From: Peribacillus asahii
GTDB lineage: Bacteria > Bacillota > Bacilli > Bacillales > DSM-1321
Reading direction: 5' to 3'
DNA: 40,000 nt
Assembly (NCBI RefSeq): GCF_003570725.1
Contig: NZ_QWVS01000013.1
Coordinates: forward strand, 1-40,000
Both the position numbers and the translations under genes were made by a program. This document shows positions 1 to 40,000 of the stretch, piece after piece; positions within the stretch are counted from its first letter, which is position 1, and each line of letters opens with the position of its first letter. The notes beneath the pieces are model-generated. The model was not told the origin of the DNA and searched no databases. It worked only from the letters and a program-made list of their open reading frames with translations.

Positions 1-218
1 ACATTTCAATCTTACGATTAAATACCAAACTCACTATTTTCACCTCCTCCCACACGAACAAATGATCCTATTTATGTTTTACGATAAGCTTACCAACAGT
101 TCAATGCCTATAATTCAAAAAAACTTGCTCAATGAAAAATAAAATTGAGCAAGTTTAACTATATTTAAAGAAGCTGTTTTTTAGCCCCTTTATTACCTAT
201 ACTAAACGATATGATTAA

Positions 219-698
219 TCAAGCCATTTTTCCGTTACCTAACTGCGACTCTTTTACTTTTTGATATTGGAAATACATTGCAATTCGCCAAGGAACAATC
301 ATTCCTAACGCGAGAATATAAAACATGCCAGCTAATACACCAAATTCTAGTGTACTTCCTAATATAATTTTAGCAACTACACGGATTAATAAAAGAGCAA
401 CCAAAATAAATACAAACGCTTTCGATCTCTGCATATAAATTTGATTGTCTCTCACTTCAAACTTGGATGTTTTAATTAACAAAATCGAAAATAACAGCCC
501 TACTGTAAATGCTTCTATAAATTCATAACTGGTTATGCGAAACATCGGAAAAATAAACATTAAAGCCCCCGTACTCATAAATAGAGGCGGCAAAATAATC
601 TTCTTCACATTCACGGGTCTTTCAGTTTCAGTCATCCTGAACTTATATACAGTAATCCCCATAATAATAGCAATTACCGCGGATATATAAATCACCAT
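219..698 (-). CDS. ccdC: CcdC/YneJ-family integral membrane protein
   Basis: 159-aa ORF with several hydrophobic spans. It is the third gene of the ccdA-ccdB-ccdC arrangement known from B. subtilis. Assignment rests on synteny and family-like sequence. Confidence 0.75.
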   Translation of the reverse strand: MVIYISAVIAIIMGITVYKFRMTETERPVNVKKIILPPLFMSTGALMFIFPMFRITSYEFIEAFTVGLLFSILLIKTSKFEVRDNQIYMQRSKAFVFILVALLLIRVVAKIILGSTLEFGVLAGMFYILALGMIVPWRIAMYFQYQKVKESQLGNGKMA

Positions 699-785
699 CT
701 ATCATCCCTTTAACTAAATTAGGTAACATTAATATTACGAATAAAAGTATATATTACCTAATTCAGATAAGCAAGAATACACACC

Positions 786-1145
786 TTAACTGAGAGTACG
801 GTTTATAGCCTCAATCACTCGACCCTCATCAAAAGGTTTCACAATAAAATCCTTGGCTCCTGCTTCAATCGCTTCAACGACCATTTTCTGTTGTCCCATT
901 GCAGAACACATGATCACTTTAGCTGTAGGAAATTCCTGTTTAATTCCTTTTACCGCATCTAACCCGCTCATAACTGGCATGGTAATATCCATTGTTACAA
1001 GATCTGGATTTAAGTCTCGATATCGCTCAATCGCTTCCTGTCCATTTTCAGCTTCACCAACTACTTGATGGTTAGCTTTTTTCAATATGTTAGAAAGGGT
1101 CATCCTCATAAACTTTGCATCATCTACTACTAATATTTTTGCCAT
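786..1145 (-). CDS. ccdB: Single-domain CheY-like response regulator (CcdB/YneI type)
   Basis: 119 aa with a receiver-domain signature: VVDD acidic pocket, phospho-acceptor context DITMP, and conserved K in KPF. It sits between ccdA and ccdC. Confidence 0.8.
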   Translation of the reverse strand: MAKILVVDDAKFMRMTLSNILKKANHQVVGEAENGQEAIERYRDLNPDLVTMDITMPVMSGLDAVKGIKQEFPTAKVIMCSAMGQQKMVVEAIEAGAKDFIVKPFDEGRVIEAINRTLS

Positions 1146-1282
1146 GATTATTCCTCCTCATTTCATACAACGAAGCACTATCTTATTCTATATCTATACA
1201 AAAACCAGAAAGTATCTTTAGAATATAAGACTTAAGTCCTTTAATCAAGATATATTATGTTACAATTTGTTTGAAGTCCCCA

Positions 1283-2032
1283 TTAAAACCCTGTAAATCC
1301 TCCAAATAGACTAGATAAAATACTAATAATCTTGGTCATCCAATCAAAAAATAACACTACTCCCATTATAATCATTAAGTATCCACCGGCTTTCATCATG
1401 CTAGAACTATACTTTTTAATCCAAGACAATTTTCCAATAAAGAAGGATAGTATGAAAAACGGAATCGCAAAGCCTAAAATATAAGCAATCATATAATACA
1501 TCGCAGAAGTCGGTTGAGATATCCCCATAGATATAACGGCACCAAGAATAGGTCCTGTGCAAGGTGTCCATCCCGCCGCAAACGCAAGACCAATAATCAG
1601 AGAACCAAAATAACCGGTAGGTCGATTTTTAAATTCAATCCGTTTACCTTTCATTAAAAATTGCGGCTGAAACACTCCTAAAATAATTAAACCAAAAAGG
1701 ATAATGAGAATGGCCCCAATTTGACGAATCAAATCAGAATAATCATAAAAAAAAGTCCCTAGAAAAGAGGTACTAAAACCAAGGGCAATAAATACAAGAG
1801 AAAAGCCTAATAAAAAGAAAATCGTATGTAAGAAACTTCTTCTTTGGAGCATAACCGGTTCTGCTTTAATATCTCCTACACTCATCCCTGTTATATAAGA
1901 AAGAAAAGCTGGATATAATGGTAAACAACATGGTGAAATAAAACTCAGTATCCCCGCTCCAAAAGCTAAAAAGATATTCAAATCATCCAATACTTTCACC
2001 CCTAGATAAAAAGTATATGTCCATTGTAGCAA
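1283..2032 (-). CDS. ccdA: Cytochrome c biogenesis thiol-disulfide transporter CcdA
   Basis: DsbD/CcdA-type polytopic protein with the [13 protein letters not shown] and GWTPCTGP cysteine motifs. The likely true start is TTG at 1990, with GGGGTG 6 nt upstream, giving about 236 aa. The ATG at 2032 has no SD. Confidence 0.9.
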
Positions 2033-2192
2033 AGCATTTCATAAAAATACATTTATTGGTCTCCAATTATACTTTTACGAAAAATGATAGAATCCACAAT
2101 AAAAGCACTCCTAGAAATGCCTTTTCATTACTTTATTTGTTGCCTCACCTAATGGAGGTTCTTTTACAATGGTTTTTATCCCAGTTGCATCA

Positions 2193-2339
2193 TCATTTGT
2201 TCGTTAATTGGTTTATCAACATTTTTGCAACTCTTACTTTATCAATCCGAAACTCATTGTCTATGATGATAGATTTATAATAAGGAAGAAACTCGGCGTA
2301 TCTTTGATCTGTTGTATGAATACTCCAACCTTCTTCAAA
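2193..2339 (-). pseudogene. Unassigned gene fragment (48 codons, no start codon)
   Basis: Protein-like reading frame FEEGWSIHTTDQRYAEFLPYYKSIIIDNEFRIDKVRVAKMLINQLTNK. A TAA lies immediately upstream and there is no start or SD. Confidence 0.3.
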
Positions 2340-2449
2340 TTAAAGGGAATCATGTAGTAAAGAAATAAAAAAGTGTATGAATAAAACCGCTGATTAAGTA
2401 CATACTAAGAAACATCAAGCAACGATTAGATGATTGCTTTGTTATCTGC

Positions 2450-2538
2450 AAGCGTGTAGCTCAACTGGCTAGAGCGACTTGTTCACTTGATGCGATAGTG
2501 AATAATGTATTTTGCGGGTTCGAATCCTGCCACGCTTG
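2450..2538 (+). tRNA. tRNA-like element / probable pseudo-tRNA with aberrant anticodon arm
   Basis: Perfect 7-bp acceptor stem (AAGCGTG 2450-2456 / CACGCTT 2531-2537). D arm is GCTC-AACTGGCTA-GAGC. T arm is GCGGG-TTCGAAT-CCTGC. In place of a 5-bp anticodon stem with 7-nt loop there is a 9-bp stem (TTGTTCACT/AGTGAATAA) with a 9-nt loop (TGATGCGAT). No encoded CCA. Total 89 nt. Confidence 0.55.
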
Positions 2539-2799
2539 ACCTATTTTCATTTTTAGGAATAATAAAACTTCCCTGCTTATCTCCCCTTCTTAACACCACC
2601 TTTCTCTATGAAAAGCTCTTACTTCCCTAACAACGATTTACTTTCTCTCTTTCATACTTTGATGCATTCCTGTTATCTTCTTTTAATAAAAATAAGTTGT
2701 TATGTAACTGTATAGAAAGGAAAATGCAAAGATAAATTGATAGACTTATAAGAAAAGCTTGTAGTATACATAATGAAGTTGACTAAAGGGAGATGAACC

Positions 2800-3138
2800 A
2801 TGGAAGCGCATGTAAAGAAGTCTTTAGAAGAGTGGAAAACAGAAATTTGTGAGTTATTACATGGAATAGATAAAGAGTATGAAGAAGTAAAACGTGAGCT
2901 TCAGGTTTATTCCTATAAATTCAGCATTACTAAACAGGTTGTACAATCTACAGTCAATGATGAGATTATCCGCAATATCCGTGAGCTTTATCATAAACCG
3001 TTTGAACAAAGATTTAACCAGTTGAAAGAAGAAATAAAAGACCTCGAAGAAAAGAAAAAAGTGTTTCAGATGTTTGTAGATAAAATTGATAAAGTAAAAG
3101 AAAAAGAAGAGGTAAAACCCTATATACCTGCTCAATAA
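2800..3138 (+). CDS. Hypothetical charged coiled-coil protein
   Basis: 112-aa ORF with SD AAGGGAG 7 nt upstream of the ATG. K/E-rich heptad-like sequence. Followed by a strong terminator. No family recognised. Confidence 0.6.
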   Translation: MEAHVKKSLEEWKTEICELLHGIDKEYEEVKRELQVYSYKFSITKQVVQSTVNDEIIRNIRELYHKPFEQRFNQLKEEIKDLEEKKKVFQMFVDKIDKVKEKEEVKPYIPAQ

Positions 3139-3193
3139 CCCGAAGGTAAGCAGTGCAATAAAGAATGAAATTTATAGAACGGGTAATAAAATT

Positions 3194-3229
3194 AGCCTTC
3201 CTTTAGAACATGTTTCCTAAAGGAAGGCT
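3194..3229. terminator. Bidirectional intrinsic terminator
   Basis: 13-bp perfect stem AGCCTTCCTTTAG/CTAAAGGAAGGCT with T-runs on both strands, between convergent genes. Confidence 0.85.
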
Positions 3230-3253
3230 TTTACATATAAAACCTATTTGAAT

Positions 3254-4138
3254 TTAATGTTTTACAACTGTAGTAGTTGCCTTTGAACTAATATTCCCCG
3301 CCTTATCCTTTGCAGTAATAGAAAGTATAGTTCCCTTTCTTTGTGCTTTTATCTTAACAGAGTAATTTCCGTTCGAACTAGCCTTAGCAGACCCAAGTTT
3401 CTTACTTCCTGCCTTTACGGTCACGGTTGAATTAGCTTCTGCCTTTCCTTTAACTACTTTATCGTTATCATCTACCCTTTTAACAGTTGGTTTAGATGGC
3501 TTAACATTGTCTATAAACATAGCTCCGATTGCATATAAGTCCTCTTCTGTATTATCATCATAATACTCGTTATCTAGATCTAAAACACCCACATAGTATG
3601 TGCCTGCCTTAGCTTGATAGCCTTGTACTTGAACACCATTCTCATACTCATAGCCTAAATATTTTAACTTACTATTTTCAACATAATCTTTTTGTACAGC
3701 ATTAAATAGGAGATCAATGGAGTATGAATTAGTTTCTCCACCTACTAATAAAACTCCATTCGTAGGTACTACTACTTTATAGAAATCTACATCGTACAAA
3801 GGAAGTAATTGACCAACCATCAGTTTTTCATATGATAATTTATTTGCTGAATTAAAATCGTCATTATACTCTTCTTCAATAGTGTAATCATCACTGGAAG
3901 CACGACTCACAGTACCCATTTTATTAGAGCTTTTTGCAGAGCCTTTTATTTCTACTTGTAACTGATTTAATACAGCCGAATTCACTAAACCTTCTGGAAG
4001 TGGTTTTTCCACTTGGCGTTCAATAGCTTTCCTTGCCAACTCGAACTCAGTTCCTTCTGCCTTAACAGTGCCTACCGATAATGATGAAACAGCTAATACA
4101 CCTACAGCCACTAATGATAAAATACCTCTATTGCGCAT
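3254..4138 (-). CDS. Secreted protein with PPC-like (pre-peptidase C-terminal) domain and C-terminal bacterial Ig-like domain
   Basis: Signal peptide MRNRGILSLVAVGVLAVSSLSVGTVKA. PPC-like pattern NDDFNSAN...DVDFYKV...AGTYYVGV. C-terminal Ig-like repeat KPSKPTV..VKGKAEANSTVTVK..ITAKDKAGN. Start placed at the second ATG (4138), because GAGGGGGAAG overlaps the first ATG at 4153. Confidence 0.7.
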   Translation of the reverse strand: MRNRGILSLVAVGVLAVSSLSVGTVKAEGTEFELARKAIERQVEKPLPEGLVNSAVLNQLQVEIKGSAKSSNKMGTVSRASSDDYTIEEEYNDDFNSANKLSYEKLMVGQLLPLYDVDFYKVVVPTNGVLLVGGETNSYSIDLLFNAVQKDYVENSKLKYLGYEYENGVQVQGYQAKAGTYYVGVLDLDNEYYDDNTEEDLYAIGAMFIDNVKPSKPTVKRVDDNDKVVKGKAEANSTVTVKAGSKKLGSAKASSNGNYSVKIKAQRKGTILSITAKDKAGNISSKATTTVVKH

Positions 4139-4441
4139 ATTCTTCCCCCTCATTTGTTATGACGAACTATATACTATATTTATACTAATACATAAGAACT
4201 ATTTTTACCATTTTTATCCATACAAAGACTTAAAATCCCATCATCTAAGCCTAAGCATCTTCCTTCTCACCTCTTCTATAAGATTTAGCAGTCTCTTACT
4301 CAAGCAGCTATAAACCTAGGAAGTATCGCTGCATTTATTCACAAATCACCCCTAATATAATTCAAGGAAGGCTAATTCAAAAAATCTGTTACTACACTAT
4401 TAGAAGCTAACTAGAACATGTTGAAACCCTTTTAAGACAAC

Positions 4442-4471
4442 AAAAAGCGGGATACAAGTGTTGTTCCCCGC
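4442..4471 (-). terminator. Orphan intrinsic terminator (no intact gene upstream)
   Basis: Minus-strand GCGGGGA...TCCCGC stem followed by TTTTT. It lies about 260 nt downstream of the preceding terminator. Confidence 0.5.
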
Positions 4472-4732
4472 CTCGTGCTACCATATTACTTCTTTTTAAT
4501 TTTATATTCTCCTCCAATGGTATATAGTACAATTTTACCACAACACCAATATAAGGATGTGCTAATTCCCCCTAATGTAACTACTTAGTCACTGAATATT
4601 AATTTTCTAGGATGAAACATCGATTCATATCGAACCATGCTGGAGAACTACATCTGATGTGATCCATTCAATAAATGCCAAATATTAACAATATGTTTAT
4701 TCCCCCCTCCACTCAACCTGCTTTCCATCCAT

Positions 4733-4761
4733 AAAAAAAGAATCAGCACATAGCCGATTCT
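4733..4761 (-). terminator. Intrinsic terminator of the 95-aa membrane protein gene
   Basis: Minus-strand AGAATCGGC-loop-GCTGATTCT stem followed by TTTTTTT. Confidence 0.7.
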
Positions 4762-4877
4762 TCTAAGCATCATTATCTCTTTTTCAAACTGACAAGTTCA
4801 TAATATTTTTTATTTTTACTGGCACTCTTAATCAACTTTACATAGTTGTTATAAAAAGGACTAGACTAAAATTCCTT

Positions 4878-5165
4878 TTATTCATCTTTACCCGCTTCAA
4901 TCATTAAGAAGATTGCTGATATAATATGCATAATCATTCCCACAAAGGGAATCCAAGCAACACATGATGTCACAATTCCAAGAATATGTCCTGTTTTCTT
5001 TCTATTTTCCTTTGACGATATGATAAGTGATACAATGTGTAGAGCTAACATGACTAAAAGTGGAGTCCAATATAAACCAACTACAATTGATCCACCGAGT
5101 AAAGGAATGCCAAGTAACGCTTCCAATCCACCTGATACCCATTTTAATAATCTAGAAGCTCCCAC
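4878..5165 (-). CDS. Small integral membrane protein (about 3 TM)
   Basis: 95-aa ORF with GTG start and SD AGAGGATGA upstream. Three hydrophobic segments. Own terminator. Confidence 0.6.
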   Translation of the reverse strand: MGASRLLKWVSGGLEALLGIPLLGGSIVVGLYWTPLLVMLALHIVSLIISSKENRKKTGHILGIVTSCVAWIPFVGMIMHIISAIFLMIEAGKDE

Positions 5166-5344
5166 AATTATTCATCCTCTCTTTTTATAATATTTATTTT
5201 ATTCTATCCTTTCTAAATATAATCTCTAATATCTCTTTCGCTTTTTAACTTCATCTTAACTTAACCTTCTGTCATACCAATACTAATTCTTACTCATCAA
5301 TATTTTATCTTAATTAACTAACGTATCTTCTTTTTCTCCGATAA

Positions 5345-5809
5345 TTATCTATTTTTTAATTTAATAAGTTCATGTTTAGTTAGTCCGTCATAACCACTTT
5401 TGATAAATCCTACATTCGGAGCAAAGTATAGTTTATATCCACTATAAACTCCCTGTATTTCAATACAATTTTTAAAAGTACCAGCTCGTGTTTTCACTGT
5501 TTTAGACATAGACGTAACAACAAGATCCTCTTCTCCAAATGGATCTTGCAATGATTTCTTAATTTTAAGAGGATATTTTAAATCTAAATAATAAATTATC
5601 CCGTCTAAACTCAAATATCCAGTGTACAAGCCATTTATATTTTCACGCTTTATTTCAATATCTTCCCCGTTTACTATCCATTTGTCTGCACCATTTTTAC
5701 TTTTACCCGAATAAATATATTCCTTTATACAATCGCCTTCAACCCAATAAGTATATGTTTTCCTTTTATCCATCAAATAAAAATTTGTGAATTTTAAATA
5801 TTTAGTCAT
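5345..5809 (-). CDS. Hypothetical protein; probably the C-terminal remnant of a decayed SH3b paralog
   Basis: Intact 154-aa ORF. Its frame extends upstream as KKKAYV-MTKYLKF, which aligns to [12 protein letters not shown] of the upstream paralog. There is no SD of its own, and its ATG overlaps the upstream stop (TAATG). Confidence 0.5.
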   Translation of the reverse strand: MTKYLKFTNFYLMDKRKTYTYWVEGDCIKEYIYSGKSKNGADKWIVNGEDIEIKRENINGLYTGYLSLDGIIYYLDLKYPLKIKKSLQDPFGEEDLVVTSMSKTVKTRAGTFKNCIEIQGVYSGYKLYFAPNVGFIKSGYDGLTKHELIKLKNR

Positions 5810-6062
5810 TACATAAGCTTTCTTTTTTTATAACGAATCTCCGACTATCCTGATTTAATTTGTGAATAAACATATACTCCAACATCTTTCTTTAAGAATC
5901 CAACTTTTTTGTATTTTGTTCCTGCACCACTTCGTACGTTCAACGCACCGCTTTTGATATTTACGTATGCTATTTTAGTAGTAGCGGCTTCTGTAGTGAA
6001 GGAGTTAAACAAAATGATAATACCAAGATAAACGTAATAAATATTTTAGATAACTTTTTCAT
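5810..6062 (-). pseudogene. Signal peptide + SH3b domain remnant (paralog of 6112-6567), multiply disrupted
   Basis: Starts MKKLSKIFITFILVLSF. A frameshift lies in the signal peptide. The SH3b frame reads TKIAYVNIKSGALNVRSGAGTKYKKVGFLKKDVGVYVYSQIKSG, then TAG (5845-5847) where the paralog has Trp. A second frameshift lies at the T7 tract (plus strand 5823-5829). Confidence 0.7.
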
Positions 6063-6111
6063 TAGCCATGATACCAACCTGATTTTACATTAACACCAAC
6101 AATGTACATTT

Positions 6112-6567
6112 CTACTCCATCGACTTCACCATACACTGAATATTGTCCCTGATTATTATAAATGCCATTTTTTTATATCTCAGGGTATCCTTCGAATCCA
6201 CATAATATTTTACCATTGCATCCTCGAATTCTTTTTTAATTCCAGGAGACCATGCAAATGGGTCAGCAAATTTTATATATTTAGTCGCAACATACGCTTT
6301 TTTCCCTTTATACTTAATCTTCGACCAACCCGAGAAGTTATCAGTCGAATAAACAGCTACCTCTGCTCCTTTTTTTAATGAACCAATTTTTTTGTATTTT
6401 GTCCCTTCTCCACTTCTTACAGTCAAAGTACCACTTTTGATTTTTACAAATGCTTTTTCTGTAGAAGTCGTTTTCGATGAATGGAACGCTTCTGCATTCG
6501 ATGAATTAAACGAGAAAAATGATAGTATCAAAATAGGGATAATACAGACTTTCAATAATTTTTTCAC
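6112..6567 (-). CDS. Secreted SH3b-domain protein (possible frameshift near the 3' end)
   Basis: Signal peptide [29 protein letters not shown]3b motif [47 protein letters not shown]. At the homopolymer 6168-6174 the -1 frame continues as the more protein-like [35 protein letters not shown], ending at 6062. Confidence 0.7.
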
Positions 6568-6800
6568 AACTATAATCCTCCTTAATAATTTACTAGCAAT
6601 ATTCTACTATACTTCCATAAAAAAGGAATGTTTAATTTCTAATTCATATTTACCACACAAATATAAAAAACACTTACATAGTAAGTGCTTCTTATACCCG
6701 AATTATAGTTAAGTAGATTAATAAAAATCGATATATTATTAATGGTCGTCATCTACTCTACTCCACAAAAAAAGCATCTAACCATACCTAAGTTAAATAC

Positions 6801-6911
6801 TCAATCTAAAGTGTTGGTAGTACCTACATTCTTCGCTATTTTAAAGGAAGAACGACAGCCACAAGCAGCAATGACATTTAGATTATCAATAGTAAATCCT
6901 CCGCCCATCAT
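6801..6911 (-). pseudogene. HesB/IscA-like C-terminal fragment
   Basis: 36-codon ORF MMGGGFTIDNLNVIAACGCRSSFKI... carrying the C-terminal CGC-x-SF motif typical of HesB/IscA proteins. Stop immediately upstream and no N-terminal part. Confidence 0.3.
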
Positions 6912-7084
6912 CGATTATTTGCCAATGTTGATATATCAAGGTTTTTTATTGTTTTTGGTGATTATGAATTGCAATCATGATTGTTAATTGCAAGCCTTCA
7001 CGATTGTTAATGTCGTTAACTGAATTATACCCAAAGTTTTACACTCAAACAAGTAATAGCCAACTTATAATTCCTTAATATAGT

Positions 7085-7120
7085 AAAAAAATCCAATCCC
7101 CTAAAAATAAGATTGGATTT
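7085..7120 (-). terminator. Intrinsic terminator
   Basis: 10-bp perfect stem AAATCCAATC/GATTGGATTT with a T-run on the minus strand, about 300 nt downstream of the GIY-YIG gene. Confidence 0.6.
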
Positions 7121-7412
7121 CTGTTTACACGTTACCTATATCAGAAGTTCAACCACTGCTTCAGTTGTTAAGAACATAGCCGCTACAGATGCAGCGAACC
7201 CTTATATAATCATATTCAATTAGCACTAACCACTTCTCATGATAAAGCTTCATTTTCAATGATAAAGTAGTGATGGAAACATGTAAAGTGGTCAAGGAAA
7301 TATTTCTCATTAAGAGAAGGAATGTAACAATTATTCACCAATACAGGGAATAGATTACTACTATACTCAAAAAGGTCTAACTTAGCTTTTTCTCATTGTT
7401 AACCTTTTTAAC

Positions 7413-7817
7413 TCATTGACCAAATAATCCATCGAGGTATTCCTTTTCCTCTGGACTATTCCATTTATAAGGGTATTCACTCTTCTTAAAAAATTTGTGA
7501 CCCCAATATGAGTCTTCATTTAGCAAATAAGGTGTTTCACCATACTGTCCTCTTGTGATTCTATTCCAGCTGCGGTCAACATTATAAATAGGGTCTACTC
7601 TCTGTATTAATGTATATTCAAGTAAACGATGCTCGTCCGTTGGATAGATAGAGAAACTATGAACAAGTGGATTAAGGTATTCATAATGGTGTGAAAAGCG
7701 TTTTCCAAACTCGGAAGCATATCCAACATAAAGTGGTTTATTTTCTTTGTTCCACAGTATATAAACTCCACCATATTTAGAGATTGTATTAAATCGATAA
7801 AAGTCTGTTATCTTCAT
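7413..7817 (-). CDS. GIY-YIG nuclease-domain protein
   Basis: 134 aa. GVY-x10-YVG motif (GVYILWNKENKPLYVGYA), followed by the conserved Arg (GKRFSHH), Glu (LLEYTL) and YN positions. Confidence 0.65.
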   Translation of the reverse strand: MKITDFYRFNTISKYGGVYILWNKENKPLYVGYASEFGKRFSHHYEYLNPLVHSFSIYPTDEHRLLEYTLIQRVDPIYNVDRSWNRITRGQYGETPYLLNEDSYWGHKFFKKSEYPYKWNSPEEKEYLDGLFGQ

Positions 7818-8049
7818 AAGTCAACACTCCTTGTGTGCCAATAAAGTAAGGTTGCAAATAGTATATCATACTTCTAGAATTACCCTGTGATTTTACTAGT
7901 TCGCTTAGAATGGCAACGGAAACTTGAAATAATTTGTGATGTGTAGATGAGTCTGCCTATCTGATATCCCATCAATGTTCCCTGTGAAAATGTGGAAACT
8001 ATGCCCCCTATCCTATGAAAATGAAAAGAGACCCCTCAGGGGGAGTCCC

Positions 8050-8616
8050 TTAACACACTTGTTGATGCTTTTTGATTAACTTGTCTAGTGTTGGTCGTGA
8101 TACCCCTAATTCCTTTGCAAGCTGAGACTTTGATACTTCACGATTCATATATCGTTGATAATGCTTTTCGAACTCTTGGATTGCTACTTCTTTTCGTCCT
8201 TTGTACTTTCCTTCAGATTTAGCTATTGCAATACCTTCACGCTGTCTTTCGAGCATATTTTCACGTTCAAAATCGTTAATAGCACTAATCATCTTTAACA
8301 TTAGTCTACCTGTTGCTGTTGAGGTATCAATCTGCTCTTTAATTGATACTAACTGAACCCCTTTTGATTCCAATAGTTCAACTAGTTCTAATAAGTCTTT
8401 TGTGGAGCCTGCTAATCTCGAAAAGTCAGCAACATAGATTGTATCGCCTTCCCTAGCAAAGTCTAACATCTCTTGTAGCTTTGGTCTGTCGGTATTTTTT
8501 GCTGAGACCTTCTCCTGATACACCTTATCTATTTTGTACTGTTTGATAGCTTCAACTTGTCTCGCTTCGTTCTGTTCAACTGTTGATACTCTGATATATG
8601 CTATATTCATGTTCAT
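8050..8616 (-). CDS. Small serine recombinase (resolvase/invertase family)
   Basis: N-terminus MNMNIAYIRVSTVEQN contains the catalytic Ser motif. Also has DRPKLQ, the GDTIYVADFSRLAGS core and a C-terminal HTH (SQLAKELGVSRPTLDKLI). Start placed at 8616 or 8610 after GGAAGGAAAG; the longer ORF-track N-terminus to 8766 is not supported. Confidence 0.85.
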   Translation of the reverse strand: MNMNIAYIRVSTVEQNEARQVEAIKQYKIDKVYQEKVSAKNTDRPKLQEMLDFAREGDTIYVADFSRLAGSTKDLLELVELLESKGVQLVSIKEQIDTSTATGRLMLKMISAINDFERENMLERQREGIAIAKSEGKYKGRKEVAIQEFEKHYQRYMNREVSKSQLAKELGVSRPTLDKLIKKHQQVC

Positions 8617-8787
8617 CTTTCCTTCCGTATGTAACTGATGAATCAAAGATAGCATACTGTGTTGATAAGATTTGTTACGCAGATTAAGAAGAGATACTTG
8701 TATAAATATATGGTATAATTTTCCTAGTAAGTTCGTATTTTGAAATAGTACGAATAAGCTATACATAAATAAAAAGGGGGAGTTAAG

Positions 8788-9555
8788 GTGGATATTTTTT
8801 TAGGATTGGTATTTTTTGTTGCATTTATCGCTTTTCTTGTGTTTGCCATTTTAACAGTGGTTGCTTTGATTAAGAAGAATGGGCTGGTTAAGCGTCAACT
8901 TATCTGCACTGGTGGATCCATCGCGATGATGTTTATTAGTTTGAGCATTGCAGTAGCAATAGATGAAGAGGATAGCTCACAACCTGCAAGCATAGAGGTT
9001 GCTAAAGAAGAGAAGTTAACACCTGAAGAGGAAGCAGCTAAGAAAGAAGCAAAAGAAAAAGCCGAAGCTGAAGCAAGAGCTGAGAAGGAAGCGGAAGAAA
9101 AAGCTGCTAAAGAGAAAGCCGAACAAGAAGCAAAAGCTAAGAAAGAAGCGGAAGAACGTAAGAAAAAAGAAGAGGAAAGAAAGAAAGCGGAAGAAGAGGC
9201 CCGCATTGCAGCAGAGAAGGCTGAAGCTGAAAAGAAAGCAAACGCTCAACCCATTGAATATGCACAGCTCATCAAGAATCCTGATCGTCACGCTGGAGAA
9301 TATGTAAAATACACAGGAGAGATTGCTCAAATTCAAGAAGGAGATAATTCAACCGTAATACGTCTTGCAGTCACTCAAGAATCTTACGGATGGAATCCTA
9401 ATGATATCATCTGGGTTGAGTATGATGGATATACAGAATACGTAGATGGAGATGTGATTACTGTCTATGGAGAAATCTATGGAAGTCACACCTATACATC
9501 ACAAGCCGGATGGGAAATTACTATTCCAGCTGTGATTGCTGAATCATTTGAGTGA
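8788..9555 (+). CDS. Membrane-anchored protein with K/E/A-rich linker and a C-terminal domain of unknown function
   Basis: GTG start with SD AAGGGGGAG. Two N-terminal TM helices, an ~90-aa KEA low-complexity stretch, and an ~100-aa beta-rich C-terminal domain. Confidence 0.65.
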   Translation: MDIFLGLVFFVAFIAFLVFAILTVVALIKKNGLVKRQLICTGGSIAMMFISLSIAVAIDEEDSSQPASIEVAKEEKLTPEEEAAKKEAKEKAEAEARAEKEAEEKAAKEKAEQEAKAKKEAEERKKKEEERKKAEEEARIAAEKAEAEKKANAQPIEYAQLIKNPDRHAGEYVKYTGEIAQIQEGDNSTVIRLAVTQESYGWNPNDIIWVEYDGYTEYVDGDVITVYGEIYGSHTYTSQAGWEITIPAVIAESFE

Positions 9556-9760
9556 TCATTTCAAATTGTGACAACCGCACAAGAAGAAAATGTTCGTCTT
9601 CAAGTAATCTGACCGTTCGTACAAGAAGCCACTGATCCTATTGAACAATCGCTACCGTTACTTTAAGCACATTCCTTTACAATCACTGTAACTTATTGTA
9701 GCAAACAATAAAGCAGTTATATAAATCTAAGTTACTCAATAAACCATAGATAAATACAAG

Positions 9761-9797
9761 AAGATAAAGCCACGACCTGGAATCGTGGCTTTATCTT
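9761..9797. other. Perfect 15-bp hairpin abutting the integrase remnant
   Basis: AAGATAAAGCCACGA-cctggaa-TCGTGGCTTTATCTT. No clean U-tail, so it may be a terminator or a recombination scar. Confidence 0.5.
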
Positions 9798-9813
9798 CAT
9801 ACTACAACTATGA

Positions 9814-10190
9814 TCAGGCTGTAACTTCTTCTGTCGTGAATCCATTCAACACAAGCTTAGGCACTCTAGGTAACTCAACCTTATTCATTGGGCTTTCGAT
9901 TAAATACTCTTCCTTGACACACCTATTAAAGAACGCTTTAACCATTTTTGCCATTGATGTAAAACACTTTGTGGCTTAAGTCCAGACTTTTATTTCCCTC
10001 CTACATACGCTTTTAAATCATGTACTGTTACTGATTCTAACGCTGCAATACCTCGTTTCTCTTTTAAAAATACCTTCACCTGCTTTAATTCCTGACGTTT
10101 GTTTATCATGGTTTTATTTGTATACCCTTCAGCCATGCAATGATATAAATACTCATCAATTACATCTTCCAACAACACGAAAAAGACCAC
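9814..10190 (-). pseudogene. Tyrosine recombinase (phage integrase) N-terminal remnant
   Basis: 66-aa ORF with a SAM-like N-terminal domain ([31 protein letters not shown]...LKAYV). After a frameshift it continues as MAKMVKAFFNRCVKEEYLIESPMNKVELPRVPKLVLNGFTTEEVTA and then stops. The catalytic domain is missing. Confidence 0.75.
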
Positions 10191-10337
10191 CTTTCTGCTT
10201 AATCTTTCAACAAAAAAGTGGTCTTATATCAATTATTAGAATGATTAATCAACATGTACGTATAATGGCGATGAAAACTTAACCAAATAGAGAAAAATTT
10301 ACCCATAATCATCCTATTTTATCAATCAAAGAATGCT

Positions 10338-10360
10338 AAAAACCTATGTAGCAAGGTTTT
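10338..10360 (-). terminator. yneF terminator
   Basis: Minus-strand AAAACCT-loop-AGGTTTT followed by a T-run, overlapping the stop codon. Confidence 0.55.
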
Positions 10361-10574
10361 ATTTACCTTGTTGTTTATTCATTGCTTGCATCATTTGATT
10401 AATTTTCTTTTGCGATGGTTTTTGTCCCATTTGCATCATCATCATTTTTAACATTTGTTCATTAATTGGCGGATTTTTCTTCAAATAGTCCATCATGTAC
10501 TTACGAGCGATGAAAAATCCTAGAGCAATACCAGCAATCAATGCTAGAAAGCCAACTAGAATGTATAACCACAT
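10359..10574 (-). CDS. yneF: UPF0154 small membrane protein YneF
   Basis: 71 aa: N-terminal TM, then the [28 protein letters not shown] signature. Conserved position next to sirA. Confidence 0.85.
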
Positions 10575-10658
10575 ACTATTTCCTCCTTCTTGTTGTCTAA
10601 CATCAGTGTACTAGACCAAAGGTTATTATACAATATTCCCTGCCGAAAAGTCCTCTAT

Positions 10659-11093
10659 TTAGACAAATTTTCTTTCCTTGATCGGCTTGAGCCACCCAAA
10701 ACGCTCATGATCGAAATCAATAGCCAAGAAGCTAGGCCCACATTTACGAATACATTCAAAAAAAGCCGTTTCTGCTACATAGTCTCCGCTCGATTGAATC
10801 TCTAGAAAATCTCGATGAATCCATAAAGAAGCACAACTCCTGCCACTATTCTTTTCTAAGTAATATCCCCCATTTTGATAGCAAAAATTCTGCTTCTTTT
10901 GTTGTTCAATCACTTTCTTCACTTGCTCATTTGGAATAATTTTCGTTACATATTCAATTTGCTTGTGTAAAATATCTCGTAAAGATCCCGTTGTCTGAAT
11001 ATATTCCAAAAATAAATTGAAAAGTGACCTTTCTCTTCCAAAATAAAGCTGAGCAACTTCCTCTTCTATTAAATAGACTCGATAGGTTCTCAT
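10659..11093 (-). CDS. sirA: Sporulation inhibitor of replication SirA (YneE)
   Basis: 144 aa, alignable to B. subtilis SirA: YLIEEE...YFGRE, SGDY.AET.FFE..RK..P.FLA.DF...R.GWL.P.KER.FV. Located between tkt and yneF. Confidence 0.85.
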   Translation of the reverse strand: MRTYRVYLIEEEVAQLYFGRERSLFNLFLEYIQTTGSLRDILHKQIEYVTKIIPNEQVKKVIEQQKKQNFCYQNGGYYLEKNSGRSCASLWIHRDFLEIQSSGDYVAETAFFECIRKCGPSFLAIDFDHERFGWLKPIKERKFV

Positions 11094-11259
11094 TCAGCCA
11101 ACGCCTCCTCACACTTAATTTTTAATAACACATCATAGCAAAATCATATTTTTATATCCATCTAAAAATAGATTTATTTAGCATATTAAAATTCACTTCC
11201 ATTATATAGGATTCACCTAAAAAGATATGTTGTTTATTGAAAAAAAAAATTAGAACTTT

Positions 11260-11266
11260 TGTCGAA
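11260..11266 (+). promoter_or_regulatory. Consensus Spo0A box (TGTCGAA) upstream of sirA
   Basis: Exact 7-mer TGTCGAA about 170 nt upstream of the sirA start. sirA is a known Spo0A~P-activated gene in B. subtilis. Confidence 0.4.
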
Positions 11267-11327
11267 AGAAATCTAGTTAATCCAAAAAGCGTGCTAAAAC
11301 TTCACTTACTTTCATACTTTTTGACGA

Positions 11328-11363
11328 TAAAAAAACTGACATCACAAAATGCGATGTCAGTTT
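11328..11363 (-). terminator. tkt terminator
   Basis: 10-bp stem AACTGACATC/GATGTCAGTT followed by TTTTTT on the minus strand. Confidence 0.85.
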
Positions 11364-11371
11364 GACTTCTA

Positions 11372-13378
11372 TTATTGTTGAACTAACGTTTTAACTCGAG
11401 AAACGATATTTTCAACTGTAAAACCAAATTCCTTCATAATTCTTCCGCCTGGTGCAGATGCTCCGAAGTGATTAATTGCTAAAATATCACCTTCATCGCC
11501 TGTGTAGCGGTCCCAACCAAATGGTGAAGCTACTTCTAACGCTAGACGCTTTTTAATAGAAGGATTTAAAACACTTTGTTTGTATTCTTTCGTTTGAGCT
11601 TCAAAGCGATCCCAAGATGGCATGCTGACAACGGCAACATCAATACCTTCTGATGCTAAAGCTTGTTGTGCTTCCACAGCTAAGCTCACTTCTGAACCAG
11701 TTGCAAGTAATAATGCATCAGCTTCTTGTTTTGTCGATGGAGACACGATGTAAGCCCCTTTAGATACACCTTCTAAAGCTAGTTCAGCTGTATTTTTCAA
11801 CGTTGGCAGACCTTGACGAGTTAATACAAGAGCTGTCGGTTTATCCTCTGATTCAAGAGCTAGCTTCCATGCTGCCGCTGTTTCATTTCCGTCTGCTGGA
11901 CGAATTACACCTAGGTTTGGCATCGCACGTAAAGAAGCTAATTGTTCGATTGGTTCATGAGTAGGACCATCTTCCCCTACTGCAATACTATCGTGAGTAA
12001 ACACGTATGTGACTGGAAGCTTCATTAAAGCAGCTAGACGAATTGCTGGACGTAAGTAATCCGAGAATACGAAGAATGTTCCTCCAAACACTTTTACACC
12101 GCCATGTAACGCCATTCCATTTAAAGCAGCACCCATTGCGAATTCACGAACACCGAACCAAATATTACGACCGCTATATTCACCTGGGACAAGATCTGCT
12201 TCTCCTTTAATCGTCGTGTTGTTAGAACCAGCCAAGTCAGCTGAACCACCAATAAAGCTTGGCACGTTTTTCGCAATGGCATTCAACACTTCACCACTTG
12301 ATGCACGTGTTGCTAATGATTTACCTTCCTCATATACAGGAATATTTTGATCCCAACCTGCAGGAAGCTCGCCTTTAATAGCAGCTTCTAATTGACTAGC
12401 AAGTTCTGGGTATGCTTCTTTATAATTTGCAAATAAGTCTGTCCACGCTTGCTCTTTTTGACTTCCTGCTTGTACACACGCTTCTGTAAAGTGGCTGTAC
12501 ACTTCATCAGGAACGTGGAAGTCTTTTTCAAACGTCCATTTGTAAGCATCTTTTGTTAATTTTAATTCATCTGCACCTAGTGGAGCACCATGAACAGATG
12601 ATTTACCAGAACGGTTTGGTGAACCATATCCAATAACTGTTTTCACTTCAATTAATGTCGGACGATTCTCATCCGCTTTCGCTTCTTCAATCGCTTTCGC
12701 AATTTCACCTAAATCATTGCCATCTTCGACACGTAAATACTGCCAACCATATGCATCGAAACGCTTCGCTACACTTTCACTAAATGATTTATCTAAATCA
12801 CCATCTAATGAAATATCGTTTGAATCATATAACACGACTAAGCGACCTAATTTTAAGTGACCAGCTAGTGAAGCCGCTTCTGCTGAAACACCTTCCATTA
12901 AATCACCATCGCCACAAATACTATATGTAAAATGGTCAACTACATTATATCCATCTTGGTTATACGTTTCAGCTAAATGACGTTCTGCCATTGCCATTCC
13001 AACTGCCATCGCAATCCCTTGTCCAAGTGGACCTGTTGTCGCATCTACTCCAGCTGTATGACCGTATTCCGGATGTCCTGGTGTTTTACTTCCCCATTGA
13101 CGGAAATTCTTTAAATCATCTAATGATAAATCATATCCAGATAAATGAAGTAAGCTATATAAAAGCATAGAACCATGACCTGCTGAAAGTACAAAGCGGT
13201 CTCTATTAAACCAGTTTGGATTTTTTGGGTTATGGTTCATAAATTGAGTCCATAATGTATACGCCATTGGAGCTGCTCCCATTGGCATACCGGGATGACC
13301 TGAATTAGCTTTTTCAATTGCATCAATCGACAATGTTCGAATCGTATTGATGGCTAATGTATCGATGTTTTCTGACAT
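11372..13378 (-). CDS. tkt: Transketolase
   Basis: 668 aa, full length. TPP-binding motifs ([12 protein letters not shown]) and the [13 protein letters not shown] motif. Confidence 0.97.
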
Positions 13379-13464
13379 TTTTAAAACTTCCTTTCCTTAT
13401 ATGTACTTCTTTATATTATAGTGACATTCCCAATATAACAACTAAAATCATGAGAACTTTACAT

Positions 13465-13499
13465 AAAAAAAAGAATACAACTAGTATGTATTCTTTTTC
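13465..13499. terminator. Bidirectional terminator after ynzC
   Basis: AGAATACA-actagta-TGTATTCT, flanked by an A-run and a T-run. Confidence 0.75.
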
Positions 13500-13507
13500 T
13501 CTTTCAC

Positions 13508-13741
13508 TTAATGTAACCTTCTTTTTGCTTTAATATCTTTAATTTTTTGTGGAGTCACGTCTTTTCCTTCTGGATCAATAACAGTCATATGCTCCAACGT
13601 ATTGGACATAGATTGTCGAAATGTCTCTAAATATTCGCTACGAAGCTTCGTTTGCTCCTTTGCTTCTTCCATCGTTAAACCGACTTCTTTAGATTTTTTA
13701 GATAGCTCATTAATACGAGCTAATTTTTCTTTCGATAACAT
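13508..13741 (-). CDS. ynzC: UPF0291/DUF896 protein YnzC
   Basis: 77 aa. INELSKKSK..GLT.EE..EQ..LR.EYL signature. Third gene of the yneA-yneB-ynzC SOS operon. Confidence 0.85.
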   Translation of the reverse strand: MLSKEKLARINELSKKSKEVGLTMEEAKEQTKLRSEYLETFRQSMSNTLEHMTVIDPEGKDVTPQKIKDIKAKRRLH

Positions 13742-13798
13742 ACTCTCGCTCCTTCTATATATAACAGATACTCACATCGTATTAAAAAAGAAGCAAAA

Positions 13799-14467
<669 letters not shown>

Positions 14468-14477
14468 TTACCTACCT

Positions 14478-14789
14478 TTATTCAGCACTTGCCATACTTT
14501 GAATATGCTCATCTTGAGTAACAGGGATGACGATTGTTTCACCTGGCTGCAAAGCATCTGCACGTACTTCATTATATTCTTCTATCCAAGCAATGAATTC
14601 CGCTTTTGTCAAATGACTTTCTTCATACCGACTAGCAATGCTCCATAATGTATCGCCTTCCTCTATGAGAATAGACTGGAAATTTGCTGAAGAGTCTTCT
14701 TGAATTGTAAGAGAGAATAAGATTGATAAAAGAAACACAGCACCTGCTACCACGATAGTATAAAAATACTTTTTATAAAAAGCCTTCAA
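14478..14789 (-). CDS. yneA: SOS cell-division suppressor YneA (LysM domain)
   Basis: N-terminal TM plus LysM (IEEGDTLWSIASRY...GETIVIPV). Start placed at TTG 14789, 6 nt after GGAGGGG. Divergent from lexA with shared LexA boxes. Confidence 0.8.
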   Translation of the reverse strand: MKAFYKKYFYTIVVAGAVFLLSILFSLTIQEDSSANFQSILIEEGDTLWSIASRYEESHLTKAEFIAWIEEYNEVRADALQPGETIVIPVTQDEHIQSMASAE

Positions 14790-14806
14790 TGAAAACCCCT
14801 CCACCA

Positions 14807-14820
14807 CGAATGTTTGTTCT
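14807..14820. promoter_or_regulatory. LexA (Cheo) box 1
   Basis: CGAATGTTTGTTCT, one mismatch from the GAAC-N4-GTTC core. Confidence 0.65.
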
Positions 14821-14839
14821 GTTAACTCGAATTATAAAG

Positions 14840-14853
14840 CGAACAAATATTCC
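14840..14853. promoter_or_regulatory. LexA (Cheo) box 2
   Basis: CGAACAAATATTCC, one core mismatch. Confidence 0.65.
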
Positions 14854-14869
14854 TGTCAATATTCAATCT

Positions 14870-14883
14870 AGAACTTATGTTTG
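14870..14883. promoter_or_regulatory. LexA (Cheo) box 3, overlapping the lexA -35
   Basis: AGAACTTATGTTTG. It overlaps TTGTAC (14881-14886) of the promoter TTGTAC-N17-TATACT, which has TGg extended -10 context. Confidence 0.65.
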
Positions 14884-14942
14884 TACCCTATAACACATCA
14901 TGGTATACTATAGAAAAAAGATGAGGAGAAGAGGTGTTTCAA

Positions 14943-15566
14943 ATGACAAAGCTATCCAAACGTCAACAAGATATTCTTAATTTTATAAAAGAAGAAGTCC
15001 AAAAAAAGGGATATCCACCATCTGTAAGAGAAATCGGCGAAGCAGTTGGTCTTGCTTCTAGTTCAACCGTGCACGGACATTTATCACGCTTAGAAAGTAA
15101 AGGATTAATTAGACGCGATGCTACAAAACCACGAGCTATTGAAATTCTTGATCTAGATAAAGACAGTCACATCCCACAAAGCAACGTTATTAATGTTCCA
15201 CTTCTTGGAAAGGTTACAGCTGGCCTGCCTATTACCGCAATCGAAAATATTGAAGAATATTTTCCTCTGCCAGCGAATATGGCTCCTCATGATGAACAAG
15301 TGTTTATGTTAGAAATTATGGGTGAAAGCATGATTGAAGCAGGTATTCTTGACGGAGATTATGTGATTGTTAAACAGCAAAAAACGGCTAATAATGGGGA
15401 TATTGTCGTAGCCATGACAGAGGAAAATGAAGCTACAGTAAAGCGATTTTTTAAAGAGGAAAGCTACATCCGATTGCAGCCTGAGAATTCCACTATGGAA
15501 CCAATTCTTCTACACGATGTAACTATTCTTGGAAAAGTCATTGGATTATATCGTCACATTCAATAA
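14943..15566 (+). CDS. lexA: SOS repressor LexA
   Basis: [44 protein letters not shown]. Has the Ala-Gly cleavage region and the S24 peptidase Ser/Lys domain. Start at ATG 14943 after GAGGAGAAGAGGTG. Confidence 0.97.
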
Positions 15567-15588
15567 AAGCGCAACTCGCGCTTTTTTA
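15566..15588. terminator. Bidirectional terminator after lexA
   Basis: AAGCGC-aactc-GCGCTT followed by TTTTT. Confidence 0.75.
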
Positions 15589-15825
15589 TTTTAACCCTTT
15601 TTTCTCTAATTCTTCCTTTTGAATTCTTGCTTTTTTCGTCAACACATATGTGTTTTTATATACCGCATACATATTAACAACCAATGTGATAAACGCTGAT
15701 AATAGCCAAATAAATGCACTAATACTGTCTTCAGTAAACCAGTCCAATTTAATCCCAATCGTACTTAGGAAAAATAATAGAGCTGATAAAAAACCGGCCA
15801 GTAACGTTAAGAGGTCTTTAATCAC
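15586..15825 (-). CDS. Small 2-TM membrane protein, SPP1/XhlB-type holin-like
   Basis: 79 aa with two TM helices. The tail VYKNTYVLTKKARIQKEELEKKGLK resembles the W-F-K-N-N-Y-I-T basic tail of XhlB/SPP1-family holins. No adjacent lysin. Confidence 0.45.
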   Translation of the reverse strand: MIKDLLTLLAGFLSALLFFLSTIGIKLDWFTEDSISAFIWLLSAFITLVVNMYAVYKNTYVLTKKARIQKEELEKKGLK

Positions 15826-16249
15826 TACATTCCCCCCTTAAATAAATAGTGTCAGATCAGCAATAGTATCATACTTGTCCACTTTTAAAGGACGTAATCA
15901 ACTTACTTGTTCTGCATCATTATTTTATGCACACTATGGAAGAAAAGTGATACAATTCTTAGCCTATTTATCATCATCCCTCTATAATTATATACGGGGA
16001 ATTAACAACAATTAATTACTTATAGTTTACTAACACCGCTTTAGCTAAGGTTATATTAAATAGGCTTTGTTAAAATCGTATAAATCAACAATATTCATTA
16101 ACAAAGCCCTTAAATAAGAGAACTAACAAAACTCTCCATATATAATATAGCCTTTTCTAAAACAGACCTCTTTCTTATTAAATACATCTTATTGCCCAAA
16201 CTTATCTATCGCTCGATAATGTTGAACTGTAGCGCATTGTTATTCTGCT

Positions 16250-16498
16250 TTAATTAAATTCCCCTGCATGATATTTATTCAATAAGCGCTCTTGAACATA
16301 TTGCCTGCATTCGGGAGATAATAAAGACCTTTCAGGATGAATGATATCTCCAAAAGGTCTATCATCCAAAAATTTAACTTCTCCTTCAAATTCTCTCTCT
16401 AAAATGGCATCATATCCCTTTATTTTCACAAAAGTAGTGTTAAATCCCGTTGTGACAAAATCTACTATATACAAAACATGCTGATGCTTTTCAGACAT
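16250..16498 (-). CDS. Hypothetical protein (82 aa)
   Basis: ORF with a strong SD GGAGGAGGGA 6 nt before ATG 16498. The ORF-track start at 16537 lacks an SD. No family recognised. Confidence 0.55.
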   Translation of the reverse strand: MSEKHQHVLYIVDFVTTGFNTTFVKIKGYDAILEREFEGEVKFLDDRPFGDIIHPERSLLSPECRQYVQERLLNKYHAGEFN

Positions 16499-16732
16499 TG
16501 TGTGTCCCTCCTCCATATAATCCATAATTACATCCAAATCTATTGAAAAGCATATGTCAATAGATTCTCTAAAAGATAAAAAAACCGCTAGCGTTTAAAA
16601 CTTCAACAGTTCGAATAATATAGGCTTCTATGTAGAAATACATCGATAACCCCCATTAACATAACACGAATATTTGCAAACATATAATGGGTAATGAAAA
16701 TTATCATGATGTGATACAAACTAAAAAAGTAT

Positions 16733-16761
16733 AAAAAAAGACACCTCATTTAGGTGTTTTT
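16733..16761. terminator. Bidirectional terminator
   Basis: ACACCT-cattt-AGGTGT flanked by A7 and T4. On the minus strand it follows the 40-aa ORF. Confidence 0.7.
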
Positions 16762-16799
16762 CGTCATTGAATCTAATTATTGACAGACTTCTAAGCTTC

Positions 16800-16922
16800 T
16801 TATAAATCTGTTGTTTGCTCAAGTAGTTGATCAATATCTACTCTTTCTCGATTTAAAAAACAAGTCTCACCGACTGCATTACCTGTATCTTCCAATAATT
16901 TATCAATGTCTATTTGTTTCAT
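16800..16922 (-). CDS. 40-aa acidic peptide with an internal repeat
   Basis: MKQIDIDKLLEDTGNAVGETCFLNRERVDIDQLLEQTTDL. SD AAGGAG 9 nt upstream and a terminator downstream. The repeat is (I/V)DID(K/Q)LLE(D/Q)T. Below the ORF-track cutoff. Confidence 0.5.
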   Translation of the reverse strand: MKQIDIDKLLEDTGNAVGETCFLNRERVDIDQLLEQTTDL

Positions 16923-16950
16923 AAAAAAGAACTCCTTGAGGATATTTCCT

Positions 16951-17066
16951 AAAAAAAGACGGCCAGTACTAAAAAGAAACTGACCGTTTATGAAAAAAAA
17001 GAAAGCAATTAAAGTAATAACATTATTACTATACTTAGTATAAATTTTTTGTCGATTCTTGTCGAC
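16951..17066 (-). ncRNA. Module A: candidate Spo0A-controlled small RNA / attenuator leader
   Basis: Minus strand has TCGACA (17065-17060), N17, TATACT (17042-17037). Then an ~80-nt transcript with a 5' hairpin AGTAATAA/TTATTACT and a U/C-rich tract. Then a terminator ACGGTCAGT/ACTGGCCGT plus T7 (16951-16987). Plus-strand TGTCGAT-tct-TGTCGAC gives tandem 0A-like boxes. Paralog of 18814-18962. Confidence 0.45.
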
Positions 17067-17409
17067 AAGTAAATTGCGTCATAATATCTATAATTTCACA
17101 ATACTTAAAAGACACATGTAAGTCTCAGTATAAAAGTTCGCCTCTTTCTTAGCTAATCCTAATATTCGCCCTGTGCTTTCTCTCTCATTTTATGAAGCCG
17201 AGCAACTAATCCCCAAATTAGCCCGTTGTCAACGAGTATTATTTAACAAATCCACTTTCACGAAATCTGTCTTATTCGCCACCCTCTCTTATCAGCGACA
17301 ATCATATGTTTGATTTTCTGCTCATGCTCTTTTACCTAGTAGGCAAAACAAAAGAGCGAGCATTTAATACATTAAATGTTCACTCTTTTTATCCCTCAAA
17401 ACGCCCATT

Positions 17410-17811
17410 TTACTGTTGATGGCTATTTTGGTATGCCGTTGCAATAGCTTGCGCCTGTTGAAATTCTTGCTGTGCCTGTTGAACATCTTGTTGTTCTTTT
17501 TTAAGTTGTTGCTGTGCTTGCTGTAAATGCTGATTTTCAGTTTGTACCAATTGCTGTGCTTGAAGTAATTGCTGACTTTCTAGTTGTAACTTTTGATAGG
17601 CCTTTTGGACATCTTGCTGCAATTGTTCCAAGTGTTGTTGTTCCTGAAGAGTAGAAGGTTGAATACTTTGTAATTGTTGATGCGCTTGTTGGACAGCTTG
17701 TTGTGCTTGTTGCATTTGCTGTTCGCTTGTACTAGATTGCGCTTGTTTCACAGCTTGCTGAACAGATTGAGCCACTTCTGGCAATAACAACTGTTGATTT
17801 AGTTGTGTCAT
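17410..17811 (-). CDS. Glutamine-rich coiled-coil protein (possible spore-associated structural protein)
   Basis: 133 aa, of which I count 53 Gln (about 40%), in QQAQQ-type repeats. SD GTGGAGG upstream. An imperfect long hairpin plus T-run follows at about 17352-17395. Confidence 0.6.
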   Translation of the reverse strand: MTQLNQQLLLPEVAQSVQQAVKQAQSSTSEQQMQQAQQAVQQAHQQLQSIQPSTLQEQQHLEQLQQDVQKAYQKLQLESQQLLQAQQLVQTENQHLQQAQQQLKKEQQDVQQAQQEFQQAQAIATAYQNSHQQ

Positions 17812-18051
17812 AAAACAAAAGCCTCCACTAATTATTATTTATTACTTAAAATGCTCTTTCATTATCGTGCTCATAATAGCTGTTTCTATGCTATAACTCA
17901 GTTTAAACGCATCAGTATGATCTCCATACCTTTAGTGCACAATTAATAAAACATTCTTGCTTATCCTATGCATCGCTCATATAAAAGACAGCAACTTTTT
18001 ATACTATTTTTGTCCATGTTTTTTATTAAACTAAAATAAGACTTTAAACAT

Positions 18052-18075
18052 AAAAAGACCGCCCAAAAGGGCAGC
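18052..18075 (-). terminator. Terminator of the YjcZ-like gene
   Basis: Minus-strand CTGCCC-tttt-GGGCGG, which includes a G-U pair that is a C-A mismatch on the plus strand, followed by TCTTTTT. Confidence 0.6.
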
Positions 18076-18084
18076 TTTTCATGT

Positions 18085-18264
18085 TTAACAGTATGCACCA
18101 TATCCATGGGCTGGGGCTGCATATCCGCCACCAAATCCACCACAGAAACTAGCTCCTACGATAATTAAGAGAATAAACAATACAACTAAAAAGGCAAATC
18201 CACCACCAAATCCACAGCCTCTGTCAAATCCATCACAACAATCATCTTTACGAACGCCAGACAT
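18085..18264 (-). CDS. YjcZ-family tiny sporulation membrane protein
   Basis: 59 aa: MSGVRKDDCCDGFDRGCGFGGGFAFLVVLFILLIIVGASFCGGFGGGYAAPAHGYGAYC. Gly/Cys-rich flanks surround the FALLVVLFILLIIVGA core typical of YjcZ-like proteins. SD AAGGAG 7 nt upstream. It replaces the spurious ORF-track frame 17961-18143. Confidence 0.7.
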   Translation of the reverse strand: MSGVRKDDCCDGFDRGCGFGGGFAFLVVLFILLIIVGASFCGGFGGGYAAPAHGYGAYC

Positions 18265-18619
18265 ACAATCACTCCTTATTTGTTTTAAGGAGGTACTTAA
18301 ATGGGTTAATTTATTCTATGTTCCATATAGGTTAATGACACAATTTATTTTTCTTCCGCTCCCACAAGCATAATTCCGAAGGCGAATGAGTTAAAATTAT
18401 TATGTTACTTCTTATAAAAAACTAAAATCCCCTCTCCTATTATGGAGAAGGGAGCGCATCCGTCGCTAGAAAGAAGCTTCACTATTATAACAACTTGAAC
18501 AGTTTTTATACAATTATTTAGAACAGCATGTTCCAAGTCTTGATGACCTAACACTGGATGGGTAAGATTAGCAACAACAATCCAACCTCATCATATCCAC
18601 GCTTACTTGATATTCCCCC

Positions 18620-18748
18620 TCAATCCGCAGCCATTTCCGTTATAAAGTCAAATGCATTTACAATGAATAAGCACGTTAATAAGGCGGACCAACCACCGAC
18701 TAGCTATCCAATAAAACGACCAATTGTAACTTTTAAAAAAGTCTCCAT
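18620..18748 (-). pseudogene. Small membrane-peptide ORF interrupted by an in-frame TAG
   Basis: METFLKVTIGRFIG-TAG-LVGGWSALLTCLFIVNAFDFITEMAAD. SD AGGTG 5 nt upstream. TAG at 18704-18706. Lies 66 nt downstream of the module B terminator. Confidence 0.35.
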
Positions 18749-18813
18749 TCGCACACCTGCTTTACATAAAAATAGTCCCGATTGGTTTGGGGCAACTCAG
18801 GTCATAATGTAGT

Positions 18814-18962
18814 AAAAAAGACAGCCAGTTTTAAAGGGAACTGACTGTCTCAATGAGTAAAAAGAAAACAATCATCGCAACACGATTGCCTTCTATATAC
18901 ATTATAAAACTTTTGTCGAAATATGTCGATATAAACCGCATAAATTAGATGTTTTGTCGAAT
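18814..18962 (-). ncRNA. Module B: candidate Spo0A-controlled small RNA / attenuator leader (paralog of module A)
   Basis: Minus strand has TCGACA (18930-18925), N17, TATAAT (18907-18902). Then an ~82-nt transcript with a 5' hairpin and a U/C-rich tract. Then a terminator ACAGTCAGT/ACTGGCTGT plus T6 (18814-18851). Plus-strand TGTCGAA-ata-TGTCGAT (18915-18931), plus a third perfect TGTCGAA at 18956-18962. Confidence 0.45.
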
Positions 18963-19368
18963 GATGCAGATAGCATTAATCTCTTATAAAATTTAATTTA
19001 ATGATTTTATATTAAATTAAACAGGAATAATCCTCTCTCTTACAATATCCCCCTGCTTGGGAATGGATAATAAGGTGCCGTACATGCAGCCCTTGAAGAA
19101 ATTTACGTTCATCAATCACTAGTCTCTCTTCACTATTTTTGGAGGAAACATCTCCTCACCGACTTATAGTGGAAAATTTAATATTTCTGTTACCACAGCC
19201 CCCTCATGTCATGAGTCCAATTAAAGATTATTAATCAATATTTACTTCCATCAGCTAAACAGCCTAAAAATTTTTTATCGTAGCATTACATTTTTGTAAT
19301 AATTAGTTTATAATGTTAAATATTTATTTAATTTTGGTCTTTAATTACAAGTCAGCAGGAGGTAAGTC

Positions 19369-19539
19369 ATGAACACAAAAACTTTATCTCTTAAGCATCT
19401 GGAAACCTCCATTTCTTATTTGAGAACTCATATGATTACTATTGGAATATCAAAAGGACTTACACATTCTGATACAATTAAGTACAGTCAAAAGTTAGAT
19501 ATTTTATTGAACGAATACCAGAAAATTAAATCAAGCTGA
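19369..19539 (+). CDS. Spo0E-family sporulation regulatory (aspartyl-phosphate) phosphatase
   Basis: 56 aa: MNTKTLSLKHLETSISYLRTHMITIGISKGLTHSDTIKYSQKLDILLNEYQKIKSS. Has the SQxLDxLLNxYQ motif of Spo0E/YnzD/YisI-type proteins. SD AGGAGG 6 nt upstream. Promoter-like TTACAT-N17-TATAAT. Below the ORF-track cutoff. Confidence 0.7.
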   Translation: MNTKTLSLKHLETSISYLRTHMITIGISKGLTHSDTIKYSQKLDILLNEYQKIKSS

Positions 19540-19648
19540 TAACACTTTTAAAAGTGCTTTACGAACTCTTAAATTCCCCTGTATCAAGTGAATCCAAAAT
19601 ACATATAGTAATACAGAGCAAGGCGTTTAGTCATCGAGATGAACACCA

Positions 19649-20132
19649 GTGAGCCTTGCTCTTTTGTTGCGTCTTCTCTTCGTACTGTTTTCATTAAGTT
19701 ACTTTTCTTTCCTCATTAACCACTCACTCAATCCCTGTTCATTAACAAAGGCCTTAGTTACTTCATACATTATTTTAAAAACGGGATTGAACTTCACGGG
19801 GAGATTGATTGACGTATCAACATCACGACATTAATTAAAACTTTTTGATGAAAACAAGCTTATACAAACTTACCCGATTGCAGTTGGAAAAATATTGTCC
19901 CCAACACCTTCTGGGACATACACGATTACCAATAAACAACCTAATCCCGACGGACCATTTGGAGTGCTTTGGATGGGATTATCAAGATCCCACTACGGTA
20001 TACATGAAACAAATAATTCTATCTTCAATCGGTAAGGATGTCTCACATGGATATATTAGAATGTTTAATGATGATGTTCTAGAATTATCATCTAGCGTTC
20101 CAATTAGTACTGGCGTTTCCATTCATAAATAA
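19649..20132 (+). pseudogene. L,D-transpeptidase (YkuD domain) pseudogene
   Basis: Frames piece together as IDVSTSRH-TAA-LKLFDENKLIQTYPIAVGKILSPTPSGTYTITNKQPNPDGPFGVLWMGLSRSHYGIHETNN, then a frameshift, then SIGKDVSHGYIRMFNDDVLEL. The catalytic SHGCIRM Cys is Tyr here. Confidence 0.75.
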
Positions 20133-20292
20133 CTCGGTTAATCTTGCTCCTTTGATACGTAGTTTAAGTCTACTCTCCGCTTTCAAACTTCAACCAAGCA
20201 TTCATAAATACTAATATTTTTTTATCCGGCAATCAATATATGAATGAATAACATATACTGAAACTAACCTACTTGATAAGGAGGCTATCCTT

Positions 20293-20406
20293 TTGGATAC
20301 TGTACTTGCTATTTTTCAAAATAAAGCAATTATGTGGGTAATCTGCTCAGTTGTTGTTTGTATTTCCATATACGGATTCATATCATTCGACTATTTTTTC
20401 AAGTAA
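20293..20406 (+). CDS. Possible 37-aa hydrophobic peptide
   Basis: SD AAGGAGG 8 nt before TTG. Product (M)DTVLAIFQNKAIMWVICSVVVCISIYGFISFDYFFK has one TM. No homology recognised. Confidence 0.3.
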   Translation: MDTVLAIFQNKAIMWVICSVVVCISIYGFISFDYFFK

Positions 20407-20554
20407 TTACTACATAACTGGTCTTCTGATCCTTATAGACAAGGAGACTAGTTACTAATTAAAAGAACAAACTATTAAATAAGTCACTAGATTTTCAAGA
20501 ATCCAGCCAAGATACCAGTAAAATATTTGGAGATGTGAAAACCAACAAAGGTAA

Positions 20555-20593
20555 TAAAAAAAAGCCCCGATACTAGTAGTATCGGAGCTTTTA
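20555..20593. terminator. glnA terminator (bidirectional)
   Basis: 13-bp stem AGCCCCGATACTA/TAGTATCGGAGCT with an A8 run and a T4 run. Confidence 0.85.
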
Positions 20594-20598
20594 ATTGA

Positions 20599-21933
20599 TT
20601 AATACATTGTCATGTATTGATCGCGTTCCCATGGGTGTACTTGCGTACGGAACATATCCCACTCGATTTCTTTTGCTTCAACGAAGTGTTCTAAAAGATG
20701 CGCACCTAACGCTTCTTTAATAACTTCGTCAGATTTTAATACATCTAATGCAACTGCTAATGTAGCTGGTAGGTCAACGATACCTACTTCTTCACGCTCT
20801 TCTTTTGTCATAACATAGATGTTACGATCAACTGGAGCTGGTGGAGTTAGGTTGTTTTTAATTCCATCTAAGCCTGCTTTAAGAAGTACAGCTAAAGCTA
20901 AGTATGGGTTAGCTGCTGGGTCAACGCTACGTACTTCAACACGAGTTCCTAAACCACGTGAAGCTGGAATACGGATTAACGGGCTACGGTTTTTAGCAGA
21001 CCATGCAACATAACAAGGAGCTTCGTAACCAGGTACTAAACGCTTGTAAGAGTTAACTGTTGGGTTTGTAATAGCTGTAAATCCTGGAGCATGCTTGATG
21101 ATACCAGCAATAAATTGTTCAGCTGTTTTGCTCAGTTCTAATTTACCTTCTGTATCGTAGAATGCATTTTCATTTCCTTTGAATAAAGAAACGTTACAGT
21201 GCATACCTGAACCATTTACACCGAACAATGGCTTTGGCATGAATGTTGCGTGAAGACCATGCTTACGAGCAATTGTTTTAACTACTAATTTAAATGTTTG
21301 AATATTATCACATGCTGTAATAGCATCTGCATATTTAAAATCAATTTCGTGTTGACCAGGAGCTACTTCATGGTGAGATGCTTCGATTTCAAAGCCCATT
21401 TCTTCTAGCTCAAGTACGATATCACGACGGCAGTTTTCCCCTAAATCTGTTGGTGCAAGGTCAAAGTATCCGCCTTTATCATTCAATTCTAGAGTTGGCT
21501 CACCTTTTTCATCTAATTTGAATAAGAAGAATTCTGGTTCTGGTCCAAGATTGAAGTCTGTGAAGCCCATTTCTCTTGCTTCAGCTAAAACTCGTTTTAA
21601 GTTTGCACGTGGGTCACCTTCGAATGGTGTTCCATCTGTGTTATAAATATCGCAAATTAAACGAGCTACTTTTCCTTTTTCAGCTGTCCAAGGGAACACT
21701 ACCCAAGTATCTAAATCAGGATATAAATACATATCAGATTCTTCGATACGTACAAATCCTTCGATAGAAGAACCGTCGAACATCATTTTATTATCTAATG
21801 CTTTCCCTAATTGACTTACCGGAATTTCTACGTTTTTAATAGTTCCTAAAATATCTGTAAATTGAAGACGAATGTATTTAACATTTTCTTCTTTCGCTAA
21901 ACGAGTAATATCTTCACGTGTATACTTTGCCAT
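20599..21933 (-). CDS. glnA: Glutamine synthetase type I-alpha
   Basis: 444 aa, highly similar to Bacillus GlnA ([36 protein letters not shown]). Confidence 0.98.
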
Positions 21934-21968
21934 GATCTATTCCTCCCCTAATGTATAACTAATTATTT

Positions 21969-22373
21969 TTAATGGAAAAAGCGAGACATATCACCTTGTC
22001 GTAAAGATGTACGGTACTTACCGCCTTGCAATAATTCCGTTCGAAGGATTTTTCGCAACTCAACTTCACTTAGGTCTTGTCTAATCTTTTCCGCTTGCTC
22101 GCTGTCTTGTTCTTGAAGAGCACCCTCATTCTTCACGGTAAAAATCTTTTTAATACCGGCTAGGTTCACTCCTTGCTCGATTAAATCTTTAATTTCGAGC
22201 AATCGATCGATATCATTTAATGAGAATAGGCGGCGGTTGCCTTCCGTTCTCATCGGAGTAATTAATTGATGCTCTTCATAATAACGAATCTGGCGCGCAG
22301 ACAACTCTGTCAATTGCATCACGATTCCTATAGAAAAAAGAGGCATCGAACGCCGAATGTTGTTGCCGCTCAT
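21969..22373 (-). CDS. glnR: MerR-family nitrogen regulator GlnR
   Basis: 134 aa. MerR HTH ([25 protein letters not shown]). First gene of the glnRA operon. Confidence 0.93.
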
Positions 22374-22415
22374 TAAGCATCCTCCTTTTGTTTATCATAG
22401 TTTTATTTTATGCTA

Positions 22416-22432
22416 TGTAATTTTATTTGTCA
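22416..22432. promoter_or_regulatory. GlnR/TnrA operator 2 (overlaps the -35/spacer of the glnRA promoter)
   Basis: TGTAA-TTTTATT-TGTCA fits TGTNA-N7-TNACA with one mismatch. The minus-strand promoter is TTGACA (22433-22428), N17, TAAAAT (22410-22405). Confidence 0.65.
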
Positions 22433-22438
22433 ATGCAA

Positions 22439-22455
22439 TGTTATGTTTTATAACA
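22439..22455. promoter_or_regulatory. GlnR/TnrA operator 1
   Basis: TGTTA-TGTTTTA-TAACA, an exact fit to TGTNA-N7-TNACA, just upstream of the -35. Confidence 0.75.
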
Positions 22456-22544
22456 TAAATATTTTTTACTTTGCTGAATTGCAAGTTAATTCAAAATAGA
22501 GAGCCAATAGGAAGTTGGCCACTCTAGTTATTCTATCATACTAT

Positions 22545-23813
22545 TTATAATGTAATAAGCTTCTTAGATAATAAATTATCTACGGCTGTTAACACTGCCA
22601 TCTTCACATGAGCATATGTTAAGCCCCCCTGAACATAGGCCACAAAAGGAGCACGAGTTGGTCCGTCTGCTGTCAATTCAATGCTCGCTCCTTGAATAAA
22701 TGTTCCCGCTGCCATAATAACATCATCCTCATAGCCTGGCATATAAGCAGGATACGGAGTCACATGTGAATTGATTGGAGAAGCAAACTGAATTGCTTGA
22801 CAAAAAGCAACCATCTTATCCTTATCATCAAATTGAACCGACTGAATAAGATCGGTGCGTTTAGCATTCCATTTAGGCGATGTATTCATTCCAAGTCTCT
22901 CTAAAAAGGCCGCGGTAAACACTGCCCCCTTTAACGCTTGTCCTACAACATGCGGAGCAAGGAAAAATCCTTGGTACATTTCTTGTAAGCTATAAAGAGA
23001 TGCCCCTGCTTCTGCTCCAATACCAGGTGATGTTAATCGATATGAACAAGCTTCTACCAGCTCTTTTTTACCGACAATATAGCCGCCTGTTTTCACTATA
23101 CCGCCGCCCGGGTTTTTAATGAGTGACCCCGCCATTAGGTCGGCTCCTACGTGGCACGGCTCTTTCGTTTCTACAAACTCACCGTAACAATTGTCAACGA
23201 ACACAACGATATTCGGATTAATCTCTTTCACAAAAGCAATAGCTGCTTCGATTTCCTCAATCGTGAAAGATGGACGCGTTGCATATCCTTTTGAACGCTG
23301 AATTCCAATCATTTTTGTATTCGGTTTAATGGACTGTTTAACCGCCTCGAAATCAATAGCTCCTTCAGCAGTTAACGAAACCGTATTATAGTCAATGTGG
23401 AAATCTCGTAAAGAACCTATCCCTGTACCGCGAATTCCAACAATTTCTTCAAGTGTATCATACGGTTTTCCCGTAATATAGAGCAGTTCATCACCTGGAC
23501 GAAGAATGCCAAACAATGCCGTTGAAATAGCATGTGTACCAGAAATAATTTGCGGGCGAACAAGACCCGCTTCTCCTCCAAATACATCTGCATAGATTAA
23601 TTCCAGCGTATCTCTTCCGACATCATCATACCCATACCCTGTTGACGGGATAAAATGAGAATCACTGACTCGATGTGCTTGAAAGCTGCGAAGCACACGA
23701 AATTGATTTTCTTCAATTCGCTCTTCTATTTTCTTATGGAATGGAGCAATCATCGCCTCTATTTCTTTTACAATCGGTTGCAAAGTTTCCCCATTTGTTA
23801 AATATTGATACAT
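22545..23813 (-). CDS. ynbB: YnbB-type PLP-dependent protein (aluminium-resistance / Met gamma-lyase-like family)
   Basis: 422 aa. PLP-enzyme fold sequence. Conserved position between hflX and glnR, as in B. subtilis. Confidence 0.8.
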   Translation of the reverse strand: MYQYLTNGETLQPIVKEIEAMIAPFHKKIEERIEENQFRVLRSFQAHRVSDSHFIPSTGYGYDDVGRDTLELIYADVFGGEAGLVRPQIISGTHAISTALFGILRPGDELLYITGKPYDTLEEIVGIRGTGIGSLRDFHIDYNTVSLTAEGAIDFEAVKQSIKPNTKMIGIQRSKGYATRPSFTIEEIEAAIAFVKEINPNIVVFVDNCYGEFVETKEPCHVGADLMAGSLIKNPGGGIVKTGGYIVGKKELVEACSYRLTSPGIGAEAGASLYSLQEMYQGFFLAPHVVGQALKGAVFTAAFLERLGMNTSPKWNAKRTDLIQSVQFDDKDKMVAFCQAIQFASPINSHVTPYPAYMPGYEDDVIMAAGTFIQGASIELTADGPTRAPFVAYVQGGLTYAHVKMAVLTAVDNLLSKKLITL

Positions 23814-23826
23814 GTTGTTTCCCCTT

Positions 23827-25092
23827 TTATATTGTAAATTTCTCTAGTAAGCCTCTAATTGGGTGATTGGTTAAACAAAAACCCCTACATTCATAACACT
23901 CACTTTCTTCATTAAAAACGAGCGTCCGTAATATTGTCTCATTCTTCAACTGCGCAAGTAATCTTCCTTCCGTAGAAGGCAGTGAAACGTGGTAGCTTGC
24001 CATCTCACTTATCACACTTTGCTCAATTGTCTCTAAAATTGTTTCCACATCTCCTTGATCATAGGCACTAATCAGCAAAGATTGGTCTTTTGATGTTGGC
24101 AAAAAGTCAGCATGCTTGCGATCCTTCTTATTATACAACGTAAGCATCGGAATGGAAGTAGCTTCTAAGTCTTGCAATAAATTTTCTACAGTTGTTTGAT
24201 GATTAAAGTAATCCGGATTCGATGAATCAACCACGTGTAACAGTAAGTCGGCCTCTTTCACTTCTTCTAAGGTCGAACGGAAAGCCGCAATAAGAGAAGT
24301 AGGTAAATCCTGAATAAATCCAACCGTATCTGTCATTAACACCGTAAAGCCGCTTGGCAATATAGCTTTACGAGTAAGAGGATCAAGCGTAGCAAACAGC
24401 AAATTCTCTTCAAATGCAGCAGCTTCCGTTAATCGGTTAAATAATGTTGACTTTCCCGCATTTGTATACCCTACAAGCGCTATTTGAAACGCCTTATTTC
24501 GCTTACGCCGCTCTCTGTACCGGTCACGATGATCCGCGATTACTCGTAATTGACTCTTAATTTCATCAATTTTACCTCGAATATGACGACGATCGCTTTC
24601 AAGCTTCGTTTCCCCAGGTCCTCTCGTTCCGATTCCACCACCAAGCCTAGATAAAGCCGTTCCTTGGCCAACTAGACGGGGCAGCATATATTGCAGCTGA
24701 GCAAGCTCAACCTGCAGCTGACCTTCTCTTGAACGAGCACGCTGAGCGAAAATATCTAAAATCAATTGTGTTCGATCAATGATTCGCGCTTCCAACTGAT
24801 TCGAAAGGTTACGAATCTGACTTGGAGATAATTCATCATTAAAAATAATTAAATCCGGCTCTAGTTCTGCTTCTAAATTTTGCAGCTCTTCAATCTTTCC
24901 TTTTCCTATGTATGTAGCTGGATGTATCCGCTCCCGTTTTTGAGTAACCGTCAGCAACACTTCACCATTTGCTGTATGAGTTAATGACGCAAGTTCCTCT
25001 AATGAATAATGAAAGCGGGCATCATCTTCCACTGTTTGACATCCAATTAAAATCGCCGTTTCTTTTTCAGCATTTTGCAAGTAGGGCACCAT
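23827..25092 (-). CDS. hflX: GTPase HflX
   Basis: 421 aa. HflX N-terminal domain plus G domain ([18 protein letters not shown]). Confidence 0.93.
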
Positions 25093-25281
25093 CCTTATCC
25101 AAAATCATTCAACTCATCATACCAAAAAAATAAATAAGATTAAAACTTTCATAAACTGAAATAGAGCATTTCCAAAAAGAAAAGAACATGATAGAATCAA
25201 TTTTAGTTTGCGACAAGATTAATGAAACATCCTCACTGTTTATATATTTCAAATAAAATTTCACTTATAGAGGGAATCCAT

Positions 25282-25890
25282 ATGACCTGGGAATTTTTGA
25301 GCATAATTGGAACAATTGCTTTTTCTATTAGCGGGGCAATCATTGCTATGGAAGAAGAGTATGATTTATTGGGTGTATATATTTTAGGCATCGTAACCGC
25401 ATTTGGCGGTGGAGCAATACGAAATTTATTAATTGGGGTCCCTCCTTCAACACTATGGGACCAAGGTACGTTCTTTACAATTGCTTTAATATCGATTACT
25501 ATCGTATTCTTCTTTCCAAACAATTCATTAAAGCATTGGGACAAATGGGGAAATTTTACCGATGCAATCGGATTAGCCGCTTTTGCTATTCAAGGAGCAC
25601 TATATGCGATTGAGCTCAATCTTCCAGTGAGCGCAGTTATTGTAGCAGCTGTTTTAACTGGCTGCGGAGGCGGAATTGTCCGCGATGTTCTCGCAGGACG
25701 TAAACCGCTCGTATTCCGTAAAGAAATCTATGCAGTTTGGGCAATTGTAGCAGGAATAATCCTAGGCCTAGAACTTGCCACAGATACATGGGAATTATAT
25801 GCTCTCTTCATTATTATTACGGCATTACGTGTCCTTTCCTACACACGTAACTGGGAGTTGCCAAATAAAAAATTGCCTCAAAACATGTAA
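25282..25890 (+). CDS. UPF0126/TRIC-family membrane protein
   Basis: Two repeated glycine-rich UPF0126 motifs (AFGGGAIRNLL and GCGGGIVRDVL). Start placed at ATG 25282 after GAGGGAA. Confidence 0.8.
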   Translation: MTWEFLSIIGTIAFSISGAIIAMEEEYDLLGVYILGIVTAFGGGAIRNLLIGVPPSTLWDQGTFFTIALISITIVFFFPNNSLKHWDKWGNFTDAIGLAAFAIQGALYAIELNLPVSAVIVAAVLTGCGGGIVRDVLAGRKPLVFRKEIYAVWAIVAGIILGLELATDTWELYALFIIITALRVLSYTRNWELPNKKLPQNM

Positions 25891-25911
25891 AAACGGCCTA
25901 AAGCCGTTTTT
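25889..25911 (+). terminator. Terminator hairpin, copy 1 of a 24-nt repeat
   Basis: AAAACGGC-ctaaa-GCCGTTTT. The sequence AAAAACGGCCTAAAGCCGTTTTT recurs at 26069-26095. Confidence 0.7.
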
Positions 25912-25913
25912 CA

Positions 25914-25945
25914 GGCTGTCGGGAAAGTCCCGACAGCCATTTTTA
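25914..25945 (+). terminator. Second tandem terminator
   Basis: 10-bp perfect stem GGCTGTCGGG/CCCGACAGCC followed by ATTTTTAT. Confidence 0.75.
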
Positions 25946-26068
25946 TATTCATAGGAAATCCATATATTGTTTTTGAATCAGGAAATAACACAATATTTAG
26001 TGCGGAAACAACAGAAAGAAGATGGAGTTCAAACGAAAATTTAAAAATAAAAGGTTTCTCTACACTCT

Positions 26069-26095
26069 GAAAAACGGCCTAAAGCCGTTTTTTTT
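26069..26095. terminator. spoVK terminator, copy 2 of the 24-nt repeat
   Basis: Same hairpin as 25889-25911, with T8 on the plus strand and T5 on the minus strand. Confidence 0.75.
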
Positions 26096-26101
26096 GTTCT
26101 C

Positions 26102-27055
26102 TTATTCATTTTGTTCGTTAAAAACAAAATCTTGACTTCGCAATGTCATTAAATCTACCTTATCATAACTATCCTCATGCAATAAGCGCATCGCTTGTAC
26201 TCGAATCGCTTTTTCAATGACATTACGAATATAGCGACCGTTCGAAAAGGAAACAGGACCTTGCAATGAACGAAGTACAACTAAATGTTCGCGCAGCTTT
26301 CGCTCTGCATCGCGGCTAATAACATACTCTCGCTCTTCTAGCATCAAATCCGCTATCTCCATTAATTGATCGGTTGTATAATCAGGAAATTCAACAACAA
26401 GCGGAAATCGTGACAATAAACCAGGGTTTAAGCTAAGGAAATAATCCATTTCACGTGAATAACCCGCTAGAATCAAAATAAATTCATGCTGCTTATCTTC
26501 CATATGCTTCACAAGCGTATCAATCGCTTCTTTCCCAAAGTCTTTTTCTCCCCCGCGTCCTAACGAATACGCTTCATCAATAAACAAAATTCCCCCAAGT
26601 GCTTTCTTCACTAAATCTCGTGTTTTTTGAGCTGTATGACCAATATACTCACCAACTAAATCCGCACGTTCCGCTTCTATTAAATGTCCTTTTGTTAACA
26701 CATTCATCTTATGAAATAATTTACCGATTAAGCGTGCAACCGTCGTTTTCCCTGTGCCAGGATTGCCCTTAAACATCATATGCAACGCTTGTCGCCCAGC
26801 CTTCAAACCACGCTCCTCACGCTTCTTATTAACATAAATCCATGCATAAATTTCTTTAATTAACTTTTTCATTTCTTCCATACCAACTAATGTTTCAAGC
26901 TCCGCCTCGATTTCTTTCAAAGCAATATGCTGATCAGAAAGGTTTCGATCATATAATTCCTTAATAGGCACATCCTTTTGTATCACATTTCTTTTTTCTC
27001 CATTAAAGACAATATTAATTTGCCCATTATTTTTCATTCGGATTGGTTGCTCCAC
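26102..27055 (-). CDS. spoVK: Stage V sporulation AAA+ ATPase SpoVK
   Basis: 317 aa. KNNGQINI N-terminus as in B. subtilis SpoVK. Walker A GNPGTGKT and Walker B ILFIDEAY. GTG start after GGTGAGGTGA. Confidence 0.92.
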   Translation of the reverse strand: MEQPIRMKNNGQINIVFNGEKRNVIQKDVPIKELYDRNLSDQHIALKEIEAELETLVGMEEMKKLIKEIYAWIYVNKKREERGLKAGRQALHMMFKGNPGTGKTTVARLIGKLFHKMNVLTKGHLIEAERADLVGEYIGHTAQKTRDLVKKALGGILFIDEAYSLGRGGEKDFGKEAIDTLVKHMEDKQHEFILILAGYSREMDYFLSLNPGLLSRFPLVVEFPDYTTDQLMEIADLMLEEREYVISRDAERKLREHLVVLRSLQGPVSFSNGRYIRNVIEKAIRVQAMRLLHEDSYDKVDLMTLRSQDFVFNEQNE

Positions 27056-27430
27056 ATCATCACCTCACCATTCCCGACCCCTTATTCCTATATTTTAATT
27101 TATTAGGAAATCCACTTTTCTCAGCTAGCCTTCCGCCAAAAAATACGATGTAATCAGACAATCATTTTACTGAAAAACCCACGTTTCAACATAGTAACTA
27201 TGTTTTCATCATTTCTTTTAAGGAAATGTCAGTTTCTGCGCTTTCCCAAGAAATAATCCACCTATCTATTATTCATCTATATTCAGAAAAGCGGGAAATC
27301 ATTCTTTAGCAAATCGAAAAGGATTTAGAACAAACGTACAAGTGCTAAAGAAACAAAACACGGCAGTTACCGTCCTCCCTGGTCAGCACCTTAAAATCAA
27401 TAGCCTCCTAAACCGGAGCCCCATATAATA

Positions 27431-27462
27431 AAAAAAACAGGCTTATGTATCGCCTGTTTTTC
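27431..27462. terminator. hfq terminator (bidirectional)
   Basis: ACAGGC-loop-GCCTGT flanked by A7 and T4. Confidence 0.75.
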
Positions 27463-27472
27463 TCTCATCTAT

Positions 27473-27706
27473 TTATTCTTTCACTTCATATTCAATTTGA
27501 ACATTTCGTTGTGGAGCAAAAGTAGAAATCGCATGTTTAAATACTAATTGTTGCTTCCCTTCAGATTCAAATAGCACGGTAAAATTGTCAAAGCCTTTAA
27601 TTTGCCCACGAATTTGAAAACCGTTTAATAAAAATACTGTCACATACGTATTGTCTTTTCTCAGCTGGTTTAAAAATTGGTCTTGAATATTTACCGATTG
27701 TTTCAT
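27473..27706 (-). CDS. hfq: RNA chaperone Hfq
   Basis: [58 protein letters not shown], covering the Sm1/Sm2 motifs. ATG 27706 lies 8 nt after GGAGG. Confidence 0.97.
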
Positions 27707-27729
27707 CACTTTGTCCTCCTCTTTTCTCT

Positions 27730-28695
27730 CTACTTGTACTTATTCGCCTTTATCATGAGCTTTCCTGCAATAAATTCCGATATTTCATTGATTTTTTTTG
27801 GAAATTCGGCAATATTAGTCATATCAAACCAAGAAACATCCATTTTGTTGCGAAACCATGTAAGTTGACGTTTCGCATAACGGCGTGAATTCTGCTTCAA
27901 CGCCCCAATTGCCTCTTCCTTACTCATTCGCCCTTCAAAATAGTCATACAGTTCTTTATAACCAATTGCTTGAATTGATTGACAATCTTTTAAGCCTTGT
28001 TCAAAAAAGCCTTGCACTTCCGAAACAAGCCCTTCTTCCACCATCATATCAACTCGATCGTTAATACGTGCATACAATAAATCCCGCTCCATCGTTAATC
28101 CGATAATACATGTGTCATATTTCATCTCAATCGGCTGTTCATTTAATTGCTCACTCATTGTATGCCCTGTGCAATGATAAATTTCAAGCGCACGAATCAC
28201 ACGCCTCACATTATTCGGATGAATACGCTCCGCACTTTCAGGATCAATCCTCTGCAGTTCCGCAAAAACAGTCTCTATTCCCGCCTCTTTCACTCGTTGT
28301 TCTAACTCCGCTCGATATAGCGGGTCGGATGGAGCTTCAGAGAATTGATAATCATAAATTACAGACTGTATGTATAATCCCGTTCCCCCCACTATAATAG
28401 GAAGCTTTCCTCGACTTTGAATATCTTCAATCATTACATTTGCTCTTTGTTGAAACTCAGCTGCACTAAACGGCTCATTCGGCTCTTTAATATCGAGCAA
28501 ATAATGTGGAATACCTTCTTTTTCTTCCTCCTTTATTTTCGCTGTGCCAATATCCATTCCTTTGTATACTTGCATGGAATCACCACTTATAATCTCACCA
28601 TTAAATCGTTTAGCTAATTCAATACTTAGCTTCGTCTTGCCCACAGCCGTTGGGCCAATAATAACAAGTAACTTTCCTTTTTGTTGTTCCAACAT
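27730..28695 (-). CDS. miaA: tRNA dimethylallyltransferase MiaA
   Basis: 321 aa. P-loop GPTAVGKT plus the [15 protein letters not shown] motif. Upstream of hfq as in Bacillus. Confidence 0.96.
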
Positions 28696-28889
28696 TCTTC
28701 ACTGCCTTATATGATTTTTTCCTATCTTACCATAATTTCAGTAGAAGCTGTTAAACATCTAAACAGTATAGGTATCTCTCTACATTTTTATTCAAATAAA
28801 AATAGAAAAATAAATACATTTAAAAGTGCGAATGAAAGTGATTTCAACAACCAAAACTAATTTCTAGAAAAAAGAGGAGGAAAGATTAA

Positions 28890-29548
28890 ATGGAAGAATT
28901 ATTACACCCCATGCTGAGAACAGTTATTTCCTATATAATATTGCTTTTTGTTACTTACTTATTCGGAAAAAGAATGAATGCACAATTAAATTACCATAGC
29001 TTTGCTGTCGCTATTACAATCGGTTCATTCATCGCTAATATGGGGTTTGATACCAATCTTAAATTTTGGCCGGTACTTACTTCTTTTTTTATTTTAACGT
29101 TGGTTTTCTATCTTTCTTCTTATTTATCCTATCAAAATAAATTCTTATACAAATACTTATCCGGAGAACCCACTGCTATTATCGAAAAGGGAAAAATAAA
29201 TGAGGTCAATATGAAAAAAGCAAAGTATGGCCTGTACGATTTACACCAACAATTAAGAGAAAACGGAGTATTCCAAATAGAAGAAATTGACACGGCCTAT
29301 CTTGAAGTAAGTGGTAAGCTTTCTATTCAAATAAAAGAGCAATACAAGCCTGCAAACAATACATAGATCAGCTAAATATGAAACGACCGGTCGAATTAAT
29401 CATAGACGGAAAGATATTAAAAGAAAATTTAACTTCTACATACAATCAAGAATGGCTGCACATGCAATGCCAATCTAGAAATATCAGCATCGAACAAGTT
29501 TCTTATGCCGTTGTAGGAACAAATGGTGTATTTTATACCTTACCTTAA
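28890..29548 (+). pseudogene. DUF421 (YetF-like) membrane protein gene split by a frameshift
   Basis: The 158-aa ORF 28890-29366 holds the TM region plus the start of the DUF421 domain. The C-terminal part (MKRPVELIIDGKILKENL...VSYAVVGTNGVFYTLP) continues in another frame at 29378-29548. Confidence 0.65.
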
Positions 29549-29685
29549 TTGGTCTAGCCAAGAAATCACTTTCACCGAAAATAAGTTCATATTTTATACG
29601 CCTATATATAAACCCAAATTAATTTTTTGGCATCACCCCATCTAGTTGGTGAAACGATTGGGGACTCACTCCGTAAAACAAGGAG

Positions 29686-29715
29686 AAAGCCCTCATGTAT
29701 TGTGAGGGCTTTTTC
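29686..29715. terminator. Bidirectional terminator
   Basis: 10-bp stem AAAGCCCTCA/TGAGGGCTTT followed by a T-run. Confidence 0.8.
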
Positions 29716-29725
29716 TACAAATCTA

Positions 29726-30916
29726 TTATTGTGTTACTAGACTTCTTTTATGACCGTATAACCAATCTGTATAGCTAAAATCATTTGCTGGACGTTTTGT
29801 AAAAATATCGTTACGAAGGGCAATTGTAATTGGATCTATAGCATGAATGATTTCTCCCCATTGACGTGCCGTTGTTTGAACACGTGCAGTGCGCGGAATA
29901 CGTTCTTCTTGGAACTCTTTGAAAGCGGCTTCAAAATTATCACCATGAGCTGCTAATACGTCAGCTAATTTTGCAGCATCTTCTAACGCTTGAACGCCAC
30001 CTTGAGCCAAGTATTGTAACATTGGGTGAGCAGCGTCTCCCATAAGTGTTATATTCCCTTTTGTCCAGTTATCAATTGGCAGACGATCATACATTGGCCA
30101 ACGGATTTGTTTATTAATGAATGAAAGAGCTTTCTCGACTTTTGAATGACAGCCTTCAAATACTTGCGCCATTTCTTCTGGAGTTCCCCACTCAACAGAT
30201 TCAGATGTATAAGTTGGGCTTTTAAATACAACGACTTGATTATATAATTCTCCACGGCGTACTGGGTATTGAACTACATGAAGATTTGGACCAATCCACA
30301 TAATTACATCGTCCATTTCAGCATCTTCAGAAATTTCTTCGATTGGAATCGTACCGCGATAAGCAACATATGCAGAGTTTACCATATCATCTTGAGCGAA
30401 TAATTTACGTACATTCGATTTAATTCCATCTGCCCCAATAACTGCCTTACCCTTAATTTTCTCATCATGTTGGTTTATAAGGAAGACCCCATCTTCATTT
30501 TCTTCTGCAGCAGTAATTGTCGTATTCGTATGAAGCGAGATTAAAGGATTACTTTCACATGCCTCTAACAGCGATCTGTGTAAATCAGAACGGTGCAATA
30601 CCATATATGGGAAGCCATATCTCTCTTTAAACTCATCTCCTAGGTCTAAAGCCGTTAGTTCTTCTCCCGTAAAAGCATCTTTTAACACAAGTCGTTTTGG
30701 AAATACAGCAAATTCAGCAATGCGATCTGCTACTCCAAGACGAGTTAAAACGGCCATTGCGTTCGGAGCCATTTGAATTCCCGCGCCAACTTCCCCGAAT
30801 TGTGGTGCTTGTTCAAAAACGGATGAAGCGTGACCAGCTTGTGCTGCAGCAAGAGCTGTTGCTAATCCACCAATTCCGCCACCAGCGATTAAGATTGTGT
30901 TTTCTGTGTTTGTCAT
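29726..30916 (-). CDS. FAD-dependent aromatic monooxygenase, 3-hydroxybenzoate 6-hydroxylase type
   Basis: 396 aa. GGGIGG dinucleotide fold, GADG, and the GDAAHPMLQYLAQGGVQALEDA motif of group A flavoprotein hydroxylases. Last gene of a gentisate operon. Confidence 0.8.
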   Translation of the reverse strand: MTNTENTILIAGGGIGGLATALAAAQAGHASSVFEQAPQFGEVGAGIQMAPNAMAVLTRLGVADRIAEFAVFPKRLVLKDAFTGEELTALDLGDEFKERYGFPYMVLHRSDLHRSLLEACESNPLISLHTNTTITAAEENEDGVFLINQHDEKIKGKAVIGADGIKSNVRKLFAQDDMVNSAYVAYRGTIPIEEISEDAEMDDVIMWIGPNLHVVQYPVRRGELYNQVVVFKSPTYTSESVEWGTPEEMAQVFEGCHSKVEKALSFINKQIRWPMYDRLPIDNWTKGNITLMGDAAHPMLQYLAQGGVQALEDAAKLADVLAAHGDNFEAAFKEFQEERIPRTARVQTTARQWGEIIHAIDPITIALRNDIFTKRPANDFSYTDWLYGHKRSLVTQ

Positions 30917-31045
30917 GGAAATTCCTCCCGGTTTCTCTTAATTTAGTTTTAAAGAAGTAATAAGTGATTAACAAAGGGCAGCCTAAGAAGCATATAATCT
31001 GCCTATCTCTTAAGCTGCTTATTACTGCGATAATCTTTTTTACTT

Positions 31046-32158
31046 TTATGGTAATAATGGTTTAAACTCAGAAGTCACTTCTTGCTGACCGTTGTTTCGT
31101 TCATACGCTTCTTGTTTTTCAATATCAAACTTTTCCATAATTGGAAGATCATTCGTTGTGAAGAAATACGTATCTTCTTCTGCAACATGTTCTACCCAAG
31201 CCCAGTTTGGAACGCAGAAGAAATCTCCTTCTTCCCAATCGAAGCGAACGCCGTTAATAATACTGTAGCCCGAACCTTTATACACTTGATGAATCGAAGC
31301 ACTCGTATGCCGCTGCGCTTTTGTGCGGAAACCTTTCGGAAATTTCTGAATCCAAGCAGCAATCGTTGGGTTCGCTGTTTTACCTGTAGAAGGATTAATA
31401 AATTCTACCGCATATCCTTCGAATGGATCCGGCTCAAACTGACTTAATGATTCAATCGCCTTATACGTATGCTCCCATTTATACGAACCTAGCGGCGCTA
31501 CCGAAGGATTACGATCAGAAACAGGACGCAGCATACCTGCTGCATAACGTTGTGAACCAAAGTTATCCGGTACTTTCGGCTGTTCAATTCTTTCTGGGTA
31601 ATTCTCAAAGAATGTACCACCCAATGCATAAATTGTTGGAATGTCTAAAATATCTGTCCAAATCATCGGTTTTGTGCCTTCATGACCATGACCATGCCAT
31701 AAATTTTTTGGCGTAATGAGGAAATCTCCTTCTTCCATGAAAATTCTTTCCCCTTGGACGATACTGTATGCGCCTTCCCCTTTCGTAATAAAGCGAAGGG
31801 CATTTTGAGAGTGACGATGAGAAGGAGCTACTTCTCCTGGTTGTAACAATTGAACGGCTGCATACAGCGTTTGTGTCGTAGAAGCCCATCCCCAAGGTTG
31901 ACGATAATCAAGACCTGGATTTTGCAAATAAATTGCCCGTCGTTCTCCACCGCGTTCCGGAGTAAAAATTTGAGCAGCTTCTAGTAATTTTTTCTCAAGC
32001 AGGCTGCCTTTCCAAAGATAAGCTTGTGCATGAGGCTCTGGAGATTTATGCATTAATGCTGGAATTGCTTCCCATAATGGTCCAAGATTATATTGACGAA
32101 TATCAGTCGTAAAATCTTGTACAATTTTACTCTTCATAAACTCAGTTACTTCTGCCAT
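31046..32158 (-). CDS. Gentisate 1,2-dioxygenase (bicupin)
   Basis: 370 aa. Motifs GERRAIYLQNPGL, PGEVAPSHRHSQNALRF and GDFLITPKNLWHGHGH are typical of gentisate dioxygenases. Confidence 0.88.
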   Translation of the reverse strand: MAEVTEFMKSKIVQDFTTDIRQYNLGPLWEAIPALMHKSPEPHAQAYLWKGSLLEKKLLEAAQIFTPERGGERRAIYLQNPGLDYRQPWGWASTTQTLYAAVQLLQPGEVAPSHRHSQNALRFITKGEGAYSIVQGERIFMEEGDFLITPKNLWHGHGHEGTKPMIWTDILDIPTIYALGGTFFENYPERIEQPKVPDNFGSQRYAAGMLRPVSDRNPSVAPLGSYKWEHTYKAIESLSQFEPDPFEGYAVEFINPSTGKTANPTIAAWIQKFPKGFRTKAQRHTSASIHQVYKGSGYSIINGVRFDWEEGDFFCVPNWAWVEHVAEEDTYFFTTNDLPIMEKFDIEKQEAYERNNGQQEVTSEFKPLLP

Positions 32159-32181
32159 GTTCCGAACCCCCTACTAGATTA

Positions 32182-32670
32182 TTAATTTAATTTTGATAAA
32201 TTGCGTTGAATTTGACCTTCATGTTTGTTCACATGCTGATCAATTAAATGATCAATAATAAATGAGAGTGGTTTCGTACCAAAATTAGGATTTCTGCTTG
32301 GTGCTTCAGTAGCAAGCTGCTCCGCTGTCAAGTTCCCAATACCTGATTCTACTTTTTGTTTAACCCCTTCTAGCGCTTGTAACAGCTCCGCAACACTTAT
32401 CGCATCCACTATTGTAGAACTTACCGCTTGCAGTCGCCCTTCATGTAAATGATTTCTTCCCCATTCTTGACCAGGAGATTGAACAAGCTGTTCAATCTCT
32501 TCTACCCAATACGGTAATGCTTCGACGATATGAGCGACAATTTGCATAATAGACCATTCTTCCTCTGTTGGATTCCAACGAATCGTTTCTTCCGATAACC
32601 CTTTCACCGTTTTGATAATACGATCAATCGATTCATTAACAGATGTAACTGCATTTTGTGTCACTGTCAT
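32182..32670 (-). CDS. DinB-family protein; candidate thiol-dependent maleylpyruvate isomerase
   Basis: 162 aa. DinB-type His positions (QIVAHIVEA; DHLIDQHVNKHEGQI). It sits exactly where a maleylpyruvate isomerase is expected, between the dioxygenase and the FAH hydrolase. Confidence 0.6.
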   Translation of the reverse strand: MTVTQNAVTSVNESIDRIIKTVKGLSEETIRWNPTEEEWSIMQIVAHIVEALPYWVEEIEQLVQSPGQEWGRNHLHEGRLQAVSSTIVDAISVAELLQALEGVKQKVESGIGNLTAEQLATEAPSRNPNFGTKPLSFIIDHLIDQHVNKHEGQIQRNLSKLN

Positions 32671-32674
32671 TCTA

Positions 32675-33616
32675 TTACTCTCCTTTTACGGCACGTACTG
32701 TATTTTCTAATACACCCACTTTTTCGATTTCGACGCGAACGACATCTCCATCTTTCAGCCATACTTGCGGTTCCATTGCTTGAATAACACCACCAGGAGT
32801 TCCTGTAATAACGATATCACCAGGCTCTAATGTAGCAATTGTAGATAAGAATGATACTAGATGTTTAACAGAGAATACTTGGTTCGCAGTATTGGTACGT
32901 TGACGCTCTTCACCGTTTACAGTTAAAACCATTTCTAGTGTTTGTGGATCTGGTAGCTCATCTGAAGTAACCATCCAAGGTCCCATCGGTAAGCTGCCAT
33001 CTACCGTTTTTCCTTGTAACCACTGAAGGGTACGACGTTGGAAGTCACGATACGTTACGTCATTAGCTACCGCATAACCAGCTACATAATCAAGCGCTTC
33101 TTCTTCTGAAACATTTTTTGCACGTTTACCGATGACAAATGCAAATTCCGCTTCATAGTCTAATTGTTCTGAAATTGGATGAAATGGAATATCATCTTGC
33201 GGGCCAACAAGTGTGTTCGCAAATTTAGCGAATACAACAGGATATTTTGGGATTTCACGCCCCATTTCAAGAATATGTTCACGATAGTTATGACCTACGG
33301 CAAAGATTTTTCCTGGTTTTGGAACAGGCGCTTCCACTTTTACTTCGCTCAGAGCATGAACTAGTTTTGAACCATCCACTACTCTATTCGTTAAAGCAAA
33401 GTCGATTGCTCCTTTCGCAAGCTCCATGCTTTCTTTTCCACCTTGTAAAAATTCTGTCATCTCAGATGGAACGAATGCATTTGCAATTTCTTGTGCACGT
33501 ATTTTCCCCTCTGCTTCTAAAGATTTTTTATAAGCAAGATGTAAATCGACAACTTCCTCATTCACGATAGCTCCAATTGTTGTAATACCTTCACGGTTAA
33601 ATGTTATAAGTTTCAT
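32675..33616 (-). CDS. FAH-family hydrolase, fumarylpyruvate hydrolase type
   Basis: About 313 aa, FAH fold (EAEFAFVIGK, GTPGGV). Start at ATG 33616 after AAAGGAG. First gene of the operon. Confidence 0.8.
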   Translation of the reverse strand: MKLITFNREGITTIGAIVNEEVVDLHLAYKKSLEAEGKIRAQEIANAFVPSEMTEFLQGGKESMELAKGAIDFALTNRVVDGSKLVHALSEVKVEAPVPKPGKIFAVGHNYREHILEMGREIPKYPVVFAKFANTLVGPQDDIPFHPISEQLDYEAEFAFVIGKRAKNVSEEEALDYVAGYAVANDVTYRDFQRRTLQWLQGKTVDGSLPMGPWMVTSDELPDPQTLEMVLTVNGEERQRTNTANQVFSVKHLVSFLSTIATLEPGDIVITGTPGGVIQAMEPQVWLKDGDVVRVEIEKVGVLENTVRAVKGE

Positions 33617-34059
33617 ACATATGCTCCTTTGTCTATACAATTGTATTTTGAGTTTTCCATTCCTGTAAGCGGATTCATTTCAATCACTTCTTAGAAGATA
33701 TTTCGCTTGAATAATATAGACATTCTTAGACTTATATCTTCAAAGTTACTTAGCAACAGGATTTTTGTACTTCTTTTCATTAATGTGAACAGGCTAACTT
33801 GTGAGCTATAAAAGAAAGTAGATGTTCCTTTGAACTTTTTCACTTTAAGTTAACTTTGTTCACTATTTATAAATAAAATTTAATCCATTCCACAGCAAAT
33901 GTCAATAATATTTTTTTCTGAAAATTTACTTACTTTAGAATAAACTTTGGGATTCTATATAGAAACCTTTGTACAAAGCTTCACAGTTTGTTCTAAGAAC
34001 ACTTTGTCAATAAAGAAGTGTTTCTGTTATACTAATAAAAAATAATAGGAGAAATTAAA

Positions 34060-34818
34060 ATGGAGAAAGAAAAAAATCCAGCTATGATTGGTTCGCTTCA
34101 AATAGGTTTGGGAATAGTTGATATCATTGCTTCCCAGGAACACCCTATGAAGTTTACTGAAATTCAAGAAAAATCCAACATCACAAAAAGTAATCTATAT
34201 AAATATTTGAACACTCTTACACACTTAGAGTTACTATATAGAGACAAACAACACGGTACCTATACACTGGGTTCTAAAATTATTTCCTATGGAATGGCTG
34301 CTATCGGTCAACAAGATCTTGTTACTAAAGTGACTCCTTTCCTACAAGAAATAAGTAGATTTACTTCTTTAACGGCTCTATTAGCTGTATGGACACATAG
34401 CGGTCCTGTAATCGCTAACATCTGGAGCGCTAATAACGGCTTAAACATCGGTGCACAAATTGGGACGCACCTCCCTATCCTATCGTCGTCAGGAAAAGTT
34501 TTTGCTGCTTTTCATGAACCTTTACTCATTGAGGAATGGAAAAATACTGAAATGCAAAACTGGTCTGTAGAGGACAAACAATTATTCGAGGAAGAAACAA
34601 AAGGTATTAAAAAAAGGCAAATTTCCTTTGCTAAAGAGCCACTCGTTCCTTATATATCTTCAGCATCTGTTCCATTATTTAACTATAATAATGATTTACT
34701 AGGCTGTTTGACACTTGTTGGATTTTCACCGCTTGTCCCTCAAACATCTGAAGATGAATACGGTCAATATTTACTCAATACCTCTAAGGAAGTATCTGGT
34801 ATATTTGGATATAAGTAA
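34060..34818 (+). CDS. IclR-family transcriptional regulator
   Basis: 252 aa with an N-terminal wHTH (MKFTEIQEKSNITKSNLYKYLNTL) and a C-terminal IclR effector domain. Divergent from the catabolic operon. Confidence 0.85.
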   Translation: MEKEKNPAMIGSLQIGLGIVDIIASQEHPMKFTEIQEKSNITKSNLYKYLNTLTHLELLYRDKQHGTYTLGSKIISYGMAAIGQQDLVTKVTPFLQEISRFTSLTALLAVWTHSGPVIANIWSANNGLNIGAQIGTHLPILSSSGKVFAAFHEPLLIEEWKNTEMQNWSVEDKQLFEEETKGIKKRQISFAKEPLVPYISSASVPLFNYNNDLLGCLTLVGFSPLVPQTSEDEYGQYLLNTSKEVSGIFGYK

Positions 34819-34826
34819 TTTGTTTT

Positions 34827-34865
34827 AGAAGCATCCATTTAAAAAATGGCATGCTTCTTTTTTTG
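34827..34865 (+). terminator. Terminator of the IclR gene
   Basis: AGAAGCAT..CCATT-loop-AATGG..ATGCTTCT followed by T7. Confidence 0.8.
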
Positions 34866-35107
34866 TGAATTTTCATGATACTTTTTAATAGCAATGTTGT
34901 TATAATACACTTTTTACAAGTTTCCTATTTCACAATCTTTTATTTTTTTACAATTTTGTGAATTTCGAGTTGAAAAATTTAAAAACCGCCTATATAATCA
35001 CTATAAAGAAACATTGTTTCCTATAAGCGTATTTTATTCTGTTAGAAACCTATTTTCACAAATTTGAAAGCGCTTTATTGATACTGCAACACAAAGGGGG
35101 AAATTAT

Positions 35108-36475
35108 TTGTCTAATTTAAACACAAACCATATCATTGAAAACAGCAAATTTAACCGCTTTCACGCCATGATACTCTTTTGGGGGACATTCATTATCATT
35201 TTAGATGGTTATGATCTTGCCGTTTATGGAGCTGTACTGCCCGTTCTGATTGAAGATTGGGGATTATCGAATGTTGAAGCTGGCGCCATGGGAAGTTATG
35301 GATTAATTGGTGTTATGATTGGGGCTTTTTTCTTCGGTCCTCTCGCTGACCGAGTTGGCAGGAAAAATGTTATCCTTATTTGTTTTGTCCTATTTAGTCT
35401 ATTCACTGGACTATGCGGTACAGCTGATTCACCTACCACTTTTTCTACCTATCGATTTATTGCAGGACTCGGGCTTGGCGGGATTATGCCAAATGTAATT
35501 GCTTTAATGACAGACTACTCCCCTAAATCGATGCGTAGTTTAACTGTATCGATTATACTTTGCGGCTATTCCGTTGGGGGAATGCTGGCTCCTGCACTTT
35601 CAATCTATCTCATCCCAAGCTACGGATGGGAAATCGTCTATATGATTACTGCTGCACCTCTTATTCTTTTACCTTTCATATGGAAGCATCTTCCTGATGC
35701 AACTGTTTTCTTAGCTGCAAAGGGACGTACAAAAGAATTACGCCAGATTATGAATAAAATCAACCCTGCCGGTAACTATACGGAAAAGGATCACTTTGAA
35801 AAAATAGATATAAAACAACAAGCAGGCATTCCTGTTATTCAACTATTTAAAAATAACCGTGCTCTTAGTACAAGTATGTTTTGGATTGCATACTTCATGT
35901 GCTTATTAGTCGTTTATGGATTAAGCACATGGCTCCCAAAATTAATGATGCAAGCAGGCTATGGCTTAAATTCAAGTCTTTCGTTCTTAATCATTATGCA
36001 CGCTGGAACAATTGTTGGGACACTTATAATAGCTAAACTTGCTGATCGATATGGTTCTAAAAAAATGCTTGTTCCAATGTACACAATCGGTGCGATTTGC
36101 TTATTTCTGATGAGCTTTAAAAGCGACCTATGGGTGATTTGTCTTCTTGTCGCTATTACTGGAGCTTGTACAGTAGGCGCACAAAATATCGCCAATGCCT
36201 ATGTTTCTCAATATTATCCACCATTTTTACGTTCAACTGCCTTAGGGGTTGCTTCCGGCATAGGAAGAATAGGCGCCATTCTCGGACCAACTATTGGCGG
36301 AATCTTACTTACGATGAATTTACCGATTCAAATTAATTTCCTTGCCTTTGCTATACCTGGTGTCATCGCTTCTATCGCTTTCTTCTTCATCCCTGTGAAA
36401 CATGCCTATGATTATACAGAAAAAACGGAAGATTCAGATATAAAAGAATCAGATACTAATTCTAAAGTCATTTAA
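35108..36475 (+). CDS. MFS transporter, aromatic acid:H+ symporter type
   Basis: 12-TM MFS (GPLADRVGRK motif). Start at TTG 35108, 6 nt after AAAGGGGGA. Promoter-like TTGAAA (34970-34975), N17, TATAAT (34993-34998). Confidence 0.8.
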   Translation: MSNLNTNHIIENSKFNRFHAMILFWGTFIIILDGYDLAVYGAVLPVLIEDWGLSNVEAGAMGSYGLIGVMIGAFFFGPLADRVGRKNVILICFVLFSLFTGLCGTADSPTTFSTYRFIAGLGLGGIMPNVIALMTDYSPKSMRSLTVSIILCGYSVGGMLAPALSIYLIPSYGWEIVYMITAAPLILLPFIWKHLPDATVFLAAKGRTKELRQIMNKINPAGNYTEKDHFEKIDIKQQAGIPVIQLFKNNRALSTSMFWIAYFMCLLVVYGLSTWLPKLMMQAGYGLNSSLSFLIIMHAGTIVGTLIIAKLADRYGSKKMLVPMYTIGAICLFLMSFKSDLWVICLLVAITGACTVGAQNIANAYVSQYYPPFLRSTALGVASGIGRIGAILGPTIGGILLTMNLPIQINFLAFAIPGVIASIAFFFIPVKHAYDYTEKTEDSDIKESDTNSKVI

Positions 36476-36514
36476 AAAAATCAACAATACTGACCAATCA
36501 GAGTCAGTATTGTT
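36474..36514 (-). terminator. glpD terminator (hairpin shared with the convergent MFS gene)
   Basis: 12-bp perfect stem AACAATACTGAC/GTCAGTATTGTT with T7 on the minus strand. Confidence 0.75.
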
Positions 36515-36626
36515 AACTTCGCATTACATCTTAATTTAGATAACAGAATTAAAAAGGAATACAGCGATTTCTAGATTCAGCACTTATCAACGGTTAATGA
36601 AAGTGCTGACACTTTTGTTCTTTCTG

Positions 36627-38285
36627 TCATACATCACTTACATGGGTTGCATTCCATATCTCTTGCTCCAATTCCTCCTTATACTTCGATATTTCTCTTT
36701 CACTCCAACCGAACACATCGCACATATATCGACTAACTGCTTCCTTCCATCTATATACCCAATCTATTTGAAATAAAAGGGCACTTGTTCGTCGTACAAA
36801 GAAATCAACAGGTGTTACAACATATTCTTCTTGTATCCCGTAAACTAATCTAGCGAATACTTCAGGAGTGAACTGATATTTTTCTATATCGTTTTTGCCA
36901 TCTTTAATAATTTGATAAATCTTCGAAATATTAGACCCATATAATCTTGTGAGGTATCTTGCTTCACGTTCTGTTAGACCTAGCTTTATCCCTTCTTTTG
37001 TATACTTAGAAATGTAGGCTTCAAAATAATGAGAGCCGCCTACGTCTCCTCCCGATATAGGAAGCTTTCTCGTGACACACTTGCCAAATAATTTGTATTG
37101 TTCATCTTTGAATTGTCTCGTAAGCAGATTGACAATCATTTCTGCCATTTTGCGATATCCTGTTAATTTTCCACCAGCAATCGTAATAAGGCCAGATTTC
37201 GAAACCCAAATTTCATCTTTTCGTGAAATTTCCGAAGGGCCTTTTCCTTCTTCATGAATGAGCGGGCGAATACCGGCCCAGCTTGATTCAATATCTTGGG
37301 CACTTAAGGTTAGTTTTGGAAATATGAAATGAATCGCCTTTAATATATACATCCGATCTTCCTCAGTAATGAGCGGCCGAATAGGATCTTTATCATAAAA
37401 AGTATCGGTTGTTCCCACATATACTTTTCCCTCTCTCGGAATCGCAAATACCATTCTGCCGTCTTCTGTATCAAAATAAATGGCTTGCTTTAAAGGAAAG
37501 CGTGACTGATCAATGACAACATGGACTCCTTTTGTCAATTTCAGTGTTTTCCCTTCGTTTGATCCATCTTTTTCTCTTAATGAATCGACCCAGGCTCCAG
37601 TTGCATTGACTACTTTTTTAGCTCGAATATCATAACGATTTCCTGTCTGAATATCCTCAACAACAACCCCTGCTACCTTCCTATCCTCATATAGAAAATC
37701 TATGACTTTCGTATAATTTAGCAAATCTGCACCCAACTCAGCTGCTCGTTTAATCACTTCAATCGTTAACCGTGCATCATCCGTCCGATATTCAACATAA
37801 TAACCGCCCCCTTGTAAACCTTGCTCTTTAAGTAGAGGCTCTTGCTTTACCATCTGTTCCTTAGATAGCATCCTTCTTCGCTCTTGTTTCTTAACAGCAG
37901 CAAGAAAGTCATAGGCCTTTAACCCAACGGAGATACTACGTGGTCCGAGCTCCCCATCCTTATACACTGGAAGCAACATCCATTCTGGTTTCGTGACGTG
38001 CGGACCATTTTCATAAACAATTGCTCGTTCTTTACCCACTTCCGCCACCAGCTTAACTTCCCCTTGCTTTAAATAACGTAAGCCGCCATGAATGAGCTTG
38101 GTGGAACGACTAGAAGTACCGGCAGCAAAATCTTGCATCTCAAAAAGACCAACCTCCATCCCTCGGGTCACAGCATCCAAAGCAATGCCCGCACCCGTAA
38201 TTCCCCCTCCAATGATTAATAGATCATATTGCTTTTCACTCATTTTCTGTAACAATTGCAATCGGTTCATATATGTTTGGGTCAT
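36627..38285 (-). CDS. glpD: Aerobic glycerol-3-phosphate dehydrogenase
   Basis: FAD fold DLLIIGGGITGAGIALDA and full-length homology. Start at ATG 38285 after GGAGGGG; the ORF-track N-terminal extension is unsupported. Confidence 0.95.
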   Translation of the reverse strand: MTQTYMNRLQLLQKMSEKQYDLLIIGGGITGAGIALDAVTRGMEVGLFEMQDFAAGTSSRSTKLIHGGLRYLKQGEVKLVAEVGKERAIVYENGPHVTKPEWMLLPVYKDGELGPRSISVGLKAYDFLAAVKKQERRRMLSKEQMVKQEPLLKEQGLQGGGYYVEYRTDDARLTIEVIKRAAELGADLLNYTKVIDFLYEDRKVAGVVVEDIQTGNRYDIRAKKVVNATGAWVDSLREKDGSNEGKTLKLTKGVHVVIDQSRFPLKQAIYFDTEDGRMVFAIPREGKVYVGTTDTFYDKDPIRPLITEEDRMYILKAIHFIFPKLTLSAQDIESSWAGIRPLIHEEGKGPSEISRKDEIWVSKSGLITIAGGKLTGYRKMAEMIVNLLTRQFKDEQYKLFGKCVTRKLPISGGDVGGSHYFEAYISKYTKEGIKLGLTEREARYLTRLYGSNISKIYQIIKDGKNDIEKYQFTPEVFARLVYGIQEEYVVTPVDFFVRRTSALLFQIDWVYRWKEAVSRYMCDVFGWSEREISKYKEELEQEIWNATHVSDV

Positions 38286-38304
38286 TATTTCCCCTCCAAT
38301 TATG

Positions 38305-38336
38305 AAAAAGACCACCAGATCACTCAATAGGTGTCT
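38305..38336 (-). terminator. Leader terminator upstream of glpD (candidate GlpP antitermination target)
   Basis: Minus-strand AGACACC-loop-GGTGGTCT followed by TTTTT, ending about 20 nt before the glpD start. Confidence 0.55.
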
Positions 38337-38493
38337 ATGTGGCCCTCTTTTCAACAGCATGATGAATCGGAACTATCATACCATTATATATATTAAATGT
38401 TAAATATTGTTTTATCAATTCATTAAACAATATGAATCATCCAATGATTTTATTTAATTTTCAATTTCAAATTAACGATATTCTATAAACCTA

Positions 38494-39999
<1,506 letters not shown>

Positions 40000-40000
40000 A

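Follow-up and report, generated by a model that had tools for sequence, protein, structure and literature searches.

To our knowledge, few Bacillaceae small RNAs are wired directly to Spo0A, and little has been worked out about how entry into sporulation is controlled post-transcriptionally. Repression by Spo0A at promoters with tandem 0A boxes is familiar, the abrB promoter of B. subtilis being one case. Another is the A2c promoter of the phages phi29 and Nf, a sigma-A promoter with two TGTCGAA-like boxes and a 3-bp spacer, where Spo0A is bound across part of the core promoter and represses it (PMC2731898). The same 3-bp spacer lies between the boxes of footprinted tandem Spo0A sites (PMC2731898). 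The DNA analysed here is a 40,000-nt stretch of the Peribacillus asahii genome, which we call the window. It contains two modules, A and B, each with a pair of boxes of this kind and this spacing. They differ from A2c and abrB in that the boxes make up the -35 hexamer and occupy the promoter spacer, and in that the product is a small RNA and not a protein operon. Binding of Spo0A to the modules is a prediction.

The product can be compared with SR1, RoxS/RsaE, FsrA and SpoX/SpoY. Like these, it has its own globally regulated promoter (a predicted one in this case), a 5' hairpin, a single-stranded seed, an intrinsic terminator and a length of about 80-100 nt. SpoX and SpoY are the closest in theme, as they tune the initiation of sporulation in C. 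difficile (PMC10267692). However, the module RNA has no sequence or Rfam relationship to any of these RNAs. Its seed is not of the C-rich/UCCC type but a U-rich stretch that has one C and a CAU, and the RNA is limited to Peribacillus-like Bacillaceae. In SR1/SR1P, SR7/SR7P and RNAIII/hld a single unit gives rise to a regulatory RNA as well as a ~40-aa peptide (PMC8501984, PMC7834092). A regulatory RNA and a ~40-aa peptide are also predicted from one transcription unit here, but the peptide ORF is found past the terminator of the RNA and not inside the RNA, and five lineages have the RNA alone. Since the ORF is downstream of the terminator, expression of the peptide needs read-through.

The late unit of phage lambda (PR'-6S RNA-tR') offers another comparison. 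It has a strong promoter, a short terminated RNA, lysis genes downstream and a regulator site between the -35 and the -10. The modules have the same strong promoter, short terminated RNA, neighbouring lysis genes and site between the hexamers. Unlike the lambda unit, the module RNA is absent from phage collections, the genes downstream do not form a late operon and the boxes match the consensus of the host's Spo0A. No Q-like antiterminator gene was seen in the loci examined. The RNA gene is a fresh example of a familiar kind of regulator and not a new principle.

We argue, with modest confidence and from comparative sequence evidence, that modules A and B are each a stand-alone sigma-A small-RNA gene that would be repressed by Spo0A~P and whose RNA would act in trans. 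Terminator read-through would in addition feed a peptide gene in P. asahii.

Promoters and boxes of the two modules

Both modules are found within a 5-kb interval between lexA and glnA that is full of small genes and prophage debris. This interval includes an SPP1-type holin gene, a gene for a YjcZ sporulation protein and a Spo0E-like gene. An 82-aa ORF in the interval has a 65%-identical homologue within a phage tail module, and no copy of the RNA was found near homologues of this ORF. Several metagenomes contain identical contigs.

An earlier, sequence-only reading of this DNA had proposed the minus-strand promoter TCGACA-N17-TATACT for module A, with two TGTCGA(T/C) repeats in tandem on the plus strand, 3 bp apart. 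Both are where that reading put them. The -35 hexamer TCGACA is at 17065-17060 on the minus strand, and the -10 hexamer TATACT follows 17 nt past it at 17042-17037. Box 1, TGTCGAC (17060-17066, plus strand), is the -35 hexamer read on the opposite strand. Box 2, TGTCGAT (17050-17056, plus strand), is within the promoter spacer at about -26 to -20. Each box matches the TGTCGAA consensus at 6/7 positions, and the pair is arranged head to tail with 10-bp phasing. About 3 nt upstream of box 1 there is an AATTTAC element (17069-17075, minus strand), which is in the same register in most copies of the family. It could be an UP element or a third, degenerate box.

Module B is a real second copy, as the same reading had claimed. 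It spans 18814-18930, is 72-74% identical to module A and has its parts in the same order. Its tandem boxes are TGTCGAA (18914-18920) and TGTCGAT (18924-18930) on the plus strand, and they again make up the -35 and the spacer on the minus strand. A motif scan also finds an extra upstream box, TGTCGAA (18955-18961, plus strand), that is a perfect copy of the consensus. The matches of the three boxes to TGTCGAA are 7/7, 6/7 and 7/7. The -10 of module B is TATAAT (18901-18906, minus strand), for a promoter match of 11/12. RNA B would run from 18894 to 18815 on the minus strand. Its terminator stem (18851-18818) was recovered by the consensus scan and its fold has z = -6.6 against shuffles. No peptide gene is found behind it. 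The frame after module B is decayed and holin-like, and a stop-repaired version weakly matches Phage_holin_4_1. Module B is absent from another P. asahii strain.

In the consensus scan the module A promoter and its twin at 18929-18901 are among the best promoter-like sites of the 5-kb interval. The modules score 10-11 of the 12 hexamer positions with a spacer of 17 bp. The composite TCGACA-N4-TCGACA-N7-TATAMT occurs twice in the window, compared to 0.01 expected from shuffles. Taken singly, 0A-like heptamers are no more frequent in the window than expected (109 observed, 112 expected), so the signal is the phased tandem in a fixed position relative to the -10 and not the density of boxes.

The small RNA and its relatives

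The predicted small RNA A is ~80 nt long (16951-17030, minus strand), with its +1 placed at about 17030 and a covariance-model score of 84 bits. The fold of the 81-nt sequence has an energy of -17.5 kcal/mol (z = -5.2 against shuffles). For the modules in general, a transcript of ~80-85 nt is expected. The sequence-only reading had described a perfect 5' hairpin, a pyrimidine tract and a 9-bp hairpin followed by T7. A 5' hairpin is indeed predicted by folding, AGUAAUA-AUGU-UAUUACU (17013-17030, minus strand), but with a stem of 7 bp and a loop of 4 nt, where the earlier reading gave 8 bp and 2 nt. The pyrimidine tract reads UUGCUUUCUUUUUUUUCAU (TTGCTTTCTTTTTTTT / UUGCUUUCUUUUUUUU, then CAT/CAU). 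It belongs to a single-stranded stretch, AAUUGCUUUCUUUUUUUUCAU (16990-17010, minus strand), that holds the near-invariant CUUUUUnn(U/C)CAU and is a putative seed. The columns of this motif are invariant or nearly so in an alignment of 16 sequences. The tract has an unpaired probability of 0.96 in copy A and of 0.56-1.0 across the copies.

The third element is an efficient-looking intrinsic terminator (16951-16987, minus strand), and it is at the site given before. Its 9-bp stem pairs 16987-16979 with 16967-16959 (arms ACGGTCAGT/ACTGGCCGT) and is followed by C and a run of seven U (16957-16951), so that C+T7 ends at 16951. This stem is 99.3% paired across the family, with compensatory changes in 7/9 pairs among the 16 sequences. 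The covariation score was reached by 0/500 shuffles, and slid controls are 31-61% paired. The pairing probability of the terminator is 0.92-1.0 in 16/16 copies, and no antiterminator fold that competes with it was found among these 16.

The 5' end is less clear. The 5' arm (AGRRGYAAU) has two partners, the proximal AUURC or the start of the tract (AUUGYUUUCU). Both alternative helices are 82-85% paired with one covarying pair each, and the data favour neither. Even in copy A the arm of the 5' hairpin can pair instead with AUUGCU of the tract. For most of the other copies, folding predicts that the 5' half of the tract pairs with the 5' arm, so conservation of the tract may be partly structural. 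No conserved sense ORF is found in the small RNA by inspection of the sequences, as starts and frames vary between copies. On the antisense strand of the RNA gene there are 'MKKKKAI...' ORFs, but at 5 to 31 aa and with no SD we judged them non-coding.

There are 16 distinct homologues of the RNA in about nine Bacillaceae lineages. A promoter-pattern scan of the genome collection found seven Bacillaceae loci where the promoter is followed by a clear RNA homologue. A search with nhmmer and a covariance model extends beyond this promoter selection. It adds a second copy in L053 and two in L163, one in the other P. asahii strain (L310) and one ahead of each peptide-family gene (L385-L389). A loose RNA-body pattern was also run on metagenome and viral collections. 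In 240 control loci, among the matches listed for this pattern, there was no RNA homologue except L163, and the other matches are chance ones. A stricter RNA-body pattern had 0 matches in viral contigs. BLAST found no homologue in 50,697 phage records or in a plasmid collection, and there was none in IMG/VR contigs. The modules have no match in Rfam, at gathering thresholds or at E<=10, for the window and 10 related loci. The sequence-only reading did not recognise the RNA as a named family, and this holds. By sequence comparison the RNA is a genuine, uncatalogued small-RNA family of Peribacillus-like Bacillaceae, and the unit of promoter, RNA and terminator with a second copy, first read from this one stretch of DNA, is supported by its relatives.

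The 40-aa peptide gene

An acidic peptide gene of 40 aa, MKQIDIDKLLEDT...VDIDQLLEQTTDL, is found behind RNA A on the same strand (16800-16922, minus strand, ATG at 16922). It is a hypothetical protein in the P. asahii annotation. The Shine-Dalgarno AAGGAG (16932-16937, minus strand) is 13 nt past the U-run, where the sequence-only reading had counted about 12. The ORF begins 28 nt past the U-run, so it is outside the small RNA. A terminator-like hairpin with a T-run closes the gene (16741-16757, minus strand, consensus scan).

The peptide family has nine sequences of 36-40 aa with invariant IDIDKLL..T and DIDQLL motifs. Its dN/dS is 0.33-0.46, and by this sequence measure the ORF is under purifying selection. 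No family or structure match was found in Pfam, PHROGs, NCBIfam or PADLOC, by a PDB profile search or by exhaustive HMMER. AlphaFold predicts two helices only (pLDDT 69). No membrane helix is present in the peptide, which is hydrophilic as well as acidic.

The RNA is upstream of the peptide gene and on the same strand in 8/8 peptide lineages, at a distance of 1-410 nt. Overall, about half of the lineages with the RNA have the peptide gene directly behind it. The gap between terminator and SD is 1-13 nt in three of these (P. asahii, L309 and L385), and the tight junction is also present in L310/L163/L040. In the other peptide lineages the RNA ends ~125-410 nt before the peptide start; these lineages could have peptide promoters of their own. 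U-tracts are shortened in 2/3 of the tightly joined lineages, which fits a need for read-through. The U7 of the terminator in the window looks strong, so read-through there may be small. From this arrangement we argue that, where the RNA and the peptide gene abut, the gene is likely supplied by transcripts that read through the terminator.

Two options had been put forward for this architecture when it was first read. One was a small RNA whose terminator leaks into a peptide gene. This option fits, because the RNA is upstream on the same strand in every peptide lineage and within 1-13 nt in three. The other was an attenuator or riboswitch-like leader. It is not supported, since the terminator pairs at 0.92-1.0 in 16 copies with no antiterminator pairing and there is no Rfam match. 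Also counted against it are the five lineages that have the RNA and no peptide gene (winB, which is module B, L019, L026/L032/L065, L046 and L053_2). The genes downstream in these lineages are unrelated, which suggests that the RNA is more than a leader.

Regulation, function and significance

The composite promoter pattern was examined across the genome collection. It was found at 56 loci, and 50/56 are Bacillota. It precedes many unrelated genes, and three viral contigs are among the matches. The base before the second TCGACA is unconstrained in the pattern, and it is T in 42/56 unique promoters (from 59 pattern matches in genome and viral loci). This completes TTCGACA, the complement of TGTCGAA. 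Within the RNA family, 15/15 copies with a promoter have TCGACA as the -35 and none has TTGACA, the sigma-A consensus; six of the 15 were recovered independently of the promoter pattern. The -10 is at the matching position in every one of them, as TATAAT, TATACT or TATATT. Of the 16 family copies, 15 keep box 1 and 13 keep box 2. In L387/L388 the second box is degenerate, and the L163 orthologue of module B has lost both boxes and the -10. It must be noted that conservation of box 1 is partly confounded with its role as the -35. The sequence-only reading had called the boxes Spo0A-like. The 10-bp phasing, the preferred T, the near-exclusive restriction to Bacillota and the retention of TCGACA over TTGACA all argue for that assignment.

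The direction of control is a separate question. The boxes span -36 to -20, which is the -35 and the spacer of an already good promoter, so repression by Spo0A~P is predicted. The title of the earlier note might be taken to suggest induction at the onset of sporulation, and the positions of the boxes point the other way. We argue on this basis that the module A promoter is probably repressed by Spo0A~P. One could propose that Spo0A~P activates the module, with the RNA and the peptide coming on at sporulation onset as at spoIIG/spoIIE-type sigma-A promoters. A 0A box that overlaps the -35 is also found in Spo0A-activated sigma-A promoters, and in the modules the box coincides with this hexamer. 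There are sporulation-related neighbours as well (Spo0E-like, YjcZ and SirA). However, Spo0A-activated promoters have over-long spacers of 21-22 bp and boxes that reach upstream of the -35. The modules have an optimal 17-bp spacer with hexamers of 10-11/12, and a protein bound to box 2 inside the spacer should clash with polymerase. We therefore consider activation unlikely. It is very unlikely that the direct repeats have nothing to do with Spo0A and are the site of another response regulator (WalR/YycF-, PhoP- or OmpR-type) or of a Q-like antiterminator. Such a site would explain repeats phased at about one helical turn, which are typical of the OmpR family, and surroundings rich in cell-wall hydrolases, as in WalR regulons. 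A short terminated RNA before lysis genes also recalls lambda late units. But the WalR consensus TGTWAH-N5-TGTWAH and the PhoP repeats TT(A/T/C)ACA have 11-bp phasing and half-sites that differ at two positions each, whereas the boxes match TGTCGAA at 6-7/7 with a 3-bp spacer. The phage, plasmid and viral-contig collections contain no copy of the RNA. The pattern is found before unrelated genes across Clostridia and Bacilli, and this fits a regulator common to all endospore formers.

A trans-acting RNA must also be weighed against a purely cis-acting leader. Here the promoter would serve the peptide or the downstream lysis and cell-wall genes, and the short RNA would be a functionless by-product, like lambda 6S RNA from PR'-tR'. 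The terminator would be a regulated or leaky gate, and a protein that binds the U/C tract could modulate termination. This is rather unlikely. In its favour, the RNA is co-oriented with the peptide gene in all eight lineages, P. asahii, L309 and L385 leave no space for a further promoter, and 6/7 peptide-less copies are co-oriented with the next gene. The modules adjoin holin, endolysin and SH3 genes, and duplex scans of the window and 11 loci gave no trans target. On the other hand, the five peptide-less lineages keep the promoter, the tract and the terminator even though what comes next is pepF, an AtuA-like gene, Yip1 or a convergent gene. The terminator has no antiterminator alternative and a pairing probability of at least 0.92 everywhere. 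A spacer would not need conservation as strict as that of the tract, and nothing among the Rfam leaders or riboswitches matches. In the remaining scenario the small ORF would encode the toxin of a type I toxin-antitoxin pair, and the small RNA would be the antitoxin. Such pairs are typical of Bacillus prophage remnants, and a small RNA and a small ORF amid prophage debris by lysis genes do call them to mind. Yet the peptide is not membrane-like, being acidic and hydrophilic with no membrane helix. The RNA and the ORF are in tandem on one strand and do not overlap in antisense. Pairing of the tract with the translation initiation region of the peptide is no better than shuffles in six modules. 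Since the pairing is not above shuffles and the peptide is not of the membrane kind, we reject this scenario as extremely improbable.

We return to the reading we prefer, the Spo0A~P-repressed RNA that acts in trans. The reverse complement of the tract is AUG-A..-AAA-AAG-AAA-(R)CA-AU., in which lysine codons come after a start codon, and this suggests a translation initiation region as the pairing partner. Duplex scans with the tract across the 40-kb window and 11 loci of 2-20 kb found the self-antisense site only, and no pairing was found with the mRNAs of the neighbouring holin, endolysin, amidase and SH3 genes. An SD joined to the anti-seed has 0 matches in viral contigs at fixed spacing and 71 at variable spacing. 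With these 71 matches the anti-seed resembles Lys-rich gene starts in general and is uninformative. The B. subtilis small RNA S612 is unrelated; in the literature it is DegU-linked and belongs to the ymzD locus.

The proposed mechanism would run as follows. Spo0A~P would bind the tandem boxes at -36 to -20 and occlude RNA polymerase. Growing cells, which are Spo0A-OFF, would make the RNA and would stop making it as Spo0A~P builds up. In trans, the CUUUUUnn(U/C)CAU of the short RNA would pair with start-codon regions of the type AUG-A..-AAA-AAG-AAA (AUG-A..-AAAAAGAAA(R)CAA). In P. asahii, read-through of the terminator would be the only obvious mRNA source for the 40-aa peptide, and the RNA and the peptide would form one Spo0A-gated unit. 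The modules are recurrently found beside holin, endolysin, amidase or SH3 cell-wall genes. This company of prophage lysis debris and cell-wall hydrolases hints at a role in autolysis or cell-wall control.

A bolder version can be built on these neighbours, though we think it quite unlikely to be right. The U-rich-CAU would be an anti-start seed for AUG-AAA-AAG-AAA mRNAs, and the module a Spo0A-gated switch of RNA plus micropeptide that ties cell-wall remodelling to sporulation entry. Starts of the AUG-AAA-AAG-AAA type would encode the Lys-rich n-regions found in exported and cell-wall proteins. Through the RNA family, Spo0A~P would tune the translation of a whole class of secreted or autolytic proteins, and the acidic IDIDKLL/IDIDQLL peptide, transcribed along with the RNA, would act on the adjacent domesticated lysis enzymes.

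What is new here is an uncatalogued RNA family for Rfam and a new micropeptide family. The RNA family is also a compact and testable case of a promoter made from 0A boxes. The same tandem-0A plus -10 design drives other small terminated RNAs in the Bacillaceae and many genes in the Clostridia and their phages, and it could help to predict Spo0A-repressed genes across the endospore formers. Should the association with lysis and cell-wall genes prove functional, it would also show how prophage debris comes under developmental control.

The lexA-glnA interval and module B

The interval between lexA and glnA carries an 82/95-aa ORF (window 16250-16537, minus strand) without family assignment. Its 65%-identical homologue in L382, a phage-like contig, sits between tail and tape-measure genes. 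Since this homologue lies among phage tail genes, we take the interval to be prophage debris. Module B, the paralogue of the small RNA gene module A, is followed immediately by a minus-strand frame with two in-frame stops (window ~18600-18760). Repairing the stops yields a weak match to Phage_holin_4_1 (E = 1.3e-3, below the Pfam cut-off). The frame is probably a decayed holin gene. A glutamine-rich, low-complexity ORF of 133 aa, also without family assignment, lies between the modules (window 17410-17811, minus strand) and is kept in sister strains.

Module B is wholly absent from another P. asahii strain (L310). Its orthologue in a sister strain or species (L163 9833-9963, minus strand) retains the RNA body and terminator; both Spo0A-like boxes and the -10 are lost. 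This second copy appears to be decaying or expendable.

Neighbours of the RNA copies at related loci

The two RNA copies of L053 have between them a c-di-GMP-I riboswitch (4564-4653, minus strand, 80 bits), upstream of a 123-aa ORF. At L385 (5687-7500) an HNH_3/NUMOD1 endonuclease ORF of opposite orientation, which may be an intron-like insertion, breaks an Amidase_3 gene into two pieces that are called separately.

The tandem-box promoter elsewhere

A conserved AATTTAC (window 17069-17075, minus strand) lies ~3 nt upstream of box 1, the heptamer that supplies the -35 hexamer. Most family members carry it at the matching position, and it may be a UP element or a degenerate third box in the same phasing.

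The tandem-0A-box promoter type of modules A and B also precedes other short hairpin-plus-terminator RNAs in other Bacillaceae: L028 (~7470-7580, minus strand), L033 (~4146-4225, plus), L047 (~3506-3565, plus) and L034 (~5116-5180, plus). Three of the four share a UUUUGG(G)UUGG motif, one has UCUCCC, and Rfam holds no entry for any of them. Taken together, their sequences suggest a broader group of Spo0A-box small RNAs.

The TTCGACA-N3-TTCGACA-N7-TATAAT design recurs upstream of protein genes in Clostridia (loci among L013-L068) and in three viral contigs (L010-L012). This recurrence fits a general design for predicted shut-off by Spo0A.

Follow-up and report, generated by a model that had tools for sequence, protein, structure and literature searches.

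HK97-type morons, and likewise DicF and IpeX in the cryptic prophages of E. coli, are autonomous units with their own promoter and terminator, and such units are kept in defective prophages. Type III toxIN loci, often found on mobile DNA, are laid out as a promoter, a small RNA, an intrinsic terminator, and a promoterless ORF. Small RNAs are also found at the initiation of sporulation, namely SR1, which acts on kinA in B. subtilis (PMC8501984), and SpoX/SpoY in C. difficile (PMC10267692). Of 61 streptococcal csRNAs, 53 use CAU as an anti-start codon (PMC3091779). On the DNA of phages phi29 and Nf, a pair of 0A boxes 3 bp apart gives a 25-30-bp footprint over the core promoter and is repressing; at site 0A-1, the footprint includes part of the core promoter and a strong sigma-A promoter is repressed (PMC2731898).

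We analyzed a 40,000-nucleotide stretch of Peribacillus asahii DNA (hereafter the window) that holds a predicted small RNA unit, module B, and a paralog, module A. Our preferred reading, to which we assign a probability of roughly 0.5, is that they belong to a repeated, moron-like transcription cassette that P. asahii and a few related Bacillaceae carry in degraded prophage lysis regions and that would be repressed by Spo0A~P. The parts of the two modules, in window coordinates, are as follows.

18814..18894, minus strand: predicted non-coding RNA of ~81 nt, module B (MFE -32.2, z -6.4; covariance model R1, 80.9 bits)
18901..18906, minus strand: -10 hexamer TATAAT of module B, 17 bp from the -35 TCGACA
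18911..18930, minus strand: tandem direct repeat of module B with a period of 10, TCGACA (18929-18924)-TATT-TCGACAAAA (18919-18911)
18952..18972, no strand assigned: upstream second copy of the 21-bp box pair (TTTTGTCGAATGATGCAGATA; D1 family, 81% identity)
18990-19001 / 19007-19018, no strand assigned: AT-only inverted repeat upstream of the boxes, with 12-nt arms that are 92% complementary
16951..17065, minus strand: module A, the paralog (covariance model R1, 95.4 bits)

The predicted RNA of module B consists of a 5' hairpin (18894-18863), a single-stranded, U-rich linker (UUUUACUCAUUGA) that ends in CAU (18855-18853), a terminator stem-loop (18851-18818), and a U tail. An earlier sequence-only reading of this DNA had called for both RNAs to be folded. 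We found the minus strand to be the more stable in each, with -32.2 kcal/mol (z -6.4) vs -19.7 on the plus strand for module B and -17.1 kcal/mol (z -5.5) vs -13.8 for module A. That reading had also placed the action of the structure on the minus-strand transcript, and here it holds: the central terminator pair is a U·G wobble on the minus strand and would be a C-A mismatch on the plus strand. The transcript has no conserved ORF, the minus-strand ORFs (14 aa in B, 4 aa in A) being unlike between copies. Upstream on the minus strand, the closest gene is glnA, and it ends in a terminator of its own (20592-20560), which argues against the possibility, raised in the sequence-only reading, that the hairpins merely terminate upstream genes. 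In addition, the module B hairpin has no U-run on the plus strand. These features support module B as an independent minus-strand transcription unit for a predicted structured non-coding RNA of ~80 nt, with a hairpin that does not appear to serve as the terminator of any upstream gene.

The two modules align in one register with 72-77% identity over about 110-150 nt. Module A comprises TCGACA-AGAA-TCGACAAAA (17065-17047), a -10 hexamer TATACT (17042-17037), and an RNA of ~78 nt (17030-16953) with terminator arms at 16987-16979 and 16967-16959. Its terminator stem is ACGGTCAGT/ACTGGCCGT and that of module B is ACAGTCAGT/ACTGGCTGT, so the paired substitution that had been described between them, a G-C to A-U double change, is indeed present. 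Compared with strain L120, module A is 97% identical and its flanks are 87% identical. A recent duplication with no relatives elsewhere had been considered beforehand; module B is instead supported as an old paralog of module A, and relatives were found.

Using covariance model R1, we recovered 11 copies of the family, which have in common the fold of 5' hairpin, linker, and terminator. Across the 11 copies, the terminator helix is 98.9% paired, with changes on both sides in 5 of its 8 pairs; the 5' helix is weaker (83% paired). The covariation score was reached by none of 500 shuffles, and slid controls collapsed. The G·U pairs in the helices (7 U·G, the others G·U) are valid on the minus strand only. 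Together, the aligned copies show a predicted secondary structure that is upheld by compensatory changes and is strand-specific. The tract UUGYUUUCUUUUU is conserved in nearly all copies; in the B-type copies, a conserved AUUGYUUUC tract sits inside the 5' stem, and the loop sequence GUUGC of the 5' hairpin is conserved as well.

Scanning the window against Rfam at gathering thresholds returned a single tRNA and no family over the modules, and in a permissive Rfam search the best match to module B, atoC RNA, was sub-threshold (23.6 bits vs a threshold of 50). By these searches, the predicted ~80-nt RNA is an undescribed family, missing from Rfam, with a range of P. asahii and a few related Bacillaceae. 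A strict promoter pattern searched across 185k species genomes yielded 3 real loci and 6 chance loci, and a body-only pattern in metagenomes yielded at least 3 real loci among the 118 matches listed. No family copy was found in IMG/VR viral contigs, INPHARED phage genomes, or plasmids, and a loose promoter pattern in the viral collection gave chance matches only. All copies located so far lie in remnants or on short contigs.

The promoter of module B matches the sigma-70 consensus at 11 of 12 positions (TCGACA, 17-bp spacer, TATAAT) and that of module A at 10 of 12 (TCGACA, 17-bp spacer, TATACT). In module B, the distal repeat forms the -35 and the proximal repeat fills the spacer. The string TCGACA-N4-TCGACAAAA, reported beforehand as common to both modules along with the -10 (TATACT/TATAAT), was recovered exactly twice in the window (17047-17065 and 18911-18929), with a chance expectation of 0.01 per window. 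On the plus strand, the repeat of module B reads TGTCGAA (18914-18920), ata, TGTCGAT (18924-18930). We judged boxes by the 0A box TGTCGAA and its extended form TTTGTCGAAA. The proximal box of module B is TTTGTCGAAA itself, a 10/10 match (18911-18920), and the distal box TGTCGAT matches at 6/7; the boxes of module A, TGTCGAT and TGTCGAC, match at 6/7 each. The description of this site as perfect tandem 0A boxes was right about the tandem and overstated about "perfect", because the pair contains a single perfect 7-mer. A further perfect TGTCGAA (18955-18961) forms, with a degenerate partner, the second box pair, 41 bp from the first; all three boxes had been reported, each one base off its actual position. 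The AT-only inverted repeat beyond them is likewise real, though it had been given as 11 bp at 18993-19022 and not with the arms listed above.

Taken singly, TGTCGAA heptamers show no enrichment across the window (6 vs 4.4 expected); the only significant box feature is the tandem arrangement of the putative boxes. The 7+3+7 geometry of module B is that expected of a Spo0A dimer site, and the footprinted phi29/Nf sites have the same arrangement of two boxes 3 bp apart (PMC2731898). We found this geometry in modules A and B and in copies L116, L120, L138A, L119, L118a, and L158. The 10-bp period and the CG-containing repeats are retained in 8 of 9 promoter-bearing copies (L158 included), a box conservation that appears inflated because several copies were recovered with a box-containing pattern. 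Where copies were found without that pattern, L158 keeps both boxes and L200 the distal one only, having lost the proximal box; the other copies are box-pattern finds or close relatives. L138B and L246 lack the box region altogether. Most boxes in the copies are 6/7 matches (TGTCGAT or TGTCGAC), and the TCGACA is never "improved" to TTGACA. A second -10-like hexamer, TATAGT, was considered as an overlapping promoter or a sigma-dependent pause signal and was rejected, as it is not kept as a -10 in other copies.

The surroundings of the two modules contain the following features.

18531..18748, minus strand: frameshifted phage-holin pseudogene, by holin similarity, directly downstream of the module B terminator
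18749..18813, minus strand: pre-holin junction, ACATTATGACCTGAG, a hairpin, then TATTTTTATGTAAAGCAGGTG; the same junction is duplicated around copies elsewhere
19012..19144, minus strand: prophage gene fragments upstream of module B, matching L272
16800..16922, minus strand: gene for a 40-aa acidic peptide (MKQIDIDKLLEDT...VDIDQLLEQTTDL), from a family of about 10 clusters

The holin pseudogene has 70% amino-acid identity to residues 10-55 of the L158 holin, with residues 66-83 in another frame, and 70% nucleotide identity to the holin of L272, an intact P. asahii prophage. A plus-strand ORF of 84 aa (18558-18812) was discarded as an antisense artefact of this pseudogene. Upstream of module B, the fragment at 19057-19103 is 83% identical to L272 9841-9886, the small membrane-protein gene that precedes the holin in the intact prophage, and the fragment at 19108-19144 is 89% identical to L272 4273-4310, from the baseplate region. 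L272 itself has the small membrane-protein gene, a hairpin, and the holin in this order, and its module site is empty. By comparison, L200, L158, and module B of the window all carry the module at the pre-holin junction. The filled sites of L158 and L200, whose neighbors are P. asahii proteins, have the junction duplicated at about 208-bp spacing, and the genes after the L158 cassette encode a secreted protein, a holin, and an amidase.

These positions vary between strains. The promoter of module B is missing in sister strain L138, the whole unit is absent in L120, and the L200-type site is empty in strain OM18; the P. asahii pan-genome holds at least 4 strain-variable copies of the family. 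Module B is one of these strain-variable copies, and the cassette that it represents is found repeatedly where prophage lysis regions have decayed. We also followed the synteny of an 82-aa neighbor; no homolog had a cassette, and their contexts were unrelated, with a phage tail module among them.

In most family copies, a gene for an acidic peptide (IDIDKLLE…IDIDQLL, about 34-48 aa) lies immediately downstream and has no promoter of its own, as seen at module A, L116, L120, L138A, L119, L200, L244, and L246. Next to module A, its Shine-Dalgarno site starts about 20 nt past the terminator with no promoter-like site between. The predicted peptide, with its duplicated IDID(K/Q)LLE motif, is an undescribed family. 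We considered it as a Spo0E mimic with a DxLL motif; this was rejected, as Pfam gave no match at a cutoff as loose as E=10 and BLASTP did not align it to the Spo0E-like protein of the window.

In the preferred reading of a repeated prophage cassette, the near-consensus sigma-A promoter would drive a minus-strand RNA of ~80 nt in which a 5' hairpin is followed by a U-rich linker that ends in CAU and then by a strong intrinsic terminator. The two TCGACA(AA) direct repeats, which cover -37 to -16, would form the putative Spo0A~P dimer site. Spo0A~P bound there would be expected to occlude RNA polymerase, because the core promoter is already optimal; with the boxes over the -35 and spacer of such a promoter, repression by Spo0A~P is predicted and not induction at the onset of sporulation. 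The cassette is probably repressed by Spo0A~P at this putative 0A site, and may be on in growing lysogens and shut off on entry into sporulation, as at the A2c promoter of phi29/Nf. When the nascent RNA was folded as far as the loop, five copies gained only 0-3 kcal/mol from pairing the terminator 5' arm, and no antiterminator fold formed. Taken together with this result, the terminator may be a fixed leaky attenuator that yields much short RNA and little read-through peptide mRNA; a riboswitch or alternative-structure attenuator was rejected, as no competing antiterminator fold was found in the five copies. The short RNA may act in trans, in the manner of csRNAs, through its exposed U-rich/CAU tract on AUG-proximal, A-rich starts. 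In this genome, module B could only be a stand-alone small RNA, because it has no peptide gene and a dead holin lies downstream, and it is likely on its way to loss.

It is also conceivable, if on balance unlikely, that module B alone is a non-functional relic, a decaying copy in a degraded prophage whose intact-looking signals stem from recent common ancestry and not from selection. The pseudogenes and gene fragments on its flanks fit such decay, as do the deletion of the promoter region in L138 and the loss of the entire unit in L120; comparing the window with L138, the RNA body shows no extra conservation over its flank (94% vs 93%). However, all 5 substitutions between the RNA bodies of module B and L138B are structure-compatible, comprising GG>AA (G·U to A-U), one compensatory A-U>G-C double change, and one loop change. 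Module B also retains a perfect -10 and both boxes, and its B-type paralogs L158 and L200 hold the same fold at 85-88% identity.

The sequence-only reading had proposed a sporulation-initiation RNA pair and pointed to two nearby genes, both of which were confirmed by Pfam.

19369-19539: Spo0E-like gene (Pfam E 5e-15)
10659-11093: sirA (Pfam E 5e-44)

This proposal, which we judge improbable, would make modules A and B a chromosomal pair of small RNAs dedicated to tuning sporulation initiation, controlled by Spo0A and acting in trans (e.g. through spo0E-like, sirA, or phosphorelay mRNAs) via UUGYUUUCUUUUU. The sirA gene is a direct Spo0A target in B. subtilis, and the 12-mer TTTCGACAAAAG of the boxes is also found upstream of sirA in the window. 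The tandem 0A-type boxes with the second pair upstream in module B, the structured stand-alone RNA, and the widely kept U-rich tract would suit such a pair as well, and SR1/kinA and the SpoX/SpoY network of C. difficile offer precedents (PMC8501984; PMC10267692). However, a conserved chromosomal pair does not agree with a module B that sits in a degraded prophage, is promoterless in L138, and is missing in L120. Having the Spo0E-like gene nearby does not depend on module B: the gene persists in sister strains that lack module B or its promoter. The species pan-genome holds more than two copies, which are accessory, go with prophage remnants, and are mostly fused to the peptide gene; the promoter architecture points to repression rather than induction. 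The target search that had been suggested also gave no complementarity above chance in the window: for every ORF start in the window, as for the start regions of the spo0E-like, sirA, holin, and peptide genes, predicted duplexes were no better in energy than those of shuffled controls.

A purely cis-acting leader is improbable too. Here, read-through into the downstream genes (the peptide, or the secreted protein, holin, and amidase) would require a factor that either modifies RNA polymerase or attaches to the 5' hairpin, and the TCGACA repeats would be the site of a phage regulator instead of Spo0A, in the manner of lambda PR'-tR'/Q. Q-binding elements lie in the promoter spacer, and the conserved repeat occupies this place; in addition, there is no promoter between terminator and downstream gene in 6 lineages, the L158 cassette stands ahead of lysis-type genes, the GUUGC loop is conserved in B-type 5' hairpins, and the non-template strand has T-rich tracts. 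On the other hand, we identified neither an antiterminator gene nor an alternative RNA fold, and the orphan copies, module B and the L118 tandem, have nothing downstream to regulate. The intact prophage L272 expresses its holin without a cassette, and the repeat fits the 0A consensus well.

A bolder extension of the cassette reading, quite improbable as it stands, would be a small-RNA module that is mobile and gated by Spo0A, with the IDIDKLLE peptide as an option, planted just ahead of lysis genes by temperate phages of spore-formers and spread by recombination at the duplicated pre-holin junction. The prophage would thereby read the host's sporulation decision and, through the RNA or peptide, influence host development or lysis timing in return, an RNA counterpart of the phi29 0A-box strategy.

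Barely credible is a product on the plus strand, either a peptide MKKKK(A/T)I from the complement of the U-rich tract, where an invariant CAT gives a plus-strand ATG followed by Lys codons in every copy, or a toxin-antitoxin locus, of which the order promoter, RNA, terminator, ORF recalls type III toxIN: the plus-strand ORFs spread from 10 to 31 aa without conserved length or a Shine-Dalgarno and C-A mismatches interrupt the hairpin on that strand, the peptide encoded downstream is acidic, hydrophilic, and not overlapped by the RNA (neither a type I membrane toxin nor an endoribonuclease), the RNA has no tandem repeats (TRF), and PADLOC gave no relevant type III or defense-system match (none for the peptide, and for a Q-rich protein only a weak JetC-like one, E 8e-4).

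If the boxes are real Spo0A sites, the cassette would be a compact natural case in which non-coding cargo on a prophage is wired to the master regulator of sporulation, and the phage monitoring of Spo0A that is established for phi29 would extend to temperate elements and RNA products. Both undescribed families, the RNA and the peptide, are directly testable in a cultivable organism. In practice the importance is modest, given the narrow taxonomic scope and a module B that is itself partly decayed.

Compared with known systems, the cassette resembles toxIN in its promoter, small RNA, intrinsic terminator, and ORF without its own promoter, but its RNA lacks tandem 34-38-nt repeats and what follows is a short acidic peptide or unrelated genes. 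With SR1 and SpoX/SpoY it has in common a small RNA of an endospore former with a link, putative here, to the Spo0A pathway; it is unrelated to them in sequence, and they have demonstrated targets whereas complementarity within the window is no better than chance. The CiaR-dependent csRNAs are likewise multi-copy RNAs of ~50-200 nt with two stem-loops flanking an unpaired region, transcribed from a strong promoter with a response-regulator direct repeat spaced by about one helical turn (TTTAAG-N5-TTTAAG in csRNAs). They have no sequence or Rfam relationship to the modules, and CiaR activates, whereas repression is expected of the Spo0A-like repeat, since it lies across the -35 and spacer of a promoter that is complete; the cassette RNA also has no clear anti-Shine-Dalgarno, and its copies are located in prophage remnants, most of them fused to a peptide gene. 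The A2c promoter of phi29/Nf, with site 0A-1, provides the match of two 0A boxes 3 bp apart on phage DNA. There, the promoter serves early protein-coding operons of a lytic phage rather than a terminated RNA of ~80 nt in a prophage remnant, and the candidate boxes of the cassette are mostly 6/7 matches. Unlike typical morons, the cassette carries a non-coding RNA, with or without a 34-42-aa peptide, in place of a protein, its flanks duplicate about 40-60 bp of the pre-holin junction, and its expression from the lysogen is a prediction. Like morons, it has its own promoter and terminator flanking the cargo, sits between two genes that a related phage has side by side, and is retained in defective prophages.

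We assign a probability of about 0.5 to the reading that modules A and B belong to a prophage-derived, moron-like cassette (promoter, ~80-nt RNA and terminator, with or without a peptide gene) that, in growing cells, would yield an abundant ~80-nt RNA together with small amounts of peptide mRNA where the gene is present, and that Spo0A~P would shut off. Module B, on the minus strand (18929-18814), reads TCGACA-TATT-TCGACAAAA, followed by a TATAAT -10 element 17 bp from the distal TCGACA and a predicted transcribed part, ATAGAAGGCAATCGTGTTGCGATGATTGTTTTCTTTTTACTCATTGAGACAGTCAGTTCCCTTTAAAACTGGCTGTCTTTTTT. The 40 kb contains the TCGACA-N4-TCGACAAAA string in just two places, module A (17047-17065) and module B (18911-18929), against a chance expectation of 0.01. 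The sequence-only reading had aligned the two modules in one register and described a compensatory G-C to A-U change between their terminators; pairwise alignment agrees on both, and the central wobble is U·G on the minus-strand RNA where the plus strand would have C-A. The minus-strand fold was much better than the plus-strand fold in both modules: -32.2 (z -6.4) versus -19.7 kcal/mol for module B and -17.1 versus -13.8 kcal/mol for module A.

To collect relatives, we performed a promoter-based pattern scan on one genome per species, resulting in three real relatives (loci L116, L118 and L119), and a body-only scan of metagenomes, which had loci L138, L158 and L200 among the matches listed. 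A covariance model of the module RNA recovered 11 copies at 71-98 bits and matched nothing further in the window or across control loci of about 1 Mb. All copies share the same order of a 5' hairpin, a short linker with a CAU end and the terminator, whose helix was 98.9% paired over the 11 copies, with both sides changing in 5 of 8 pairs; its covariation score was reached by no shuffle, and slid controls collapsed. Seven copies have U·G at the wobble position, and the other four have one each of G·U, C-G, U-A and U·U; additional G·U pairs are found at other places in the helix, which is therefore coherent only as minus-strand RNA. Judged from these aligned copies, the RNA structure of the module family is under selection. 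The module RNA has no match in Rfam and represents an as yet undescribed family within a known kind of RNA; the RNA gene of module B is credible, and its first observation was accurate. At the gathering threshold, Rfam matches the window just once, at an 89-nt long-arm tRNA (2450-2538, plus strand). L118 carries two RNA bodies in tandem (6783-7030), the second lacking the box-bearing promoter; the U tails of both are weak, and a separate strong terminator follows the pair.

Strain variation bears on a serious, if somewhat unlikely, alternative, namely that module B is a decaying relic. Of the sister strains, L138 retains the module B RNA body and lacks 321 bp (18899-19219), including the promoter and boxes, and L120 lacks the entire 675-bp module B segment; the Spo0E-like gene is present in both. 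The five positions at which the module B RNA differs between the window and L138 are all structure-compatible: two G·U to A-U changes, one A-U to G-C change on both sides, and one change in a loop. Module A was found in 4/4 strains seen, at 97% identity versus 87% for its flanks. L120 has a PG_binding fragment where the window has the module B segment.

The gene order is sirA, tkt, ynzC, yneB, yneA, lexA (opposite strand), about 5 kb, glnA and glnR, with both modules in the lexA-glnA interval (15586-20132), a "junkyard" of prophage and pseudogene remnants.

Features of the lexA-glnA interval
15586-15825, intact SPP1-type holin
17410-17811, minus strand, Q-rich, coiled-coil-like 133-aa protein between modules A and B
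19845-20132, YkuD fragment
82-aa protein, with homologs including one from a phage tail region
YjcZ-like peptide
Spo0E-like gene

The gene for the 133-aa protein contains a 21-bp tandem DNA repeat (17453-17517) and shows 97-99% conservation between strains; the protein could be assigned to no family. Downstream of module A, the 40-aa ORF has an identical counterpart among Peribacillus asahii proteins. L116 comes from a metagenome-assembled genome labelled 'Ureibacillus sp.', which shares protein clusters with P. asahii at ≥90% identity (module A and the 82-aa protein, 95-96%); it is probably mislabelled. IS200/IS605-family transposase genes adjoin the module-peptide unit in L200 (659-1141, minus strand) and an 82-aa-protein homolog in locus L123 (6650-7822).

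Beside module B, the minus strand (18748-18531) holds a frameshifted phage_holin_4-type pseudogene with 70% amino-acid identity to the L158 holin; the plus-strand "84-aa ORF" reported here by gene callers (18558-18812) is an artefact antisense to it. Two stretches on the upstream side of module B (19057-19103 and 19108-19144) are gene fragments from L272, an intact myovirus-like P. asahii prophage, which has the order small membrane-protein gene, GC hairpin, TATTTTTATGTAGAGCAGG and holin with no module between. In L158, L200 and the window, a module sits at this pre-holin junction, with junction sequence repeated on either side at a spacing of about 208 bp.

Pre-holin junction sequences
L158 106-126 / 314-334, direct repeats (gene 3' end, GC hairpin, TATTTTTATGT)
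L200 1518-1531 / 1727-1740, direct repeats of the same kind
L272 9940-9985, single copy in the intact prophage

As module copies are bracketed by junction repeats while the intact prophage has the junction once, the arrangement suggests that the cassette was gained by recombination there. A moron is a self-contained unit with its own promoter and terminator that separates two genes lying side by side in a related phage, and the cassette fits this definition. Searches of viral contigs, phage genomes and plasmids turned up no module copies. The proteins neighbouring the L158 and L200 modules are P. asahii proteins, so these are further paralogous copies in the species pan-genome rather than other species' orthologs; strain OM18 has an empty site of the L200 type. 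A dedicated chromosomal sporulation-initiation RNA pair, as first proposed for modules A and B, is thus improbable, given the prophage-remnant setting, the promoter or segment missing in L138 and L120, and the paralogous copies. The modules are thereby reframed as accessory cargo of prophage remnants with a probable Spo0A input, in place of a core regulator of sporulation.

Most modules are followed by a short acidic peptide gene (34-42 aa at module loci, 34-48 aa in the wider family) with a duplicated motif, M..IDIDKLLExT…(I/V)(D/E)IDQLL, extended in the wider family to IDIDKLLExT … (I/V)(D/E)IDQLLExTxDW.

Members of the peptide family
16800-16922, window, minus strand
L119 1866-1976
L200 1307-1420
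P0009-P0017, further members

A profile search grouped the family into about 10 clusters at 50% identity; with no match in Pfam, PHROGs or PADLOC, it is an undescribed family. The Shine-Dalgarno lies within about 0-20 nt of the terminator in module A, L116, L120, L119, L244, L246 and the A-type copy of L138, and about 115 nt away in L200. The gap from terminator to peptide is too short for a promoter and contains no promoter-like site, so peptide mRNA must come from read-through. A factor-dependent cis leader would use such read-through and is improbable. No alternative antiterminator fold was found in the module RNA, so the terminator looks like a fixed, leaky attenuator. Module B and the L118 tandem bodies have no peptide gene. 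The L158 cassette lies upstream of genes for a secreted 179-aa protein, a holin and an amidase. Distant peptide genes in L245, L247 and L248 have no module and a different upstream region. These three share an element, GTTTA-N14/15-GGGTAWAWAA (L245 2930-3000, L247 1730-1808, L248 3925-4000), that resembles forespore (sigma-F/G-type) promoters. Close to them are genes for YkuD+PG_binding L,D-transpeptidase and DUF1694, and remnants of these genes also adjoin module B. Coding or toxin-antitoxin readings of the modules are highly improbable. The RNA strand of the copies has no conserved ORF. A plus-strand MKKKK… peptide was also unconvincing (ORFs of 10 to 31 aa, no Shine-Dalgarno, helix mismatched on that strand).

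Returning to the moron-like cassette, its regulation would centre on the boxes. Those described for module B are present, one base from where they had been placed (18914-18920, 18924-18930 and 18955-18961), and the tandem pair called perfect has the perfect heptamer in only one box. On the plus strand, each repeat reads TTTGTCGA(A/T/C); the two are in direct orientation (7+3+7) and cover about -37 to -16 of a promoter that already has near-optimal hexamers and spacing. The spacer sequence is not constrained by RNA polymerase. Because the proximal repeat, in the spacer, is kept in 8/9 promoter-bearing copies and the -35 is always TCGACA, never TTGACA, the boxes are argued to be the site of a DNA-binding protein. 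The window shows no enrichment of single TGTCGAA heptamers, and 6/7 matches make up most of the boxes; the two promoter-independent finds are L158, with both boxes, and L200, with the distal box only. A conserved block lies further upstream (about -75 to -37) in A-type and some B-type copies, and shares partial homology with the part of the pre-holin junction that holds the holin ribosome-binding region.

Conserved upstream block
17085-17125, window, GAATAGTGAAAAT…ATTATGRCGYAATTTAC
Equivalent upstream regions of L116, L119, L118a and L158

Spo0A is the obvious candidate for the putative binder, on the basis of a 10/10 match of the module B proximal box to the 0A box, the phi29/Nf-like box pair and a 12-mer shared with the sirA upstream region. 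This 12-mer (11257-11268, minus-strand reading TTTCGACAAAAG) is identical to the module B proximal box and has the same orientation relative to the gene. Since the boxes lie over a near-optimal promoter, the architecture suggests that Spo0A~P would repress rather than activate it. In phages phi29 and Nf, two boxes 3 bp apart are a footprinted unit that represses and covers some of the core promoter (PMC2731898); the modules' putative 0A boxes share this spacing. Within the window, our search found no target that would support trans-action of the module RNA. By analogy, it is plausible that the ~80-nt RNA acts in trans as csRNAs do, which combine two stem-loops and an unpaired anti-start CAU with a direct repeat for a response regulator (PMC3091779).
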